Shown here: piece by piece, positions 1-48,235 of the stretch
How positions within the stretch are numbered: the first letter of the stretch is position 1
How the letters are laid out: every line of letters begins with the position of its first letter
Source: a virus
Taxonomy: Duplodnaviria; Heunggongvirae; Uroviricota; Caudoviricetes
DNA length: 48,235 bases
Reading direction: 5' to 3' (one strand)
Virus record (IMG/VR): IMGVR_UViG_3300028805_000076
Span: 72,165-120,399 of that record
Program-made: the position numbers and the translations under genes
The notes under the pieces: model-generated
Database searches by the model: none
What the model was told of the DNA's origin: nothing
Seen by the model: only the letters and a program-made list of their open reading frames with translations

Positions 1-209
1 ATCAACCAGCATCTACTGACGAAGCTTTGGATGGAAACCTTGAAAAGATTAAGACTTGGAATTTCGTATTCAAGAACTGTACTTATAATGGAGTAAAGGT
101 TGATTCAAATAACTTCGGTAGCAACAACCAAGTAATATATCTTTACAATATAGGTAGAACTGGTCAAATTACAGATGCAGCAGCAGAACTTAATGTTACA
201 TTCGAATAA
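1..209 (+). CDS. 3' end of a gene truncated by the window edge; hypothetical protein
   Basis: Frame 3 is open from position 3 (QPASTDEALDGNLEKIK...) to TAA at 207-209, so the track's TTG27 start is internal. A terminator follows. Confidence 0.7.
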   Translation, partial: QPASTDEALDGNLEKIKTWNFVFKNCTYNGVKVDSNNFGSNNQVIYLYNIGRTGQITDAAAELNVTFE

Positions 210-232
210 TTTGTAAGATTGTTATTTTATGG

Positions 233-264
233 TGCGCGATAATTGAATTATCGCGCATTTTTTT
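233..264 (+). terminator. Intrinsic terminator
   Basis: 12-bp inverted repeat tgcgcgataatt (233-244) / aattatcgcgca (246-257) followed by T7. Confidence 0.8.
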
Positions 265-290
265 ATATTTATAGTAAAAGTACAACAACA

Positions 291-2294
291 ATGAGAAGAG
301 GTATATACATCGATAATTCATATCACTACGTAGAAGAAACTGGATATGAACCAAAGCAATGCTGCAAAAACATGGATGGTGTTATTCAATCACTTACTGA
401 AGCTACAGAAAAAAACGCAAAGGATATAACAAATAACACAGCATTGGATAATGCTCAACAAGGGCAAATAAATAGCAACACAGAAGTAAATAATGAACAA
501 GTTGCTCAAATCAGAGCATTGTCTTCGCAAACACGCTCAAATACAAATGCCATTGGGGATTTAGAGGACGATGTTGAATATATTTTAAATTCATTGAATG
601 ATATTTCAGAATCAATCAGTGCTATAACTGGAGAAGGAATCCAACACATCAATGAAAGGTTGGATACTGTTGATGATGAAATAGATGATATTGTGTCTGG
701 TCTTCAAGAAACAAACGATGCAGTTGATGCAATTGTTGAATCTGTAGATTCAATTCATATAGAAGGAGAAGAAAGCGGTTATACGACAGTTTACAACTTA
801 TTGGTTGATGGTGAAAACAGAGGTACTATAATTATTGATAATATTGCTCCTTTATACAATCTTATTGAAAATGAAAAAGAAGAAAGAAAACAAGAAGATG
901 AAAGATTAGAAGGTCTTATTAATCAAGAAGTTACAGATAGAGAAGAAGCAGCAGAAGAGGTTAATGATTTAATCAATGATTTAATCAATGCTGAAACAAG
1001 CCGTGCAACACAAGAGGAAGAGGCTATACGAAATGAAATGGCTTTAATCACTGAATCCATAAGTGGAATGCAAGACAATATTGATGTAATTGTAGATACT
1101 GTAAGCGGTGTTACTGAAAATCTTCAAGGCGAAATTGATGAATTGGCAGAAAATACTGAAAATGAAATAGAATCTGCAAAAACTAGAATAGATTCCATAG
1201 AAGACAAAATAGACGATTGTGATGATAAGATTGCTGAGTTGGATGAGAAAATAGATGAAGAAATTGCCAATAGGCAAGAAAGTGATACCAACATTTATAA
1301 CACAATTGAAAACACTAAGAATGAAATTTATTCAGCAATATCAGAATTTGAAACTGAAATAAGCAGCTTGTCAGATGATGTTTCAGACCTTTCTGATAAA
1401 TTAGATGCTGCTATTTCAGCACATTCGACTGACATTCAAGAATTGAGAAATGAAATTTCTGAAACAAAAGATTCTATTAATGAGGAAAAGAATAGGGCAT
1501 TAAGTGCTGAAACAGCTTTGAGTGATGCGTTAAACACTTTAGAGCAAGACGTACAAAATGATTTCGATGAAGTTGATTCCAAGATTGTAAACATTAATGA
1601 TAGATTGGATGAAATAGATGAAACGACAAGCACTTTATCAGATTCAATATCACAACTACAAGCAGATTTGGCAACAGAAAAGACTGATAGGGAAAATGGA
1701 GATGCAGAATTAAAGGAATATGCAGATTCAATTTCAAGAGTAACTGAAAATCTTTCTGGCGTTACAGACTCTTTGTCTCAACGTATTACAGAAAACACAA
1801 ATTCAATAAACGGCTTATCAAGCGATTTATCTGATTTGGAAAATGATGTTGCAGTTAATTCCGAAGCAATATTGGCTGTTAGCGGTGATGTAGCTACAAT
1901 CAATTCAACGCTTCCTACAAAGGTTGGCAAGAGCGAATATGAATCCTTCAAGGCAGAAATATCAAGTAGAGTTCTTGAAATTGAAACAGATTACTTGACT
2001 TCTGATGATATACAAGACTTAGCAACAAAGGAGTCTGTAAACGAAGTCGCTTCAAATGTTGCTGAAGTAGGGCAAAAGGTTGACCAAGTTTCTGCAACAA
2101 CTCAAGATATGCAGCAACAAATGTCTGAATATGCCGATGCCTTAAGCGAACTTAATCACAATTTTGAATCCATTATGAGTACTTTCAACGAAATTAGAGT
2201 ACAACACGAACAACTTGAATTTGATGTAACAGACCTTAAAGCAAGTGTTAGAGCAATCAAAGAATTACTTGGATTGAATACTCAAGAACCATAA
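291..2294 (+). CDS. Long acidic coiled-coil protein (667 aa), probable virion structural or fibre protein
   Basis: ATG at 291 follows an A-rich leader and a TATTTATA box (266-273); the track's TTG243 lies inside the terminator. Heptad-rich sequence with repeated E-x3-R-x3-(D/E) units (EKEERKQED, EVTDREEAA, EIANRQESD, EKNRALSAE, EKTDRENGD). Confidence 0.7.
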   Translation: MRRGIYIDNSYHYVEETGYEPKQCCKNMDGVIQSLTEATEKNAKDITNNTALDNAQQGQINSNTEVNNEQVAQIRALSSQTRSNTNAIGDLEDDVEYILNSLNDISESISAITGEGIQHINERLDTVDDEIDDIVSGLQETNDAVDAIVESVDSIHIEGEESGYTTVYNLLVDGENRGTIIIDNIAPLYNLIENEKEERKQEDERLEGLINQEVTDREEAAEEVNDLINDLINAETSRATQEEEAIRNEMALITESISGMQDNIDVIVDTVSGVTENLQGEIDELAENTENEIESAKTRIDSIEDKIDDCDDKIAELDEKIDEEIANRQESDTNIYNTIENTKNEIYSAISEFETEISSLSDDVSDLSDKLDAAISAHSTDIQELRNEISETKDSINEEKNRALSAETALSDALNTLEQDVQNDFDEVDSKIVNINDRLDEIDETTSTLSDSISQLQADLATEKTDRENGDAELKEYADSISRVTENLSGVTDSLSQRITENTNSINGLSSDLSDLENDVAVNSEAILAVSGDVATINSTLPTKVGKSEYESFKAEISSRVLEIETDYLTSDDIQDLATKESVNEVASNVAEVGQKVDQVSATTQDMQQQMSEYADALSELNHNFESIMSTFNEIRVQHEQLEFDVTDLKASVRAIKELLGLNTQEP

Positions 2295-2300
2295 GAATAA

Positions 2301-2337
2301 AAAAAAAGTTTCGAAGAATATCTTCGAAACTTTTTTT
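2301..2337. terminator. Bidirectional intrinsic terminator between convergent genes
   Basis: Perfect 17-bp inverted repeat aaaaaaagtttcgaaga / tcttcgaaacttttttt with an ata loop. Confidence 0.9.
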
Positions 2338-3934
2338 ATACTTGTTCAACTGAAGACAAAGCCTTTTCGTATTCCTCTTCAGAATCATCCCTATAGCTTA
2401 AGTCATCAATTACAGAACCACCAGTACTTGGGCGCATTGTATTGAGCCTTCTGAAATAGAAATGCAAGTCGTTATGCATTTCGACAATATCATCAATTGA
2501 TTTTGGAATTTTCTCGTCTTCTTCAAAAGCCATATAATCTTCTTTTGTCAGATTTGCCAAAGCTGCAAGATACTTGGTGTTTTCCTCTTGGAATATAATA
2601 TCAGTCTCACGTTCCTTGAGTTCCTTGTAATCTCTTACCAATTTGTCCCAATCAATTGAACATTCCTTTACAAAAGGAGGTACTTTGTCAACTGACAACC
2701 AAAATTCTATTTCTTTCCTTTCTGGTGTCATCAGTGCCTCATAAGTGTCTTGGTCTGTTTCCTTGTTAGGATAACCACAGCTCAATTCACATTCCTTTTC
2801 AGTGAATGTAGGTCTATCTGAAGGTTTTGTAATCAATATTCTGTTTCTAATTTCTGGACTAAAGCAAACAAGCAATACAGAAATTCGCTTATTGAACATT
2901 GTTATATATTTGTCAACATTATATTCAAAATCGTCAGATATATCGCAGCATAATAAATCCTCTTCTGCTTCAGCAATTTCTGTTGGTATCATTTTGCAGT
3001 TAAGTATGATTTCCTCATATTCTCTTTTAATATGTGGCTTTAATATTTCCTTTACATCCTTGGTTTTCAAAGATTTATAATCAACATTATTTTTTTCTGC
3101 CCATTCTTTGAGAATATTTGTTTTAACTTTACCTTTGAGTTCAACTTCTTCTCCATCGACAATTGTATATTGATGTAATACTTTTTTAACATCAGATGAC
3201 TGACTGTTGTTAGAAGCGGTATTGACATAATATATTGTGTCATTCAAATCAACCTTAAGATTATTTTCCAATGCCAATTCATACCAAGCTTGTCTTGCCT
3301 TTTTAGAACCAGCTTTTGTTAATGTATTACAATCAGTAACATATTCCTTCAAAGTCTTCTTAATCTTACCCTTACTTGCAATGTCCTTAACTGGTATTTG
3401 GAAGTTATATATCTTATCTATGTAATCATAGTACATATTTAGGAATTCAAGACCTTTACCGTTGAGAAGCAAGTCAATGGCTGGACTTAAAAAGTTATCA
3501 ATATAACCAGCCATTCGTCTTGATTTGATTGTATTACCAACTTTCTTTGTCTTTCCGCTGGCAAGTTTATCAGCATAATTCTTTCTTGAGAAGTTGATTG
3601 TACTGTCACAAAATTCGTCTATTCCTAATCCCATTTTATTAATCCCGTTATTCCATGCGTGACTAAAAAACAAGTCTTCGAATTCACAAACATCGGCATC
3701 TACACCGACATATTCTTTACCTTTTACGCTATTTCTACCGCCACCATTACTTATGTAAGGCTTTTCTTTGGTATATCTAAAAGAGCCTTCTTTTGGCATT
3801 TGGAAATTAAAACCGTCAGTATTAGACATTACATTTAAACCTAATGCGTTAACAACGGTTCCATCCAATGAAATGTCATATACTAAAATTGGTTTGTTTT
3901 CATTAGTTTTTTTGATTACATTAATTTGACTCAT
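2336..3934 (-). CDS. polB: Family B DNA polymerase, C-terminal part: 38-aa split-intein C-fragment plus 494-aa C-extein
   Basis: Starts MSQINVIKK...VYDISLDG (intein block F)...VMSN|TDGFNF. TDG completes polymerase motif C, followed by DADVCEF...MGLGIDE...RKNY and GKIKKT thumb-type motifs. Alternative ATG at 3946. Confidence 0.9.
   Translation of the reverse strand: MSQINVIKKTNENKPILVYDISLDGTVVNALGLNVMSNTDGFNFQMPKEGSFRYTKEKPYISNGGGRNSVKGKEYVGVDADVCEFEDLFFSHAWNNGINKMGLGIDEFCDSTINFSRKNYADKLASGKTKKVGNTIKSRRMAGYIDNFLSPAIDLLLNGKGLEFLNMYYDYIDKIYNFQIPVKDIASKGKIKKTLKEYVTDCNTLTKAGSKKARQAWYELALENNLKVDLNDTIYYVNTASNNSQSSDVKKVLHQYTIVDGEEVELKGKVKTNILKEWAEKNNVDYKSLKTKDVKEILKPHIKREYEEIILNCKMIPTEIAEAEEDLLCCDISDDFEYNVDKYITMFNKRISVLLVCFSPEIRNRILITKPSDRPTFTEKECELSCGYPNKETDQDTYEALMTPERKEIEFWLSVDKVPPFVKECSIDWDKLVRDYKELKERETDIIFQEENTKYLAALANLTKEDYMAFEEDEKIPKSIDDIVEMHNDLHFYFRRLNTMRPSTGGSVIDDLSYRDDSEEEYEKALSSVEQV
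3821..3934 (-). mobile_element. Split intein C-fragment (IntC, 38 aa), ends Ser-Asn with Thr+1
   Basis: Block F VYDIS and terminal MSN directly precede T(+1)DG (ACT codon at 3820-3818). Confidence 0.9.
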
Positions 3935-5213
3935 TGTTCCAAACATATTTTAAAAGACCGCAATCCCATATTTTCTTTGCTCCTATTTTTGAAGCCATCT
4001 CTTTTTCTGTTAGATGAATGTCTAATCCATATTTTTTGCTTAATATTTTTTTTCTAAAACCAAATTTATGAAATCGTTTTATTGTTCCATCCATATAGTA
4101 TTTATAATCTGGTTTTAATATACTTTCAAGTTTAAATCCTAAAATGGTGTAAAGATTATTGGTTAAAGAAGAAGTCCATCGTCTGTCAGCAAATGATTTA
4201 ACTGATAATGGTTGATATTTTTTTATAAAATATGAAAATAATTTACCTCCAATACCAATTGATAGATGATTTATATCAGTGGCAAACCTTGTCAATTCCC
4301 AATTATTATTTTTATCTTTAGTAAATGTCATTACGCCATATAAATTTTCTTTATTAAAAGCCCCTAAATATAGTGTTGATTTACATTTACCTTGTATATG
4401 GTTGTTTTCTAGAAAATTAGAAGCTGTTTCGTAATTTATTTCATGAACAGTGCATAATCTGCCAAATATTTTAGGTAAATCATAATCAAAACCTAACAAA
4501 TGCTTTAATTTGGATTTAACAATGTCTTTGTGTAATATATATTCATCTTCAAATATTTGAATCAATTTTATGTTTTTATGTTCACAAGCTTCTGTTTTCA
4601 TTAAATGATAATTCTTATTCTTGTTACTGTGCCAAAACAATCCATTAAATTCTATACCTATTTGTAACCTTGGAATATATATATCTATTTCATTTCCATT
4701 AAGTAATGTTCTATCATTTAATAAGACTATCTCGTCTTTACCTAATAAGCTTATTATATAATCGGCAATTTCTTCTTCTGGTTTAGATTTGCTTGCATAA
4801 CAATGAGAGCAGCCACCATTTGGTGAAGTTATATGGTCACATGCAATCTTAACAAATGTTTGACCACATTTTTTACATTTGATTGTTATTTTTGAATGAC
4901 TGTTCTCATATTCTGTTTCGATATTAGGAAATTCATAAATATCACCGAATCTTTCATACGAAGACTTGATAAAAACGTTATAATTATACTTGTTCCATTC
5001 TTTGGCATATCTTTTACCGCATTCTGGGCATCCTTGACCTTTCATATGATTTTTTGGGGTTTGATAAAAAGGCCCATGAATTGGACAGATAATCTTCACT
5101 TTTGTCCTTTGATTTCTATATTCAGATTCTGAATAATCGTATTTACAATTGTGAATTTCATTTGAACGTTTGATGAAAATTTCCTTGTTTAATCTATATA
5201 AATCACGTTTCAT
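3921..5213 (-). CDS. Free-standing homing endonuclease: Zn-ribbon-like repeats, Vsr/EDxHD-like nuclease, C-terminal GNAT/Mom-like (Hef-like) domain
   Basis: CPIHG..F..H..GQGCPEC and CKKC..GGCSHC repeats; IDIYIP...IGIEFNGLFWHS...IFEDE nuclease motif; C-terminal NHIQG...WELTRFA...GGKLF...SFADRRW...IWDCG. Overlaps both polymerase halves (ATGA at 5210-5213). Confidence 0.8.
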   Translation of the reverse strand: MKRDLYRLNKEIFIKRSNEIHNCKYDYSESEYRNQRTKVKIICPIHGPFYQTPKNHMKGQGCPECGKRYAKEWNKYNYNVFIKSSYERFGDIYEFPNIETEYENSHSKITIKCKKCGQTFVKIACDHITSPNGGCSHCYASKSKPEEEIADYIISLLGKDEIVLLNDRTLLNGNEIDIYIPRLQIGIEFNGLFWHSNKNKNYHLMKTEACEHKNIKLIQIFEDEYILHKDIVKSKLKHLLGFDYDLPKIFGRLCTVHEINYETASNFLENNHIQGKCKSTLYLGAFNKENLYGVMTFTKDKNNNWELTRFATDINHLSIGIGGKLFSYFIKKYQPLSVKSFADRRWTSSLTNNLYTILGFKLESILKPDYKYYMDGTIKRFHKFGFRKKILSKKYGLDIHLTEKEMASKIGAKKIWDCGLLKYVWNNESN

Positions 5214-7654
5214 TTATCAAATGACAATATTTTATTGTTTAAATATTGGATTTGAGCCATTGCAACCTTTGTTTTTGGTTCAGCCTTAATTAATGATAAT
5301 AAATATTTGGTTTTATCATTATCCATATTTAATAATTTATAATCAAATCTATCAAACTTTCCGTTATTAAACATATTAGCAGATAATTTAATAAATTTAT
5401 CATCCACAAATATAATATTACCTTTTATTTCATTTGAATAATATTCAAGTCGTGTTTCATTATTTATGCTTGAAGGTTTTATCTCTTTTCTGTTTGAATC
5501 ATATAACGAATGGTCTTCTGTAACTTCAACACAAGTATCTTCATCTTTGACTTGATAAATATCTTTTGTTGTATAATGCCTATATATGTAATTTACATCG
5601 CTCCATCCACTTCTACATAAAACGTAATAATCCTTTTTACTAGTATCATATTGTCGGTTCAATATGTCTGTTTGTATTTCATTTTCATTAATCAATTCTG
5701 ATATTTCCTTAATATCTATTAAGCCGTTTTGTTTATATTTAATAAACAACGGTGTATCACCAACAAAACTATCTCCAACGATTGGCTCATACCCAATACT
5801 TTTGAAATGAGAAATCATCAATCTCAAGCATTGTCTGCCAATACAAGTTACCATTTCTGCTGCTTGTGTATTTCCGAATGGGAACAAAGAAGGTGCGCCA
5901 AAAGAACCAAAAACGCTATTGCCCAATACTTTAAGTGGGCTTTGTTTTTTATCATTTGCGTTCTTAATAATCTTCTGCTTATGTATTTCACCATTGATTT
6001 GATATATTTCCTCGTTGGTGAGATTTTCTTCTTTAAGCCTTTTCTTCAATTCCTCAATCTTGCTACCAGCTTCTGCTTTCAATCCCTTGTAATGCTCTCT
6101 ATATGTAAGAACGTAGTTGAGCATATTAAGCATTGAATCGTTTCCATCAAGTACATTGTGTATCCACCATGTAAGCATTATTGAAGGATAAAGTGAATTA
6201 AAGTCAAGCTTTACGATTCTGTCAACATATCCTACTTTTAAGAGTCTTGATAATCCACCAGTGAATGATTTTGAAACACCAAATGATGGAACCGCAATAC
6301 CGTTTTCATAGCACCAAGCAAGCATAATCAGTTTCCAAATACTCGCAGTACCCATTGTACAAGCCCTTTGGAATGTTGTAGGAATCATTTTGGAGATTAG
6401 GAAGTTTGCCTCATTCAAAGTAAGCTCCACCTTATCAGTTTCCCATAAGTCATCAAGCAAATATCTTTTGACAATGTATTTTCCGTCAGTTTCTGTAAAT
6501 CCTTCTTCTAAAGGTTTGCTTTTACCTATTTGATACCATTCACCGTTTTTATCGTTGAATGCATATTTATTGACTTTATCATCCCATATGGTACTGATTT
6601 TGTTACCCTTGATATATACACGATTCTCCTTTTTCAAGCCAAGATATTGTGTCACATATTTCAAGTTTGCCTTTTTAATGTCTGAATCGGTTGCTTGTGC
6701 TCGTCTTACGGCATGCATTGAGTCGAGAACGGTTGTACCCCACATTTTTGTTTGATGGAAATATTCAACCTCTCCACCCAATTTCAGTACACTTTCTCTT
6801 TTCTCCTTGTATATTTCATGGGTAAAATACCTTAAAGTCATTTCTTGGAATGTTTCTGCACCAAAATCATCCCATCTAACAATAATAAAATTCCAGTCAA
6901 AATTTTCTGAATTATGACCAGCTATTTCATCGGGTTTCTCGTCTCTAATAATACGGATAAATGTCTCTATCGCAATATGTTCAGCAATTTCTCTTTCTTC
7001 TTTTGTATCACCGTCAACTTCAATAACAGTTTCAAACCCTTTGTTTGTTCTTACTCCGATGTGGGTAATCATATCCTTTTTAGGGTCCAAACCAGTTGTT
7101 TCAATATCCCAAACAAGTCTTTTGGTTTCGTCATATCCTTCATACCCTTTGAACAGTCTGATTCCACTTTCAATCATAAACTGTTCTACAACACTTACAG
7201 ACAAGAATTCCTTCTCACTATTTGTTATAGCTTTTCCATCCTTCTTCTTCTTTGGGGATAATGGAGTACCAGCTTCAAAGAAGAATTGTTGGAATCTTAC
7301 CCAAGACATTTTCTTTGTAGCATAAAACATATAGTTATACCCATTTGTCACTCTTTCATCTTTGGAATTTTCGCTTTTATCTACTGTTAGTGGCGTAACA
7401 CGTATTCCGTATTTGTTAAGCGCCTTTATAATTTCGCGTCTATTTCCGCCAAACATTCGGACACAAGCGCTTTTCTTTGCCCATACGAACGGTTTGAAAT
7501 CTATCAGTTTGTATCTTTTTGTACCGTCTTTTTTATTGAATATTACTGCCGCTTGCTCGTCTTCATATCCACATTCTATATTTACAACCATTTCCATTGG
7601 ATTGAACCCTTGTAGGAAATCGTTGACCTTTGAGCTAATATCTGCTGAAAACAT
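5210..7654 (-). CDS. polB: Family B DNA polymerase, N-terminal part (3'-5' exonuclease, motifs A and B) plus 186-aa split-intein N-fragment
   Basis: ExoI WDIETTG, ExoII GHNSENFD, ExoIII YLLDD, motif A DFNSLYPS, motif B KVLGNSVFG, then IVGD|SFVGDTPL. ATG at 7654, with an in-frame TTG at 7663. Confidence 0.93.
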   Translation of the reverse strand: MFSADISSKVNDFLQGFNPMEMVVNIECGYEDEQAAVIFNKKDGTKRYKLIDFKPFVWAKKSACVRMFGGNRREIIKALNKYGIRVTPLTVDKSENSKDERVTNGYNYMFYATKKMSWVRFQQFFFEAGTPLSPKKKKDGKAITNSEKEFLSVSVVEQFMIESGIRLFKGYEGYDETKRLVWDIETTGLDPKKDMITHIGVRTNKGFETVIEVDGDTKEEREIAEHIAIETFIRIIRDEKPDEIAGHNSENFDWNFIIVRWDDFGAETFQEMTLRYFTHEIYKEKRESVLKLGGEVEYFHQTKMWGTTVLDSMHAVRRAQATDSDIKKANLKYVTQYLGLKKENRVYIKGNKISTIWDDKVNKYAFNDKNGEWYQIGKSKPLEEGFTETDGKYIVKRYLLDDLWETDKVELTLNEANFLISKMIPTTFQRACTMGTASIWKLIMLAWCYENGIAVPSFGVSKSFTGGLSRLLKVGYVDRIVKLDFNSLYPSIMLTWWIHNVLDGNDSMLNMLNYVLTYREHYKGLKAEAGSKIEELKKRLKEENLTNEEIYQINGEIHKQKIIKNANDKKQSPLKVLGNSVFGSFGAPSLFPFGNTQAAEMVTCIGRQCLRLMISHFKSIGYEPIVGDSFVGDTPLFIKYKQNGLIDIKEISELINENEIQTDILNRQYDTSKKDYYVLCRSGWSDVNYIYRHYTTKDIYQVKDEDTCVEVTEDHSLYDSNRKEIKPSSINNETRLEYYSNEIKGNIIFVDDKFIKLSANMFNNGKFDRFDYKLLNMDNDKTKYLLSLIKAEPKTKVAMAQIQYLNNKILSFDK
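5213..5770 (-). mobile_element. Split intein N-fragment (IntN, 186 aa), Ser1
   Basis: Block A SFVGDTPLFIK begins at AGT 5770-5768 and block B is VEVTEDHSL. No block F/G occurs before the TGA stop. Confidence 0.9.
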
Positions 7655-7724
7655 AGGATTCAATATTTTATTGGAAATATATAAATTTTTTTTCTAAAAA
7701 GGAAATTAACATTTATTAATATAC

Positions 7725-7759
7725 AAAAAAAAACGGTTTGAGTTAATTCAAACCGTTTT
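7725..7759 (-). terminator. Intrinsic terminator downstream of the 7761-8225 gene
   Basis: 12-bp inverted repeat aaaacggtttga / tcaaaccgtttt, with a poly-U tract on the minus strand. Confidence 0.8.
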
Positions 7760-7760
7760 A

Positions 7761-8225
7761 CTAATTCAATTCATCTAAATCTATTAATTGTTTTGGCTCG
7801 ACCCTTAAGCACCATAAGCCATATATGATTGTTATAATACTAATGCAAAGAAACAAAAATGCAATGTCAAACCACCATAAAGCTGCGAAGAATACATTTA
7901 ATTGAAAAACAGAATCATTCCTTAAGCAACGTTTAAAAAATATTTTTTTTTGATAATCATGTCCTAATTTATAATGTAAATAATCAGATTTATTTGTGCG
8001 AATTGTTACTTTTGACAAAAATTTGACAGTATCATTTGGAATGACAGTAAAGCAATATATTGTATCTGAATCAACTACATCAATATGCTTTTCAGCTATT
8101 TTTCCTTGAACCGATTTGTCGATTGTTGAATTACATATAATTCTGCCAAACAAAGATACTATCGATATGACAACAAATAGTATTCCAACAATAAAATATA
8201 AAACACCAAAATCGTTTTTTTCCAT
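7761..8225 (-). CDS. Membrane protein with two predicted TM segments
   Basis: Hydrophobic stretches VLYFIVGILFVVISIVSLFG and AALWWFDIAFLFLCISIITIIYGLW. ATG at 8225. Confidence 0.7.
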   Translation of the reverse strand: MEKNDFGVLYFIVGILFVVISIVSLFGRIICNSTIDKSVQGKIAEKHIDVVDSDTIYCFTVIPNDTVKFLSKVTIRTNKSDYLHYKLGHDYQKKIFFKRCLRNDSVFQLNVFFAALWWFDIAFLFLCISIITIIYGLWCLRVEPKQLIDLDELN

Positions 8226-8313
8226 ATTAATCAATTAAAATAATTCTTTAATGATTATATGAAAATAAATTATAATATATAAAGATAAAATGTTAAAAAT
8301 AATTAATTATTAT

Positions 8314-8973
8314 TTAGTGTCTGAATTTGCTCATCTTCATCCTTGATGTAATTGGTGCTTGTACCGAATCAGACATTGCTCCCAAATCTGAAGCTACTTG
8401 ATTACCATCTTGAGAATAGTATTTATCCTTTTCATCATATGCTTGTTGGTCTAATGCGTTTGCATTGTCATTATGGCCTCTTTTTCTCATCTGTCTTGCC
8501 AAATACCCCTTTTCTGCTGGTGAGAATGTATCCAAAATCTCATTGACAGAATTTTCTATCATTGTTATCAAAGCGCTTTCTGTAAGTCTTATTTTTTTCA
8601 TACCGTATGTTTTATTATTTGCGTTAATTTCGTAGATGCAATCATCTAAATTTATTTCCTCTGGATTCTGTATGTCATTTACAACCTCGTCTCCCAAATA
8701 GTCAGCTACAAGTTTCTGTACTGTATTGTACGTATAATGAAGAGGTATTGGTTCTCCATCGGCTGTTTCTGCATAATCCTTGTCAATGTTATATTTGAAA
8801 CCGTCTATTGTTATTGTTCTGCTTTCGTTGTCATATTGGTAATTACCATCTTTCAATTGTAATGCCAATTGCTTTCTGAATTCGGCTGCTGATTTTTTCC
8901 TTTCAGCATCCATTTTCATTGATTCAACGAATATCTTGTTTTTTGCGGTTTCGCTAATAATTATTTTTTTCAT
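8314..8973 (-). CDS. Hypothetical protein, probable internal head protein
   Basis: N-terminus MKKIIISE and an internal repeat MKKIRLTESALITMIENSVNEIL; upstream TATTTATA box at 9033-9026. Confidence 0.65.
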   Translation of the reverse strand: MKKIIISETAKNKIFVESMKMDAERKKSAAEFRKQLALQLKDGNYQYDNESRTITIDGFKYNIDKDYAETADGEPIPLHYTYNTVQKLVADYLGDEVVNDIQNPEEINLDDCIYEINANNKTYGMKKIRLTESALITMIENSVNEILDTFSPAEKGYLARQMRKRGHNDNANALDQQAYDEKDKYYSQDGNQVASDLGAMSDSVQAPITSRMKMSKFRH

Positions 8974-9117
8974 AAGTTATCTGTTTTTTTACATAACTAT
9001 ATTAAAATAGTATACTATTACTTAATATAAATATACTATTTATAAGAAAAAAACATATAGAATTTATTGAAAAGCCATTAAGAAATAAAGGCAAATAATT
9101 AAATATCACTTACTTTT

Positions 9118-10422
9118 TTATTGTTTTAAAATATCTATTATATCATTTACATTATGAAAACATTTATCACCTAAAAAAGTGTCTTGTTTTTCTTTTGTGA
9201 AATATAAAAGTTGAATATTGTTGTCTTTACAAAATTGTTGTTTTATAATATCATTTTTATGTTGCGAATCAAATCCTTGTTTACCGCCCAAACCATTGAT
9301 AATTTCAAAATGGAATTTTCCTTGACATTCTATTGCAATATTTTTTTGAGGAATAAAAAAATCAAGTTTTAAAGGTAGAACATTTTTTAAACCATTTATA
9401 ACATGCTGAGTTTTATATTCAATTTTATTTTCTTCTAGCGTTAATCTCATTTCTCGTTCTAATTTACTTTCTGAACATGTGGGACATCCGCAACCATTTA
9501 AATGAAGATAATATGATTGATTAAAATTCCCGTGGATAGGACACTTTATATTAATTTTATAATTGCTATTATAAATTGTGCTTTCGATATTATTAACATC
9601 ATAAATATATTTATTGCCGTGAATTTTATTAAATCTTTCAATTAATTCGTTTGTTGTTGGCTTAACTTTTTTATTACATTTTGGGCAACCATTTCCACAT
9701 TGTATTTTTGATGGTGCTGCCATCCATTTATAACCACAAATTAAGCACTTAAACATAATTTTTTCACCCATTGATTTATAATCGTCAATAATTTCTAAAT
9801 GTCTATTTTTAAGATTTGAATCTACTATAAATTCATTCACTTTTTTTTTATGTTTTTCACGAGCACAAAATGGACAACCCTTTTGCAATACTATGTGTTC
9901 ATGAGGTGTTTTTGTAAAAATTCCGTGTTCTTTACAAATAATTTGAATTTTATCATTTGGTGAAGAGTCTTTAACTAAACTATAATCATATAAATCACCA
10001 AATATTTTAACTGCTTCTGAAATTATCATATTTTTTGTTCTAAAATTATCAGAACATTTTGGACAACCTTGCTTTTGATTAATGTGCGAATAGGCAATTT
10101 TTTCAAAATCGCCATGTTTTTTACAAGTAATTATTACTTTATCTGTAGAATTATTACATATACTTTTATCATATGTAAAATTATCACCAAAAATTTCTTT
10201 AGACCATTTTATAAAATTTTTGGTTGTAAATTTTTTATTTTTAGTCCTAATTTTACCATTATAAACATCTTGCGGTAACGCTTCAATATATTCATTTGTA
10301 TATGTATCAAATAAAATAACTTTAGTTCGATTGTTTATGTATATTGTTTTATCGAAAGTAAATCTATCACCATATTTTTCAACACAACGTTTTTCAAATG
10401 TTTCTTGCGTGGTTTTTCTCAT
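9118..10422 (-). CDS. Free-standing putative homing endonuclease (Zn-ribbon-like repeats plus Vsr/DUF559-like nuclease)
   Basis: Four Cys-rich repeats (C..HG.F...H...GCP.C type) and C-terminal LKLDFFIPQKNIAIECQGKFH...DIIKQQFC; same repeat type as 3921-5213. Confidence 0.75.
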   Translation of the reverse strand: MRKTTQETFEKRCVEKYGDRFTFDKTIYINNRTKVILFDTYTNEYIEALPQDVYNGKIRTKNKKFTTKNFIKWSKEIFGDNFTYDKSICNNSTDKVIITCKKHGDFEKIAYSHINQKQGCPKCSDNFRTKNMIISEAVKIFGDLYDYSLVKDSSPNDKIQIICKEHGIFTKTPHEHIVLQKGCPFCAREKHKKKVNEFIVDSNLKNRHLEIIDDYKSMGEKIMFKCLICGYKWMAAPSKIQCGNGCPKCNKKVKPTTNELIERFNKIHGNKYIYDVNNIESTIYNSNYKINIKCPIHGNFNQSYYLHLNGCGCPTCSESKLEREMRLTLEENKIEYKTQHVINGLKNVLPLKLDFFIPQKNIAIECQGKFHFEIINGLGGKQGFDSQHKNDIIKQQFCKDNNIQLLYFTKEKQDTFLGDKCFHNVNDIIDILKQ

Positions 10423-10493
10423 AGAATATCTATTTATATATAAATATATTATTTATAATAATAACAGAATTTTATATAAAAAATAATTACAAA

Positions 10494-10871
10494 ATGACTT
10501 TTTATATTAGAAAAAATAGCATATTACCACAAATACGGATGGAGTTGATTGAAGATGGTCGCAACGATTTTTGGAAATTCCATGACTGTGTACAGAATGC
10601 TGATATAACATTCTCTATGAAGAATATGAATACTGGTCTATACAAGATATTGAATGCTCCTTGCTACGTGAAGCTCAAGGAAAACAATGGATGTACGGAA
10701 CAATATGTAATTTGCTATGACTGGAAACAAAGGGATACAAAGGAAAGTGGTGTGTACGAAGGTACGTTTGACATTACCTTTGCTGATGATATAAAGTCTG
10801 ATGTTACAACTTATCCAAGCGGTCTGCAACGTATGCCAATAAGAGAGAAATTAATGATTAATATAGACTAA
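10494..10871 (+). CDS. Small beta-rich virion protein, BppU N-terminal (baseplate upper) domain-like
   Basis: Pattern ITFSMKN...YDW...DT..SG.YEGTFDITF resembles BppU-N domains (recalled, not searched); TATTTATA upstream at 10450-10457. Confidence 0.5.
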   Translation: MTFYIRKNSILPQIRMELIEDGRNDFWKFHDCVQNADITFSMKNMNTGLYKILNAPCYVKLKENNGCTEQYVICYDWKQRDTKESGVYEGTFDITFADDIKSDVTTYPSGLQRMPIREKLMINID

Positions 10872-10872
10872 T

Positions 10873-11031
10873 ATGGAAAAAATTAGAGATTACGAATTGG
10901 ATAAGGATGAGCAGATGATTGGTGGTGAACCAAATGGTACACCAACCTATTTCCATGTCAATGAATCATTAATAAATGAAATCATAAAGGATGAAATAGA
11001 GTATATGATATTAGAAATGAAAAATGACTAA
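10873..11031 (+). CDS. 52-aa small protein, below the ORF-track cutoff
   Basis: ATG10873 MEKIRDYELDKDEQMIGGEPNGTPTYFHVNESLINEIIKDEIEYMILEMKND-TAA. Tightly packed after the previous stop and carries the VNES-L-x-EII motif seen in other late genes. Confidence 0.6.
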   Translation: MEKIRDYELDKDEQMIGGEPNGTPTYFHVNESLINEIIKDEIEYMILEMKND

Positions 11032-11074
11032 AACACTCTACCTATAACTGATTATATTAAATAATTTATAAAAA

Positions 11075-12223
11075 ATGGTAATAACAAATGAATTAAGGGA
11101 TTTGTTTAAGATAGTAAGGACAAAATTAGGTGCACCAATCAGACAAGTACAATTGACTGATGACCAATTATGTGACTTGTTGGAAATATGTGTTGGAGAT
11201 TATGCTGAAAAGGTTCAAAACTGGATAATTGAGCAGAATTGGCTCAATCTTTACGGTAAGAATTCATTCTTGCAGAATCCCCAAGACCTTGCATTCGCAT
11301 TGACCACAAGAACAATGGATTTTTCAAGGGATTTCAGCTATTGGTTCTCTCGTGAAGTTGGGCTGCAACAGAGAGGTTCTTATGAGCTTAAAAAGGATTT
11401 CTTTAGGGTTGAAAGAGGAAAACAATGTTATTTAATACCCGCTGGACGTGAAATAAATCGAGTAATGTATGTTACCCCATCCACTACAAAAGCAGCTTTG
11501 TATGGTAATTTAGGCACTCTAGATACTGGTATTGGTGGAGGCTTTGGCCAATATGGTAATATGGGTAATGGAATGGGTATTACTGGCTTCTATGTTGGTT
11601 CTGCTTATGACACAGTATTGCTTGCATCGGACTTGAAGTTCAAGAATTCGTTGTTGAGAGGTGATTTGTGTTATAAAGTAACTGCTGGTCCAGATGGTAC
11701 TCATATAATTCACTTGCTATCAACTCCAGGTTCACCAAATATGATGGGTGGAATTGCCTCTGATGATTCTTGGGGTTGGAACAAATTTGCCAACTGTATT
11801 GTTTGGTATACATATTACGATACATCTCAAGGCAATGGGGATTCTTTGGCTTGTGCATTGGAAAACAAGGATGATATACTTATTACACCAGACCAAATAC
11901 CTTTGAACAAGATGAGGTTTGAGTTGATGAACGAACCAACGCAAAACACTATACGTCAGCTATTGGTTGCTGAAGCAATGATTACTCTTGGTATAATACG
12001 AGGTACAAATAGTGGTGTTATTAAGATACCAGATGCAGAACTTCAACTTGACTACAATATGTTGCTTGATTTGGGTAAAGCAGAAAAGGAGAGGGTATAT
12101 ACTGACTTGAAGGAAAGACTTGAAAGAATGCTTCCTTGGAATATGATTAAGAATATGAACGATATGACAAATCAGACAATAGAAATATTGAAGGCAAAAC
12201 CGTTAGGATTATATGTAATATAA
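11075..12223 (+). CDS. Neck / head-tail connector protein (T4 gp13-like)
   Basis: LGAPIRQVQLTDDQL N-terminus, Gly-rich middle, C-terminal LGIIRG...IP...L.LDY..LL..GK.EKE...L..., a typical layout for gp13-like neck proteins of large phages. Confidence 0.6.
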   Translation: MVITNELRDLFKIVRTKLGAPIRQVQLTDDQLCDLLEICVGDYAEKVQNWIIEQNWLNLYGKNSFLQNPQDLAFALTTRTMDFSRDFSYWFSREVGLQQRGSYELKKDFFRVERGKQCYLIPAGREINRVMYVTPSTTKAALYGNLGTLDTGIGGGFGQYGNMGNGMGITGFYVGSAYDTVLLASDLKFKNSLLRGDLCYKVTAGPDGTHIIHLLSTPGSPNMMGGIASDDSWGWNKFANCIVWYTYYDTSQGNGDSLACALENKDDILITPDQIPLNKMRFELMNEPTQNTIRQLLVAEAMITLGIIRGTNSGVIKIPDAELQLDYNMLLDLGKAEKERVYTDLKERLERMLPWNMIKNMNDMTNQTIEILKAKPLGLYVI

Positions 12224-12398
12224 AAAAAGAGTCGGTGAGTAATTTCATCGACTCTTTTTTGTATGCTTTTCTATCATACTTCTTTTTGCTCTTGTGAACA
12301 ACAGACGGTCTCAAGCTGAGCAATTTCCCATATTGTTCAATTTCAGCTTTACGTCTTGCATCTTCTTCAAAATTGAAATTTTTTGTCTTGCGTTTCAT
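12147..12398 (-). CDS. Small basic protein with ArfA-like K/R motif; frame runs through an intrinsic terminator
   Basis: ATG12398 MKRKTKNF...LSLRPSVVHKSKKKYDRKAYKK, with its own Bacteroidota-type promoter. The first in-frame stop (12147) lies about 75 nt beyond the terminator U-tract. Confidence 0.6.
   Translation of the reverse strand: MKRKTKNFNFEEDARRKAEIEQYGKLLSLRPSVVHKSKKKYDRKAYKKESMKLLTDSFFILHIILTVLPSIFLLSDLSYRSYS
12222..12260. terminator. Bidirectional intrinsic terminator
   Basis: aaaaaagagtcg-gtga / tcat-cgactctttttt hairpin with A/T tracts on both sides. Confidence 0.85.
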
Positions 12399-12422
12399 AT
12401 ATTTAATATTTTTTAGATTTTG

Positions 12423-12454
12423 CAAATATATGCATTTTTAAGTTAACGCGCAAA
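12423..12454 (-). promoter_or_regulatory. Bacteroidota primary-sigma promoter (-33 TTTG, -7 TAnnTTTG)
   Basis: Minus strand TTTG (12454-12451), 20-nt spacer, TATATTTG (12430-12423) then CA; 25 nt upstream of ATG12398. Confidence 0.75.
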
Positions 12455-12480
12455 TTTATAATTATAAAAAATGTTAAAAA

Positions 12481-13353
12481 TTACATAAAAAATTTCAAAT
12501 CCTCAATCATTAATGGGTTTGTGACAATTTCCACGCTACCATCAGCATAATAAACTCTGAAAATACAGTTATTGAAAGGTTCTAATCTATCAAATATTTT
12601 CTCTTTCGTGAAGAATTTTGCATCATAAGTAAATTCACACTTGTTAATGAACATCATATCAAACAAAGACAAATCCTCGTTTGATGACAAGAATTTTTCC
12701 TTGAAGTTTTCATCAGTATTTATCTTGTTTATTGTTTGTACTCTATTCAGCATTGATGTAACAAATCCGTTTTCCATAAACGTTTCCCACTTGAATTTCA
12801 GCCGTTCGAGATTGTTGTCGTTTATGATGATATTGTCGAAACTCTGCCATCTTAATGTGGTTTCTGATTCGTGATTTGATATATCAGATAAATATGGTCT
12901 TACAACGAAAAACATTATGCCGTTATTAGCTTCTATCATATATTTCTCGTTTTCGAATCTGACATCATCAAACACATAATTCTTTTTTGGGTCTATTCTT
13001 TCAAGCAATTTGTTAACGTGCCAATCACAGTTATAGTTTCTGATAATATCAGTCCCTATAAACTGCATTATCTCTCTTGTATTGTGAAATGTTTTATTGT
13101 TAAGTTTATCACTTATTATTTCTATCGGTATTTCGGTTCTTTTAGAAATTAGTTGCTGTTTCTGTTCGTCAAATTTAACTTCAAAATCAGACCGTTTCAT
13201 ATTGTTGACTTCATCAACAGTTGTCTCAAATAATTCGGCTATCAATTCCTTTAATGGCATTGCGAAATACATACGTTCGTAACCAAATCTTTCACATATG
13301 TGTGCCAATTCTGTCTTTCCATTCCTAATTCTACCAGAAAATCCGATAATCAT
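12481..13353 (-). CDS. Deoxynucleoside monophosphate kinase (T4 gp1-like) with C-terminal extension
   Basis: P-loop IGFSGRIRNGKT, FAMPLKE, REIMQFIGTD, FDDVRFENE, HESET. Confidence 0.85.
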   Translation of the reverse strand: MIIGFSGRIRNGKTELAHICERFGYERMYFAMPLKELIAELFETTVDEVNNMKRSDFEVKFDEQKQQLISKRTEIPIEIISDKLNNKTFHNTREIMQFIGTDIIRNYNCDWHVNKLLERIDPKKNYVFDDVRFENEKYMIEANNGIMFFVVRPYLSDISNHESETTLRWQSFDNIIINDNNLERLKFKWETFMENGFVTSMLNRVQTINKINTDENFKEKFLSSNEDLSLFDMMFINKCEFTYDAKFFTKEKIFDRLEPFNNCIFRVYYADGSVEIVTNPLMIEDLKFFM

Positions 13354-13652
13354 TTCTTATCAACATTTTGCACATTTAGTTTGTCTATAAGCTCGTTGAA
13401 CTTATCTTTTGGCATATATCCAACTTCCTTGTGAAGGATATTATCATTTTCATCCAAGAAAAATACGGTTGGAATGCTTCTTACATTATTCTGTTCAATG
13501 AAATCAAAATCCTCTCCACGAGCATTATCAACATTAATTTCCTTGAAATCTATTGTATCATTGTGTTCCTTCTCAACCTCTAAAAAAATTTGCTCTAAAG
13601 CCTTACACGGAGCGCACCATCCAGCGCCACATTTAATAATCTTTTTAATCAT
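13350..13652 (-). CDS. trx: Thioredoxin
   Basis: WCAPC active site and RSIPTVFF cis-Pro motif; ATGA overlap with the kinase gene. Confidence 0.9.
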   Translation of the reverse strand: MIKKIIKCGAGWCAPCKALEQIFLEVEKEHNDTIDFKEINVDNARGEDFDFIEQNNVRSIPTVFFLDENDNILHKEVGYMPKDKFNELIDKLNVQNVDKK

Positions 13653-13660
13653 AATTTAAA

Positions 13661-15370
13661 TCATTTTGTTCTTTTCTTTATTTTATTTAAAACTGAATTC
13701 ATGGATAATACTTTTTCAGTTTTATTTTGTGCTATATTTGAAATTGTAATTGGTTTCTTTCTGTTTTTTTCAATAAAACTTTTAATTGAATCTATATCAG
13801 TAGCTGATTCTGAAAATTTAATTTTTTTCTTTAGACTTTCATATTCAGATACAGACATAATGATGGAATATTTAAGATAATCATCATCATCAATTATTGA
13901 CAAATTGTGTTTTGCCCTAGTAATTGCAACATATTTCAAGTTCCTTTCTTGTTCCTTCTCCCAATCCTTTTCCATTCGCTTTAGGTTAATGTCAAACAAA
14001 GACCAACACAAAATATGTACATTATTGCATTCAAGACCCTTTGCCTTATGAATGGTAGATAATGAAATTCCATCCTTTTCATCATTGTTAAATATCTTGT
14101 CAATCCTTTCAAGCAATTCCGTTCTAGTTTTTAATCCTTCAGACAATATGATTATTGTATTAATGTTGTCTATTAGACTTCTACAAGTTGAGTTGTTAAG
14201 AGCAGTATATATATCACACATTTCCCTATTACATACAAATTCTACTGTCTTGAAAAATTGTCGATATAGCTGTGATATTATACCATCATTTGTCAAAGAC
14301 TGCCCTATGTTATCTGCACTTGTGCCTTCAATAAGTTCAACAATATCCTCATAGCATCCTTTGCCATTCATATGGCATTTCTTACCCATAGCTATTAGGT
14401 TCAAATAAAGTCTAACCAAAGGAGCGTTGTTTCTGCACAGTACCATATCACCATCTTGAATGTTTTCAATCTTGCCGTTAAAATTTATGTTGCCACATAC
14501 ACCGAAACAGTTCCTCTCAATACCAAATACAATTTGGGCAGCAAAGTCAACAATTGAGTCATCACATCTGTAGCAAATTGGAAGTGGCATTGATATTGTG
14601 TTTGGTGTTTTTGACAAATTATCAAACGATTGTGAATCAGCACCAGAAAATGCATATATTGATTGAAATTTATCTCCACAAAATATATATCTTGTACTTA
14701 TCTTTCTACATTTAAGTACAATTTGCTGTTGTGCTATTGACAAGTCTTGCGCTTCATCAACAAATATATAGTCATAACTTGGGAATCTATACGGCAGTAC
14801 ATTTGGCAACCAAACCATATCAGCATAATCTATTGTTAAAATATTTTCTTTGCCCCATTTTAGAAGCTTTTTTGTCACTTCCATTTCATCATACAATGGC
14901 ATTATTCCAAACTTATTTGCTGTCAATGCAATTCCTTTTATACCATCACATAAATTGTTTCTACAAAAAATCAGCAAGTGCTTTATATTTGATATATATT
15001 TTTGCTGCTCGTTGTTTGACATTTTATAGAAATATTCAGTATATTTTTCAATATTTGAATATAGTTCCTTATGATACTTGAACTCATCTACAGAAGGATT
15101 AAAATCGTTATTCATTTTAATTATACTGTATCCCAAACTGTGAATAGTAGAAATTTTCAAGTTTTCAATACCAACTGATTTTTTTGTTATATCATTGATA
15201 ATATCTTTATTGAATGCACAGTAAAATTTTGTAGTATCGGCTCCTATCGCTTTCATTATCTCAATTAGCGTTGAAGTCTTACCACAACCAGCATAAGCTT
15301 GTATCATAATATTCCCATTTCCATTGACAACTTTGTCTATAATTTCCTTTTGATATAAACTTAATTCCAT
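13661..15370 (-). CDS. UvrD/Rep-like superfamily 1 helicase
   Basis: Walker A AYAGCGKT, Walker B VDEAQD, GDKFQSIYAFSGA, STIHKAKGLE, YVAITRAK. ATG at 15370 (the track start is TTG15397). Confidence 0.92.
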   Translation of the reverse strand: MELSLYQKEIIDKVVNGNGNIMIQAYAGCGKTSTLIEIMKAIGADTTKFYCAFNKDIINDITKKSVGIENLKISTIHSLGYSIIKMNNDFNPSVDEFKYHKELYSNIEKYTEYFYKMSNNEQQKYISNIKHLLIFCRNNLCDGIKGIALTANKFGIMPLYDEMEVTKKLLKWGKENILTIDYADMVWLPNVLPYRFPSYDYIFVDEAQDLSIAQQQIVLKCRKISTRYIFCGDKFQSIYAFSGADSQSFDNLSKTPNTISMPLPICYRCDDSIVDFAAQIVFGIERNCFGVCGNINFNGKIENIQDGDMVLCRNNAPLVRLYLNLIAMGKKCHMNGKGCYEDIVELIEGTSADNIGQSLTNDGIISQLYRQFFKTVEFVCNREMCDIYTALNNSTCRSLIDNINTIIILSEGLKTRTELLERIDKIFNNDEKDGISLSTIHKAKGLECNNVHILCWSLFDINLKRMEKDWEKEQERNLKYVAITRAKHNLSIIDDDDYLKYSIIMSVSEYESLKKKIKFSESATDIDSIKSFIEKNRKKPITISNIAQNKTEKVLSMNSVLNKIKKRTK

Positions 15371-15423
15371 TTCAAATGTTAAAATATTATAATACAATTA
15401 TATGTAAAATAATTTACAAATAA

Positions 15424-15464
15424 AAAAAAATCTCATACAAGCTGAACTTGTATGAGATTTTTTT
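15424..15464 (-). terminator. Intrinsic terminator ending the 16897-15658 transcript
   Basis: Perfect 18-bp inverted repeat aaaaaaatctcatacaag / cttgtatgagattttttt. Confidence 0.9.
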
Positions 15465-15490
15465 GTCGAGAATAACCGTATATAAAATTA

Positions 15491-15634
15491 TAATAAAATC
15501 TATGATTCTACTACATTTTATTTCTTGCTTCAACGAAACATTGCTTTTTAGGAACATAATGTTCGGTCATCCGCAGTGGGTTTCTCCACAAGCGTAAATT
15601 CGGCAGTACGGCTACCTATTTTTTATTAGAATAT
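15491..15634 (-). ncRNA. TnpB-associated omegaRNA-like / transposon right-end remnant without tnpB CDS
   Basis: Minus strand ataggtagccgtactgccgaatttacgcttgtggagaaacccactgcggatgaccgaacattatgttcctaaaaagcaatgtttcgttgaagcaagaa translates as IGSRTAEFTLVEKPTADDR, resembling the C-terminal tail of phage TnpB ORFs that overlaps the omegaRNA (recalled similarity). Several stem-loops are present, and upstream codons are broken by stops. Confidence 0.55.
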
Positions 15635-15657
15635 GTGTTAACTGTTACAAACCCTAA

Positions 15658-16368
15658 TTAGGCAAGAGCGCTCTTAATAGCGTTTACCAAAGTTGGGTTG
15701 TTCTTCAAGCTGTTGATAAGCTGATTGAAGTAACGCTGTGCATCGTCATCACCGTCATTAGCGAAACAAGACTCGGTAATTGGCTCTGACTGTTCAGCCT
15801 TTTCTCGCAGCTTCTGCCCAACAAACTCGATAATTTCACCCCTATCGGCATTTTCCAAGTCGATTTCACCATCCCATCCTTCCTCAACTACAAGATGCAC
15901 AAGCTCCTTGCGGTTAAGAGTCTCGATGTTAATAGCCTCTTCGGATGCTTCCTCACAAGAAGGCTGTTCAACAGCGTCCTTAGGAAGGAAACGACCATGA
16001 GCATCACGCTTTGGTGTAGAAGGTACGGTCTTTGGGGTGGTTGTACGCTTCGTAGCAGTTGCCAACTTCGATGCTGGACGCTTTTCTGAAGCAGTACCTT
16101 GTACATGTCCCTTCTCGATTTCATCCATCGACATAACAACCACGGTCAGACCAAATGCTGTGAGTACGCTAAGATACGTAGCGAGTGAAACATTGGTCTT
16201 GTTAAGAACGTTATTTACCTCACTAACCGATACGCCAAGCATATCTGCTACTCCCCTAGTGGTGAGAGATTGCTCACGCATAATGGTCTTAACCCTCTCA
16301 CACACATCGTTGAGAGCTTGCTGTGTCAATGAGCGACACGCGGCAAGAAACTGATTCTTATTTTTCAT
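15658..16368 (-). CDS. XRE/Cro-like helix-turn-helix protein with C-terminal extension
   Basis: LTTRGVADMLGVSVSEVNNVLNKTNVSLATYLSVLTAFG fits an HTH_3-type pattern; higher GC than flanking genes. Confidence 0.7.
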   Translation of the reverse strand: MKNKNQFLAACRSLTQQALNDVCERVKTIMREQSLTTRGVADMLGVSVSEVNNVLNKTNVSLATYLSVLTAFGLTVVVMSMDEIEKGHVQGTASEKRPASKLATATKRTTTPKTVPSTPKRDAHGRFLPKDAVEQPSCEEASEEAINIETLNRKELVHLVVEEGWDGEIDLENADRGEIIEFVGQKLREKAEQSEPITESCFANDGDDDAQRYFNQLINSLKNNPTLVNAIKSALA

Positions 16369-16415
16369 TTGTTTTAAAAAAAATATAATTGTTAAACAAT
16401 ACGTAAATTCTTGTT

Positions 16416-16444
16416 AATATCTTGGCTTATAAAGCCAAGATATT
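16416..16444. repeat. 13-bp perfect inverted repeat between the two GC-rich genes, with no U-tract
   Basis: aatatcttggctt-ata-aagccaagatatt. Confidence 0.8.
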
Positions 16445-16465
16445 TAAAGTAGAGGCAATCAGCTA

Positions 16466-16897
16466 TTAAGGAAGCTGAAAGATTGGCTCACCGAAGAGTG
16501 TGTGGTCAATAACCTTTGCACCTACTGGTACACGTCCTTCACACCACTTAAGCTCACGAGTCTCTGTGCGAGTAGCACGAGGTGCACAAGTTGCACGAAC
16601 TGTGCGTGTCTCACAAGGAACGGTTTCGGTGATAGGTCCGCGATTTGCCCAATCGCAAGCCTTTGCGGCCTTTTCAAGGTTGCGGTACTTGCCCATATCC
16701 TCGTTGAACTTGATTGTTCCGCGAGTGGTGTAAGCGTAGTTGCTACGAAGTGGCTTGTCCACTTGTACACAGATTCCATCTGGCTCTCTTTCATCACGGA
16801 CAGCCCTACGTGTCTCACGGCAGCAAGAAGTATGCGTTGGAACTTCCTCAACTTCTACGGTAAGTACGATGCCACCAAAATCAAAAGTCTTCTTCAT
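16466..16897 (-). CDS. Hypothetical protein (143 aa)
   Basis: ATG16897 MKKTFDFGG follows an A/C-rich leader (aaacacaatcaaacg). The track's longer N-terminus is AT-rich promoter DNA. Confidence 0.7.
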   Translation of the reverse strand: MKKTFDFGGIVLTVEVEEVPTHTSCCRETRRAVRDEREPDGICVQVDKPLRSNYAYTTRGTIKFNEDMGKYRNLEKAAKACDWANRGPITETVPCETRTVRATCAPRATRTETRELKWCEGRVPVGAKVIDHTLFGEPIFQLP

Positions 16898-17023
16898 CGT
16901 TTGATTGTGTTTGTTTGTGAATAATTTAGTTATTAATTCTCGTTGTTCTTTTGTTCTGTTACGATTATATAGAAGAAAATCGAAAAACAAAAAAAACTTG
17001 TTGTTAAAAAATGTTAAACATTG

Positions 17024-17062
17024 TTTTGTATCGTCAGAAACAAGTTCGTAATCGATACAAAA
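17024..17062. promoter_or_regulatory. 10-bp inverted repeat upstream of the GC-rich operon, possible operator
   Basis: ttttgtatcg (17024-17033) and cgatacaaaa (17053-17062) with a 19-nt spacer. Confidence 0.4.
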
Positions 17063-17177
17063 TGAATATATACAAAAAAAATGACGAAACAAAATTTTTC
17101 GCCATTTTTTTATTATTTTTTTTTTTATTATTGATACTTCATCCAAAGACTGTTCATTTTATCAATAATTAATTTTC

Positions 17178-18446
17178 TTAATTTTGACTTGGTTTTGTAA
17201 ATGGGCTATCAAAATCAATATTTGAAAAATCAAAATCATCTTCTTCTGCGCCCATATTTGATTGTGGTGGGGTGTTATTGTCCAATTTAGAAACATAATC
17301 ACCCAAATCTTCAAGACCGCACAAATAATGCCCATATTCATCATATACATCATATACGGAAGCTGACACTCGCTTTATTATAAAAGGTATACCTTCATAT
17401 TCTACCTTTATTTTTCTTTCTTTCCCTTCAGAAAATGACATTCCGTAAACCTTGTCAAAGAACAAGCTGCTTATTCTTCCATCAATGTTTATTTTCTTAT
17501 CATATAGTTCTTGACACAATATTCTATATTTATGATGCAATCCAACGACAGCATAACCGTTGCTGAATCCTTCACTTCTGAATTCGTCATAAATGTGCCC
17601 TAAAGCCCTTTCCAAGTCTTCGTTGTTTGCTATTGACTGATAGATATAATTTTCAGTATCTACCTTCTCGAAGGTTTTTCCCATATCAAGAGAAATCGCA
17701 ATTGGGTGACAAGACGAGAAATTATAAACAACGCATACATTTCCATCTCTATTACCAGAGAATATAAGACCTTTTATGAATTGTCTTATATTTGCTCGTT
17801 TGTAGTTTCTCAAGAATTCCCTCCAAGCGATAACTGCCCCACTAGATGTATGTCTACCTTGTGTATAATAATGACCCATTCTACGAATAACATTGTCTGA
17901 ATCACGTAATACTGTAGATAGCAATGTTTGTTGGTTTCTAAGAATATATTTTATTTGGTCTTCTATTGACTTGTCATCGCCATGTGCTGCTCGGCACACC
18001 AATGGGTCAAATATTAAATAATCGCGCAAATCATCTGTACAGATTACCTTCACTATTGCGTGTCCATATTTCCTAGTACCTCCATTTCTGATTGGTTTCC
18101 CATCCAAATCGACAAGCATACCATTTATTTCCTTTCCACATTGATGAGGTGTTCCCCATCCACGACCGTGCAAGTCTTCTTCAGCGTTGTAAACAGATGA
18201 CTTCAATGTGTATGTGGTGTAAATTCCGTCTCCATATCCATTGCCAGTACCAGTGTTAGTAAATTGTCTTCTGTTTCCCATTAAAGCAATGTTTTCCAAT
18301 GCTGATTTTGACTCATTTGCGCAATGGTAAAGATAAAAACCATCAGATGGGTTTTCACTTACCATTTCAATGTTTGCAGTCCTATTTGTGAAATTACCAT
18401 CTTCACAAAGAAGATTTCTTACGGTATTTTCAAATAAATTTTTCAT
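17178..18446 (-). CDS. Putative ADP-ribosyltransferase-fold protein (H-Y type), probable virion-packaged
   Basis: YLYHC...GNGYGDGIYTT...YGHAIVKV...YLIFD...DGNVCVVYN pattern; ATGA overlap with the upstream gene. Confidence 0.55.
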   Translation of the reverse strand: MKNLFENTVRNLLCEDGNFTNRTANIEMVSENPSDGFYLYHCANESKSALENIALMGNRRQFTNTGTGNGYGDGIYTTYTLKSSVYNAEEDLHGRGWGTPHQCGKEINGMLVDLDGKPIRNGGTRKYGHAIVKVICTDDLRDYLIFDPLVCRAAHGDDKSIEDQIKYILRNQQTLLSTVLRDSDNVIRRMGHYYTQGRHTSSGAVIAWREFLRNYKRANIRQFIKGLIFSGNRDGNVCVVYNFSSCHPIAISLDMGKTFEKVDTENYIYQSIANNEDLERALGHIYDEFRSEGFSNGYAVVGLHHKYRILCQELYDKKINIDGRISSLFFDKVYGMSFSEGKERKIKVEYEGIPFIIKRVSASVYDVYDEYGHYLCGLEDLGDYVSKLDNNTPPQSNMGAEEDDFDFSNIDFDSPFTKPSQN

Positions 18447-20086
18447 AATATTCTCTTCAGATAACTCTTAAATGATTCATTTATTTCATTTATTTTTTGC
18501 TTTGCTCTTAATTGCTGCATTTTAAAGAAATTCTCATCAATTCCGCACATTTCCAAGAATTCCTCATATGAAGGTATATAACATAATTCAGAATCTTCGA
18601 TAAGTAGGCTTTCAATCAAAGTACCCTTTATCAAATTTGTCAATGTAACAACAGTGTCATATACCATTATTGACAAATGCTGACTAACCAAGCAATTGTC
18701 TATAAGTTGTTTTGTATTTGTATCGTCACCTCCCATTTTACAACAAAGCAGTGTGATACTAGTGGCCAAACGAGCGTAAGATTCGCGTCCAACTGGAATT
18801 CTTCCTTTAACAAATTTTTCTTTCTGAAGAAGTTCAATCATTGCTATTTCTTTTAGTACGTTAGACAATGATTCTGTAGTAAAATTATGCCTATTGTTTA
18901 TCTGTTCAATCATTGGTACAATTGAATCATATTTGTTTGTATTATGACTTCCGTTTTGTATTACTTTTATTGAAGCAAGAATATTTTGCAAACACTTCTC
19001 TACTTTAGAATTGTTTTCATTAAATGGGTTTGGCGCTTGTTCTGTAGGTTCTTGCTGCTGTTTAGGTACTTCTACATCTTCTGGTTGACGAACCATTGTT
19101 AAATCATTACCAACATTGGTTACTCGTCTTTGATATTTGTCGTGCAGATTAAGCACGTCTTCCATAGGCTGACCGTTGTTGTCGGTCATAAGTTCTGTCT
19201 GACTTTCATCATATACATAACCATATTCCCATTCTCCGTTTGTAGGTGGGGCATTATGGTTTCTACCAACTCTGTTTGCCAAATATCCTCTTGTTCCACC
19301 AGCTTTTAAGTCTCCTACAAAAGACGAATTTGTTATAGCTTCATATCCTGCTGGGTCATTGTATTTGTTTTTATATGGTACTTCAATTACAGCACCAATG
19401 GCATTAGGTATAAGCTTTCTATTGAAATACTTTGCCCAATTCCTTTCTGTACTTACAAATCTTGGTACAATACCTTGTGCTTTATATTGGGCATAAATCA
19501 TTATACTGTTTCTATCGCTGAATTGAACAAATTCCCAACCTTTTTCAGATGCTCCCAACATTCTAATACCTCCGACAAAGTTCTGTAGGAATTTTTTAAC
19601 ATCTTCCTCGCCAAAACGCTTGAACAAATCATCAATGAATTTATCAGTCAATTCTGAAGCTGCGTTATAATCATCTTCTGTTGCTTCGTTTAATATTTGA
19701 TGCTTTACAGATTCTATGTCATACGAATATGGAATCTTCATACCATTTAAAATCTTTACAATACCTTCAGTCCACATCTTGCTATCAAGAAAATCATTAA
19801 CCAAATTAAATAGAACAGCAATATGTAAAGATGGAAATTGGTTGTTACTTGCGTCACCAATTTCAAGATTTATATTTTTTTCCATAACCTTGAACTTGGC
19901 AAGAGTATTTTTACATCTATCCGTTATGGTATTCATCAAAAATGTTAATGCTTTATTTGGATTCTGCCTATAATCTTCATTTGGGTTATCACCTTCATCT
20001 GGTACTGCGACAAATCTTAAATCAGCAAATTTTACTTGCTTTTGAGATTCTGTTTTATGTGAATATCCTGTTAAAATAATATGCAT
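18443..20086 (-). CDS. Protein with ArdC-like (DUF1738) ssDNA-binding domain
   Basis: FSDRNSIMIYAQ...FVSTERNW..YFNRKL..NA...IEVP...YVYDESQTE matches the ArdC-N pattern YS..N..LI..Q...VA...W...R.V......I..P...VFD.SQT; TATTTATA upstream (20115-20108). Confidence 0.6.
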   Translation of the reverse strand: MHIILTGYSHKTESQKQVKFADLRFVAVPDEGDNPNEDYRQNPNKALTFLMNTITDRCKNTLAKFKVMEKNINLEIGDASNNQFPSLHIAVLFNLVNDFLDSKMWTEGIVKILNGMKIPYSYDIESVKHQILNEATEDDYNAASELTDKFIDDLFKRFGEEDVKKFLQNFVGGIRMLGASEKGWEFVQFSDRNSIMIYAQYKAQGIVPRFVSTERNWAKYFNRKLIPNAIGAVIEVPYKNKYNDPAGYEAITNSSFVGDLKAGGTRGYLANRVGRNHNAPPTNGEWEYGYVYDESQTELMTDNNGQPMEDVLNLHDKYQRRVTNVGNDLTMVRQPEDVEVPKQQQEPTEQAPNPFNENNSKVEKCLQNILASIKVIQNGSHNTNKYDSIVPMIEQINNRHNFTTESLSNVLKEIAMIELLQKEKFVKGRIPVGRESYARLATSITLLCCKMGGDDTNTKQLIDNCLVSQHLSIMVYDTVVTLTNLIKGTLIESLLIEDSELCYIPSYEEFLEMCGIDENFFKMQQLRAKQKINEINESFKSYLKRIL

Positions 20087-20193
20087 ATTATATATATTTA
20101 ATATAATTATAAATATTTTAGATAGATAAAAAGTAAAATATATTATATTTTTCAGTATATTATTCTAGTTATAATATATATCATAAATAAGCA

Positions 20194-20631
20194 ATGAAAA
20201 AATATGTTATAAGTTTATTTTTATCAATTTCTTGTATTTTTTCGGTTTATACACAAGATTTTTCAACAAATTTTGGATTAGGATTTGTATACCCTTTTGA
20301 ACGCACATATGTTAATGTAGAGCTGTGCGATAAGATAGCACCAAATTATTCATTGGCATTGTCAGCCGACATCAGCAAAGTAGAAACAAACCTTTCACCA
20401 AAATTAAAAATAAATGTTAAAAACATCTGTTTGGATTTAGGGTTCGGTTGGGGGCATAAATTTGCAAAGGAAAACATAAGTGACCACAACTTTCATACGT
20501 ATACAGTTGGCTTATATTGGCTAAAGAACAGATATTATTTTGGAGGCTCAATGTTTTGGAGGTCATACGAATCGCACATAGGTTTTCACAAAGGAACTTT
20601 AAGATTATGTTTAGGATATAAAATATTATAA
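20194..20631 (+). CDS. Secreted small outer-membrane beta-barrel-like protein
   Basis: Signal peptide MKKYVISLFLSISCIFSVYT|Q, then alternating hydrophobic beta strands (FGLGFVY, LDLGFGWG, YTVGLYW, LRLCLGYKIL). Confidence 0.55.
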   Translation: MKKYVISLFLSISCIFSVYTQDFSTNFGLGFVYPFERTYVNVELCDKIAPNYSLALSADISKVETNLSPKLKINVKNICLDLGFGWGHKFAKENISDHNFHTYTVGLYWLKNRYYFGGSMFWRSYESHIGFHKGTLRLCLGYKIL

Positions 20632-20633
20632 AC

Positions 20634-20672
20634 AAATATCTCATACACAGTTTAATAGTGTATGAGATATTT
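20634..20672. terminator. Bidirectional intrinsic terminator
   Basis: 15-bp inverted repeat aaatatctcatacac / gtgtatgagatattt between convergent genes. Confidence 0.85.
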
Positions 20673-20675
20673 TCA

Positions 20676-21881
20676 TTAATAACTAATATCATCCAAATTT
20701 ACATCACCAAACATATCTGATTGATTTATATTGAATTTCTTTGGAAGTTCAACAAATGGGAATACTGTGTTCAAATATTTTTCAATTCTAATATTCAAGT
20801 CATCTGTCATTGAAGTAGCTTTTGCAATGTCAGCCTTTAATTGACCGTTCTCATATGTATCAAGTGGTTTAACATATTTCAAGAACAAATCCTTGTAAAA
20901 TGGCAGATAATTGTTTCTATCAGCAAATGTACTGAATGGCTGGCTGAATATGTTTGAATTCAATATACCTTTAGTGCTCAAATCTGCCAATGGAGCTTGG
21001 TTTCCGTTTGGCTTAAGCATTTGTTTCACCAAATTTACATTGTTGGAAAACTTATTGGTAAGGTTTGGGCAAATAAAGAACCATTTTACAGTCGCTCTGT
21101 TTGACATTATTTTGAACATAACGTGGAATAAGTCTGGTTCATCATCATCAGTACTCTTGCCTGGAAAATCACAAATGAACACTTGTAATGGGACAGCCTT
21201 TCTCTTTTTACCTTCCCTCGTCACGCCCCCTTTTTTTTTCATCAGATTATCACACAGATAGTTTATTTCTTTTGGAATTACTCTGTCACCCCCAATTGAG
21301 TTGTCATCCCAATTTCTGCAAGCAAGGTTTGGCTCGCTCACAAGTCTGCTTTTCAAATACTTTTGATAAGCTGTCTGATTGTAATTCCATCTATCAATAT
21401 CCTTATTCTCGTATAGTGAAAGATTACCATTTTTGCTAATCTTGTTATAATACCAATCCTTGATGCATTGCTTAAGGAAATTGTCTCTGTTTTTGTGCGT
21501 GACTTTCTTTTCAATTTTCTTTGTTGCGTCTTTCAAAGCTTGATTGAATATGTCATTTACATCGTCTTGCATTTCTTCGGATTCATCATCATCTTCATCA
21601 TCGTCTGCTGGTAAAATATCCTTGAAATGGTCTTGAAGTACATAAAACAAATCAGTATCATCCAAATATTTCTTTGGCTGCTTGAAAGAATCAACCCAAA
21701 TAACTATGTCGTGTAATTTTGGGAACCCATCATCACCAATGGTTGAATTGCTTGCCCTTAAAAAATTTGAGTCAAGGAAATCCTTGACCAATGAAACCTT
21801 ATCACTAAGTCCATTTACCTCTTCTCGGACAAGTTTTTCAACAAGTCTTTTATTTGCTTTTTCGGTTATAATAATTTTCAT
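20676..21881 (-). CDS. Hypothetical protein, probable internal head protein
   Basis: N-terminus MKIIITEKANKRLVEKLVREE; TATTTATA at 21911-21904. Confidence 0.65.
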   Translation of the reverse strand: MKIIITEKANKRLVEKLVREEVNGLSDKVSLVKDFLDSNFLRASNSTIGDDGFPKLHDIVIWVDSFKQPKKYLDDTDLFYVLQDHFKDILPADDDEDDDESEEMQDDVNDIFNQALKDATKKIEKKVTHKNRDNFLKQCIKDWYYNKISKNGNLSLYENKDIDRWNYNQTAYQKYLKSRLVSEPNLACRNWDDNSIGGDRVIPKEINYLCDNLMKKKGGVTREGKKRKAVPLQVFICDFPGKSTDDDEPDLFHVMFKIMSNRATVKWFFICPNLTNKFSNNVNLVKQMLKPNGNQAPLADLSTKGILNSNIFSQPFSTFADRNNYLPFYKDLFLKYVKPLDTYENGQLKADIAKATSMTDDLNIRIEKYLNTVFPFVELPKKFNINQSDMFGDVNLDDISY

Positions 21882-21912
21882 ATTGAATCAACAAATCATT
21901 TTATATAAATAT

Positions 21913-24405
21913 CTAATTAGCTGTAATTGAACTATAATTTAATATGCTAATTTTATCATCAGATACTGACAAATTGAATTCATAACCGTTTTCATAATCA
22001 TTTTCCAATATTTCATTGGTAATCAAGTCCTCTATGTTTTCTTGAATATATCTCAATATTGGTCTTGCTCCATATTCCTTCTGTACCCAACACTTATCAA
22101 CAATCAACTTGACTATACTTTCGTCATACTTGACACCATAACCAATGTCGTTTACTCTCTTAATTACCTTATCAAGCTCAAGTCTGCAAATATCAAACAT
22201 ATTTTCATATGACAAATCGTTAAAATATATGATATTATCAAGTCTATTTAAAAATTCTGGTGCAAATTTATTCTTTATTTCTTTTTCAATGATTGATTTT
22301 GTCTTGCCATTGCTGTCAGATACAAATCCAATTCCTCCACCAAATTCTTGTGCTTGTTTTGTACCAACATTTGATGTCATAAGTATGATTGTGTTCTTAA
22401 AGTCAACAACAACACCGCTATTATCCGTAAGTCTTCCTTCGTCCAAAAGCTGAAGGAATACATTATATACCTCTTGGTCAGCCTTTTCAATCTCATCGAG
22501 AAGTACAACGCAATATTTCTTGTTCTTTACTGCCTCTGTAAGCTGTCCACCGTTATCAAATCCAATATATCCAGGTGCTGCACCAGTTAACTTTGAAACA
22601 CTATTCTTCTCTGAATATTCAGACATATCTATACGAATCAATGAATTCTGACTACCAAATATCTCTTCAGCAATTTTCTTTGCAATGAGTGTCTTTCCGA
22701 CTCCACTCTTTCCGACAAACAGCATTGATGAAATTGGTTTGTTTTTATTGCCAAGCCCAATCTTGTTTCTTTTGATTACCTTGCAAATCTTATCAATAGC
22801 GTCATCTTGCCCAATTACACTTTGTTTCAAGATGTTGCTTATATTCGCAAGCTGTTTCTTTTCATCGATGCTTAATTTTTGTACTGGAATATTTGTTATG
22901 TCGGCTACTGTTTGGTAAACGTCATTAACAGTTATTGTCTTTGTATACTTTGACTTGTTATTTGACATTTCCCTTTCTATTTCGCTTATTTTTTCCTTCA
23001 ATTGGTTCTTTCTGTCAATGATAGATGAAATAGAATCAAATTCTCCTTGTTTGGTCAGATTCTGTCTTTCATTTTCAATGGTATTGAGTTCGTTTTCTAT
23101 ACTCTTAATATCTTTGTTGCAATTTGAGATGTTTGCTCTTGCGCCACATAGGTCTAACACATCAATTGCAGAGTCTGGTAAGCATCTGTCTGTAATATAT
23201 CTTTCAGCCAAAGAGACGCATTTTTCAATCGTATCATCCAAATATTTGACGTTATGGAAATCTTCATAGTAGTATTTGTTCTTCTGTATGATTTCAATTG
23301 TTTCTTCCTTGGTTGTAGGCTCTACAACAACCTTTTGGAATCTTCTGCTAATCATTGTGTTTGACTCGATTGAGTTTCTGTAATCCTTGTATGTGGTTGT
23401 CCCTATTACCTTAACGTCACCATTTGACAATATATCTGTCATCATTGAAGACATATCAGTATCTCTGTCCCTTGTTGTTGATTTGAGTACAGTATGAATA
23501 TCATCAATGAAAAGAATATATTTATCTGACTTTCTGATAGCATCAAATACCATCTTAACCCTTTCTTCGAATGCTCCGCGTAAGTAAGTACCAGCAATAA
23601 GTGAAGATACGTTTAATTGAATGATTCTTTTTCCTTTCATCACATCAGGTACATTACCGTTAACTATTTCATTTGCCAACCCATATACCATTGAAGTTTT
23701 TCCTACACCACCTTTACCAACAATAACAACATTATTCTTGTTTCTTCTTGCAAGGACTTCGATAATGTTTCTCATTTCTCGTTGTCTTCCAATATAGTCA
23801 TCAAAAAGGTTGTTTTCTGCTTGTTTTGTCAAATCCGTAGTAAACATTTCAAGCGGAGATGGTTTGCTTCCAATCAATTCATTCTTGTTTGTTGCATTAT
23901 TATTAATTAATTTCATTGCTTTTTTTGCGGCTTCAGTTGATTTTTTAGTTACGTCCAAGCATTTTGTAAATGCGAAATTGTAGTCAATTCCTATATTTCT
24001 GAAAATTTCAATTAGCTTATTGTGAGAGTTAATTGGATTTATCATAGCTAGCAGCACGTGTTGGCTTCCAATCATCGGACAGTTCATCTGTTCCATTTCA
24101 TATTCTGATTCATCAAAAATATGTTCCAATTCGTCACTTATTTCAATTTCATTTTCCTTTGGTTTATCTATCAGAGGTACGAGACTATCTCTAATATGAG
24201 AAATGAATATATTCTTTATATCCTCAATGCTTTGCGCTCTCATAAAACTACCAAGTAATACATAGGCGTTGCATTTCTTCTTATCCAACAGTGATACAAG
24301 AAAATATTCTGGTGTAATCTTCTTAGTTGGGAATTCTCTAGTAAGTGAGTCTGTCATATATGATAACACATCAGCAAGCTCATTTGTTATTGATTTCATA
24401 TTCAT
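21913..24405 (-). CDS. clpC: ClpA/ClpC-family AAA+ unfoldase
   Basis: N-terminal Clp repeats; NBD1 GKGGVGKT and FIDDIH; RRFQ; YITDRCLPDSAID; NBD2 GKSGVGKT and LLDEIEKA; LTGAAPGYIG; GRLTD; IGF loop; PEFLNRLD; YGARP. Confidence 0.93.
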   Translation of the reverse strand: MNMKSITNELADVLSYMTDSLTREFPTKKITPEYFLVSLLDKKKCNAYVLLGSFMRAQSIEDIKNIFISHIRDSLVPLIDKPKENEIEISDELEHIFDESEYEMEQMNCPMIGSQHVLLAMINPINSHNKLIEIFRNIGIDYNFAFTKCLDVTKKSTEAAKKAMKLINNNATNKNELIGSKPSPLEMFTTDLTKQAENNLFDDYIGRQREMRNIIEVLARRNKNNVVIVGKGGVGKTSMVYGLANEIVNGNVPDVMKGKRIIQLNVSSLIAGTYLRGAFEERVKMVFDAIRKSDKYILFIDDIHTVLKSTTRDRDTDMSSMMTDILSNGDVKVIGTTTYKDYRNSIESNTMISRRFQKVVVEPTTKEETIEIIQKNKYYYEDFHNVKYLDDTIEKCVSLAERYITDRCLPDSAIDVLDLCGARANISNCNKDIKSIENELNTIENERQNLTKQGEFDSISSIIDRKNQLKEKISEIEREMSNNKSKYTKTITVNDVYQTVADITNIPVQKLSIDEKKQLANISNILKQSVIGQDDAIDKICKVIKRNKIGLGNKNKPISSMLFVGKSGVGKTLIAKKIAEEIFGSQNSLIRIDMSEYSEKNSVSKLTGAAPGYIGFDNGGQLTEAVKNKKYCVVLLDEIEKADQEVYNVFLQLLDEGRLTDNSGVVVDFKNTIILMTSNVGTKQAQEFGGGIGFVSDSNGKTKSIIEKEIKNKFAPEFLNRLDNIIYFNDLSYENMFDICRLELDKVIKRVNDIGYGVKYDESIVKLIVDKCWVQKEYGARPILRYIQENIEDLITNEILENDYENGYEFNLSVSDDKISILNYSSITAN

Positions 24406-24524
24406 AATCGTTATATTACATATAAATAATAAGAAAATATATCAGCTTTTTCAATAACAGATAAAAATGTATTTAAAATTTGTTAAAATTAATTTTTTTT
24501 TATAAAATACAAAAAAACATATTT

Positions 24525-24875
24525 ATGGGTAAAATTTTATCAATTTATAGTAACAACAAGGATAGAGCGTGGTTTGATTCTAGTAACGTTCTTTACGCTG
24601 AATGCGATGACAAAACAAATGATTTAAAAGAAGTTAAGGTTGTGTTCAAGAACGGTGGCACGTACCTTTATCATAAAGTTAAAGTTAACGACTGGCTTAT
24701 GTTCAGAGAATCAGCATCAATAGGAAAAGGATTCAATGCATATATCAAACCATATGAATACGAAAAGGTGGAAAGCGACAGAAGTGTCGATGACATCAAG
24801 AATGAGCTTTCAACTATATTGGAAAGCATAAATAATGAGACTGATAATACTGTGGAAGATGGCAATGCAGATTGA
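24525..24875 (+). CDS. KTSC-domain protein
   Basis: DSSNV...VVFKNGGTYLYHKV....W..F..SASIGK.FN.YIK matches the KTSC pattern. ATG at 24525. Confidence 0.75.
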   Translation: MGKILSIYSNNKDRAWFDSSNVLYAECDDKTNDLKEVKVVFKNGGTYLYHKVKVNDWLMFRESASIGKGFNAYIKPYEYEKVESDRSVDDIKNELSTILESINNETDNTVEDGNAD

Positions 24876-25056
24876 TGAAATTAGGGTTATAAGCGACTTG
24901 ATAAAGGTTACATATGACAATGATACTCATGTACTTACAATATCGTCAGATTTAAACCCAACGATAATAGACAAGAACTTTAATGAATTAGAGGATAAAC
25001 TGAATTCTCTTAATGCAAAGGTTAATAAATTACTTTTTAATTACACTACATTATGA
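24865..25056 (+). CDS. Hypothetical protein (63 aa)
   Basis: ATG24865 overlaps the previous stop, and its own stop overlaps the thyA start (ATGA). Confidence 0.6.
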   Translation: MQIDEIRVISDLIKVTYDNDTHVLTISSDLNPTIIDKNFNELEDKLNSLNAKVNKLLFNYTTL

Positions 25057-26207
25057 ACAATGTTGATAAACAATATTTGGATTTATATAACGATATTTGG
25101 GCAAATGGTACTACAAAAGAATCAAGAAGTGGTGACGTGAAGTCTGTTTTCGGAAGACAACTTAGGTTTAATTTGGAAGAAGGATTGCCGATACTTACAA
25201 CAAAGAAGGTATATACAAAAGGAATTATACACGAGCTGTTGTGGTTCTTAAAAGGAGATACAAACATAAAGTATTTGGTTGAAAACAAAGTTTATATTTG
25301 GAATGCTGATGCTTATAGGTTCTATTGTGAAAAAGTTAAAAAGCATAATGAGATTTTACAAGAATACAAAACCAACAAAATGTTTGCTGAATATTCCACA
25401 ATTGAAACTGATACAGAGGGAGATTTTATCAAAAACGTTTTGGAACAGAAACGTATTTTCTTGATTGATAAGCCTTATGAGTTCGATACCGCAAAATATA
25501 ATTACACATATGGCGATTTAGGTCCAGTGTATGGAAAACAGTGGAGGGCTTTCGATAATAAAGTAGACCAAATAAACAAGTTGATTGAAACGCTTAAAAA
25601 TAATCCAGAGGATAGGAGAATGCTTTGCATTGCATTTAATCCAACAGTAGCTGATGAGGTGGCTTTACCTCCTTGCCACGTTATGTTTCAATTATATACA
25701 AAAAAAATAACAGACCATGAACGTTTAGAAAATGCGTTAAAATATGGATATGTTGATAAGGATGTTTACGAAGAATTAGTCAAAGAGCATGTTTCACTAA
25801 TATGCGCTAGGAATAATTCAAAAGAAGATTATGAAAATTTCCACAAAAAAATGGATGATTTAAACATACCTCGATACAAGTTAAGCCTTATGTGGTATCA
25901 AAGAAGTGTAGACTTTGGTTTGGGATTACCATTTAACATAACATCTTATGCAATATTAACTCATATATTTGCAAAATTAGCTAATATGATACCAGATGAG
26001 CTTATTGGTTCACTTGGAGATTGTCATATTTATTTTAACCAAAGGTATGGATTAATGAACCAGTTAGGACGTGAGGGGTATGATACGTTGCCCACATTGG
26101 TTATCGAAGGTAATCAAACAAAAATTGAGGATTTTAAGTATGATGATTTTAAAATCGTTAATTATTTGTGTGAAAAACCAGTAAAAATGCCATTAAGCGT
26201 TGGCTAA
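25053..26207 (+). CDS. thyA: Thymidylate synthase with insertions
   Basis: ELLWFLKG, DLGPVYGKQWR, LPPCH (catalytic Cys), YQRSVD, LPFN, GDCHIY. Confidence 0.95.
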   Translation: MNNVDKQYLDLYNDIWANGTTKESRSGDVKSVFGRQLRFNLEEGLPILTTKKVYTKGIIHELLWFLKGDTNIKYLVENKVYIWNADAYRFYCEKVKKHNEILQEYKTNKMFAEYSTIETDTEGDFIKNVLEQKRIFLIDKPYEFDTAKYNYTYGDLGPVYGKQWRAFDNKVDQINKLIETLKNNPEDRRMLCIAFNPTVADEVALPPCHVMFQLYTKKITDHERLENALKYGYVDKDVYEELVKEHVSLICARNNSKEDYENFHKKMDDLNIPRYKLSLMWYQRSVDFGLGLPFNITSYAILTHIFAKLANMIPDELIGSLGDCHIYFNQRYGLMNQLGREGYDTLPTLVIEGNQTKIEDFKYDDFKIVNYLCEKPVKMPLSVG

Positions 26208-26242
26208 CTTTAAGGACGAATAATATATTTATAATATATAAT

Positions 26243-26953
26243 ATGCAAATTATGTCAAATATAAATATAAAAATAAAGAAGGTTGTCTCCGAAGTATTGA
26301 AAGAGGCAGTAAATGAAACATCAAGGAGGCAAAAAGCTGATGCAGCAATCAATAAAAAAAACCCAAACATTCAAACTTTGGCAATTTTAACAAGTGAGAA
26401 TCCTCGATTTGACTCAAATACTGATGGTAAAAATGTTACAAACGCAGACAGACGAGAGAATTTGGAAAAGGACTTGAAGTTGGGACATTATGCTTGGTTC
26501 CCAGTTAAGGGTCAATATGGAGGTAAGGAAAAATCATATATCATTTACAATATTTCTTTGGAAGACGCTTTGCATTTAGGACGTAAATTTGGACAAGAAT
26601 CAATTATCTTCAATGAAGGTGACAAGTGCCAATATTGGGAACAAAGCGGTGACGGTAATTATGAAATGACTCACGAAAGGGATATTAGTCAAAAAATTGA
26701 TATGACTGATGCGGATGACTACTATACGCAAGTGAGCAGAAAAAATAAATTCCAAATCCCATTCTTCGATGGAAGCGATGAAAATATGGAAGCTATGAAT
26801 GAAAGTATGAAATATGTCAATAAGGTCATTAATTCAAGGGTTAAGAACTTGAATGAGGCCAAAAGACGTATAGATTCGTCTTTAAATGCAGCATCTCCAT
26901 ATAACAGATATTGCAACAGAGGGCAGCTTTATGGAAATAAGTTTCAATGGTAA
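26243..26953 (+). CDS. Putative SAM-lyase-like (T3 SAMase / DUF3293-type fold) protein with head-targeting-like N-terminus
   Basis: AILTSENP...N..RRENLEKDL...VKGQYGGKEKSYII...A..LGRKFGQESII; N-terminus KIKKVVSEVLKEAVNE; TATTTATA at 26226-26233. Confidence 0.5.
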   Translation: MQIMSNINIKIKKVVSEVLKEAVNETSRRQKADAAINKKNPNIQTLAILTSENPRFDSNTDGKNVTNADRRENLEKDLKLGHYAWFPVKGQYGGKEKSYIIYNISLEDALHLGRKFGQESIIFNEGDKCQYWEQSGDGNYEMTHERDISQKIDMTDADDYYTQVSRKNKFQIPFFDGSDENMEAMNESMKYVNKVINSRVKNLNEAKRRIDSSLNAASPYNRYCNRGQLYGNKFQW

Positions 26954-26963
26954 TTAATTTGTT

Positions 26964-27254
26964 ATGGTCAGTTTCTTCAAAATCATTTTATTTGTTGCAT
27001 TGTTTTTTATAATTGAGATTTTATCTGAAAGCATTGCAAAAAATCATTCATTGATAAAGTTTATGAATGACGCGCCTTTAAAGAGAAGGAAATGGTGTCA
27101 ATTTATAATTAATACTATAGTATGCACTATTTTTATGTTTATTACAAAATGGTACGCAGCTTCTGCTGTATGGTATTTTTTGATAATTGTTACTACTGTG
27201 CTATATAAATGGATTGAAAACGACAGATATATTGAAGAGGAATATTACGAATGA
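26964..27254 (+). CDS. Small membrane protein (2-3 TM)
   Basis: Hydrophobic segments IILFVALFFIIEIL, FIINTIVCTIFMFI, AVWYFLIIVTTVLY. Confidence 0.65.
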   Translation: MVSFFKIILFVALFFIIEILSESIAKNHSLIKFMNDAPLKRRKWCQFIINTIVCTIFMFITKWYAASAVWYFLIIVTTVLYKWIENDRYIEEEYYE

Positions 27255-27268
27255 AATTTTAATAATGA

Positions 27269-27306
27269 AAAAATACCGATTTATTGTTGAATCGGTATTT
27301 TTTTTG
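27269..27306 (+). terminator. Intrinsic terminator
   Basis: 13-bp inverted repeat aaaaataccgatt / aatcggtattttt plus T-tract. Confidence 0.85.
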
Positions 27307-27382
27307 TTATTTATATAAAAAATATTTTTTTTCGAAAAAGTATACTATTTATATATAAATTATTACACAACATATTATAATT

Positions 27383-27571
27383 ATGTTAGATAGGTATCCT
27401 ACTTTAGAACAAAAGGGATTCATTTCTGACGAAGTGAATCACAAGATTGCTTATATAAGCAAGAACGTTAGAGGTAAAGAGAGATTTTCACCTCTAGAAT
27501 CTTTTTTTGAAGAAGACAACAAGAGTCAAGTGACAATTGATGTCGCATGCTGTAGATTACACAGACATTAA
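27383..27571 (+). CDS. Hypothetical protein (62 aa); may be a degraded gene
   Basis: ATG after an AT-rich leader; the 3' end overlaps the frame of the next gene and contains a T7 run. Confidence 0.4.
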   Translation: MLDRYPTLEQKGFISDEVNHKIAYISKNVRGKERFSPLESFFEEDNKSQVTIDVACCRLHRH

Positions 27572-27608
27572 TATTTTAAAAGATAAGATAAAAAAATCCA
27601 TACAAACA

Positions 27609-29348
27609 ATGAATAAAAATTTAGATGAACTCAAGAGAATTAAAGAGTTGATGAACTATGGGTTAACTGAAAACAAGAAGCAGTACAGCAGTGTTGAGCA
27701 TAGCAAGGAAGCAGCAGACGGTAAGGTCTACGGAATTGTTAGAGAAGGTACTAAGTACTACATAAAGGTCTCAAAGGATAAGAAGAACCTTATCAAGGAG
27801 AACTTTGATTACATTGGCGGCTTCATGAATCGTAAGAGATATGAATACAACAGTTTCGCTAACGCTTTGAAGCAGTTTGACCTAAAGATGATGTCTATAA
27901 GGGAAGCAAAGGCAAACGGCAAGGACATAATCATCGAGTCTTGGAATCCAGAAAAGAAAGAATTTCTTGCTTTGGAATCAACAAACAAGATGCGTCAAGA
28001 AATTATGCGTCAACGTCAGATAATGGAAAATGCAAAGCTTATCAGCGAAGGTAAGTGCTGCACCAACCAACCATACTGTGATGATGTAAAAGATGTTGAG
28101 GATTGCGAAGGTGTTAAACAGCAAGGCAAGGACAACATTAGCGGAAAAGTTAAACCAAAGAAGGGAAAGGCTATTAAGGAAACAGCCGACAGATTGGCTT
28201 GGCATCATACTGGTCAGAATGCACAAGGTACTATTGCTGACACCTATATGGATAAGAGCCACGGCACAGAAATCGGAGATGGTAAACCATTCAATAAAGC
28301 CAAGAATTCTGAAGAAGAAATGGAAAATGGCGTTGTAGAGGAACACAACACTTCTATGGCCTATGCATCAGACAATCAAAATAACCCAGAACCAGGAACT
28401 GGTCCTATTGGAAAGGATGACCCATTCGACAAGAAGGGTGCAACACAAATCAAGGAGGATATTGATGATTTGGATGATTCATCTGTAATTGATGATGAAG
28501 ATTACGGTGGAGGCTTTAACGATGACGGTAATTTTGGTGATGATGGTTCAACATATGACGCTGAATACGATGACCAATCTATGGAAGGTGATGAGTTGGG
28601 TGATGACAGTATGATGGAAGTCGATGATGACGAACCATACGAAGATGATTCAACAGAATATGAACTTGAAACCGATGGAGGCGCTGATGATTTGGATACA
28701 TATGATGATTTGAATTCAGATGCTGATTTAGGTGGAGAAGGCGGTGACGTTGAGTCAAGATTGTCTTCGATTGAATCAACACTTAACACGATATTGGATA
28801 AGTTGGATAACATTGACAGTTCTGAATTCGAAGATGATGACTTGTATCCAGAAGATGGAGAAGATGATGACCTTGGAGGCGATGATTTCGATGATGATTC
28901 TGATGAAGATGATGACCTTGGAGGTGATGATTTCGGTGATGGAGAAGGTGATGACCTTGGAGGTGATGATTTCGGTAACGGAGAAGGTGATGACCTTGGA
29001 GGCGATGATTTCAGTAATGGAGAAGGTGATGACCTTGGAGGTGATGATTCTGATGAAGATGATGATAGTGTAGTTTACGAATCAAGGTCATACAGAAAGA
29101 TGAGACTCGCTGAAGAAAACAGACTTGATGATTTCGGAAAGCATCCAGCTTATAGAAAAGAACCAATGAAACGTCCAGAAACTGGTGTTGATAAGAACTC
29201 TCACGGTAGGGATTGGAATCACAGCAGTGTTCACAGTGAAGAACCTTATGGTCAAAAAATTGGTGATGGTTCTCCATTCAGCGTAAACCCAGAAGAAATC
29301 GAAAATGCTATTGTTGAAAGTGTTATGAAGCTATTAAAAAAAAAGTAA
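27609..29348 (+). CDS. Acidic, largely disordered protein (579 aa), candidate prohead core/scaffold or internal head protein
   Basis: ATG27609 MNKNLDELKRIKELMNYG after acaaaca; very D/E/G-rich; multiple (I/L/V)xE motifs; ends LLKKK at an A9 run. Confidence 0.7.
   Translation: MNKNLDELKRIKELMNYGLTENKKQYSSVEHSKEAADGKVYGIVREGTKYYIKVSKDKKNLIKENFDYIGGFMNRKRYEYNSFANALKQFDLKMMSIREAKANGKDIIIESWNPEKKEFLALESTNKMRQEIMRQRQIMENAKLISEGKCCTNQPYCDDVKDVEDCEGVKQQGKDNISGKVKPKKGKAIKETADRLAWHHTGQNAQGTIADTYMDKSHGTEIGDGKPFNKAKNSEEEMENGVVEEHNTSMAYASDNQNNPEPGTGPIGKDDPFDKKGATQIKEDIDDLDDSSVIDDEDYGGGFNDDGNFGDDGSTYDAEYDDQSMEGDELGDDSMMEVDDDEPYEDDSTEYELETDGGADDLDTYDDLNSDADLGGEGGDVESRLSSIESTLNTILDKLDNIDSSEFEDDDLYPEDGEDDDLGGDDFDDDSDEDDDLGGDDFGDGEGDDLGGDDFGNGEGDDLGGDDFSNGEGDDLGGDDSDEDDDSVVYESRSYRKMRLAEENRLDDFGKHPAYRKEPMKRPETGVDKNSHGRDWNHSSVHSEEPYGQKIGDGSPFSVNPEEIENAIVESVMKLLKKK
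28866..29066 (+). repeat. Five-copy coding tandem repeat (DDLGGDDF...), 39-45 nt period
   Basis: gatgaccttggagg(c/t)gatgatt starts at 28866, 28911, 28950, 28989 and 29028. Confidence 0.9.
29339..29345 (+). other. Putative -1 programmed ribosomal frameshift heptamer A AAA AAG
   Basis: The heptamer is in the correct phase directly before TAA 29346-29348. The -1 frame is open from 29318 to 29923. Confidence 0.7.
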
Positions 29349-29923
29349 TATCTGAAAAGCACGTTTTAAAAGTACCTAATAAGGGTGGTGATGACGATAT
29401 GTCTTTGGATGATAATATGCCAGAACCACAAAATGATGAACCAATGGGCGGTGACGATTTTGGTAACGAACCTCCAATGGGTGGCGAAGAGCCAATGGGT
29501 AGTGAACCAGATATGAATGATGATTTCGGAGATGGTGATGATTTTGGAGGTGGCGAAGAAGGTGATGAATCTACAGAACATTTAATTAGTATGTATAAGT
29601 CTTTAACACCACAAGACAAAGTTGCTGCCGAACGTTACATACAATCATTGACTGCCGATGACGGTGGTGATGAAAAATCTGAAGAACCATTTGATGATGA
29701 GCCAATGGGTGGGGAAGAACCACCAATGATGGACGATGATGGCGGCTTTGGCGATGAAGGTAGTAACGAACCTCCAATGGGAGGAAACCCAATGAGGGAA
29801 TCATTTGTTAGGGAAATTGTAAACAATCCAACAATGACAAAGAGGCAAGGACGAAGAGATTACAGAAAGGTTGGTGATGATGTACCAAAAAAAGGAAACC
29901 CTTTTGTATCAAATCGTAGATAA
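29345..29923 (+). CDS. Acidic Gly/Pro/Met-rich ORF, probably the frameshifted C-terminal extension of 27609-29348 (independent ATG possible at 29399)
   Basis: The -1 frame reads VISEKHVLKVPNKGGDDD-MSLDD...; EPPMGG repeats; C-terminal MRESFVREIVN. Confidence 0.7.
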   Translation, partial: VISEKHVLKVPNKGGDDDMSLDDNMPEPQNDEPMGGDDFGNEPPMGGEEPMGSEPDMNDDFGDGDDFGGGEEGDESTEHLISMYKSLTPQDKVAAERYIQSLTADDGGDEKSEEPFDDEPMGGEEPPMMDDDGGFGDEGSNEPPMGGNPMRESFVREIVNNPTMTKRQGRRDYRKVGDDVPKKGNPFVSNRR

Positions 29924-29929
29924 TACAAT

Positions 29930-29965
29930 AAAATACAGAAAGCGATTGTTTTCTGTATTTTTTTT
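29930..29965 (+). terminator. Intrinsic terminator
   Basis: aaaatacagaaa / tttctgtatttt 12-bp stem plus T-tract. Confidence 0.8.
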
Positions 29966-30003
29966 GCCTTAAAACTATTTATTAATAAAATGTAATTCGA
30001 CAC

Positions 30004-30411
30004 ATGAAGGTTTATGGAAAAAAGTCATTGTCGTTAAAGGAAATGACATACAAGAAGAAGAATGTAATCCTTAAGGAGGATGATACTGTATATACCAATG
30101 ATGTAAGTGGAATGGCTAAATCTTTGAATAGGGATGGCGATGTCACTATCACTAATCAAACACCTAGAAAGACGATTGATGTTAATATATTAACAAAAAA
30201 CAATAATGTAACCCCACAAGACATTCAATCTTCAGACGAGCTTCAATCTGCACTAACTGTAGCCAAGAATCAACCAGTAGATGTGGAAGTGAATGCTCAA
30301 AAAGTTAACGGAACTGTCACACCAATCGGTAATAGAACACAAAGTACAGCACTTGCTGAAGGTTTTAAGTTTACAAAACGAGAAATGAGTAGTTATTTAA
30401 ACAAGTTATAA
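30004..30411 (+). CDS. Hypothetical protein, probable head-associated
   Basis: LSLKE, VILKED and LAEG motifs; TATTTATT at 29976-29983. Confidence 0.65.
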   Translation: MKVYGKKSLSLKEMTYKKKNVILKEDDTVYTNDVSGMAKSLNRDGDVTITNQTPRKTIDVNILTKNNNVTPQDIQSSDELQSALTVAKNQPVDVEVNAQKVNGTVTPIGNRTQSTALAEGFKFTKREMSSYLNKL

Positions 30412-30415
30412 AAAT

Positions 30416-31621
30416 ATGAAAATTATTGTCACAGAAGACTCTTTGGTACGTAACGCATATGAAATGAAGAACAATGAATACGTGTTGCCAAATGTGCTGT
30501 ACAACAACTTGAAACGGCACAAGACAAGTTTAGGTGACAATCCTTGTTTTCCAGAAGAAACAAAATATCCTTTTGATTATATAATCATCAAGGATAGGTA
30601 CACAGAGGTTATTGACAAGTTTAAAACGTTGGGTGAAGAAGTTAATGGCAAGTCTTTGGATGAGATAAAAACGTTATGTAACAGACTGATACACGAGTGT
30701 ATGGAAATTGAAAGAAAACACAGAGATTTCCTAAACAAGTTATGCGTAAGTGTTGTAAATGAGATATTGTGTGTACCAGAAAACACAGTAATAATCAAAT
30801 GTAATTTGGTAGATTCAGTAAAACCAACCAAACAGCCAAGAGTTATACCAGAAGATGATGTAAAAAACGTGTACTCTTTTGATGATGTAGATGATATAAA
30901 GAATTCAAATTACGAGATTCTTAAGAGAAGGGTTATTAATTCTATAATACAAGGTGCATCATATAAGTTGTCTTTAAAATACCAAATGTTCGTTGATGAA
31001 ATAAACAACATAGAACCAGAGCTTATAGAACTATATAAAAAGATAACAATTTTGGGCGATTATATATTGTTCAATGAGGAAGCTAAAATAGACGAACGAA
31101 ATTTAAGCCTTGGGGCTTACGTTTCTGTGTCTTTGGGAACGTTTGGCAAGAAAACAATCATAGATTCACAAGCACTTATATTTCCTTATCTGCTTAAGGA
31201 AACTATTCGAGGATTTTTTGAACTGTTTGCTTCTCACAGTCTACCAGAAGACAACGAAAAAGCAATGTATATCATACGGCATGCGGATTTTATGGTTGCA
31301 GAATCTTGGGATTTGAGGTTTGGAGTTAAACTGTGGGAGATATTAAGCCAAAAACTTCAAGATGAATTGATTATACCTTATTTCTTTATGACTTTGTGCA
31401 ATTTACCAAAAATTGAGTTTATGAGGAAGATGAAGGAAATATTATCAAATACAAAATTAGGCGAGTCAATCATTGATGACCTTATTCTAGCTAGCAAGAA
31501 GCAAATAACATATAACAAGCTGCCTAGTAATACTACGCCAAAAGACAGTTTTAAGGCTATCATATCAGATGAAGTTGAAGAAGATGACTTTACTATAGAA
31601 GAATTGAAGAATTTGAATTAA
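30416..31621 (+). CDS. Hypothetical protein next to the terminase gene
   Basis: 401-aa ORF starting MKIIVTE; no recognisable catalytic motif. Confidence 0.7.
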   Translation: MKIIVTEDSLVRNAYEMKNNEYVLPNVLYNNLKRHKTSLGDNPCFPEETKYPFDYIIIKDRYTEVIDKFKTLGEEVNGKSLDEIKTLCNRLIHECMEIERKHRDFLNKLCVSVVNEILCVPENTVIIKCNLVDSVKPTKQPRVIPEDDVKNVYSFDDVDDIKNSNYEILKRRVINSIIQGASYKLSLKYQMFVDEINNIEPELIELYKKITILGDYILFNEEAKIDERNLSLGAYVSVSLGTFGKKTIIDSQALIFPYLLKETIRGFFELFASHSLPEDNEKAMYIIRHADFMVAESWDLRFGVKLWEILSQKLQDELIIPYFFMTLCNLPKIEFMRKMKEILSNTKLGESIIDDLILASKKQITYNKLPSNTTPKDSFKAIISDEVEEDDFTIEELKNLN

Positions 31622-31624
31622 ACT

Positions 31625-31657
31625 AAGGGGGTGGATTTTTGTCTATCTCCCTTTTTT
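31625..31657 (+). terminator. Probable intrinsic terminator
   Basis: G-rich / C-rich imperfect stem aagggggtgga / tctatctccctt followed by a T-tract. Confidence 0.55.
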
Positions 31658-31742
31658 ATTATATTTTAAATATTTATAATAAAATAATTTCTTCTGGTTT
31701 TTATTTTTTTTTTTATATATAATAATTAAAAATTATAATAAT

Positions 31743-33629
31743 ATGCTTGATGTAAAACATTTAACTACAGAATATGCGAAATGCTATTCAGACCCATCTC
31801 GAATATACTTTATAGAACATTATCTTTCTACACTATTCGGTGACAAGGGACTGCAACCATTGCTGTTGTTTCCAAGACAAAAGGTATTTTTGCATTCACT
31901 TGCTGAAAATAAGGAAACAATAGCTATTAAACACCGTCAAGCTGGTATTACAACAATTACAGCTGGTTGGGCTTGCGGACAAATCACATTTGCCTCAAAA
32001 CAAGCACCAGAAACTATATTGTGTATTGGTAATAAACTTGATTTGGCGAATCAAATGGTTGAAAAAATAAGAATGTTCTTGGAGCAAGTTCCAAGATGGA
32101 TGTGGGGCAACGATTTTTATTCACCAGACCCAAAATCGGAAAAGAACAAAAGGGATATTTTCGTGAAATGCTCTAAGTCAGAACTTGAATTGTTCAATGG
32201 CTGTAAGGTTTATGCAAGGTCTTCTGGCCCAAATGCTGCACGTGGTATTTCGTCTGTTTCTTTATTGGTATTTGACGAAGCCGCGTTCATCGAAAACGGA
32301 ATTTCAGTTTATGGTGCTGCCGTAGCCGCAACATCTGCAAGACCAGATAGAAAAATTGTGATGATTTCCACACCAAATGGCAAGGACTCTTTGTACTTTA
32401 ACACGTATAAGCAAGCTCAATTGAAGGAAAACAATTATAATGCTGTTGAATTCAAATGGTTTCAAGACCCAAGATATAACAAGTTCTTGAAATGGTACAG
32501 AAAGAATGAAAAAACTGGTGATTATGATTGGATTGAGGAAGATATAATTGACAATGACGGTTCAATTGTCTATAATGAGCAAAGATGGGAAGAGCTTGTC
32601 AGAAAAGGATATACTCCAACATCTCCTTGGTACATATCAATGTGCAAGGCTTTCAATAACGACACGATGATGATAGCCCAAGAGCTTGATGGCTCGTTTA
32701 TGGGTTCTGCAAACAACGTTGTTTCGCCAGAATATATTGATATGCAAAGCAATTTGAATGTAAGAGAGCCTCTTAAGGATTTTAAAGACCCTCTTGTAGA
32801 AGATTCTTGGTTTTGGAAGAAACCAATTGAAGGACATAGATATATTATGGGAATTGACCCGTCAAGAGGTACTAGCGAGGATAGAACTGCAATTGAAATC
32901 ATAGATATTGACGGTAGAGATGAGAACGGTATGCCTATTATTGAACAAGTTATGGAATACTTGGGTAAAAAGCTAGGAGACGATATTGGCGGTATTGCTT
33001 ATCAGTATGCTGTAATGTATAATAACGCATATATTGTAGTGGACTGTACTGGTGGACAAGGTGATAGTTGCATCTTAACGCTTATGCAGCTTGGATACAA
33101 GAATTTCTACTTCGAGGATGCATCACAAAAGACATATATGGTACAGAATTCATCCAAGATTTATATGAAAACAAATCAAGACCAACTACCAGGCTTCCAT
33201 TTCCAAGGAAATAGATACCCAGTACTTGCCAATTTTGCAACAATGGTTAGAAGTAATGAGATAAAAATTAGGTCACAAAGGGTTATTGCAGAACTTGAAA
33301 CGTGGATTTTCAAGGGTGAGACGCAAAGAATTGACCATATGGACGGTATGCACGATGATACACTGACTTGCTTGGCTATGTCGCTGTTCGTGCTTACGTT
33401 CTCGTTCAACAAACTTGAGTCTGCAAAGAGCAAGGATGCCGCAATATTGAATGCATATATTATGAACAACGCAAATATATATACAACCAATCAAGCGAAT
33501 GTGGCAAGCTTGTCTATGACACCATCCAATGGCTTGAGGATGCCTTTTTATTCATCAAATAATTTAAACAAAAACAATAATTCTGCTTGTTATGGCTCTT
33601 GTTTGTGGGTTTTTGGTATAATGCATTAA
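31743..33629 (+). CDS. terL: Terminase large subunit (T4 gp17-like)
   Basis: Walker A region KHRQAGITT, Walker B LLVFDEAAFI, motif C ISTPNG, nuclease MGIDPSRG and HDDTL. No intein. Confidence 0.95.
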   Translation: MLDVKHLTTEYAKCYSDPSRIYFIEHYLSTLFGDKGLQPLLLFPRQKVFLHSLAENKETIAIKHRQAGITTITAGWACGQITFASKQAPETILCIGNKLDLANQMVEKIRMFLEQVPRWMWGNDFYSPDPKSEKNKRDIFVKCSKSELELFNGCKVYARSSGPNAARGISSVSLLVFDEAAFIENGISVYGAAVAATSARPDRKIVMISTPNGKDSLYFNTYKQAQLKENNYNAVEFKWFQDPRYNKFLKWYRKNEKTGDYDWIEEDIIDNDGSIVYNEQRWEELVRKGYTPTSPWYISMCKAFNNDTMMIAQELDGSFMGSANNVVSPEYIDMQSNLNVREPLKDFKDPLVEDSWFWKKPIEGHRYIMGIDPSRGTSEDRTAIEIIDIDGRDENGMPIIEQVMEYLGKKLGDDIGGIAYQYAVMYNNAYIVVDCTGGQGDSCILTLMQLGYKNFYFEDASQKTYMVQNSSKIYMKTNQDQLPGFHFQGNRYPVLANFATMVRSNEIKIRSQRVIAELETWIFKGETQRIDHMDGMHDDTLTCLAMSLFVLTFSFNKLESAKSKDAAILNAYIMNNANIYTTNQANVASLSMTPSNGLRMPFYSSNNLNKNNNSACYGSCLWVFGIMH

Positions 33630-33690
33630 AAAATACCGAAAAAATTTGGTTTATTCATTTTTTTCTTTTATTTTTTAAATAAAAGAAGAT

Positions 33691-34128
33691 ATGAATAGAT
33701 TGACAAAAGAGTATAAATTAAATGAAATTGATAATTTTGACTTAAAAATTGGAACAGTAAACAGATTTAATCCAACAGCTTTCTACATAATAGGGAAAAC
33801 GTGGATTAAACCTACGGAAGAAATGAAATATTGTGAAATTTTCAATTGTTGTTGGTATAACTTTAAGAAAAAAGTTTCCAAAATGATTGCAAAGCACAAT
33901 TTTTCACAGAAGCATCTAATAAACTATGATGTAAATTTTCAGTCTATGTCCCCAAATTCGACTAATTATCTTTGTTTTGACATAACAATGAAGCAAATAA
34001 ATGATATTATACCTATTAAGGAAATATATGATATAATGTTTGATGATATTGTTGAGATAATTGGTGAATTTCAAAAGGATTTGATTCAAAATAATTTTAA
34101 TGTAAACAAAAAACAGACAGTACATTAA
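33691..34128 (+). CDS. Hypothetical protein (145 aa)
   Basis: Intact ORF with normal codon usage, ending inside a terminator hairpin. Confidence 0.65.
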   Translation: MNRLTKEYKLNEIDNFDLKIGTVNRFNPTAFYIIGKTWIKPTEEMKYCEIFNCCWYNFKKKVSKMIAKHNFSQKHLINYDVNFQSMSPNSTNYLCFDITMKQINDIIPIKEIYDIMFDDIVEIIGEFQKDLIQNNFNVNKKQTVH

Positions 34129-34146
34129 ATACTGTCTGTTTTTTTT
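34108..34146. terminator. Bidirectional intrinsic terminator
   Basis: 15-bp inverted repeat aaaaaacagacagta / tactgtctgtttttt between convergent genes. Confidence 0.9.
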
Positions 34147-34147
34147 A

Positions 34148-35068
34148 TTACTTTTCAAGTAAAACCTCTCTCAAACTCATAAACTTTGCACAATCTTCAA
34201 TGAAAGTACCTTCGTTAAATGTCTTTGTTTTGATATTCTCATTAATATGAGTCAAATCCAAATCTTCTTGTTCATTTTTGTTCTCACGAATCAAACATTC
34301 AACACCTTTCAAGCATTCTGATTTCATTTCATTGAAAATCTGCTCCTTCCTTGCCTTTGAAGTCTTTTCGCTTACTATTTCTGAGAATAAATTTCTTTCC
34401 TCGTTGTTCAGCAAGCCATAATACTTGTTGTCAAATTCTCTCATTACAGCATCAGCATTAAATTTTGTCTCATTTACACTATTCTTATGCTGTTTAACAT
34501 ATTCATTGAGAGTATTCAAGCTTTTTTTATACTCATTTAGGTTAGTAATCTTCTTTTTGTGTGACATCAAGTAGTCACAGCTTTCAAACATACGAGTTTT
34601 TTCATCTGAAAATTTACTTTCTGGTAAAATACCGTATTTTCTAACCAATTTTATAAGTTTATTGTTTGATTCCTTGATTGTTTTCAAGTCGATGTTTGGT
34701 AACACAAGCTGTATGGCCTCGTTGATGTAGCTAATAGTATCATCAGAACTGCATTTGTTGATACTATTGTAGAATGATAACTGCGCCTTCAAGTTATTAT
34801 CCTCCATAATGGTCTGCATAATCTCTCTAACAGCTTTTGTATTCTCCTTAACTAATCTTGGAAGCGAATCTTGGATTGCTTCATTGCAAGAAGAGAAGCC
34901 ATTGCACGAATACATCTTGTCTGCTTCAGTTTTGTATTGGTTGTAAGCCTCATCAGAAAGAGCTTTGAGTTGTTCGACACGTCCAACATCTCCACTATTC
35001 ATTGCTTCTACCATTTGCTGTGTGTATTGCTGCCACTCTTGTATGTGTGGATTTACATAATCTTCCAT
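34148..35068 (-). CDS. Hypothetical alpha-helical protein co-transcribed with portal
   Basis: 306-aa ORF 26 nt downstream of the portal stop. Confidence 0.7.
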   Translation of the reverse strand: MEDYVNPHIQEWQQYTQQMVEAMNSGDVGRVEQLKALSDEAYNQYKTEADKMYSCNGFSSCNEAIQDSLPRLVKENTKAVREIMQTIMEDNNLKAQLSFYNSINKCSSDDTISYINEAIQLVLPNIDLKTIKESNNKLIKLVRKYGILPESKFSDEKTRMFESCDYLMSHKKKITNLNEYKKSLNTLNEYVKQHKNSVNETKFNADAVMREFDNKYYGLLNNEERNLFSEIVSEKTSKARKEQIFNEMKSECLKGVECLIRENKNEQEDLDLTHINENIKTKTFNEGTFIEDCAKFMSLREVLLEK

Positions 35069-35094
35069 TATTGTTCTAAAAATATTTTTTTAAG

Positions 35095-38000
35095 TTATTT
35101 TTTCTCATTATCCAAAAATTCGTCAAGAGATGAAATCATATTGTTGAATTCCTCGTTAATTAACAATGTTTTGTCAAGAATATCTGGTCTTGAAACAATT
35201 GTTCTGTTTCTTTGTGAATCATTTCTTCTATTTCTCTCTATTTTTTCAATCAACAGAGGTTTGTTCTTGCTTACTGCTTCCATTGGGGGTGGGTTTCCTT
35301 CTGGTGGCGTACTACCTTCATCTCCACCTAACACATTGGAAGCATCAGCAGCTGGCATTTCACCACTTTCTCCACCGATTTCACCCATTCCATCATCATT
35401 TGGTGAACCTAACTCGTCAAGACCATTGCCGAAGTCACCTCCACCGCCTCCCATAGGTGGCATACCTCCACCACCCATGCCTTGCATATCACCTTCACCG
35501 CCTTGGTTCTGATTCTCTTGATATTGAGCACCAGGCTCTCCATAGATTCTATCAACATTATCAAATATACCAGTACGCTTGATGATTTGGTTGGTCATTT
35601 GGAGTTCGTTGGCAATCGCCTTCTCCAATCTTATCTCTTCAAAGTTGTCTTGAATCTCCTTGTCACTCCATTTCATAACTTGCTTCAAAGCTCTTTGCAA
35701 TGACATAATAGGAATACCAGTTCCAGGGTCTGCCACTGCTGTTTGAACAGCACCAATTTTCTTTGAAACATTCTCAATTTCAAGTTGTTCTGCTTGAGTT
35801 GAAGGATTGTTCATTGAAAGTGAGAAATTTGTCAAGTCATCATCGAATCCCAACAAATACAAGTGTATACTTGCGACTTTTGTCAATTCCATAAGGAATG
35901 CTTGCTGTATTCTATTGATAGTTCTTGTAAATCTCACGTCTTCCAAAGCAAGATTTTGACCATTTCCTTGAGATTCATCGAAATTAAGGAAAGTCCTTGG
36001 TATTCTTAAAGCTGTAAGAACCTTGTTTTGAACAAACTTGATGTCATCCAACGCTGTCAAGTTCTGTGCTGCTGAAAGTGTCTCGATTGGTGTAGGTGCG
36101 GATGGGTCTCTAACTGGTATAAAGATGTCTTGGTCACATGAATTACTTACGAATATACCGTTTTGACAAATAGAACCATTTGAATTCCAAGTTCTTAATG
36201 CAAAATTGTGCCTATCATCTTCGCCATTTAAACCAACAACTGTCATACAATAAACATCATCGCCACTAACCCACTCTATATTTTTAATAGTATGGTTTTT
36301 TAAAGATTCTGTGATATATGCTGATATTGTAGCAAAACCTTTTTCTTTGATTCTGTTTTCCAAAACTTCTCTTGAAATGAAATGATTATGCTCTAATCTT
36401 CTATTATCATTTATTGAAATTAGATAATCAATCAAATTAGTGTTAATATAATCAAGCATTTCTTTGCGTTTTGTGATTCTATGGGCTAATACTTCATTCA
36501 ATATTGAGTTCCATATGAAATCATCAAAATGAATATTCATTTTGTGAATTCTATTAGCACTACCTTCACCAATCCAACTGTTTTTGCTCGCAATTCTTCT
36601 TATTGCATCATGTTGTTTATGCAATTCTGAATTGTTATATTCTTCAAAATCTTTCCTATATCCAATTTCTAATCCTTTTTCTCTTCTTAACTGTTTTGTT
36701 GTTTCTAATTTATTATATTCGATGATACGTTTTTTATTAATTTCTTTAGTATAATCTAATTCACCATTAGCATATTTAATTTTTAAAGTATTCGAAATAT
36801 TTTGCTTATGTATTGGTGATATTATTCTCCCTTTTAATGATTTTTTTAAGTTTTCAATATGTTTTTGTCTTTTTTCTTCATTTTTCCAATTTCTTCTTGC
36901 TAATTCAGAATGCATTTTATGGTGTTCAAAATAGTCGCACCATAATAAATTAGATGGTTCGTTATTGTATTTGTTAAAATCTTTATGGTGAATTGTATTA
37001 TATTCAGCATTTTCTTTCTCAACATTTTCACCAATTAAACGATGTGTAAATTCAAATTTGCCGCTATTTGGATTATATATTTGTTCATACCTATCAAATA
37101 ATTTTTGACTATTTTTGTCAATTTTTCTATAAAACGGCATAACACTTTCACCAATTGCGACTTCATCTGCTCGTTTTTTTGAGCCATCACGCATAATCAA
37201 TGGATGCTCTTGTGCCATAATGCAATAAGAGTCATCATCAAATGTTATTTTAACAAGTTTGTCTGCTGTATAGTTTTTACCACACCACGCAACTTTTCCT
37301 GGTACAATTCTATGTGTCTTGTCTTGAATTGAATAGACATAATTTGTTTTACCACTGTTGAATTCTTTTGCCAATTCTTCAATGGTAATCGTTCTACCAT
37401 CCAATAATGGTATTGGTGTGTCTTTATGAACTGGCATGATGTTTTTCCTCAAGTCTATCTGACCAGTCATAGGGTCGATGATAGGTGTTCTCTTGAAGTT
37501 GTTTGCAATTTGCTGAACATAAGCTTGAACATCAGCATCATCAATTGCACCAACGTAAATCTTGTAGATTCTTCGTTCTATTGAACGTTCAAGACGATAA
37601 ATGAGCATCATATCCTCCATAAGAGACAGCATTCTCCAATGCCTTCTTGCTGCATTAAGATAAGAACAGTTATGCGTCACAATACCGTTAGCAAAGAAAT
37701 TACTGTTTTCGTTATCTACTGTAAAATCATATGTTTGTTTCTTGCCTACATATTCTATTTTACTTATCTTTTCTGTCTTAAAGCCATCTGCTAATCTATT
37801 GGATAAATCATATTTTTTTTCTTGTTTGTTATAAGAGTTATCAACAATTAGTAAATCACCGATTTTGAGGTCTTTTATTTCTTTATAAACTAAATTATTA
37901 TCTTCATAAATCAGTAATTTATGGTCTTCAGTTCCTTCTATTTCATTGTGAAATGTTGAAACTTTATATACATCTTTTTCACCTTTAGGCATAAACATAG

Positions 38001-38877
38001 TGACAGTACCTAATTCTCTCATATGAGAATTAATATTAAATGTCCACACTTTATCACCAATGTCTATGTTGGACATTTCCTTATACCCAAATTCGGTTTC
38101 AATTCTTGTATCTCCAACTATGCAACCATAAGGAAGATATAGAGAGTTTGTAATCAATCTGAAGTGAGCAATCTGCCAATTTCTGAAAGGTATCTGTTCA
38201 CTTGTTTCATCTGTCCATATGAATTTAGTGGATAGGTCTGTGTTTTTGTCAATGTTTTGAGCAAGTCTGTATCCTTGTCCACCATAAGGATTTTCAATAC
38301 CATTTTCTAATCGTTCGACATTAAATACTGGAAGTTGTCTCCATCCTAGCACACCATTTTTATGGTCAAGGTTTAGCATCATAAACATATTTCCGTACTT
38401 GCACATTCCTCTGACAATCATTTGTGCAGTTACTTGAATGTCAAGTCTGTTCACGAACAAATCTTCCAATATGGCTCTGATTCTATCAGATTTTGAAGTT
38501 ACATTGATAACTTGACCCTTGTCATTGTTGATACAACTTTCTTCAGAAACTATATCCAATGCAGCACCGATTTCTGGAAATGAATCCATAAGGTCTGCAT
38601 CCCTATACATTAATTTGACGTTGTTAAGACCAGCAAAAGCTTGAACTGACAAGTCCACATTAGCCTTAACCCATCTGTCATTCAGCCACGAATTCTGTTG
38701 CAATTCCAACTTCTGTTTTTCGTAGTCTTGCTTGTCTGTTGTTTTGTATAAAATCTTTTCACCTTCGGCTGTTGATATGTCATAACTGTTGACGTGTCTT
38801 TGGTTTACATCGTCACCCCAATCACCAGTTATAGCTTTATCCAAGCCTTGAAAAACTGTATTTAAAATTTTAGCCAT
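35095..38877 (-). CDS. Portal protein (T4 gp20-like) precursor with two inteins; spliced length 677 aa
   Basis: FPEIGAALD, YGNMF, IAHFRL, PYG|CSYL..ARR.WR.L.LMEDMMLIYRLER..ERRIYKI.VG, NIM|SCDQDIFIPVR, IETL..AQNL..LDDI; acidic Gly/Pro/Met-rich tail. Confidence 0.95.
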   Translation of the reverse strand: MAKILNTVFQGLDKAITGDWGDDVNQRHVNSYDISTAEGEKILYKTTDKQDYEKQKLELQQNSWLNDRWVKANVDLSVQAFAGLNNVKLMYRDADLMDSFPEIGAALDIVSEESCINNDKGQVINVTSKSDRIRAILEDLFVNRLDIQVTAQMIVRGMCKYGNMFMMLNLDHKNGVLGWRQLPVFNVERLENGIENPYGGQGYRLAQNIDKNTDLSTKFIWTDETSEQIPFRNWQIAHFRLITNSLYLPYGCIVGDTRIETEFGYKEMSNIDIGDKVWTFNINSHMRELGTVTMFMPKGEKDVYKVSTFHNEIEGTEDHKLLIYEDNNLVYKEIKDLKIGDLLIVDNSYNKQEKKYDLSNRLADGFKTEKISKIEYVGKKQTYDFTVDNENSNFFANGIVTHNCSYLNAARRHWRMLSLMEDMMLIYRLERSIERRIYKIYVGAIDDADVQAYVQQIANNFKRTPIIDPMTGQIDLRKNIMPVHKDTPIPLLDGRTITIEELAKEFNSGKTNYVYSIQDKTHRIVPGKVAWCGKNYTADKLVKITFDDDSYCIMAQEHPLIMRDGSKKRADEVAIGESVMPFYRKIDKNSQKLFDRYEQIYNPNSGKFEFTHRLIGENVEKENAEYNTIHHKDFNKYNNEPSNLLWCDYFEHHKMHSELARRNWKNEEKRQKHIENLKKSLKGRIISPIHKQNISNTLKIKYANGELDYTKEINKKRIIEYNKLETTKQLRREKGLEIGYRKDFEEYNNSELHKQHDAIRRIASKNSWIGEGSANRIHKMNIHFDDFIWNSILNEVLAHRITKRKEMLDYINTNLIDYLISINDNRRLEHNHFISREVLENRIKEKGFATISAYITESLKNHTIKNIEWVSGDDVYCMTVVGLNGEDDRHNFALRTWNSNGSICQNGIFVSNSCDQDIFIPVRDPSAPTPIETLSAAQNLTALDDIKFVQNKVLTALRIPRTFLNFDESQGNGQNLALEDVRFTRTINRIQQAFLMELTKVASIHLYLLGFDDDLTNFSLSMNNPSTQAEQLEIENVSKKIGAVQTAVADPGTGIPIMSLQRALKQVMKWSDKEIQDNFEEIRLEKAIANELQMTNQIIKRTGIFDNVDRIYGEPGAQYQENQNQGGEGDMQGMGGGGMPPMGGGGGDFGNGLDELGSPNDDGMGEIGGESGEMPAADASNVLGGDEGSTPPEGNPPPMEAVSKNKPLLIEKIERNRRNDSQRNRTIVSRPDILDKTLLINEEFNNMISSLDEFLDNEKK
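36142..37434 (-). mobile_element. Portal intein 2 (431 aa) with HNH endonuclease; Pro1, block-F Cys, Ser-Asn end, Ser+1
   Basis: NIM|PVHKDTPIPLLDG; block B MAQEHPL; HNH FTHRL...TIHHKDFNKYNNEPSNL...EHHKMH; block F DVYCMTV...HNFAL; NGIFVSN|SCDQ. Confidence 0.88.
37669..38124 (-). mobile_element. Portal intein 1, canonical mini-intein (152 aa; Cys1, His-Asn, Cys+1)
   Basis: PYG|CIVGDTRIET; block B IEGTEDHKL; block F TYDFTV; NGIVTHN|CSYL; no endonuclease. Confidence 0.93.
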
Positions 38878-38915
38878 TTTGACTCATTTTATATAAAAAT
38901 TAGTTAGTTAATACC

Positions 38916-38927
38916 TATTTATAAATA
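38916..38927. promoter_or_regulatory. Palindromic double TATTTATA box, candidate divergent late promoter
   Basis: TATTTATAAATA reads TATTTATA on both strands, between the divergent portal (38877) and glycosyltransferase (38949) starts. Confidence 0.55.
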
Positions 38928-38948
38928 TTAAGTAATAAAAGTAATGTT

Positions 38949-40520
38949 ATGATAACCAAAAGAAATAGTGTATTATCTCAAAAAATTAAAAGAAGAACAC
39001 GAGGAAATTTTGCCTCTACAAGTGAAATTATGGGAGAAATGGTTGAAGATACTACAAGTTCAAGTGTTTCGTTGAAAACTGCTGCAAATAGACCAAAAGT
39101 TGTACTACCAACAGTTACAATAAAATCAGATAAGGTTGAAAAGGCTAAAAAGGTAATATTTACTTGCATAACTGGTAATTATGATACATTGGCAGAACCA
39201 ATTAGAAAATATGGCAAGTATGACTATATATGCTTTACAGATAATCCGAATCTCACATCAACAGTGTGGGAAATACGTAAAATGCCGCAAGATGTTATGC
39301 ATCTTGACCAAACGAGGCAGCAAAGAATGGTAAAAATCTGCCCACATAAATATTTACCAGAGTATGATTTGTCAATTTGGGTTGATGGAAACACATCATT
39401 AGATTTTGATTTTGACAAATATATAAATACATTTGTAGATGACGATAACTGTGTATTTGTTAAGAAACACCCAGTAAGAACATGTGCCTATCAAGAGCGT
39501 ATGACTTGTGAAAGAATGAAGAAGGATGACCCACAAGTTATGAAAAAGCAAATGGATAGGTATAAAAAGGAAGGTTTTCCAGAAAAATATGGATTACCAG
39601 AAACAAATTTTATTGTTAGGTTCCATAACGATGAAAGGTGTAAAAAACTTATGGATACTTGGGCTAACGAAGTTGTCAATGGAAGTAAGAGAGACCAACT
39701 GTCATTCTCTTACAGCGTTTGGAAGACAAATGTAAAGGTAAAATATTTCAAGGCAAATGGTATGCTAACACCAAAAAGTCATAGGAAAAAACCATTGGCA
39801 AGTAAGGAGATGGTCAAACGTAAAGATAATAACCCAATAAAGTTATGTGTCGTAAATTATAATACTAATAACTTGATAGAGCACTTGATAAAGAGTATAA
39901 ACAAGTTTGTCCCTAAATATCATCTATATATATTTGATAACAGCGACACTGAAAAGTTTGAATCAAAAGACGAAAGAATTACTGTGTTTGACAACACCAA
40001 AGGCCAAATTATTAACTTCGATAAATTCTTGGAAAAATACCCAAATAGACATATATCATGTGGTAAGAGAAATAAATGGGGAAGTGCAAAACACGCAATC
40101 AGTATTGAAAAATGTATGGAACTTATTAATGACAGTTTCATATTGTTGGATTCAGATATATTGCTCAAGAGGGACATCAGCAATTTGTATAATGATGCAT
40201 ATGTTTATATAGCTGACACAACTACACAACCAGCTTCACAGATAAAAAGAATCCTTCCATTTATATGCTTTATCAATGTAAAGAAATGCAAGGAAAAGGG
40301 AATACATTATTTCAATGACAATTATATGCATGGATTGAGAAAAACACCACAAGCTGATAGATATGACACTGGTGCTTATTTCTATATTGCAGCAAACAAA
40401 TATGAACATTTTGATATAAACTTTACTGACTATGTGGAACATATGAAAGGTGGTAGTTGGCAACAACAAGATATGACACCAGAACAATGGTTGAATAAAT
40501 ATAGAAAGTATTGGGAATAA
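38949..40520 (+). CDS. Two-domain glycosyltransferase (DUF616/TOD1-MUCI70-like plus GT2-like)
   Basis: Domain 1: IFTCITGNYD, YICFTD, SIWVDGN, RDQLSF. Domain 2: VVNYNT, IFDNSD, ILLDSDI (DxD). Confidence 0.8.
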   Translation: MITKRNSVLSQKIKRRTRGNFASTSEIMGEMVEDTTSSSVSLKTAANRPKVVLPTVTIKSDKVEKAKKVIFTCITGNYDTLAEPIRKYGKYDYICFTDNPNLTSTVWEIRKMPQDVMHLDQTRQQRMVKICPHKYLPEYDLSIWVDGNTSLDFDFDKYINTFVDDDNCVFVKKHPVRTCAYQERMTCERMKKDDPQVMKKQMDRYKKEGFPEKYGLPETNFIVRFHNDERCKKLMDTWANEVVNGSKRDQLSFSYSVWKTNVKVKYFKANGMLTPKSHRKKPLASKEMVKRKDNNPIKLCVVNYNTNNLIEHLIKSINKFVPKYHLYIFDNSDTEKFESKDERITVFDNTKGQIINFDKFLEKYPNRHISCGKRNKWGSAKHAISIEKCMELINDSFILLDSDILLKRDISNLYNDAYVYIADTTTQPASQIKRILPFICFINVKKCKEKGIHYFNDNYMHGLRKTPQADRYDTGAYFYIAANKYEHFDINFTDYVEHMKGGSWQQQDMTPEQWLNKYRKYWE

Positions 40521-40561
40521 TTGATAAAATTAAGATATTTATTAATAAAGTAATAAATAAT

Positions 40562-41740
40562 ATGAGTAAACAAGATGAAATGGTGTCTATTTTGAATGAG
40601 GCATTTGATGAAGGTGTTGCTAGCACTGAAAGTGCAATACAGCAAGCATCTGAAGAAGGATATAATAGAGGTTATCAAGAAGGGTATTCAGATGCCCTTA
40701 GTACACTTCCAATCGTACCACCATCAGATGAAGATGATGATGGAATCCCAGTTCATAATATTGACAACTTTGCAGTTAAGGAATTTTTCGATTCTTTACC
40801 AGAAAGTGGTTATAGCAAAAGCGACTACAGTAAGGTTTGGAAATACTTGTTTATGACGCAAGACCATTCTTCCGCATCTTGGACTGAATGCTGCAATCCA
40901 TATGTTATTTACGGAAAGGGTGATAAGATTGTTGTTGAATCAGAAGGTGAAACTTCTTGGGAAGTATTCCCATACAAGGAAGTGTTTAGAATTTTCTCTT
41001 TGATTCCAAACAAGCAATATCATTGGACTATGTATAACGGCACAAAAGTATTGCAAAGCGGAGACTTCAAGACGGTCGGTAGAGTAAGATGGATGGGTAC
41101 TTTCTCTTCTAAGGAACCACGTAATTTCAGAGACTTGGGTGGATATGGCATCAAGTATGGTAGGCTTTATCGTTCTGAAAACCCAGATTCTGTTGAGGTT
41201 GAATCTGCTGACCACAAGTACTTGAGAGACCAACTTAAGATTACTGTACAAGTAAACTTACGTTCGTCTTCAGAACCAGCAAGAGCTGATTTGTTTGAAA
41301 AGACATATCAATATAATATTCCAGCTTATTCAGAAGTTTTCACTTGTTCATCGACAAGTAAAGCAAATTTCAAAAACGCATTCAATGCAATTGTAAATGA
41401 ACTTTCTAATGGCAAAAACGTTCTTTTCAACTGTTGGCAAGGATGTGATAGAACAGGTACAATGGCTTGGATGATACAAGGACTTTGCGGTATGCCACTT
41501 GGATACTGTGAAGGACATTGGGAGTTGTCTGGTCTCGACCGTTGCGGAAACTCAAAGATTTGGAATTGGGAGGAAAGCTCTAATGGAGAACTTAGAACAT
41601 TCATCACCAAACTTCAAGCCAAGATAAAAGATACATCAAAACGTAACGATTCGTATACTTTGGCTTATTATTTGGCTAAGACTATCCTTGGAATTACTGA
41701 TGGCAAAATAAATAAATTGAGAGAGTTATTATTGGAATAA
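40562..41740 (+). CDS. Protein tyrosine/serine phosphatase-like protein (CX5R)
   Basis: NFRDLGGY, GRLYRS, FNCWQGCDRTG P-loop; N-terminal GxxxG repeats (EGYNRGYQEGY). ATG at 40562. Confidence 0.85.
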   Translation: MSKQDEMVSILNEAFDEGVASTESAIQQASEEGYNRGYQEGYSDALSTLPIVPPSDEDDDGIPVHNIDNFAVKEFFDSLPESGYSKSDYSKVWKYLFMTQDHSSASWTECCNPYVIYGKGDKIVVESEGETSWEVFPYKEVFRIFSLIPNKQYHWTMYNGTKVLQSGDFKTVGRVRWMGTFSSKEPRNFRDLGGYGIKYGRLYRSENPDSVEVESADHKYLRDQLKITVQVNLRSSSEPARADLFEKTYQYNIPAYSEVFTCSSTSKANFKNAFNAIVNELSNGKNVLFNCWQGCDRTGTMAWMIQGLCGMPLGYCEGHWELSGLDRCGNSKIWNWEESSNGELRTFITKLQAKIKDTSKRNDSYTLAYYLAKTILGITDGKINKLRELLLE

Positions 41741-41814
41741 AAAATGAAACTATATACCTGTTGACACCGAAAAATCATTTATGCAAAATTTAAAAAAGGA
41801 AATGATATACAATT

Positions 41815-41856
41815 TGGCACCAGTTAGATAAAAAATCTGACTGATGCCATTTTTTT
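41815..41856 (+). terminator. Probable intrinsic terminator
   Basis: tggcaccagttaga / tctgactgatgcca stem (one mismatch, one G-U) plus T7. Confidence 0.7.
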
Positions 41857-41955
41857 GTATATTCTAAAATATTTATAGATAAATAATGGAGATAGAGTAA
41901 AATCTGATTTTGCTCAGACTATTTTTTTTTTTAATTGAATTAAAATCATTATATT

Positions 41956-44787
41956 ATGGTATATATTAGAAAATTTGGCACCACAGCAGAATTTATTGCT
42001 GAAAAAGATAATTTGGCAAGACCTAACATATCATTTGTAGAAGAAGTTAATGATATTTATGCGTTGAAAATGCCTATTTGTAAGTTAAAGTTGAATGATA
42101 ATTCAGTTGTTGAACTTTTTGGTAATGGGCAATTAACACAATCAATGATACAGCCATATAAAGATACTGTTGTTTCGGCTGCAACAACAAATTTATGCAA
42201 TAGTATTGGTGGTTATGCTTTCCAAGGATGCGCAAACTTAAAGGATGTAACAATACCATATGGAAGTACAAGTTTGAGTAACGCTTATGCTGCCTTTTCT
42301 GGATGTAGTTCGTTAAGTAGCGTAACACTACCTCAATCTTCTTCCACTAATGGTATACCACCATATATGTTTTGTGACTGTTCATCATTAACTAGTATTG
42401 CATTACCTTTGGGTGTAACTCAAATTAATAATTGTGCATTTCAAAACTGTAGTGGTTTAACAAGTGTTGTTTTACCACAAAGTTTACAAACAATTGTTTA
42501 TTCTGCATTCACATCTTGTGTTAATTTACAAAGCATCGATATTCCTCTTGGAGTAACAGCAATTGTTGATTATGCCTTTTATAATTGTACATCATTAACA
42601 AGTCTAACATTGCCAAATAGTGTAGCATATGTTGGAAGTTATGCCTTTTATAATTGTAGCGGTTTAACAGAAATCACAATTGGAAATGGAGTTAGACAAA
42701 CAGGTAATTTATCGTTCGGAGGTTGTAGTGCAGTTACTAGTTTAACTGTTGGAACTGGAATGAAAACAGCATTTAATATTCAAGTTTTTCCTAACTTAAC
42801 AACATTGAATTATAACTCTGCAAGTTTACCATTTTTACGAAATAGTAAAGTAAACACGTTAACATTAGGAGGTAATGTAACAAGTATTGGTAATACAGCA
42901 TTCAGTGGATGTTCGGCATTAACAAATGTAACCCTACTAGATAGTGTTACAAGTATTGGTGCAAGTGCATTTACTTATTGTAGTGGTTTAACAATCATAA
43001 ATTTAGGTAGTGGTGTTACAAGTATTGGAAATTATGCATTTTATTATTGCCGTGGGTTGACAAGCATAGAAATACCAGATAATGTTACAAGTATTGGTGA
43101 TTATGCTTTCTATAGTTGTAGTGGTTTAACAAGTTTAGATTTAGGCAATGGTGTTACAAGTATTGGTAGGGAGGCTTTCGATAGTTGTAAATCATTAACA
43201 AGTATAACCATACCAGATAGTGTTACAACTATTGGTGATAGAGCTTTCTATAGTTGTAGTGGATTAACAAATGTATCTGTTGGTAGTGGAGCTACAAGTA
43301 TTGGTAGTTATTCATTTTATTATTGTAGCTGTGTTGAACATTTGTTTTATAATGCAAAAAATGTTCCATCTAACTTATGGTATTTTAACAACAATTTAAA
43401 AACAATAACATTCGGAGATAATGTTGAAAACATTGGCGATAGAGCTTTCCATAGTTATAGCTCTTATCAAAGCGTATTATCAAGCGTAACTTTTGGAAAT
43501 GGGCTAAAAACAATTGGAGACGATTCTTTTGGTATGTGTCCAAAATTAGTAACTATTACAATACCAAGTGGAGTAACAAGTATTGGTGCTAGTGCATTTA
43601 CTTCTTGCAGTGGTTTAACAAGCATAGAAATACAAGATAGTGTTACAAGTATTGGTAATTGTGCGTTCTCTGGTTGTACTTCATTAACAAGTTTAGATTT
43701 AGGAAATGGTGCTACAAGTATTGGTTATACTGCATTTGAAAATTGTAGTGGATTAACAAGCGTTACAATACCTAACAGTGTTACAAGTATTGGTAGTGGT
43801 GCTTTTCATAATTGTTATGGATTAACAAGTATTACAATTCCAAATAGTGTTACAAGTATTGGTGATGGTGCTTTCAATACTTGTACATCATTAACAAGTG
43901 TAACAATAGGAAATAGTGTTACAAGTATTGGTAGGGATGCTTTCGTTAGTTGTAAATCATTAACAAGTATAACCATACCAGATAGTGTTACAAGTATTGG
44001 GGGTTATGCTTTTGGATATTGTAGTGGTTTAACAAGCATAGAAATACCAGATAGTGTTACAACTATTGATTATATGGCATTTGCAAATTGCTATTCATTG
44101 TCAAGTGTAACTATTGGAAGTGGAGTTAATAGTATTGGTAATTATATTTTCGCGCAGTGTAGCGGTTTAACAAATATTGTTGTTAGCATAAATAATGCAA
44201 AATATGATTCAAGAAATAATTGCAATGCAATAATAGAAACAGCAACAAATACTCTGTTATTTGGTTGTAATAATACTAACATACCAAATAATGTTACAAG
44301 CATTGGGGGTTATGCTTTCAGTGGTTTTACATTATTGTCAAGTATAGCAATCCCTGATAGTGTTACAAGTATTGGTGATTATGCTTTCTATAGTTGTAGT
44401 GGATTAACAAGTATAGATTTAGGCAATGGTCTTACAAGTATTGGTGCAAGTGCATTTACTTCTTGTAGTGGTTTAACAAGCATAGAAATACCTGATAATG
44501 TTACAAGTATTGGTAATTCTGCTTTCGAGAATTGTACAAGTTTGATTAGCATATCTTTTGGAAATGGTTTAACTAATCTAGGTTATGGGGTTTTAAGACG
44601 TTGTAGTAATTTGGCAAGTATTACATCATTAGCAACAACTGCACCAACAATATCAATGACCACATTTGTAGGCATTGTACAAAATGGTACATTATATGTT
44701 CCAAGTGGAAGTAGTGGATACGATAATTGGATGCAGAATGCAAACTATTATTTAGGAAAATATAATTGGACTAAGGTAGAGCAATAA
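41956..44787 (+). CDS. BspA-type leucine-rich repeat (LRR_5) protein, probable adhesin or receptor-binding protein
   Basis: About 30 repeats of roughly 23 aa with consensus CSGLTSITIPDSVTSIGxxAFxx. Confidence 0.93.
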   Translation: MVYIRKFGTTAEFIAEKDNLARPNISFVEEVNDIYALKMPICKLKLNDNSVVELFGNGQLTQSMIQPYKDTVVSAATTNLCNSIGGYAFQGCANLKDVTIPYGSTSLSNAYAAFSGCSSLSSVTLPQSSSTNGIPPYMFCDCSSLTSIALPLGVTQINNCAFQNCSGLTSVVLPQSLQTIVYSAFTSCVNLQSIDIPLGVTAIVDYAFYNCTSLTSLTLPNSVAYVGSYAFYNCSGLTEITIGNGVRQTGNLSFGGCSAVTSLTVGTGMKTAFNIQVFPNLTTLNYNSASLPFLRNSKVNTLTLGGNVTSIGNTAFSGCSALTNVTLLDSVTSIGASAFTYCSGLTIINLGSGVTSIGNYAFYYCRGLTSIEIPDNVTSIGDYAFYSCSGLTSLDLGNGVTSIGREAFDSCKSLTSITIPDSVTTIGDRAFYSCSGLTNVSVGSGATSIGSYSFYYCSCVEHLFYNAKNVPSNLWYFNNNLKTITFGDNVENIGDRAFHSYSSYQSVLSSVTFGNGLKTIGDDSFGMCPKLVTITIPSGVTSIGASAFTSCSGLTSIEIQDSVTSIGNCAFSGCTSLTSLDLGNGATSIGYTAFENCSGLTSVTIPNSVTSIGSGAFHNCYGLTSITIPNSVTSIGDGAFNTCTSLTSVTIGNSVTSIGRDAFVSCKSLTSITIPDSVTSIGGYAFGYCSGLTSIEIPDSVTTIDYMAFANCYSLSSVTIGSGVNSIGNYIFAQCSGLTNIVVSINNAKYDSRNNCNAIIETATNTLLFGCNNTNIPNNVTSIGGYAFSGFTLLSSIAIPDSVTSIGDYAFYSCSGLTSIDLGNGLTSIGASAFTSCSGLTSIEIPDNVTSIGNSAFENCTSLISISFGNGLTNLGYGVLRRCSNLASITSLATTAPTISMTTFVGIVQNGTLYVPSGSSGYDNWMQNANYYLGKYNWTKVEQ
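42880..44540 (+). repeat. Degenerate ~69-bp coding tandem repeats with near-identical internal duplications
   Basis: Recurrent gtgttacaagtattggt. Near-identical blocks at ~43151-43229 vs ~43917-43990 and ~43083-43150 vs ~44361-44430. Confidence 0.85.
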
Positions 44788-44797
44788 CATAAACAAT

Positions 44798-44843
44798 AAT
44801 AAAGCCAAATACAAGCAATAAAACACTTGTATTTGGCTTTATT
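44798..44843 (+). terminator. Intrinsic terminator
   Basis: Perfect 18-bp inverted repeat aataaagccaaatacaag / cttgtatttggctttatt. Confidence 0.85.
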
Positions 44844-44953
44844 TTCACTCTGTAAGCGTTTTATCAATTCAGACAATAAAAGCATACAGCACGCAATAAA
44901 ATGCAATATGTGAAAGAAAAAATGATTTATTAACATTTATTAACAATAATAAT

Positions 44954-44986
44954 TTTGGAGATAAGAAAAAATCAACTATCTTTGCA
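44954..44986 (+). promoter_or_regulatory. Bacteroidota primary-sigma promoter
   Basis: TTTG (44954-44957), 19-nt spacer, TATCTTTG (44977-44984) then CA, followed by an A-rich leader without SD to ATG45024. Confidence 0.85.
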
Positions 44987-45023
44987 TCGTAAAAATTAAA
45001 CAAACAAATAAAAACAAACAATT

Positions 45024-45833
45024 ATGTTTATTACTTTTAAAATTTCAGACAAAGATTGTATCGTTCTTACACTTTCAAGAAAAGACCGATTTGTTGTATT
45101 TTTCACAGACAAGGACGGAAAATTCAAGTTCAATTTGATTGATGAAAACAAAAACCTTCTGTGTGATACTTGGTATGACAAGATGAACGATTTCGAAAAT
45201 GGTTATGCTGTAGTTTCGTTGGGTGGTAAATACAATTACATCAACTATGATGGGAAGTTGCTTCTAAATGAATTTGTTGCTCATGCAAAATCGTTTGAGT
45301 TTGGCATTGCAATAGTTACAAAAAACAATGGCAAAGACAATATCATCAGCACAAATGGAAAATATTTGCTTGGTGATGATTTCGATGGCATCGAAGATTT
45401 TGATTCCAACAAATTGTCAATTGTGATTAAAAACGGAAAATACAACCTCCTTGACACCAAAGGAAATCTTGTGCTTGACGAATGGTATTATACTTTATCA
45501 CAGTCTCGTGACAAAAGCGACATTTATTATGTGACTCGTCGTAAGACCACCGATAAGTTTGAGGAAAACCTATTCGATGCAAAAAGCAAAAAATTCGTTT
45601 CAGACTTGTGGTTTGACATAATTTTGGGCAATTCATATAAGGGTATTTTTACTGTGGTAAAAAATATTGATGGAACAGAAAAAAGAAATTTCATTTCCTT
45701 ATCAAAAGGAAACCTTCTTTCAGATGTTTGGTTTGACAAGACATCCTATTTCGTTTATGACCGCGCTTCTGTAGTGGTAAACGGAGAACCAAAAATCATA
45801 GACACAAATGGAAATTTCGTATTCATACAATAA
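45024..45833 (+). CDS. WG-repeat (WG_beta_rep) protein
   Basis: Repeats such as DFENGYAVV..GGKYNYINYDGKLL, FEFGIAIV...GKDNIISTNGKYL, GKYNLLDTKGNLV. Confidence 0.85.
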   Translation: MFITFKISDKDCIVLTLSRKDRFVVFFTDKDGKFKFNLIDENKNLLCDTWYDKMNDFENGYAVVSLGGKYNYINYDGKLLLNEFVAHAKSFEFGIAIVTKNNGKDNIISTNGKYLLGDDFDGIEDFDSNKLSIVIKNGKYNLLDTKGNLVLDEWYYTLSQSRDKSDIYYVTRRKTTDKFEENLFDAKSKKFVSDLWFDIILGNSYKGIFTVVKNIDGTEKRNFISLSKGNLLSDVWFDKTSYFVYDRASVVVNGEPKIIDTNGNFVFIQ

Positions 45834-45838
45834 ATAAC

Positions 45839-45885
45839 AAATAAATGCCAAGCAATGTGAAATTTGCTTGGCATTTATTTTTTTT
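45839..45885. terminator. Bidirectional intrinsic terminator
   Basis: 17-bp inverted repeat aaataaatgccaagcaa / ttgcttggcatttattt. Confidence 0.9.
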
Positions 45886-45891
45886 AACAAA

Positions 45892-46803
45892 TCATTCAGC
45901 ATCAACAACAGTCCAACCATTTGGAATACCACTATCACCACTTGGCAATGTTGTCATTGATTGTGATTTAACAAACGTTCCACTTTCTGCAACACCAGAA
46001 ACCCAACCATTTAATCCGCTTGTAACACCTTTTGTTGCAAGCATTGTAATATTCTTGAGATTGGTGCAGTTTTTGAACATACTTGCATAACACATACTTA
46101 CTAATTCGTCTGCGTGTAGAATAGGGCTACTTTCAAGTGATACACATCCATTGAACATACTTGAATAGCACATACTTTCCATTGTAATTGCTGGTAGTTG
46201 TGGTGCTTTTTTCAACAATGTTGCCTCTTTAAACATTGCCATATACATAGTAAAGCATGTCTTTGAAGGTAAAATCAGATTTTCTGCACTAACCAAATTT
46301 GAACCTTTGAAAATCTCATAATAAGTGTACCTCGAAATGCTCAAAATTGGGGTTAATTTTTCTGAATTATTGAAATCATCCTCAAGGAACAATGACATTA
46401 TATTTCCATTAATTTCAAACAAGGCAGTACCTCCGATAAATTTGCCTATCCCCAATTGTTTCGAATACGCAATATTGTCTGAATAATCTTCTTGCATTTT
46501 ACCTTTCAATCTAATAGAGTCATTAGCGTTTACATTCAGATTTAGATTGTTTGTCGGTTCTTGCCACTCGCCGTTATTTATTGAATATGATACTGCATTT
46601 GATTTACCTTCTTCCAATTCTTCATTGGCTTTAAATACAAATGTTCCATCAGTTAAAAGTACAACTGTGAAATAATCTTTGGAGTAATCATGTTTCATTT
46701 CTTTCACGTAGAATGTGTCATCTTCTTCAACAAATGAAATGTAATTATAGTCATATTCTATAGAAGGTTCATCACTTGTTAAGAAATATTTTAGATACTT
46801 CAT
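45892..46803 (-). CDS. LRR-like repeat protein (AP.LPA..CY..MF..C repeats), probable virion surface protein
   Basis: LILPSKTCFTMYMAMF, APQLPAITMESMCYSSMFNGC, SPILHADELVSMCYASMFKNC; C-terminal GVAESGTFVK...SGIPNGW. Confidence 0.7.
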   Translation of the reverse strand: MKYLKYFLTSDEPSIEYDYNYISFVEEDDTFYVKEMKHDYSKDYFTVVLLTDGTFVFKANEELEEGKSNAVSYSINNGEWQEPTNNLNLNVNANDSIRLKGKMQEDYSDNIAYSKQLGIGKFIGGTALFEINGNIMSLFLEDDFNNSEKLTPILSISRYTYYEIFKGSNLVSAENLILPSKTCFTMYMAMFKEATLLKKAPQLPAITMESMCYSSMFNGCVSLESSPILHADELVSMCYASMFKNCTNLKNITMLATKGVTSGLNGWVSGVAESGTFVKSQSMTTLPSGDSGIPNGWTVVDAE

Positions 46804-46826
46804 ATTAAATATTTTTTTTTATTATG

Positions 46827-47357
46827 TTATATATCCACAACAACTTTTTCTGGATAACCTATAGTAAAATCATAATTTTCAACTTCTTCTATTGTTTGCA
46901 ATTGTCTTACATTCATAATATGTCTGTTTGTGACATTGAAAGCACCAATTGCATATAATTCAAGTGCATTCAAAAACTCTTTGATTGTTTGAATTGGTAA
47001 AGTCATTGGGATTCCTTCAAACCAAACAGTATATTCTGTTCCACCGTTTTGTTCAACAACATCAATTGCGTGTAGAAGTGCAACTCTTGTGTTTCTGTCA
47101 ATCCATCCGCTAATTCCGTTAATTGTGAAAGAATTAACTTGGTCAGAAGTGTCATATTCGTTTATATCAGAAATTTTATTCGAAATGACATCTTTCAATG
47201 ATGGAACATATGGTTCTATTTCTGGTTCTACCCATTCTTGATAACCAGCCTCAATAAGTTGTTCTTCTGTTGGGTTGAAAATTCTCATGTCACCGACAAC
47301 AATATTTTTTCTAGCAAAAATAACTTGACCGTCAACAACTTTATAATATTTTTTCAT
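46827..47357 (-). CDS. DUF4376-family protein (tail-fibre-associated)
   Basis: KISDINEYDTSDQVNSFTING...WIDRNTR...LELYA...FNVT..H...V..L...EEV..YDF..GYPE pattern. Confidence 0.7.
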   Translation of the reverse strand: MKKYYKVVDGQVIFARKNIVVGDMRIFNPTEEQLIEAGYQEWVEPEIEPYVPSLKDVISNKISDINEYDTSDQVNSFTINGISGWIDRNTRVALLHAIDVVEQNGGTEYTVWFEGIPMTLPIQTIKEFLNALELYAIGAFNVTNRHIMNVRQLQTIEEVENYDFTIGYPEKVVVDI

Positions 47358-47383
47358 ATAATTTTATTTTATCTATTTTATTT

Positions 47384-48175
47384 TTATATTTCTGGGTCAA
47401 CTAGACGAACTTCCCATTTGGTTGGTATTCCATTTACCCCTCTAACGTTCCAAGTTGCATTCTTGTTTTTATCAAATGTACCATTTGCAGAAACCCCAGT
47501 ACACCATTGGTTCAATGGTTTGTCAGTTTCTTTTGTAATGTTTGTCAAATCGACAGCTAACATTTTTATATAGTTTAGTTTTGAACATCCATTAAACATA
47601 TTTTTGTAGCTTCCTTGAAATAGTACCAATGCTTGCAATAGTGGTGCTGAAACTAATTCTGAACAACTTTTGAACATTGAATTAAAACAGTCTTTTACTG
47701 CATTTGGAGGCATTATTAATTTGTCTGCGTGTGTTATTTTTGTTGCTTCAAACAATGTTCTGAATGAAAATTCTGTCCCGTCATCCAAACGTGTGTTTTT
47801 ATCTGCAAATGCACCCTTTAATAATGTCATTATTAATCCGCTAACACTGAATTTTTTTGTATTGTTCTTTATTTGTGTATAGTCATCTTTAGTTGTATAA
47901 TAATATCCCATAGACACGCCATTTCCTCTCATAATAATGCTTTCGTTTGTGTTGATTGGTGGCATTTCAATGGTTACTGTTTGATTATTTATATTATTTG
48001 TTCTCACCCACGTTTCTCCATCGTCAGTTGAATATTCAACCCAAACAAGTAGCGATGTTGAAACGTTTTTCCCAATTATCATTCTAAAAACAACATTGTC
48101 TTCTTCAGCTGTCAATCTGAAATAATTAGTGTGTTTAATTTTAACGTGTGGCACAAATCTTCTTGTTCTACTCAT
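47384..48175 (-). CDS. LRR-like repeat protein, paralogue of 45892-46803
   Basis: CFNSMFKSCSELVSAPLL...YKNMFNGCSKL...GVSANGTF..N...GIPTKW. ATG at 48175. Confidence 0.7.
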   Translation of the reverse strand: MSRTRRFVPHVKIKHTNYFRLTAEEDNVVFRMIIGKNVSTSLLVWVEYSTDDGETWVRTNNINNQTVTIEMPPINTNESIIMRGNGVSMGYYYTTKDDYTQIKNNTKKFSVSGLIMTLLKGAFADKNTRLDDGTEFSFRTLFEATKITHADKLIMPPNAVKDCFNSMFKSCSELVSAPLLQALVLFQGSYKNMFNGCSKLNYIKMLAVDLTNITKETDKPLNQWCTGVSANGTFDKNKNATWNVRGVNGIPTKWEVRLVDPEI

Positions 48176-48235
48176 TTCTAACAAATGTTTTATTAATTAT
48201 GTTTGTTGTAATGCTGCTAATTTTGATTCAATGTA

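Follow-up and report, generated by a model that had tools for sequence, protein, structure and literature searches.

A phage family-B DNA polymerase gene fractured at motif C, with a split intein predicted to reunite its product

Genes encoded in two open reading frames (ORFs), each with one half of a split intein, that are separated by a stand-alone endonuclease gene of the GIY-YIG or Vsr-like kind, were described as "fractured genes" from marine and freshwater GOS metagenomes (Dassa, London, Stoddard, Schueler-Furman and Pietrokovski, 2009; PMC2677866). Moreover, natural cysteine-less split inteins of phage and archaeal family-B DNA polymerases (PolB) have been published and characterised, namely Aes123 PolB1, CP21, LCGC14, PolB16 OarG, MIJ3/PA5oct and Neq Pol (PMC11923092, PMC12707363, PMC10189870, PMC6892783). 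The locus analysed here, within a 48,235-nucleotide stretch (the window) of a huge rumen phage from sheep gut with a genome of about 387 kb, belongs to both known kinds. It is very probably, judging from its sequence, a fractured PolB gene reunited by a naturally split class-1 intein acting through oxyesters (Ser1, Thr+1). A preliminary description had announced a new natural cysteine-free split intein; the natural split intein at GD/TD (the slash marks the junction) stands, as orthologues are contiguous there, while the novelty was overstated, several cysteine-less PolB split inteins having been published.

As in the fractured genes, the host gene lies in two ORFs around a Vsr-like endonuclease gene, whose 3' end extends into the gene for the C-terminal intein half (IntC), by 6-69 bp there and 14 nt here; furthermore, the later endonuclease loss that forms part of the fractured-gene model is seen here in one relative, L018 (PMC2677866). 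The present locus differs in its host protein, broken at PolB motif C, in its intein family, in the 70-aa LAGLIDADG remnant carried by the N-terminal intein half (IntN), in the GNAT-like C-terminal domain of its endonuclease, and in its sheep-gut origin.

Neq Pol of Nanoarchaeum equitans (PDB 5oxw/5oxx/5oxz) is likewise a natural split intein of a family-B polymerase, at the same site and with Ser1 and Thr+1, but it belongs to a thermophilic archaeon, is encoded at two loci far apart rather than around an endonuclease gene, and has a short IntN (a 98-aa chain) and a penultimate His; its sequence similarity to the present intein is marginal. Aes123 PolB1 (CL/CLm intein; PDB 9hth; PMC11923092), together with its relatives CP21 PolB1, LCGC14 PolB2 and GOM-OPS-1 PolB2 (PMC12707363), is also a natural cysteine-less phage PolB split intein. 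These are likewise split at the endonuclease position, their NX motif is Lys/Arg-His and their block B reads TxDH; however, their IntN has 115-120 aa and no LAGLIDADG remnant, they come from T4-like phages and marine sediment, and BLAST found no similarity between them and the present intein. PolB16 OarG (PDB 8cpn; PMC10189870), from a sheep gut metagenome and also in PolB motif C, works without cysteine, being of the same cysteine-less type as the present intein, and needs its NX histidine; by contrast, it is inserted two residues later (GDTD/S), with Ser+1 and an atypical split (15 + 168 aa), and its local block F resemblance (...DDYVYD...) is not significant (E 2.4). The Pseudomonas jumbo phages MIJ3/PA5oct (PMC6892783) share a two-ORF jumbo-phage PolB, a split intein with Ser1 and a homing endonuclease ORF in between, whereas their endonuclease is of the HNH type, the junction has Ser+1 and penultimate His (...LVHN/S), and no sequence relation between the inteins was detectable. 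The best structural match to the whole IntN, tail included, is PI-TkoII, the Pol-2 intein of Thermococcus kodakarensis (PDB 2cw7), which is among the Ser1/Ser+1(Thr+1) inteins listed in PMC10189870. PI-TkoII and other LAGLIDADG cis inteins are contiguous, with a complete endonuclease domain, whereas here the domain has shrunk to four helices, its acidic catalytic residue is gone and the chain stops at that point.

The locus comprises three minus-strand genes: the N-gene (7654..5210; ATG at 7654, alternative TTG upstream at 7663), which encodes the 628-aa PolB N-extein and the 186-aa IntN; a 430-aa endonuclease ORF (3921..5213) in a frame other than that of the N- and C-genes; and the C-gene (ATG at 3934 to 2336), which encodes the 38-aa IntC and the 494-aa PolB C-extein. 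Starting the last at the alternative ATG (3946) would lengthen IntC by 4 aa. This layout is real, and every feature of it reported in the preliminary description was recovered. The N-gene reads ...YEPIVGD/SFVGDTPL..., with 186 aa past the junction, and the C-gene opens with an IntC ending ...NVMSN, followed by TDGFNF...; the N-gene TGA (5210-5212) overlaps the endonuclease ATG (ATGA at 5210-5213), the C-gene ATG lies in a 14-nt overlap with the endonuclease 3' end, and, since 5212 - 3934 = 1278 = 3 x 426, both polymerase genes share one frame in the window. The exteins add up to 1122 aa (628 + 494). A terminator-like hairpin (7730..7759, minus strand; 12-bp stem, then a T run) lies upstream of the three genes, where the previous gene ends, a bidirectional terminator (2301..2337; 17-bp stem) lies directly 3' of the C-gene stop, and no comparable terminator was found inside the three-gene block.

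The N-extein (5771..7654, minus strand) contains, besides the exonuclease domain, motifs A (DFNSLYPS) and B (KVLGNSVFG) and the first of the two motif C Asp (...PIVGD), with Pfam matches to DNA_pol_B, DNA_pol_B_exo1 and RNase_H_2 and a match to phrog_262 DNA polymerase (E 1.3e-53); its orthologue aligns to motif C of KOD polymerase. The C-extein (2336..3820 with its stop, minus strand) opens with Thr+1 and the second motif C Asp (TDGFNFQMP) and aligns to the KOD palm/thumb. The comparison with intein-free orthologues that had been proposed as a check yielded 13 sequences in which a single frame runs across ...IVGD/TDGFNF... (or ...IVMD/TDG...), which fixes the junction exactly. The corresponding stretch of KOD polymerase is ...YSDTDGF..., and the intein separates the two catalytic motif C Asp at the position also used by the Neq Pol split intein, whose IntC ends ...HN/TD.

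The polymerase might instead be a dying gene or an assembly artefact, with another polymerase replicating the genome, a reading to which the incompleteness of the window's own record (32%, CheckV) lends something but which we consider hardly credible. The same layout is found in L001, a 387.5-kb IMG/VR contig 99% identical to the window, and in a 31.7-kb contig from another sheep-gut sample and study, which covers 2303-7700 and differs there by 88 substitutions and by a single inserted base outside the genes; with three independent assemblies, an assembly accident is ruled out. Searches at E <=0.001 returned 1155 N-gene and 331 C-gene relatives, and hundreds of protein clusters, from contigs as long as 393 kb, repeat the layout. 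Furthermore, purifying selection on both exteins is strong, with synonymous to non-synonymous codon changes between the window and L001 of 32:4 in the N-extein and 10:1 in the C-extein. The L001 genome, 100% complete, has one PolB match and no match to PolA or DnaE; thus, the split PolB is the only recognisable DNA polymerase in a near-identical complete genome.

The Hint lobe of IntN (intein residues 1-112; 5435..5770, minus strand) was delimited by alignments, conservation, an AF2 model and fold matches, and contains Ser1 in block A (SFVGDTP), the NX motif Arg64-His65 and Thr84..His87 of block B (VTEDHS). GD/S, Arg64-His65, Thr84 and His87 are invariant in 117/117 N-genes. That the intein needs no cysteine is still a conditional proposal, because Cys52, away from the junctions, is kept in 114/117 IntN sequences. 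Pfam and NCBIfam intein models recognised neither half; the IntN family profile, on the other hand, has Aes123 PolB1 (9hth) as its best PDB match (E 4.6e-4), and the single sequence has Neq Pol, weakly (E 0.43). The IntN model (pLDDT 86) retrieved inteins as its top Foldseek matches, and fold comparison (VIA) gave PI-TkoII a Z of 10.7 (rmsd 3.4, 181 aligned residues), Aes123 PolB1 8.7, PolB16 8.0 and Neq N/C 7.4.

Beyond this lobe, the tail of IntN (intein residues 113-186; 5213..5434, minus strand), about 70 aa, is a decayed LAGLIDADG endonuclease remnant; of the two earlier suggestions, decayed endonuclease or linker, the first is borne out. An hhalign comparison of the tail with the LAGLIDADG domain found in cis relatives, which bear Pfam LAGLIDADG_3/Hom_end, scored 95.9% (E 5.9e-9), and the 181-residue match to PI-TkoII agrees with this. 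Its four helices (AF2 pLDDT 93-98) have lost the acidic residue of helix 1 and about 90 aa of the LAGLIDADG core, while the second-motif region and the next helix persist. PI-TkoII, TliVMA and PI-PfuI align up to residue 188-191 of the model, in whose numbering five extein residues precede the intein. The tail is found in 117/117 N-genes, with IntN lengths of 182-208 aa.

IntC (3821..3934, minus strand) carries block F (LVYDISLDG) and block G (NALGLNVMSN), ending in penultimate Ser37 and terminal Asn38; its profile has Neq Pol IntC (5oxx_B) as its best PDB match, a weak one (E 0.89). The proposed set of Ser1, Thr+1 and penultimate Ser recurs among relatives: besides the GD/S of the N-genes, 120 C-genes show terminal Asn and Thr+1 (120/120 each) and penultimate Ser (117/120). 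The modelled IntN-IntC complex reached an ipSAE of 0.88 (best control 0.28), a mark attained by 58/80 solved complexes and 2/110 mismatched pairs, with at least 86% of contacts agreeing between runs and partner pLDDT of at least 72. Similar split-intein complexes are already solved, so this score indicates likeness to known complexes rather than proof of binding, and it may come from the predictor's memory of them.

Some observations count against splicing. Besides the lack of recognition by the Pfam and NCBIfam intein models, the penultimate His, which usually helps Asn cyclisation in inteins, is replaced by Ser, and IntN evolves faster than the exteins (synonymous to non-synonymous changes of 4:3 in IntN and 3:1 in IntC between the window and L001, and 11:8 and 7:1 between L018 and L022). 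The last two would fit splice-dead halves that only clamp a two-subunit polymerase together non-covalently, and the modelled interface would serve such a clamp too. This reading is nevertheless unlikely, since a clamp would not preserve residues needed only for the chemistry (Ser1, Arg64-His65, Thr84, His87, the terminal Asn and Thr+1), which are invariant in more than 100 diverged sequences; moreover, with the break between both catalytic Asp of motif C, it would leave a bulky 224-aa Hint domain in the active site. The split arrangement probably works, its halves being rejoined.

Rejoining could also be placed before the protein stage, through RNA splicing, frameshifting, ribosome hopping or stop-codon readthrough giving a single precursor that splices in cis. 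The shared frame of the halves and the overlapping or abutting genes speak for it; against it, no group I intron or other Rfam intron match was found at the locus, and the 1278 nt between the halves contain, in a different frame, an endonuclease ORF that is conserved and under selection (18:3 between the window and L001). In the relatives L002, L003-6, L007, L008, L018 and L022, the two halves do not share a frame, and every C-gene starts from an ATG of its own, 33-38 codons ahead of the junction; relatives also place the halves 4.6-5.7 kb apart with opposite-strand genes in between (four such ORFs in L003-6; in L007 an endonuclease, a TnpB on the opposite strand and a zinc-finger protein). 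N-gene stops vary among TGA, TAA and TAG, so that no single recoding would serve. Joining at the RNA or ribosome level is impossible in these relatives, which makes a cis precursor in the window exceedingly improbable.

The middle gene had been taken for an EDxHD/Vsr-like homing endonuclease, and its family profile matches I-Bth0305I (PDB 3r3p; E 1.5e-4) and, for the C-terminal domain, the GNAT protein 2bsw (E 2.5e-4). It comprises two zinc-finger-like modules, the EDxHD/Vsr-like core (...EFNGLFWHS...IFEDE...) and the GNAT-like domain, matches phrog_3339/phrog_559 (E ~1e-94), and resembles Hef-like homing endonucleases from phages of Campylobacter and Bacillus. In L018 the gene is reduced to its 5' and 3' ends, the near-identical L022 having it in full; the split has therefore outlived the endonuclease there. 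Presence of the cassette is polymorphic among relatives: split, cis and intein-free polymerases intermingle on the N-extein tree, where starred branches force at least eight changes, and the N-exteins of P0007 (split) and L016 (intein-free) are 97% identical. Related metagenomic phage PolBs (P0029, P0039, P0040, P0045) carry cis inteins at the same site, with LAGLIDADG domains that look intact.

In the trans-splicing that we infer, and on which the polymerase would depend, the three genes would probably form one transcription unit, from which the ribosome would yield three separate proteins: PolB-N-IntN (814 aa), the endonuclease and IntC-PolB-C (532 aa). IntN and IntC would co-fold into a single Hint domain, Ser1 would undergo an N-O acyl shift aided by Arg64-His65 and Thr84..His87, Thr+1 would attack the resulting ester, and Asn38 would cyclise, the ligated exteins giving a 1122-aa polymerase with motif C restored (...PIVGDTDGFNF...). 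As IntN still has its LAGLIDADG remnant, the break falls within the former endonuclease domain; a selfish endonuclease gene has probably inserted into this already decayed domain of an ancestral pol-c cis intein and, by landing there, broken the polymerase gene. The endonuclease probably carries the whole cassette into intein-free alleles, which we infer to be its target.

The polymerase locus lies on the minus strand and consists of three genes. The N-gene (7654..5210, with an in-frame TTG at 7663) encodes 628 aa of a family-B DNA polymerase (PolB), in which Pfam and PHROGs recognized the exonuclease domain and motifs A and B, followed by 186 residues (IntN) starting SFVGDTP. Its TGA is overlapped by the ATG of a 430-aa ORF in another frame (5213..3921), which PHROGs assigned to the homing endonucleases (phrog_3339/559, E about 1e-94), and the C-gene begins with an ATG at 3934, 14 nt inside the end of this ORF, with a further ATG at 3946. 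The C-gene product opens with 38 residues (IntC) ending in ...NVMSN and continues as TDGFNF..., the polymerase portion being 494 aa in total. On minus-strand reading, the N- and C-genes have a common frame, because 1278 = 3 x 426; each coordinate in the preliminary description was reproduced by the ORF listing and by this direct reading. We infer that protein trans-splicing joins the two polymerase portions into one PolB of 1122 aa, and this is very probably the best explanation for the locus.

The three-gene block is flanked by a strong terminator-like hairpin (7759-7730) and by a bidirectional terminator hairpin with a perfect 17-bp stem and A7 and T7 runs outside (2337-2301), and no hairpins of similar strength were found inside the block. 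The hairpin at 2301-2337 separates a converging 683-aa gene (243-2294, plus strand) from the polymerase C-gene. The window's own viral record (120 kb) was estimated by CheckV as 32% complete, and the same three genes were present in a 99% identical, 100% complete IMG/VR contig of 387.5 kb (L001; complete genome G001). The DNA was found in sheep gut metagenomes, leaving out bovine and other gut runs (word shares 0.16-0.38) when the habitat was assigned, and another sheep-gut sample, from a different study, gave a 31.7-kb contig that runs through all three genes (2303-7700), differing by 88 substitutions and by one inserted nucleotide outside the genes. Searches of 50,697 deposited phage genomes by blastn and tblastn revealed no cultured relative and returned only pieces of Hef-like endonucleases and distant PolBs of Nostoc, Anabaena, and Salinibacter phages (identity <= about 25%).

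When five pieces were searched by tblastn against 24 related viral loci, N- and C-exteins were contiguous, in one frame and without insert, in 13 orthologues, the translated intein-free proteins reading ...PIVGD|TDGFNF... or ...AIVMD|TDGINF.... The GD|TD of one intein-free orthologue aligned with ...YSDTDGF... of KOD polymerase, i.e., motif C, and therefore the insert parts the two catalytic aspartates, lying between the first Asp and Thr-Asp (D|TD; junction GD|TDG), as had been proposed from the window alone. The IntC chain of the Nanoarchaeum equitans PolB split intein (Neq Pol) in the PDB ends in ...VLHN|TD, so that this split intein sits at the same point, which we take to be the site that carries the InBase allele name pol-c. 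The tryptic peptide across the predicted ligated junction is SIGYEPIVGDTDGFNFQMPK.

The intein halves are encoded on either side of a free-standing endonuclease gene, in distinct ORFs that have a stop or start of their own. In seven related loci with the same element, IntN (183-191 aa) was likewise followed by TGA, TAA, or TAG, and the C-gene had a separate ATG, lying 33-38 codons ahead of the junction, with the intein halves in different frames in six of the seven. Joining at the ribosome or at the RNA level was also considered. Readthrough of the TGA adds only seven residues before a TAA, so the genes cannot be fused that way, and no group I or II intron was detected by Rfam in window positions 1-12000 at E up to 1; the sole Rfam match, a sub-threshold L20 leader at 7719-7812, lies on the terminator and was taken as chance. 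Contigs of the metatranscriptome runs X20-X22 matched parts of the N-extein, of IntN (5473-5729), of the endonuclease gene, and of the C-extein in short exact pieces, none of which crosses a gene boundary or links 5770 to 3820; since DNA carry-over is possible, these pieces prove neither transcription nor absence of RNA splicing. From the arrangement of the genes, the polymerase halves are split at the gene level, and not joined by RNA or ribosome.

Regarding the intein itself, no intein family in Pfam or NCBIfam matched IntN, any of its seven relatives, or the C-gene, and recognition required profiles, relatives, and structure. Of the search against intein models suggested in the preliminary description, the standard models were silent, but the intein blocks could easily be read from alignments, and a family profile of IntN matched the structure of the Aes123 PolB1 intein (9hth, E 4.6e-4). 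An exhaustive search with IntN retrieved 680 representatives at E <= 0.001, and a word-indexed search yielded 1155 N-gene clusters; the C-gene clusters number in the hundreds (clustering at 90% identity in both cases). Among 117 full N-genes, with IntN lengths of 182-208 aa, the GD|S junction, Ser1, Arg64-His65, and the block B residues Thr84 and His87 (Thr-x-x-His, as in class 1 inteins) were invariant, and in 120 C-genes blocks F and G (YVYDIS...N|T) ended in an Asn followed by Thr+1 without exception. The penultimate His, typical of inteins without defining them, is replaced by Ser in 117 of the 120 (His in two, Thr in one), and this Ser also occurs in the cis relative P0038; the family thus upholds the set of Ser1, Thr+1, and penultimate Ser first read from the window. 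Arg64-His65, upstream of block B, aligns with a Lys-His of the Aes123 intein, and such an Arg/Lys-His pair matches the "NX" motif, reported as peculiar to Ser1 inteins (PMC10189870). Cys52 (LCRSGW) was kept in 114 of the 117 split IntN and replaced by Ser in three, four cis relatives having Thr there, and Cys80 of IntN was variable.

Modelled alone with AF2, IntN reached a pLDDT of 86 and adopted the horseshoe (Hint) fold. Inteins occupied 22 of the first 23 rows of a Foldseek search of the PDB with this model, none with E <= 0.001, and VIA-align returned Z scores of 7-10.7 to about 20 intein structures, including PI-TkoII (10.7), Aes123 PolB1 (8.7), PolB16 (8.0), and Neq N/C (7.4). The IntN-IntC complex model gave an ipSAE of 0.88 against 0.28 for the best control, a result that shows likeness to split-intein complexes already solved, and not binding, since such complexes exist; in calibration, 58 of 80 solved complexes attained this ipSAE mark, as did two of 110 mismatched pairs. 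Contact agreement between runs was at least 86% and partner pLDDT at least 72, and in the model the two halves would associate into one domain.

Cis inteins occur at the same site in related PolBs. Four of them (P0029, P0039, P0040, and P0045) are about 350 aa long and carry Pfam LAGLIDADG_3/Hom_end domains, P0036 has 264 aa, and P0038 is a mini-intein of 189 aa. P0029, whose LAGLIDADG domain is complete, seems to have Gln at the position of the C-terminal Asn (...NNVVAQ, then the C-extein; P0029:942-962). A comparison by hhalign of 13 IntN tails with the four cis endonuclease domains supported homology (95.9% probability, E 5.9e-9), and LAGLIDADG inteins superpose on the IntN model through its last helix, both of which bear out the earlier suggestion of a decayed endonuclease. 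Tail helix 1 (...LSANMFNNG...) is degenerate: the Asp or Glu of the cis relatives is replaced in it by Asn, Ala, or Gly. The tail retains the second-motif region (...ILN....K.F...) together with the next helix, at which the chain ends. The two-helix catalytic and beta-sheet core is incomplete, about 90 aa of it being missing, with nothing after the post-motif-2 helix, and a deletion of about 90 aa is common to P0036. According to these comparisons, the tail is a LAGLIDADG remnant, not an endonuclease. AF2 modelled it as four confident helices, and all 117 split IntN have it, although the cis mini-intein P0038 lacks it. Lys168 and Ala172, on the conserved side of its last helix, contact IntC residues 30-31 in the complex model. 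Tentatively, and with rather less confidence than we place in trans-splicing, the four-helix remnant might be an adaptor co-opted for fragment capture, with the last-helix face (Lys168, Ala172, Gln175, and Tyr176) packing on IntC block G. If so, it would represent a structurally new natural split-intein class, broken inside the former endonuclease domain and not at its edge, and the aggregation of IntN, a limitation of other cysteine-less split inteins, might also be countered by such a pre-folded helical subdomain.

The gene between the polymerase halves resembles, at the DNA level, the Hef-like endonuclease genes that jumbo phages of Campylobacter and Bacillus carry. A profile built from eight of its relatives (A7) matched the catalytic domain of I-Bth0305I (3r3p) with E 1.5e-4 over core residues 142-223, in agreement with the Vsr/EDxHD type assigned in the preliminary description, and the single sequence matched it with E 0.082. 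I-Bth0305I is the characterized member of the Vsr-like/EDxHD family, which was originally recognized in fractured genes (PMC3239194, PMC2677866). Residues E175, D177, E188, W194, H195, D223, and E224 were invariant, and the 430-aa protein is a predicted EDxHD/Vsr-like homing endonuclease. Its C-terminal part of about 170 aa (residues ~245-430; window 3924-4480, minus strand), conserved in the eight relatives, matched a GNAT fold through the family profile (2bsw, glyphosate N-acetyltransferase, E 2.5e-4). Compared with L001, the gene showed 18 synonymous and three non-synonymous codon changes, which indicates selection on it. Many additional copies or pieces of genes from this endonuclease family, often as tandem repeats of the ~65-aa zinc-finger module, lie near the polymerase locus in these phages (L001:5942-6340; L007:5346-7361; L008:2415-4094 and 14265-15419; L022:6272-7387; L023:15049-17632).

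The gap between the polymerase halves differs in content among related loci. One endonuclease gene fills it in L002, L008, and L022. The L007 gap measures 5.7 kb; besides an endonuclease it holds a zinc-finger-repeat protein and, on the opposite strand, a TnpB, and it acts as a landing pad for mobile genes. The TnpB (L007:13190-14500, minus strand; OrfB_IS605 and Cas12f1-like TNB) stands beside two zinc-finger-repeat endonuclease-like genes. In L003-L006 the gap is 4.7 kb and contains four opposite-strand ORFs of 627, 392, 287, and 116 aa (L003:10585-14887, minus strand), for which no Pfam match was found. In L018 the gap is only 263 nt, with about 160 nt between the genes and no intact endonuclease gene (L018:10500-10663, against L022:10500-12409). 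Of the gene seen in the near-identical L022, ~20 nt at the start and ~70 nt at the end remain; therefore, the nuclease gene was deleted and the split retained.

Over two pairs of sequences, the exteins showed 86 synonymous and 13 non-synonymous codon changes, denoting strong constraint, which was weaker but still real for IntN (15:11) and IntC (10:2). In the complete genome G001, PolB was matched once, and PolA and DnaE not at all. It appears that a clade of huge gut phages relies on protein trans-splicing to obtain its only recognizable replicase. A tree of 40 N-extein sequences interleaves the split, cis, and intein-free states, and its starred branches force at least eight changes of the "split" label. 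Moreover, the N-exteins of P0007 (split) and L016 (intein-free; L016:8001-11312) are 97% identical, almost all of their 21 differences lying more than 200 residues upstream of the junction. Such a pair suggests that the whole cassette was either gained recently or lost precisely, and together with the interleaved states indicates that the cassette is gained or lost on short time scales.

Natural cysteine-less split inteins are few and are wanted as protein-ligation tools under oxidizing conditions (PMC11923092, PMC12707363). Those published in PolBs include Aes123 PolB1 (PMC11923092), CP21, LCGC14, and GOM-OPS-1 (PMC12707363), PolB16 OarG (PMC10189870), MIJ3/PA5oct (PMC6892783), and Neq Pol. 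PolB16 OarG also comes from sheep gut; however, its insertion is two residues later and its split is atypical, whereas the MIJ3/PA5oct split intein is associated with an HNH gene. The locus has the fractured-gene layout of Dassa et al., 2009 (PMC2677866), in which the endonuclease gene likewise ends in an overlap with the start of IntC. Since cysteine-less PolB split inteins were published before, the window intein belongs to a known kind, as a large uncharacterized family. The split-intein interpretation of the preliminary description is supported, but the novelty and interest it claimed were overstated. Features peculiar to the IntN/IntC family are the penultimate Ser, the retained LAGLIDADG remnant, and the break inside the old endonuclease domain.

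The locus opens a large unannotated Ser1/Thr+1 split-intein family with two odd conserved traits, the penultimate Ser and a 70-aa helical IntN remnant. Furthermore, several steps of the life cycle proposed for such elements can be seen among its relatives: cis inteins with a full or a decayed LAGLIDADG domain; split inteins with the endonuclease, with the gap colonized (TnpB, opposite-strand cassette), or with the endonuclease deleted; and an intein-free allele, this last difference being seen between polymerases with 97% identical N-exteins.

Follow-up and report, generated by a model that had tools for sequence, protein, structure and literature searches.

Probable protein-less IS607-family mini element with an omegaRNA scaffold behind an HTH gene of a jumbo phage

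Introduction

What is the origin, and what might be the role, of the structured segment that follows the stop codon of an HTH gene (15658–15660, minus strand) in a jumbo-phage genome? The segment lies in a 48,235-nt stretch of viral DNA, referred to here as the window, which comes from a 120-kb IMG/VR virus record with a CheckV completeness of 32%. The original prediction, made from this DNA alone, described it as a TnpB omegaRNA-like scaffold that was either a decayed transposon end or a stand-alone guide RNA retained by the phage. For comparison we used related viral genomes, including a 387.5-kb record rated complete (G001), whose identity to the window is 98–99% across 12.4 kb of compared sequence. 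We conclude that the segment is very probably a non-autonomous, protein-less mini element of the IS607 family, MITE/PATE-like in character, for which an origin, a mode of movement, a read-through scaffold and possible homing are proposed below. The features of the locus are listed in Table 1.

Table 1. Features of the mini element and its surroundings in the window
Feature	Position	Strand	Basis
XRE-type HTH gene (236 aa), neighbour outside the element	15658–16368	minus	Weak HTH_3 match; present without the element in L026 and L027
Intrinsic terminator of the HTH gene	15415–15464	minus	19-bp stem (15464–15424) and T-run
Predicted guide, flank TTATTCTCGACAAAAAAATC	15456–15475	minus	All copies share homology up to ...ACGG(T)
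Miniature IS607-family element (insert), 176 bp	15476–15651	minus	Empty sites and repeat boundaries
Target/TAM-like motif AGGG adjoining the 5' side of the left end, with core GG at 15653–15652	15652–15655	minus	NGGG at all seven family sites
Left-end remnant TTTGTAACAGTTAACACATATTCTAATAAAA	15621–15651	minus	89–91% match to full-length left ends (L010:2819–2853, L095:2686–2712)
Right-end part, a complete omegaRNA scaffold with terminus ...TATATACGG	15476–15620	minus	93–96% identity to L010 tnpB 3' end/right end; alignment and covariation
tnpB remnant, last 23 codons and stop	15548–15619	minus	tblastn to TnpB residues 377–399
Helix 1 (GGUA ... UGCC)	15602–15616	minus	Covarying pairs, columns 4–7/15–18
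Nested long-range helices 2–4	15524–15592	minus	Alignment and covariation
Helix 2, CUUGU with GCAAG	15592–15588 with 15528–15524	minus	
Helix 3, GAAAC with GUUUC	15584–15580 with 15539–15535	minus	
Helix 4, CUGC with GCAA, one C-A mismatch in the window copy	15576–15573 with 15544–15541	minus	
Variable hairpin GAACA-UUA-UGUUC	15552–15564	minus	Present in relatives with different stem sequences
3' hairpin AAUAAAAU...AUUUUAUU (DNA AATAAAAT...ATTTTATT), 16 nt before the right-end tip	15492–15522	minus	Equivalent in relatives with different sequence

Homology to the 3' ends of tnpB genes

The closest tnpB-linked relative of the segment was found on a 136-kb bovine-gut viral contig (L010), with whose tnpB 3' end and right end it shares 93–96% identity, an in-frame 23-codon tail included. 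This tail, IGSRTAEFTLVEKPTADDRTLCS followed by its stop codon (15619–15548, minus strand), has TAA stops on both sides and corresponds to residues 377–399 of the Pfam-verified L010 TnpB (91% identity by tblastn), in agreement with the originally noted resemblance to the C-terminal tail of phage TnpB. The L010 tnpB ORF contains the Pfam domains PF12323, PF01385 and PF07282 and reads through the scaffold core to its C-terminus (...IIGSRTTEFTLVEKPTVDDRTLCS). The L010 TnpB aligns with ISDra2 TnpB over the whole length (E 2e-54) and possesses both the RuvC D/E/D motifs and a zinc finger.

A blastn search against phage records gave matches in Prevotella Lak megaphages only, where the match starts ~15 nt past the stop codon of 376–377-aa ORFs bearing all TnpB hallmarks. 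Scanning IMG/VR with a 21-nt scaffold core (CCGAATTTANGCTTGTGGAGA) returned 21 loci, about half of them directly behind a tnpB ORF. The same core also lies behind tnpB genes of cyanobacteria, Firmicutes, Bacteroidales and archaea, and is uninformative on the host because it is found in bacteria and archaea of many phyla. A comparison with omegaRNA covariance models had been proposed together with the original prediction; the Rfam search, at gathering and E-value thresholds, gave no match to an omegaRNA or IS605-orfB family, only sub-threshold terminator look-alikes such as SpF36. The resemblance is real, since both the segment and its coding tail are homologous to the tnpB 3' ends of L010 and the Lak phages. 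In Lak-like and rumen jumbo phages, judged by these alignments, the element has its homologue in the omegaRNA region of bona fide tnpB genes.

A 176-bp insertion with copies and empty sites

The element consists of ~31 bp of left end (LE) fused directly to the final ~145 bp of right end (RE). The 5' 31–35 nt of the repeat (GGGTTTGTAACAGTTAACACATATTCTAATAAAA) show no alignment with tnpB; its first 34–35 nt are 91% identical to the left end of L010 and 89% identical to that of L095, a 221-kb contig. The LE/RE junction sits in an AATAA-type microhomology, and no residual tnpB sequence was found in the element beyond the 23 codons. Because GG(T) is present at both junctions, the register of the element is ambiguous by ±2–3 nt.

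Exactly one LE/RE junction is common to three copies: copy A in the window; copy B, a second occurrence in the 120-kb record that is 95–97% identical to copy A, with homology stopping sharply on both sides; and copy C, at a third locus, found in G001 and outside the 120-kb piece. Copies with different 3' tails had been named as something to look for, and these copies indeed have a different flank each. In G001 both sites are empty: site B reads ...ACAGTGGGGTAATAATC..., exactly 176 bp shorter than its filled counterpart, and site A (L026) reads ...CCTAATTAGGACTATTCTCGAC... with the same terminator behind it, as it also does in L027. Contigs from two bovine-gut DNA runs belonging to different studies bridge site A without the element. 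Bovine run X5 reads TAATTAGGGT/TATTCTC (TAATTAGGGT/TATTCTCAAC), which is the predicted pre-insertion site bar one flank substitution (CAAC for CGAC), and the empty-site allele of G001 is 2 nt off the predicted site at the junction. The empty alleles of site A, otherwise conserved, vary in the 4 nt at 15652–15655, where three alleles were seen, namely GGGT (X5), GGAC (G001 and L027) and CGGC (bovine X6); this variation could reflect escape at the TAM/core, footprints of excision or chance. Assembly unitigs of a sheep-gut RNA library end precisely at 15475 and 15654, where they lead into at least three different flanks.

The occurrence of one LE–RE fusion at three loci, together with precise empty sites in near-identical relatives, identifies the element as a mobile non-autonomous mini element, and the distribution of its filled and empty sites indicates that it has recently been mobile within the phage lineage. 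Of the hallmarks of MITEs and PATEs, we found both transposon ends, zero coding capacity, several copies at unrelated loci and empty sites, while inspection of the two end sequences of the mini element revealed no terminal inverted repeat. For this reason, and because it comes from a serine-recombinase lineage, we call it MITE/PATE-like and not a strict member of either group. At L002:650–723, in the phage's own genome but outside the window, copy B was seen to precede a tRNA-Gln(UUG) gene of the same strand by ~780 nt.

Full-length relatives with a serine transposase

A MerR-type HTH joined to a Resolvase domain is the architecture of IS607 serine transposases. The L010 element contains a 73-aa ORF, a 105-aa MerR/HTH_17 ORF overlapping the start of tnpB, and tnpB itself; the first ~54 residues of the 105-aa ORF share 91–93% identity with the HTH at the N-terminus of MerR+Resolvase proteins of ~200 aa. 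An intact element, orf73 – tnpA_S (199 aa, MerR+PF00239) – tnpB (378 aa), is present in L095, with ends that correspond to those of the mini element: ATGGG/TAAATAACAGTTAAC... on the left and ...TTTTATATACGG/C on the right. The left end of L010 lies ~630 nt upstream of tnpB, and the equivalent sequence in L020 lies ~110 nt upstream of tnpB. All seven left ends are preceded by NGGG (TTAGGG, GTGGGG, GTTGGG, TTTGGG, TAAGGG twice and ATGGG), the terminus of the right end is ...ACGG, and a filled site is exactly 176 bp longer than an empty one. IS607 elements have a strict GG core dinucleotide and a 5'-TGGG-3' target motif that equals the TnpB TAM, and produce no target duplication (Zedaveinyte et al., 10.1101/2023.11.20.567912). 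On the strength of the MerR+Resolvase genes of L010 and L095, the matching L095 ends, the NGGG sites and the ACGG right end, we assign the mini element by sequence to the IS607 lineage (orf73 – tnpA_S – tnpB), its serine TnpA being known from relatives and the window element itself being gene-less.

An assignment to IS605 (Y1) was also considered. The closest TnpA-linked TnpB inside one relative contig, that of G003 (42% identity), adjoins a Y1 fragment, and hairpins can be drawn at the ends of the element. The choice between IS605 and IS607 would be ambiguous without the L010 HTH match and the L095 element, and it was the MerR+Resolvase and L095 evidence that ruled IS605 out.

Further deletions were observed among the relatives. 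The tnpA_S gene of L010 (L010:3142–3459) is truncated to 105 aa, with the HTH kept and the catalytic domain lost, so that the L010 element is itself non-autonomous. The same IS607 lineage independently gave rise to a ~460-bp deletion derivative on a Paludibacteraceae MAG contig from yak rumen (L068:6873–7331), in which the left end is followed by 28 codons from the start of orf73, the last ~50 codons of tnpB and the right end.

A covarying RNA scaffold

A consensus fold was computed with alifold from 15 distinct scaffolds. It contains four helices with 18 pairs in total (columns 4–7/15–18, CUUGU/ACAAG, GAAAC/GUUUC and CUGU/GCAG). Paired cells amounted to 97%, compared with 83.5% in shuffles and 36–61% when the partners were slid, and the covariation score was 0.396, compared with 0.148 in shuffles and at most 0.129 with slid partners. 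Compensatory changes occur in half of the pairs (9/18), and not one of 500 shuffles attained the observed values. The variable hairpin and the 3' hairpin are present in all scaffold sequences, with stems that differ in sequence; the former is missing from the consensus because its region aligns with gaps. The covarying fold and the homology to tnpB 3' ends bear out the initial description of the segment as a TnpB omegaRNA-like scaffold. The hairpins drawn at that time fared unequally: GAACA-TTA-TGTTC (15564–15552) and the hairpin at 15522–15492 are present, whereas GTGG-AGAAAC-CCAC occurs only in this copy and clashes with covarying helix 3.

The window copy keeps 17 of the 18 pairs, the exception being the C-A mismatch 15576/15541, and has one change at a column that is invariant in tnpB-linked copies. 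Copies B and C also have one such change each, that of copy C falling in the invariant core. Because the differences among copies are so few, these substitutions are compatible with young copies drifting neutrally rather than with selection on the RNA. Folding of 15420–15660 gave z = -6.3 against shuffles, with the terminator contributing much of the score.

Flanking sequence, read-through and partner genes

All copies diverge right after ...TATATACGG(T), and the flank is different at each copy. On the TnpB paradigm, the flank that begins at 15475, where copy homology ends, would be the guide, in place of the last 15–25 nt of the segment that had been suggested. Accordingly placed boundaries also divide the ~26 nt originally singled out before the terminator: their first 16 nt (ATAATTTTATATACGG) still belong to the transposon right end, and only the sequence past ...ACGG is flank. 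The last 9 nt of the predicted guide form the 5' arm of the terminator. An identical terminator follows the HTH stop codon in uninserted relatives, and the terminator is therefore older than the insertion.

Full copies have a promoter-like region ahead of orf73; this is missing from the mini element, so that its scaffold would be transcribable only by read-through, here from the HTH gene. Inspection of the 31-bp left end by eye for a Bacteroidota-type promoter gave only a weak partial match, and a sigma-70-like match inside the scaffold (15533–15505, 9/12) was within shuffle expectation. In two sheep metatranscriptome runs from one sample, the element is contained in contigs at 4–8x the depth of the HTH gene, which is explained by the presence of several copies; a discrete RNA is not apparent from these contigs, which are silent on transcript ends, strand and level. 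The same two runs gave no cover of 15250–15474. They do not appear among the runs listed as containing the L010-type tnpB, a listing in which omission does not imply absence.

The statement in the original prediction that the window holds no tnpB was confirmed and extends to the 120-kb record (32% complete). A search for tnpB elsewhere in the genome, also proposed there, found none in that record, and the complete 387-kb G001 has neither a tnpB nor a TldR homologue; G001 gave a 29-bit PF07282 match, which did not hold up in a protein-level TnpB search. No tnpA (resolvase or Y1) was found in the 120-kb record or in G001. The nearest tnpB-bearing phages, G002 and G003, are distant, with 66–78% identity in a few segments. 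Since neither tnpB nor tnpA is present in G001 or the 120-kb piece, any partner must come from a co-infecting phage or the host, and the scaffold, if used at all, would have to be loaded in trans.

Proposed origin and alternative explanations

We propose that the mini element derives from a full-length transposon with the order LE – orf73 – serine-recombinase tnpA – tnpB – omegaRNA/RE. One internal deletion between AATAA microhomologies would have joined ~31 bp of LE to the last ~145 bp of RE, removing all genes and the promoter region of the element while keeping both recombination ends and the whole scaffold. The resulting mini element would have moved at least twice in the phage lineage, into NGGG sites by GG-core serine recombination, with a TnpA acting in trans from the host or from a co-infecting phage. 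The window copy would have landed in sense orientation between the stop codon of the HTH gene and its terminator, where read-through from the HTH gene would produce the scaffold together with flank and end at the pre-existing terminator. The guide of this omegaRNA (TTATTCTCGAC...) would match the uninserted allele of its own site, and a cognate nuclease-type TnpB in the cell could load the RNA and cut AGGG-flanked empty alleles, so that the element would tend to be retained or copied (homing). The steps of trans-mobilisation, transcription, TnpB loading and cleavage are modelled on published TnpB and IS607 systems.

More speculatively, mini elements of this kind might act as portable guide cassettes in phage-versus-phage conflict, the read-through omegaRNA directing TnpB to uninserted alleles of related phages, a role that we regard as rather unlikely. 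If it were true, in the presence of a co-infecting TnpB-carrying jumbo phage or an IS-bearing host, related phages would be converted or excluded in what would amount to a gene drive without a nuclease of its own, and the 4-nt variation at the empty site (GGGT, GGAC, CGGC) would be the footprint of TAM escape.

Both options of the original prediction were weighed against the mini element. A domesticated stand-alone guide RNA, kept by the phage and loaded by a TnpB or a nuclease-dead TldR-type protein encoded elsewhere for regulation or attack on competitors, would agree with a scaffold that is nearly intact, oriented in sense behind a transcribed gene and ending at a terminator, and orphan scaffolds with promoter-like sequence upstream do occur in other viral contigs. 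However, the insertion is polymorphic among genomes that are 98–99% identical, being absent from close relatives with the same HTH gene and terminator, and its guide is mere local flank that differs at each copy. Moreover, the left end is retained, for which a domesticated guide gene would have no need, the orphan copies contain disruptive substitutions, and the complete relative is without a TnpB or TldR homologue. We consider a retained guide RNA improbable. A decayed transposon end, that is, a solo right end left by in-situ decay of a full-length tnpB transposon behind the HTH gene, would account for a C-terminal tnpB remnant with stops upstream, and right ends without a left end exist elsewhere (L005). 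Here, however, the scaffold carries a ~31-bp left end, joined to it at the same junction at three loci, the empty sites are precise to the 176 bp, and no tnpB residue is found beyond the 23 codons, which makes decay in place very improbable.

The possibility that the segment has no relation to transposition, and is either a cis-acting 3'-UTR element of the HTH gene (for stability, attenuation or as a terminator module) or a 47-aa ORF (15414–15557), has hardly any probability in our view. The strong predicted folding (z = -6.3) that would speak for a cis-acting element comes largely from the terminator, whereas relatives with the same gene and terminator lack the segment and its sequence is that of a transposon end; the 47-aa ORF, for its part, spans the boundary between scaffold and flank.

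Relation to known systems

The mobile mini element can be compared with several described systems. Protein-less PATE-like IS200/IS605 elements that encode omegaRNAs for use in trans are known from Geobacillus stearothermophilus (Meers et al., 10.1101/2023.03.14.532601). Like these, the window element has both ends, no ORF, an omegaRNA scaffold at the right end and multiple copies, and would need both TnpA and TnpB in trans. PATE-like elements depend on a Y1 (HUH) TnpA and have ssDNA hairpin ends, whereas the window element belongs to a serine-recombinase lineage, has a GG core and no defining palindromic ends, and resides in jumbo-phage genomes, with partner genes not found in the complete relative. 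With IS607 elements such as CboIStron of Clostridium botulinum (10.1101/2023.11.20.567912), it shares an NGGG/TGGG target-TAM, GG at both junctions, the lack of target duplication, an omegaRNA overlapping both the 3' end of tnpB and the right end, and full-length relatives with a MerR-HTH+Resolvase TnpA upstream of tnpB; in contrast to them, it is gene-less (176 bp), it contains no group I intron, and its full-length relatives carry the additional 73-aa ORF. The likeness to the ISDra2 TnpB–omegaRNA complex (PDB 8exa/8h1j) is one of protein and arrangement: the partner TnpB aligns over its whole length with the catalytic motifs, and the scaffold lies 5' of a flank-derived guide. ISDra2 differs in its TAM (TTGAT) and its IS200/IS605 transposase. 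TldR-associated guide RNAs (10.1101/2023.11.30.569447) likewise use a TnpB-type scaffold away from a transposase, but at TldR loci a nuclease-dead protein adjoins a conserved, promoter-aimed guide, neither of which is seen at the window element.

The window element is thus of the PATE-like kind already known in IS605, here found in the IS607 lineage within jumbo phages. Our literature search found no description of a protein-less, omegaRNA-bearing IS607 mini element in jumbo phages. The window element shows that TnpB-type transposons have spawned gene-less, still-mobile derivatives in giant rumen phages, in which the full scaffold is kept while nuclease and transposase are located elsewhere. 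Such phage populations would provide a natural setting in which to test whether omegaRNAs act in trans and whether allele frequencies between co-infecting phages are influenced by RNA-guided homing. For annotation, the analysis offers an explanation for a puzzling structured 3'-UTR and gives an IS607 lineage without an Rfam model its exact ends, target motif and fold.

Additional observations

Orphan scaffolds of other types were encountered in the viral contigs. Six contigs (L006, L009, L011, L014, L021 and L025) share one and the same orphan omegaRNA scaffold, which belongs to a different subgroup and has a TTGACA...TATAGT-like sequence upstream; no tnpB was found in the ~1–7.7 kb upstream at five of the six loci, L009 covering only ~0.5 kb. 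From its sequence context, this orphan is possibly a self-transcribed stand-alone scaffold. In four Lak-like contigs of 314–448 kb (L007, L013, L015 and L018), ~45 nt of the upstream flank of the orphan scaffold (AAGGATAAGCAAGAAG..AAATTTAAT.GTTTAA) recur directly after the right end, so that the would-be guide matches sequence just upstream of its own scaffold.

Within the window, positions 15500–16900 form a GC-rich island (45–52%, compared with ~30% around it) that covers the HTH gene and an unannotated ORF (~16469–16837, no Pfam match). In a relative with which the genome otherwise shares 98–99% identity, the HTH protein reaches only 93%. Positions 9118–10422 (minus strand) encode a 434-aa ORF with DUF4379 treble-clef and DUF723 zinc-finger modules, in which an in-frame 489-nt (163-codon) segment (~9313–9788) is missing in the 98–99% identical G001. 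The sequence upstream of this ORF (10425–10490, minus strand) is 80% identical over 65 nt to that upstream of orf73 in L010 (L010:2866–2928), which suggests that an IS of the L010 type uses a phage-type promoter or leader.

Follow-up and report, generated by a model that had tools for sequence, protein, structure and literature searches.

A gene of 579 codons in a sheep-gut jumbo phage, situated between thyA and terL, ends in a run of nine A's, beyond which an open frame continues in the -1 register. The features of this region, numbered from the first letter of the 48,235-nucleotide stretch that was analysed (the window), are as follows.

27267-27304, + strand: terminator-like hairpin, a 17-pair stem then a T run, closing the preceding unit and marking the 5' boundary of the unit under study
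27609-29348, + strand: zero-frame ORF for the short isoform, 579 aa plus TAA, from the ATG at 27609
29336-29344, + strand: A9 homopolymer, a candidate RNA-polymerase slippage site; A10 would fuse both frames
29339-29345, + strand: A AAA AAG, a -1 slippery heptamer in X XXY YYZ phase
29346-29348, + strand: zero-frame stop TAA, abutting the heptamer
29345-29923, + strand: -1 frame extension, 192 codons plus TAA (stop at 29921-29923)
29399-29401, + strand: first ATG in the extension frame, at codon 19, probably not an independent start
29930-29961, + strand: intrinsic-terminator-like hairpin and T run directly after the extension's stop, marking the 3' boundary of the unit

In the zero frame the 3' end of the 579-codon ORF reads CTA TTA AAA AAA AAG TAA. 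An earlier note on this DNA had described this end, with A AAA AAG in phase within the A9 run and the -1 frame open for 192 codons, and had placed the first ATG 18 codons into that frame; all of this is confirmed from the sequence. From 29345 the -1 frame reads VISEKHVLKVPNKGGDDD before reaching its first M, and the +1 frame at the joint is closed after 2 codons. The predicted long product is of 771 aa, with the joint ...LLKKK-VISEKHVLKVPNK..., the peptide across the joint in this predicted isoform being SVMKLLKKKVISE. By itself the A9 run is within chance expectation for the AT-rich window (18 A9 matches seen, 12.8 expected); what makes the site significant is where it lies, its phase, the openness of the -1 frame and, most of all, its conservation throughout the family. 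Three further sense-strand A9 runs in the window lie in mid-ORF, where they would be costly if slippage at A9 were very efficient. There is no + strand terminator between 27304 and 29930. The T4 late-promoter box TATAAATA is absent from the + strand over the 300 nt 5' of the gene, so no promoter is assigned.

The run has nine A's in the window, in IMG/VR assemblies L001 and L002, both from other samples, and in the DNA contigs of runs X1 and X3, i.e. in five independent assemblies or runs, which excludes a homopolymer assembly error. RNA run X4, a metatranscriptome, yields both an A9 contig (depth 3.6) and an A10 contig (depth 4.04); DNA runs X1 and X3 and RNA run X5 give A9 only, the samples being different and the depth about 4. 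Run lengths in X1, X3, X4 and X5 were read from contigs, not reads, and the A10 form is represented by one contig of low depth, whose sample lacks a matched DNA run. This contig may be a DNA strain variant or an RT/PCR artefact, since A-run polymorphism between strains exists among the relatives (L126 and L128, below). The X4 and X5 contigs leave the gene partly uncovered; being contigs rather than reads, they are uninformative on expression.

Relatives were sampled by scanning IMG/VR with the upstream ORF as the sole key, and so without bias for the junction. The 70 distinct junctions comprise 56 that need a -1 shift, 14 that need +1 and none in frame. Fused forms are likewise absent (0/197) among homologues with the C-terminal module, and in ten representatives of 681-795 aa the extra length lies in the middle region, without fusion. 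A targeted search of 5.8 billion proteins found in-frame forms in only two clusters. The family is selected against the in-frame state, and the comparison of orthologues proposed in the earlier note gives slippery sites that are kept and essentially no in-frame fusions.

The slippery sequence itself is most often a long A tract, with A9-A11 at 63 of the 70 junctions; those needing +1 are at A10 runs without exception (14/14). All -1 lineages with runs shorter than nine have a canonical in-phase heptamer (14/14 short-run -1 junctions in relatives), the sequences being A AAA AAA (A7), A AAA AAC (A6), A AAT TTY, G GGT TTT and G GGA AAA. In the relatives the zero-frame stop lies 0-6 codons 3' of the run. 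The lysine run at the junction is pure A in 66/70 cases, whereas elsewhere in these genes 45% of Lys codons are AAA; this departure from codon preference argues for selection on the nucleotides themselves. A tree from which the junction columns were left out has at least 24 changes of junction state, at least 7 of shift direction and at least 18 of run length; L038, the sister lineage of the window, needs +1 (A10).

The phage joint is very probably a genuine programmed frameshift, of a type already known, within an uncharacterised protein family. It is highly probable that the two ORFs constitute one gene with a programmed recoding site, specifying a short isoform of 579 aa and a long one of 771 aa; the core of the earlier note's proposal to this effect holds by family conservation. 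The sequences show the site and its phase, the open frame, its conservation, selection against the in-frame state and coding-type evolution of the junction peptide; the production of the long isoform, its proportion and its mechanism are inferred. Most ribosomes would translate 27609-29345 and stop at the TAA at 29346 to give the short isoform, and a set fraction of product would run on in the -1 frame to 29920 to give the long one. This could arise by Lys-tRNAs slipping -1 in tandem on A AAA AAG, or by RNA polymerase slipping on the A9 tract such that one A is added (A9 to A10); -1 frameshifting and +1A slippage yield an identical peptide, LLKKK-VISEK. By analogy with other phage genes that make two isoforms, the short form is likely to be the bulk product and the long form a minor variant of it, limited in stoichiometry.

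The earlier note had favoured a -1 ribosomal shift. The in-phase heptamers that it would use are kept among relatives, but it need not be the exclusive route, given that a fifth of relatives need +1 at A10, that A9-A11 runs are in excess and that there is an A10 RNA contig. A run of A6-A7 would suffice for -1 frameshifting, and A9-A11 is far commoner among relatives than -1 frameshifting alone would require. The 14 lineages requiring +1 are out of reach of -1 ribosomal frameshifting, and no single mechanism can therefore account for the family as a whole. Transcriptional slippage, which had been raised as an alternative, thus appears to be at least a co-mechanism: a homopolymer of at least 9 nt, about the length of the RNA-DNA hybrid, is present (A9), and either direction is tolerated among orthologues. 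In other systems 9-A or 9-T runs slip efficiently in vivo, the Thermus dnaX gene uses a 9-nt run, and some IS elements gain the +1 frame by transcriptional realignment (PMC5009743). Both routes are expected to contribute here. As to which dominates, a rough assessment puts ribosomal slippage first, at somewhat under an even prospect, transcriptional slippage next and close to it, and another process, e.g. ribosome sliding, as an unlikely third.

Cassettes for -1 frameshifting commonly, though not obligatorily, include a stimulator, either a hairpin or pseudoknot on the 3' side or an SD-like sequence on the 5' side. Over the 120 nt 3' of the site, folding is no better than in shuffled sequences (z = 0.10), and a consensus fold of 25 relatives has 0 conserved pairs, in agreement with the earlier failure to see a convincing stimulatory hairpin; no SD-like element is seen upstream of the slippery site in the window.

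It is possible, as a tentative and on balance doubtful reading, that the A tract acts as a heritable tuning knob, with replication slippage shifting lineages among -1, +1 and, rarely, in-frame states, each of which would be read by RNA-polymerase and ribosome slippage as a different short:long ratio. If so, DNA-level contingency and two expression-level recoding mechanisms would meet at one site, with the direction of shift freely exchangeable.

A simpler use of the same tract, in which the choice of isoform is made entirely in the DNA, is very improbable. The tract would be a replication-slippage hot spot and the population a mixture of A9 (split) and A10 (fused) genomes, in the manner of phase variation. 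The rare in-frame forms do fit such a scheme: L126/L127 have A11 and are in frame (774 aa, on 7 contigs), and L126 is 99.1% identical to L128, which has A10 and is split; P0271/L129, the other cluster, is in frame with A10. The run-length changes on the tree (at least 18) and the X4 A10 contig, from its sample without matched DNA, are also consistent with it. However, A9 is found in all five independent DNA assemblies or runs of this phage, in-frame genomes are very rare (0/70 junctions, 0/197 proteins, the two clusters above), and homopolymer-free lineages (G GGT TTT, G GGA AAA, A AAT TTY) stay split and cannot phase-vary.

The case for a programmed recoding site, as opposed to two independent genes, draws also on the extension. 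This comprises a junction peptide that is conserved, VISEKHVLKVPNK, a disordered region that is acidic and rich in P/M/G, a pair of helices, LTPQDKVAAERYIQS, and a tail, also conserved, with MRESFVREI...KGNPFVSNRR; it is homologous across 20 lineages, with a conserved peptide immediately 3' of the joint, before any start codon. In the pre-ATG segment, 723 of 1107 pairwise differences are at third codon positions, with 541 synonymous versus 353 non-synonymous differences, a substitution pattern from which the junction peptide is judged to evolve as coding sequence. If translation of the downstream ORF began at ATG 29399, giving 174 aa, or depended on termination-reinitiation, the heptamer and the A run would be incidental, yet at the nucleotide level the slippery sites are kept in spite of codon preference, a conserved, coding-type junction peptide precedes the first start codon in every lineage, and L032 lacks ATG, GTG and TTG over 105 codons of the extension. 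Gene callers do annotate the ORFs separately in all relatives, and an SD-like GGTGGTGA lies 7-14 nt 5' of ATG 29399. This element, however, is simply the Gly-Gly-Asp codons of a GGDD-rich protein; no other gene of the window uses an SD and the hosts appear to do without Shine-Dalgarno pairing. The context upstream of ATG 29399 is GC-rich, and the leaders of all 33 other starts are AT-rich. In one lineage, L118, the extension is truly a separate gene, with its own start, a spacer and an upstream terminator-like hairpin, implying that covalent linkage is not strictly required; nevertheless the L118 protein, which has about 23 extra N-terminal residues, aligns to the window extension from the extension's first residue. 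On this evidence an arrangement of two independent genes is very unlikely for the window.

That the downstream ORF is a non-functional remnant of a once-fused gene broken by a frameshift mutation, for which the existence of in-frame forms could be cited, is effectively refuted by conservation, since the extension is open and under purifying selection in >70 divergent lineages and the break is always at a slippery sequence. Stop-codon readthrough and alternative genetic codes are ruled out, the extension being in another frame and the stop being TAA.

Programmed recoding at a site of this type has precedents, and the resemblance to dnaX is close in several respects. The heptamer is that of Escherichia coli dnaX (A AAA AAG, -1 ribosomal) and the run length that of Thermus thermophilus dnaX (9-nt, transcriptional); there are two isoforms with a common N-terminus and nearby stops in unused frames, and orthologues of one gene attain the same outcome by different slippage mechanisms (PMC5009743). 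By contrast, the shifted product is shorter in E. coli and Thermus and longer in the phage gene, the proteins are unrelated, and the upstream SD and downstream hairpin stimulators of E. coli dnaX have no counterpart found at the phage site. The tail assembly chaperone gpG/gpGT of lambda, with its conserved -1 (rarely -2 or +1) shift, is similar in that the layout is kept across very divergent phages and the slippery sequence varies (PMC5009743). It differs in that the phage gene belongs to another family (579 + 192 aa, acidic, disordered) and is found between thyA and terL instead of between the genes for tail tube and tape measure, and in that its family mostly has A9-A11 runs, with frequent flips of shift direction.

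The orfA-orfB pairs of IS elements, e.g. the IS3-type with A AAA AAG and a -1 shift, likewise use in-phase heptamers or long A/T runs, with both -1 and +1 shifts (PMC5009743); the phage gene, however, is no mobile element or transposase and has no stimulatory pseudoknot or hairpin that could be found. In Shigella spa13 and Citrobacter tssM a homopolymer in, or at the end of, an ORF leads to a fixed fraction of C-terminally extended product (PMC5009743), but these are bacterial secretion-system genes, and in the phage the run coincides with an in-phase ribosomal slippery heptamer.

Gene calling divides this gene between two separate 'hypothetical proteins' in several hundred animal-gut jumbo-phage genomes, and, as the split is present in every genome's calls, the long isoform is absent from all annotations. 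At a single orthologous joint the family uses at least six in-phase -1 heptamers, A9-A11 runs and A10 runs needing the opposite shift, and it further includes rare in-frame alleles and one uncoupled two-gene version. This makes it an unusually rich natural recoding experiment and a testable case of ribosomal and transcriptional slippage replacing each other. The 192-aa tail is likewise marked out as a functional module, belonging to an abundant, uncharacterised phage protein.

In the short isoform a conserved N-terminal alpha/beta domain (about residues 1-150; model pLDDT 82) is followed by a middle region that is acidic, disordered and variable, and then by a C-terminal module, again conserved, with FGKHPAYRKxPM...DWNxxSV...PFG..IG..PF...AIVESVMKLLKKK. 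When the two ORFs and their neighbours were scanned against PHROGs and Pfam, neither ORF had a match, and a member-by-member Pfam scan of 90 N-terminal domains gave scattered noise only, lending no support to a WGR-like lead that weak VIA matches had suggested (Z about 4); the best VIA Z-score, 5.6, is at noise level. A PDB profile search found nothing, as did Foldseek against the PDB at E <= 0.001; BFVD holds uncharacterised relatives only and the ESM Atlas only unnamed viral clusters (0.80). Blastn and tblastn against a phage database found no match, and hence no cultured relative. The label of prohead core protein given in the earlier note gains no support from the PHROGs, Pfam, PDB and fold searches, which yield no similarity to known core or scaffold proteins.

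The (I/V)xE motif that the earlier note had pointed to at the joint is conserved, as [ILV][STN]E, but its meaning is confounded, since it coincides with NTA ANN GAR codons embedding the stops of the other two frames. Overall the extension is acidic and mostly disordered, with a pair of conserved helices and, at its C-terminus, a basic stretch with NPF-x-S. A model built from the stand-alone L118 protein with an alignment is mostly disordered, with four helices, its quality (pLDDT 59.5) being insufficient for a fold search. The idea that L118 carries a duplicated copy of the upstream ORF's C-terminal helix comes from by-eye comparison only, and BLAST of its first 40 residues against that helix gave no alignment. 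A Peptidase_S77 (gp21-like) ORF, of the type of the T4 prohead protease with its (L/I)xE cleavage motifs, is present in G000 at about 64.8-65.7 kb.

The stretch very probably encodes two isoforms of one protein, of 579 and 771 amino acids, made by recoding at the end of the shorter reading frame; this central proposal of the earlier note is well supported, and the layout that it described is seen in the window. The upstream ORF (27609-29348, + strand) starts at ATG 27609, its Met being the first aligned position of the homologue alignment, and encodes 579 aa. By inspection of the sequence, its joint with the extension reads ...GTT ATG AAG CTA TTA AAA AAA AAG TAA TAT CTG... The -1 frame, starting at 29345 with VISEKHVLKVPNKGGDDDM..., is open for 192 codons and has its first ATG at 29399, after 18 codons; the +1 frame is closed after two codons. 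The elements of the joint are:

29336-29344, + strand, run of nine A's (A9)
29339-29345, + strand, A AAA AAG heptamer in X XXY YYZ phase
29346-29348, + strand, TAA, the zero-frame stop

Since A9 matches are close to expectation for a window of 32% GC (18 observed, 12.8 expected), a lone A9 run in such AT-rich DNA is not remarkable, and the case rests on context and conservation.

The source of the window is a sheep-gut jumbo phage, its own 120-kb record (G000) being a fragment that matches a 387.5-kb IMG/VR contig almost exactly. Among the products encoded by the phage are a T4-like portal, a large terminase and a prohead protease of T4 type:

G000:C1:64813-65724, about 7 kb upstream of the window, 386-aa ORF matching Peptidase_S77 (PF03420, T4 prohead protease family; E = 1.4e-11)

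Homologues of the upstream ORF (772 in one search, 765 representatives at 50% identity in another) are all without annotation, many being on viral contigs of 200-410 kb. The protein comprises a conserved N-terminal alpha/beta domain (model pLDDT 82), an acidic, disordered and variable middle, and a conserved C-terminal module, a helix followed by a terminal Lys run. No family or fold match to the upstream ORF was obtained in PHROGs, Pfam, ESM Atlas, PDB, Foldseek, BFVD or VIA, nor any to the extension in PHROGs or Pfam, so the label 'prohead core' remains a guess.

The run is not a homopolymer error of assembly: A9 recurs in two further IMG/VR assemblies, from samples other than the window's (L001, L002), and in Logan contigs of DNA runs from two samples (X1, depth 9.5; X3, depth 14.5). 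Independent initiation of the extension at ATG 29399 is unlikely, because this codon lies among GC-rich Gly-Gly-Asp codons, unlike the AT-rich leaders of 33 other starts in the window. In addition, the first conserved block of the extension lies upstream of any start codon, and in one relative (L032) no ATG, GTG or TTG occurs for 105 codons out of 217. Downstream ORFs from 20 lineages can be aligned end to end, with conserved blocks directly after the joint ([ILV][STN]E..(KVLKVP or ERPTKLEIPN)), internally (LSxEDKxAVxKYAKS and MPMES...IxE) and at the end (...NPFxSP). In the best-sampled clade, 723 of 1107 pairwise differences in the segment before the ATG fall at third codon positions, and 541 are synonymous against 353 non-synonymous. 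The extension is genuine coding sequence under selection, and its translation very probably requires recoding. Terminator-like hairpins flank the ORF pair, and none was found on the + strand between its two members in the window:

27267-27304, + strand, terminator-like hairpin on the 5' side
29930-29961, + strand, terminator-like hairpin on the 3' side

Two IMG/VR scans keyed on the upstream ORF only gave 115 loci, reducing to 70 distinct junction sequences. All 70 have a slippery sequence, followed within 0-6 codons by the stop of the upstream ORF and then by an out-of-frame ORF of 150-240 codons; the shift needed is -1 in 56 and +1 in 14, and no junction is in frame. None of 197 homologous proteins carrying the C-terminal module continues into the extension, and the ten longest representatives (681-795 aa) owe their extra length to the middle region, with ...KKK(x) still at their C-termini. 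A tree of the conserved domains, from which the junction columns were left out, requires at least 24 changes in composite junction state, at least 18 in run length and at least seven in shift direction, at least four of the last being forced by well-supported branches; L038, the window's sister lineage (support 98), requires a +1 shift. Such a number of rearrangements, none of them in frame, speaks for selection against fusion; for 24 changes, a rough figure is (2/3)^24, about 6e-5.

A targeted search of 5.8 billion proteins, with the extension profile against longer proteins, found two fused forms. P0270 (774 aa; L126, L127) is in frame through A11 and present on seven contigs; L128 is 99.1% identical to the L126 fused form, yet has A10, the split layout and, like the window, a joint ending GAA AAA AAA AAG TAA. 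P0271 (L129) has an A10 variant of an A9-type joint.

L126:1934-1944, A11, fused
L128:2490-2499, A10, split

Fused alleles are thus viable but rare, and the A tract varies between strains at the DNA level, which raises the possibility that it acts as a heritable tuning knob. In L118, whose upstream protein shares 63% identity with that of the window across the 300 N-terminal residues, the end of the first ORF is GNRKNLR*. Next come (L118:3090-3870) a hairpin plus T run, an AT-rich spacer of 130 nt and a stand-alone 191-aa extension gene. The product of that gene has about 23 extra N-terminal residues, similar by eye to the helix at the C-terminus of the upstream ORF, and its alignment with the window's extension begins at residue 1 of the latter (E = 2e-14). 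The extension can therefore function as an unlinked protein, which supports its being a functional module and shows that coupling in other relatives is maintained, not forced.

The mechanism is less simple than the programmed -1 frameshift first proposed, to which the earlier note named transcriptional slippage as an alternative. Support for -1 frameshifting comes from lineages needing -1 with runs too short for polymerase slippage, every one of which has a canonical heptamer in correct phase (14 of 14 distinct junctions):

GGA AAA AAA T and TTA AAA AAA G, A7 heptamers
NNA AAA AAC, A6 heptamer (L120-L122)
TTA AAT TTY (L027-L031) and AAA AAT TTT (L039), A/T heptamers
TTG GGT TTT, G/T heptamer (L116, L117, L123)
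TTG GGA AAA, G/A heptamer (L119)

These cannot be transcriptional slippage sites, and the heptamer of the window, A AAA AAG, belongs to this type. As the sole mechanism, -1 frameshifting is not supported across the family, given A9-A11 at 63 of 70 junctions, where six or seven A's are enough for a heptamer, and the 14 junctions needing +1. AAA accounts for only 45% of the other Lys codons of these genes, so that the uninterrupted A run reflects nucleotide-level selection. All 14 lineages requiring +1 have exactly A10; there, -1 ribosomal frameshifting would be useless, and the transcript must lose one A or gain two, or the ribosome must shift by +1/-2. Bacterial RNA polymerase slips efficiently in vivo on runs of nine A or T, as exploited by Thermus dnaX, and transcriptional realignment gives several IS elements access to the +1 frame (Atkins et al., PMC5009743).

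The metatranscriptome assembly X4 divides at the run, giving an A10 contig (29042-29363, depth 4.04), exactly the in-frame transcript for this gene, and an A9 contig (29315-29502, depth 3.6); contigs of DNA runs X1 and X3 and RNA run X5 have only A9. At low depth and contig level, with X1 and X3 being other samples, the A10 contig is a suggestive but weak sign of transcriptional slippage, further weakened by the strain-level variation of the tract. The earlier observation of no stimulatory hairpin is borne out: the 120 nt 3' of the site are no more stably folded than shuffled sequences (z = 0.10), and a consensus fold of 25 relatives has 0 pairs. The only conserved context feature is the zero-frame stop very near the site. 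Both -1 ribosomal slippage and slippage of the polymerase by one added A may operate at the window's joint, probably mixed; as they give identical proteins, only RNA-level data separate them. The joint is of a kind well known from dnaX, gpG/gpGT and IS elements, of which it is a new and unusually diverse example.

The (I/V)xE motif pointed out at the junction is conserved, its Glu occurring in at least 90% of lineages. With a gp21-type protease encoded in the genome, cleavage after this Glu is possible. An equally good explanation is nucleotide-level constraint, since [ILV][STN]E (29345-29356 in the window, and in relatives) is encoded NTA ANN GAR, and these codons contain TAA, and frequently TGA, when read in the two other frames, so that peptide motif and unused-frame stops share the same nucleotides.

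Three more sense-strand A9 runs lie mid-ORF on the - strand (7943-7951, 9841-9849 and 21231-21239, in ORFs of 157, 434 and 401 aa), and at each of them the two alternative frames reach a stop within 0-7 codons; efficient slippage on A9 in this phage would lead to truncated products of these genes as well. A 62-aa ORF (27383-27571) lies between the upstream terminator and the 579-aa gene, and L118 has a 61-aa gene at the matching position. All 33 other gene starts in the window are without a Shine-Dalgarno sequence and have AT-rich leaders, as in Bacteroidota and their phages; this agrees with the BspA-type LRR protein at 41956-44787. The T4 late-promoter box TATAAATA occurs at 20 sites in the window against 7.7 expected, a count reached in 0 of 100 shuffles, and several sites lie between listed ORFs (e.g. 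9026-9044, 10431-10457 and 38916-38927).

What the first reader, a model, noticed from the sequence alone, without database searches (positions are those of the whole stretch)
36142..37434. Portal intein starting with Pro and carrying a block-F Cys but lacking the rest of the class 3 WCT signature
Seen: the extein junction NIM|S aligns with T4 gp20 NMSMTED, so residue 1 is Pro (CCA at 37434-37432) and there is no N-terminal nucleophile. Block F reads VYCMTV (Cys at F4), block B has H-P-L (Leu at B12, not Trp), and block G ends FVSN|S (Val at G5, Ser penultimate). It contains an HNH endonuclease. Established: class 3 inteins (for example mycobacteriophage Bethlehem DnaB, Pro1) use F4 Cys with a Trp-Cys-Thr triplet, while class 2 KlbA inteins use direct +1 attack and end Ser-Asn. 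Inference: a mechanistically atypical or intermediate intein that must splice because portal is essential.
Basis: partly seen in the sequence, partly recalled or inferred. Interest (0 to 1): 0.75.

Follow-up and report, generated by a model that had tools for sequence, protein, structure and literature searches.

The report
Pro-start portal intein, internal-Cys type
The portal gene of this sheep-gut jumbo phage carries a self-splicing intein that begins with proline and almost certainly uses an internal cysteine to start splicing. It belongs to a large family that appears to have arisen from ordinary cysteine-start inteins, separately from the textbook "class 3" inteins.

Summary
Window 36142-37434 (minus strand) encodes a 431-aa intein in a T4-type portal protein. 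It has Pro at position 1, block B A-Q-E-H-P-L (B12 Leu), block F VYCMTV (F4 Cys), an HNH endonuclease insert, and the end V-S-N|S.

Four lines fix the junction:
- alignment to T4 gp20;
- empty and occupied copies of three portal sites in relatives;
- a pLDDT-90 model that overlays mini-inteins residue 1 to last;
- contigs from an independent study that keep the CCA codon.

It is not a one-off. Among the 150 best of 3095 database matches, 128 related inteins start with Pro, and all 83 with a mapped C-terminus have Cys at F4. Their usual triplet is Phe-Cys-Val, not Trp-Cys-Thr, and none has the penultimate His. A 2020 survey already counted seven "FCV" inteins as class 3 variants, so the type is catalogued but apparently uncharacterised.

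What seems new is its ancestry. The Pro1 clade is monophyletic and nested inside Cys1 (class 1) HNH inteins. Its nearest sisters carry both Cys1 and F4 Cys at the same portal site. The class 3 prototype falls elsewhere.

The most likely mechanism is class 3-type: F4 Cys attacks first, using a Cys-His dyad.

The parts
35095..38877 (-). Portal protein precursor gene (1260 aa, T4 gp20 type). It holds two inteins.
   Evidence: Pfam Portal_T4 E=6.7e-79. PDB T4 gp20 chains E about 4e-15.
36142..37434 (-). The intein in question: 431 aa, portal residues 482-912, inserted at site B (KNIM|...|SCDQDIF).
37432..37434 (-). CCA codon for Pro1, the first intein residue. It has no nucleophilic side chain.
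   Evidence: Sequence. Invariant in 82 aligned inteins. 128 Pro-start N-termini in relatives. Unchanged in the independent contigs X3 and X4.
37105..37434 (-). N-terminal splicing region (intein aa 1-110), with block A (PVHKDTPIPLLDGR) and block B.
   Evidence: Strands in the model. Aligns to class 1 inteins Pab PolII, NrdJ-1 and DnaE.
37282..37287 (-). Trp50-Cys51, a pair specific to the Pro1 clade. Cys51 occurs in 91% of Pro1 inteins against 3% of Cys1 relatives. It aligns with the W-H of the DnaE intein motif WHDRG.
   Evidence: alignment. Its role is inferred only.
37198..37215 (-). Block B core A74-Q-E-H77-P-L79: B7 Ala (not Thr), B10 His (invariant), B12 Leu (not Trp).
   Evidence: hhalign places EHPL over SHGW of the MP-Be intein. 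Clade statistics.
36904..36993 (-). HNH homing-endonuclease motif (IHHKDFNKYNNEPSNLLWCDYFEHHKMH), followed by a helical domain up to about intein aa 380.
   Evidence: The family profile hits I-HmuI (1u3e) at E=3.3e-4. Pfam HNH_3 is below its cut-off. The model is helical over residues 173-383.
36142..36297 (-). C-terminal splicing region (intein aa about 380-431), with blocks F and G.
   Evidence: Strands at model residues 387-435.
36247..36249 (-). TGT codon for Cys396 (block F position 4), the proposed first nucleophile.
   Evidence: Invariant. Present in 83 of 83 Pro1 inteins, against 17 of 123 Cys1 relatives.
36208..36210 (-). His409 (block F position 13, in RHNF). It probably assists Asn cyclisation in place of the missing penultimate His.
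   Evidence: Invariant in the clade. The role is inferred.
36139..36150 (-). Block G end Val429-Ser430-Asn431, followed by the Ser+1 codon of the C-extein.
   Evidence: Asn is invariant; G5 is Val, Leu or Ile in 96%; G6 is never His.
37669..38121 (-). First portal intein: a 151-aa class 1 mini-intein (Cys1 ... THN|C). It gives context and served as an outgroup.
   Evidence: Pfam Intein_splicing E=6.5e-25; sequence.

Best explanation
This is a functional, mobile, HNH-bearing intein in the portal gene of a jumbo phage from sheep gut.

Proposed mechanism (inferred, not shown):
1. Residue 1 is Pro, so it cannot make the usual N-terminal (thio)ester. Cys396 (block F position 4), activated by the invariant block B His77, attacks the Met(-1)-Pro1 peptide bond and forms an internal thioester branch.
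2. Ser+1 takes the N-extein over from that branch.
3. Asn431 cyclises, helped by block F His409 rather than a penultimate His.
4. An O-to-N shift yields ...KNIM-SCDQD..., restoring the conserved portal motif.

This is the class 3 reaction order, run by a Cys-His dyad without the Trp (B12) and Thr (G5) of the WCT signature.

The intein belongs to a large monophyletic Pro1/F4-Cys clade with consensus triplet Phe-Cys-Val. That clade arose inside a family of class 1 (Cys1, F4 Asp, His-Asn) HNH inteins of the same portal proteins, through forms that carry both Cys1 and F4 Cys. It therefore probably arose independently of the canonical WCT class 3 inteins.
For: Junction and Pro1:
- T4 gp20 alignment.
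- Empty and occupied copies of three portal sites.
- Structural overlay of Pro...Asn on residue 1...last of mini-inteins.
- CCA kept, with synonymous flanking changes, in contigs of an independent study.

Functional constraint:
- P1, H77, C396, H409 and N431 are invariant in 82 inteins, and this copy carries all 8 invariant and 30 near-invariant residues.
- The AF2 model has pLDDT 90 and a full HINT fold.

Covariation:
- Pro1 goes with F4 Cys in 83 of 83 cases. Cys1 relatives have F4 Asp 82, Thr 19, Cys 17, Asn 4, Ser 1.
- Pro1 also goes with loss of B7 Thr (Ala 83% against Thr 95%) and of the penultimate His (0 of 83 against 80 of 123).
- The prototype class 3 intein likewise does not need B7 (PMC2807308).

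Ancestry:
- hhalign of the clade profile against the class 1 HNH intein of Bacillus phage SP-15 gives E=7e-34 over 355 columns.
- The N-terminal splicing region alone hits 129 Cys1 inteins at a median E of 5e-16, but the MP-Be class 3 prototype only at E=0.085.
- A PDB profile search finds class 1 inteins and no class 3 chain at E<=1.
- VIA Z is 20-21 for class 1 inteins against 16-17 for class 3 structures.
- Three trees give one Pro/Cys change, a Pro1 clade with SH-aLRT 97-98, nearest sisters that are all Cys1+F4-Cys, and MP-Be elsewhere.
Against: - No biochemical data exist. Neither the block F thioester nor splicing itself was observed.
- Two of the three residues that define class 3 (Trp B12, Thr G5) are missing. 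Trp B12 mutants of tested class 3 inteins splice poorly or not at all (PMC5222942).
- Grafting WCT onto a class 1 intein failed (PMC7664689), so F4 Cys alone does not guarantee the mechanism.
- I could not read model coordinates, so the distance from Cys396 to the scissile bond is unmeasured.
- The trees rest on 100-200 columns, some inner nodes are weak, and the polarity depends on the rooting (midpoint, or the window's own class 1 mini-intein).
- Only the best 150 of 3095 matches were examined.
- Canonical class 3 inteins could still be fast-evolving descendants of this clade.
Confidence: 0.78

Rival explanations
1. Class 2 (KlbA-like) route: Ser+1 attacks the Met(-1)-Pro1 amide directly. 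F4 Cys would then be only structural or regulatory.
For: There is no N-terminal nucleophile and two thirds of the WCT triplet are absent. Tori and Perler note that inteins with the class 3 signature could in principle use either route (PMC5222942).
Against: F4 Cys is invariant in all 83 Pro1 inteins but present in only 17 of 123 Cys1 relatives. B7 Thr, which class 1 and 2 inteins use to activate the N-junction (PMC2807308), is Ala here. The +1 residue here is Ser, a weak nucleophile for direct attack on an amide. KlbA is one of the weaker structural matches (Z 15.6).
Confidence: 0.08
2. Class 3-type splicing is retained, but the clade-specific Cys51 next to the active site pairs with Cys396 (disulfide or metal site). 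Splicing, and so portal maturation, would then be conditional on redox state.
For: Cys51 occurs in 91% of Pro1 inteins against 3% of Cys1 relatives. It aligns with the His of the DnaE-intein WHDRG loop. From memory, unverified, that His lies beside F4 Asp and the +1 residue in the Ssp DnaE structure. A class 3 intein acting as an oxidative-stress sensor is on record (PMC6195587, listed).
Against: 11 of 129 Pro1 inteins have Ala or Val at position 51, so the residue is not essential. No coordinates or distances were available. The rumen is anoxic.
Confidence: 0.1
3. The element is a decayed, non-splicing insertion, so the portal is a pseudogene or tolerates the insert; or Pro1 is an assembly error or the junction is misplaced.
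For: None beyond the unusual residue 1. The genome record is a fragment (CheckV completeness 32%).
Against: The frame is open for 1260 aa. All catalytic positions are intact and invariant across the family. The insert splits a motif conserved from T4 to these phages. CCA is present in the source contig and in contigs of another study. 128 relatives also start with Pro.
Confidence: 0.03

Closest known systems
Canonical class 3 inteins (WCT type), e.g. mycobacteriophage Bethlehem 'DnaB' (really TerL) intein, Msm DnaBi1, Mch DnaB1
   Same: Non-nucleophilic residue 1 (Pro in MP-Be as well), Cys at block F position 4 that co-varies with it, His at B10, terminal Asn, Ser or Thr at +1, and a phage setting. 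The reaction order is presumably the same.
   Different: B12 is Leu (clade consensus Phe), not Trp. G5 is Val, not Thr, so the Cys-His-Thr triad described for Mch DnaB1 is reduced to a dyad. The penultimate residue is Ser, not His. The endonuclease is HNH, whereas 82.5% of class 3 inteins carry LAGLIDADG. 36% of the clade has Cys at +1. There is no specific sequence affinity and the structural match is lower (Z 16-17 against 20-21).
'FCV' triplet variants counted among class 3 inteins in Hoffmann et al. 2020, Table S1 (7 of 1702)
   Same: The same operational definition and the same consensus triplet as this clade. This is very probably the same family.
   Different: They are only tallied in a supplementary table. 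I found no description of host protein, endonuclease, ancestry or activity. This copy reads LCV.
AceL NrdHF split class 3 intein (MCT triplet; PDB 6ZGQ)
   Same: A proven class 3 mechanism despite lacking Trp B12, the penultimate His and the block F His. It shows that the signature can be relaxed.
   Different: It keeps Thr G5, is naturally split, has no endonuclease and is unrelated in sequence (11% identity, Z 17.2).
Class 1 HNH inteins of phages, e.g. Bacillus phage SP-15 gp22 intein and the Cys1 inteins in the same portal proteins
   Same: Homologous end to end: N-splicing region, HNH domain, helical domain and blocks F and G (E=7e-34). They use the same portal insertion site B.
   Different: They have Cys1, Thr at B7, mostly Asp at F4 and mostly His-Asn at the end, which is the standard class 1 chemistry.
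Class 2 KlbA inteins
   Same: No N-terminal nucleophile.
   Different: KlbA inteins have Ala1, no F4 Cys, standard block B residues and Cys at +1. They are archaeal, and the structural match is weaker (Z 15.6).

Membership tests
Intein (HINT splicing domain) | Blocks A, B, F and G, a HINT fold, a terminal Asn, and a Ser/Thr/Cys at +1, inserted in frame in a conserved host motif | tested here: met
   Sequence. Model pLDDT 90. Z up to 21.0 against solved inteins over 147 residues at rmsd 1.8. The insertion splits the NM|S motif of gp20.
Class 3 inteins (Tori et al. 2010 signature) | No Cys/Ser/Thr at intein position 1 | tested here: met
   Pro1 (CCA, 37434-37432). The junction is fixed.
Class 3 inteins (Tori et al. 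2010 signature) | Cys at block F position 4, co-varying with the non-nucleophilic residue 1 | tested here: met
   Cys396. 83 of 83 Pro1 inteins have F4 Cys, against 17 of 123 Cys1 relatives.
Class 3 inteins (Tori et al. 2010 signature) | Trp at block B position 12 | tested here: not met
   Leu79. In the clade: Phe 73%, Val 10%, Tyr 5%, Ile 5%, Trp 5%. Column equivalence with Trp67 of MP-Be is shown by hhalign.
Class 3 inteins (Tori et al. 2010 signature) | Thr at block G position 5 | tested here: not met
   Val429. The clade has Val, Leu or Ile in 96% and Thr in 1 of 83.
Class 3 inteins (Tori et al. 2010 signature) | [quoted passage not shown] | tested here: met
   Ser+1 here. In the clade: Ser 47%, Cys 36%, Thr 17%.
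Class 3 inteins (mechanistic definition) | Obligate F4 Cys and a block F thioester branched intermediate | not testable with these tools
   This needs expression, mutagenesis and detection of the intermediate.
Class 3 inteins (common descent with WCT inteins) | Groups with WCT class 3 inteins in sequence or structure comparison | tested here: inconclusive
   The nearest relatives are class 1 HNH inteins. MP-Be falls away from the clade. No class 3 chain appears in the PDB profile search at E<=1. Class 3 structures do match, at lower Z. Only one WCT sequence was tested, on a long branch.
Class 3 inteins (operational rule of Hoffmann et al. 2020) | No Cys at the N-end and Cys at motif C2:4 | tested here: met
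   Pro1 and Cys396. The rule is quoted.
Class 2 (KlbA-type) inteins | Lacks both the N-terminal nucleophile and the block F Cys/WCT triplet, and uses the standard B7 Thr and B10 His | tested here: not met
   F4 Cys is present and invariant. B7 is Ala. Definition from PMC2807308.
Class 1 inteins | Cys, Ser or Thr at position 1 | tested here: not met
   Residue 1 is Pro, although the whole domain is homologous to class 1 HNH inteins.
HNH homing endonuclease | His-Asn-His(Asn) beta-beta-alpha metal motif | tested here: met
   The motif HHKDFNKYNN...NL...HHKMH is present. The family profile matches I-HmuI at E=3.3e-4 and aligns with the SP-15 HNH intein. Pfam HNH_3 scores only 16.3 bits, below its cut-off of 24.8. 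Activity was not tested.

The most novel reading that the evidence does not exclude
The Pro1/F4-Cys 'FCV' clade is a second, independent origin of block-F-cysteine (class 3-type) protein splicing. It evolved stepwise from class 1 HNH inteins at one portal site. The inferred order is: F4 Asp to Cys or Thr, with gain of Trp50; then Cys1 to Pro, B7 Thr to Ala, loss of the penultimate His and gain of Cys51. It works with a bare Cys-His dyad. [quoted passage not shown] 2020), and living dual-nucleophile intermediates are available to test.
Probability: 0.5. Interest if true: 0.7.

Novelty: new variant of a known kind. Interest (0 to 1): 0.55.

Why it matters
Class 3 inteins are defined by the Trp-Cys-Thr triplet. 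On the basis of a failed class 1 to class 3 engineering attempt, they have been argued to have an origin separate from class 1 inteins.

This intein and its roughly 130 sampled relatives show that phages maintain a block-F-Cys, Pro1 design without the Trp, the Thr and the penultimate His. That design sits phylogenetically inside class 1 inteins, next to forms that carry both nucleophiles.

This gives intein biochemists three things:
- a natural series for working out which residues are really needed for the internal-cysteine route;
- a way to test how one splicing chemistry converts into another;
- candidate new scaffolds (with an HNH insert, and mini versions of 170-230 aa) for protein engineering.

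For phage biology, it shows jumbo-phage portal genes that carry up to four related inteins at a few hot-spot sites.

Tried and rejected
- Megablast of the portal gene against GenBank phages gave no match.
- tblastn of the intein against phages gave only 8 weak partial matches, all with Cys1 at position 1 where I looked: SP-15 and CL131.
- hhalign of the clade profile against single sequences is insensitive. MP-Be (E=0.07) and the window's own class 1 mini-intein (E=0.027) score alike, so that pair of numbers cannot separate the classes. I relied on the family-internal trees, the phmmer scores and the PDB profile search instead.
- Tori and Perler 2011 (PMC3133030) is not held.
- Literature searches found no description of this family: 'FCV' with intein, HNH with class 3, and gp20 with intein.
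- Searches to verify my recollection that His48 of the Ssp DnaE intein lies next to F4 Asp140 found nothing. That point remains a recollection.
- Model coordinates are not exposed, so no active-site distances were measured.
- Bethlehem gp52 and gp62 were checked for the prototype intein. It actually lies in gp11, the terminase.
- Contig joints that skip the intein region (36050 to 37487, 36073 to 37441) have short sides and unknown letters between them. They are not counted as evidence for intein-free alleles.
- Parts of the stretch without cover in X3, X4 and X5 are not interpreted.
Full report
**What is there.** The minus-strand ORF 35095-38877 encodes a 1260-aa protein. It is a T4 gp20-type portal: Pfam Portal_T4 gives E=6.7e-79, and T4 portal chains 3JA7 and 6UZC match at E about 4e-15. 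Two inserts interrupt it.
- The first, aa 253-403 (window 37669-38121), is an ordinary class 1 mini-intein (Cys1 ... THN|C; Pfam Intein_splicing E=6.5e-25).
- The second, aa 482-912, is the stretch in the finding (36142-37434).

The second insert reads P-V-H-K-D-T-P-I-P-L-L-D-G-R at its start, a block A with Pro where Cys normally stands. Block B is A74-Q-E-H77-P-L79. An HNH motif lies at aa 148-177, followed by a long helical region. Block F is V-Y-C396-M-T-V ...

**Is the junction right?** Four independent lines say yes.
- The HMMER alignment to T4 gp20 pairs M481 with T4 M259 and S913 with T4 S260, with no T4 residue lost or doubled.
- Among database relatives, the same portal site occurs both empty (DLRYNPL-SVDEDYFI, 13 cases) and occupied (DLRYNPL|P...N|SVDEDYFI). 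The same holds for two other portal sites: RSWVRNL|CKYGD and TLPGGQF|TGDIED. At all three sites the inserted piece starts with Pro and ends with Asn.
- An AlphaFold2 model built on 82 family members (mean pLDDT 90) overlays solved mini-inteins so that model residue 6 (Pro1) matches chain residue 1 and model residue 436 (Asn431) matches the last residue.
- The source-sample contig is identical. Contigs from a different study (X3 and X4, about 96% identical) keep the CCA codon. The two nearest differences, at 37429 and 37438, are synonymous.

So Pro1 is not a sequencing error and the junction is not shifted.

**It is one of many.** A full HMMER scan of 1.84 billion representative proteins gave 3095 matches at E<=1e-3. 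In the best 150, mostly multi-intein portal proteins, I mapped 128 N-termini that start with Pro and 129 that start with Cys.
- Of the Pro-start inteins with a mapped C-terminus, 83 of 83 have Cys at F4. The Cys-start relatives have Asp 82, Thr 19, Cys 17, Asn 4 and Ser 1.
- In an alignment of 82 Pro-start inteins, the invariant residues are Pro1, His B10, Cys F4, His F13, the terminal Asn and three structural residues. The window's copy carries all invariant and near-invariant residues.
- The clade's profile is: B7 Ala (83%), B12 Phe (73%; Trp only 5%), G5 Val, Leu or Ile (96%; Thr in 1 of 83), G6 Lys, Ser, Ala or Gly and never His, and +1 Ser 47%, Cys 36%, Thr 17%.
- Mini versions of 170-320 aa that lack the HNH domain also exist, as expected for mobile inteins.

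The window's L-C-V triplet is therefore a minor variant of a family-wide F-C-V triplet.

**What is already known.**
- Class 3 inteins were defined by a non-nucleophilic residue 1 that co-varies with Trp B12, Cys F4 and Thr G5, plus Ser or Thr at +1. The prototype MP-Be intein also starts with Pro (PMC2807308).
- Later work showed that Thr G5 mutants can be nearly normal, whereas Trp B12 mutants are impaired (PMC5222942).
- The AceL NrdHF split intein uses the class 3 route with Met at B12 and without either assisting His (PMC7891396).
- That paper's survey of 1701 'no N-terminal Cys plus F4 Cys' inteins lists, in Table S1, WCT 1685 and 'FCV' 7.

So the FCV type has been counted, but I found no description of it.

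**Ancestry.** The clade is homologous end to end to class 1 HNH inteins.
- hhalign of the clade profile against the Cys1/F4-Asp/His-Asn intein of Bacillus phage SP-15 gives E=7e-34 over 355 columns.
- The N-terminal splicing region alone (aa 1-110, no endonuclease) matches the 129 Cys1 inteins at a median E of 5e-16. It matches the MP-Be prototype only at E=0.085, in a four-sequence database.
- A profile search of PDB sequences finds class 1 inteins (Pab PolII, NrdJ-1, DnaE) and I-HmuI, but no class 3 chain at E<=1.
- Structurally, the best matches are class 1 (NrdJ-1 Z 21.0, Ssp DnaB 20.8, Mtu RecA 20.0). Class 3 structures score Z 17.2 (AceL), 16.6 (Msm DnaBi1) and 16.1 (Mch DnaB1), and KlbA scores 15.6.

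None of the three trees used block F or residue 1.
- FastTree on 251 sequences (aa 2-200) needs only one Pro/Cys change.
- IQ-TREE on 108 sequences gives a Pro1 clade with SH-aLRT 98. It is nested about 15 nodes deep among Cys1 inteins, and its two nearest sister groups (2 and 6 sequences) are all Cys1 plus F4 Cys.
- IQ-TREE on the N-splicing region only (aa 2-109), rooted on the window's own class 1 mini-intein, gives the same picture (support 97, 81 and 79). It places MP-Be far away, among F4-Asp inteins.

Deep branches are all F4 Asp. The sister Cys1+F4-Cys inteins sit at the same portal site B as the window's intein. Within the Pro1 clade, site B is the inferred ancestral site, with about four moves to sites A and C.

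Other changes that accompany Pro1 are B7 Thr to Ala, loss of the penultimate His, and gain of Cys51 next to Trp50 (91% against 3%). Trp50 is already present in the F4 Cys and Thr sister groups.

**How it most likely works.**
- Shown: the sequence, the junction, the fold, the conservation, the covariation and the phylogenetic position.
- Inferred: the chemistry.

With Pro at position 1, no N-S or N-O shift is possible at the junction. The only nucleophile that tracks Pro1 perfectly is Cys F4, and it sits with the invariant B10 His. I therefore propose the class 3 order of events:
1. Cys396 attacks the Met(-1)-Pro1 bond and forms a thioester branch.
2. Ser+1 takes over the N-extein.
3. Asn431 cyclises, with F13 His409 standing in for the absent penultimate His.
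4. An O-N shift completes the peptide bond.

The loss of B7 Thr fits the prototype's independence from B7. The third member of the Cys-His-Thr triad described for Mch DnaB1 is Val here, so the clade would work with a dyad.

The invariant Pro may matter through the geometry or lability of the X-Pro bond. This is an inference, and Tori et al. raise the same thought.

Cys51 aligns with the His of the DnaE-intein WHDRG loop. From memory, that His neighbours F4 and +1 in the Ssp DnaE structure, but I could not verify this. A redox or metal role is possible but not required, since 9% of the clade lacks Cys51.

**Rivals.**
- A class 2-type direct attack by Ser+1 is unlikely, given the invariance of F4 Cys and the Ala at B7.
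- A dead insert or an assembly error is contradicted by the open frame, the intact catalytic set, the family-wide conservation and the independent contigs.

**Context.** The window lies in a 120-kb IMG/VR virus record judged 32% complete, which suggests a genome of roughly 350-400 kb. The source is a sheep gut metagenome, and related sequences occur in bovine and other gut runs. The neighbourhood holds a terminase, a DNA polymerase, a helicase and a Lon-like protease.

**Verdict.** The reading as a 'lone atypical or intermediate' intein is only partly right. It is a regular member of a large, catalogued but uncharacterised Phe-Cys-Val branch of internal-cysteine inteins. The added value is the evidence that this branch grew out of class 1 HNH inteins through dual-cysteine forms. 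This bears on the published view that class 3 inteins are unlikely to evolve from class 1 (PMC7664689). All mechanistic statements await a splicing assay.

Noticed in passing
window 37669-38121 (-): The same portal gene holds a second intein: a 151-aa class 1 mini-intein (Cys1, T-H-N|C) inserted after LPYG. One gene therefore carries two different splicing chemistries.
   Followed up: partly
P0109:735-1147, P0059:671-947, P0091:640-1055 (database relatives): Cys1 inteins at the very same portal site B have Asn at F4 and end in Gln instead of Asn (...SFQ|SVDEDY). In one tree they were the immediate sisters of the Pro1 clade.
   Followed up: partly
e.g. P0014:1105-1500, P0009:1076-1468, P0087:669-1096, P0077:582-959: Seventeen relatives carry both Cys1 and Cys at F4 (TGCITV or TWCISV). 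Some lack the penultimate His. They are the nearest sisters of the Pro1 clade and may be dual-nucleophile intermediates.
   Followed up: partly
window 36690-37025: In contigs of an independent study (runs X3, X4 and X5) a closely related phage has these 334 nt, the HNH core of the intein, replaced by 145 other letters. The net change is -189 nt, which keeps the frame. Both splicing ends are kept.
   Followed up: no
window 36050-37487: Short contigs in X3 and X5 join extein sequence across the intein (skips of 1436 and 1367 nt, with short sides). They may be intein-free portal alleles of related phages, but the evidence is too weak to count.
   Followed up: no
window about 35340-35560 (-), portal aa about 1107-1180: The portal C-terminal region has a Gly/Met/Pro-rich low-complexity tract (GGEGDMQGMGGGGMPPMGGGGGDFGNG...) that T4 gp20 lacks.
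   Followed up: no
P0005 (2818 aa), P0010 (2930 aa), P0073 (2039 aa): Related portal proteins carry up to four inteins of this HNH family each, as Pro1 and Cys1 types mixed. The portal is an intein hot spot in these phages.
   Followed up: partly
L002:2096-3763 (Aphanizomenon phage CL131 dCTP deaminase): This protein holds an HNH intein with Cys1, Cys at F4 (TYCLTA) and the end K-N|C. It is another dual-Cys form, in an unrelated host protein.
   Followed up: no
L005:7680-8702 (Mycobacterium phage Bethlehem gp11): The prototype 'MP-Be DnaB' class 3 intein lies in the 903-aa gp11 (terminase large subunit), not in a DnaB gene. Kelley et al. 2016 agree. Gp52 of the same phage holds another intein with F4 Cys and the end T-G-N|S.
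   Followed up: partly
window 9118-10422 (-): A free-standing HNH homing-endonuclease gene (PHROG 559, E=7e-89) lies elsewhere in the window.
   Followed up: no
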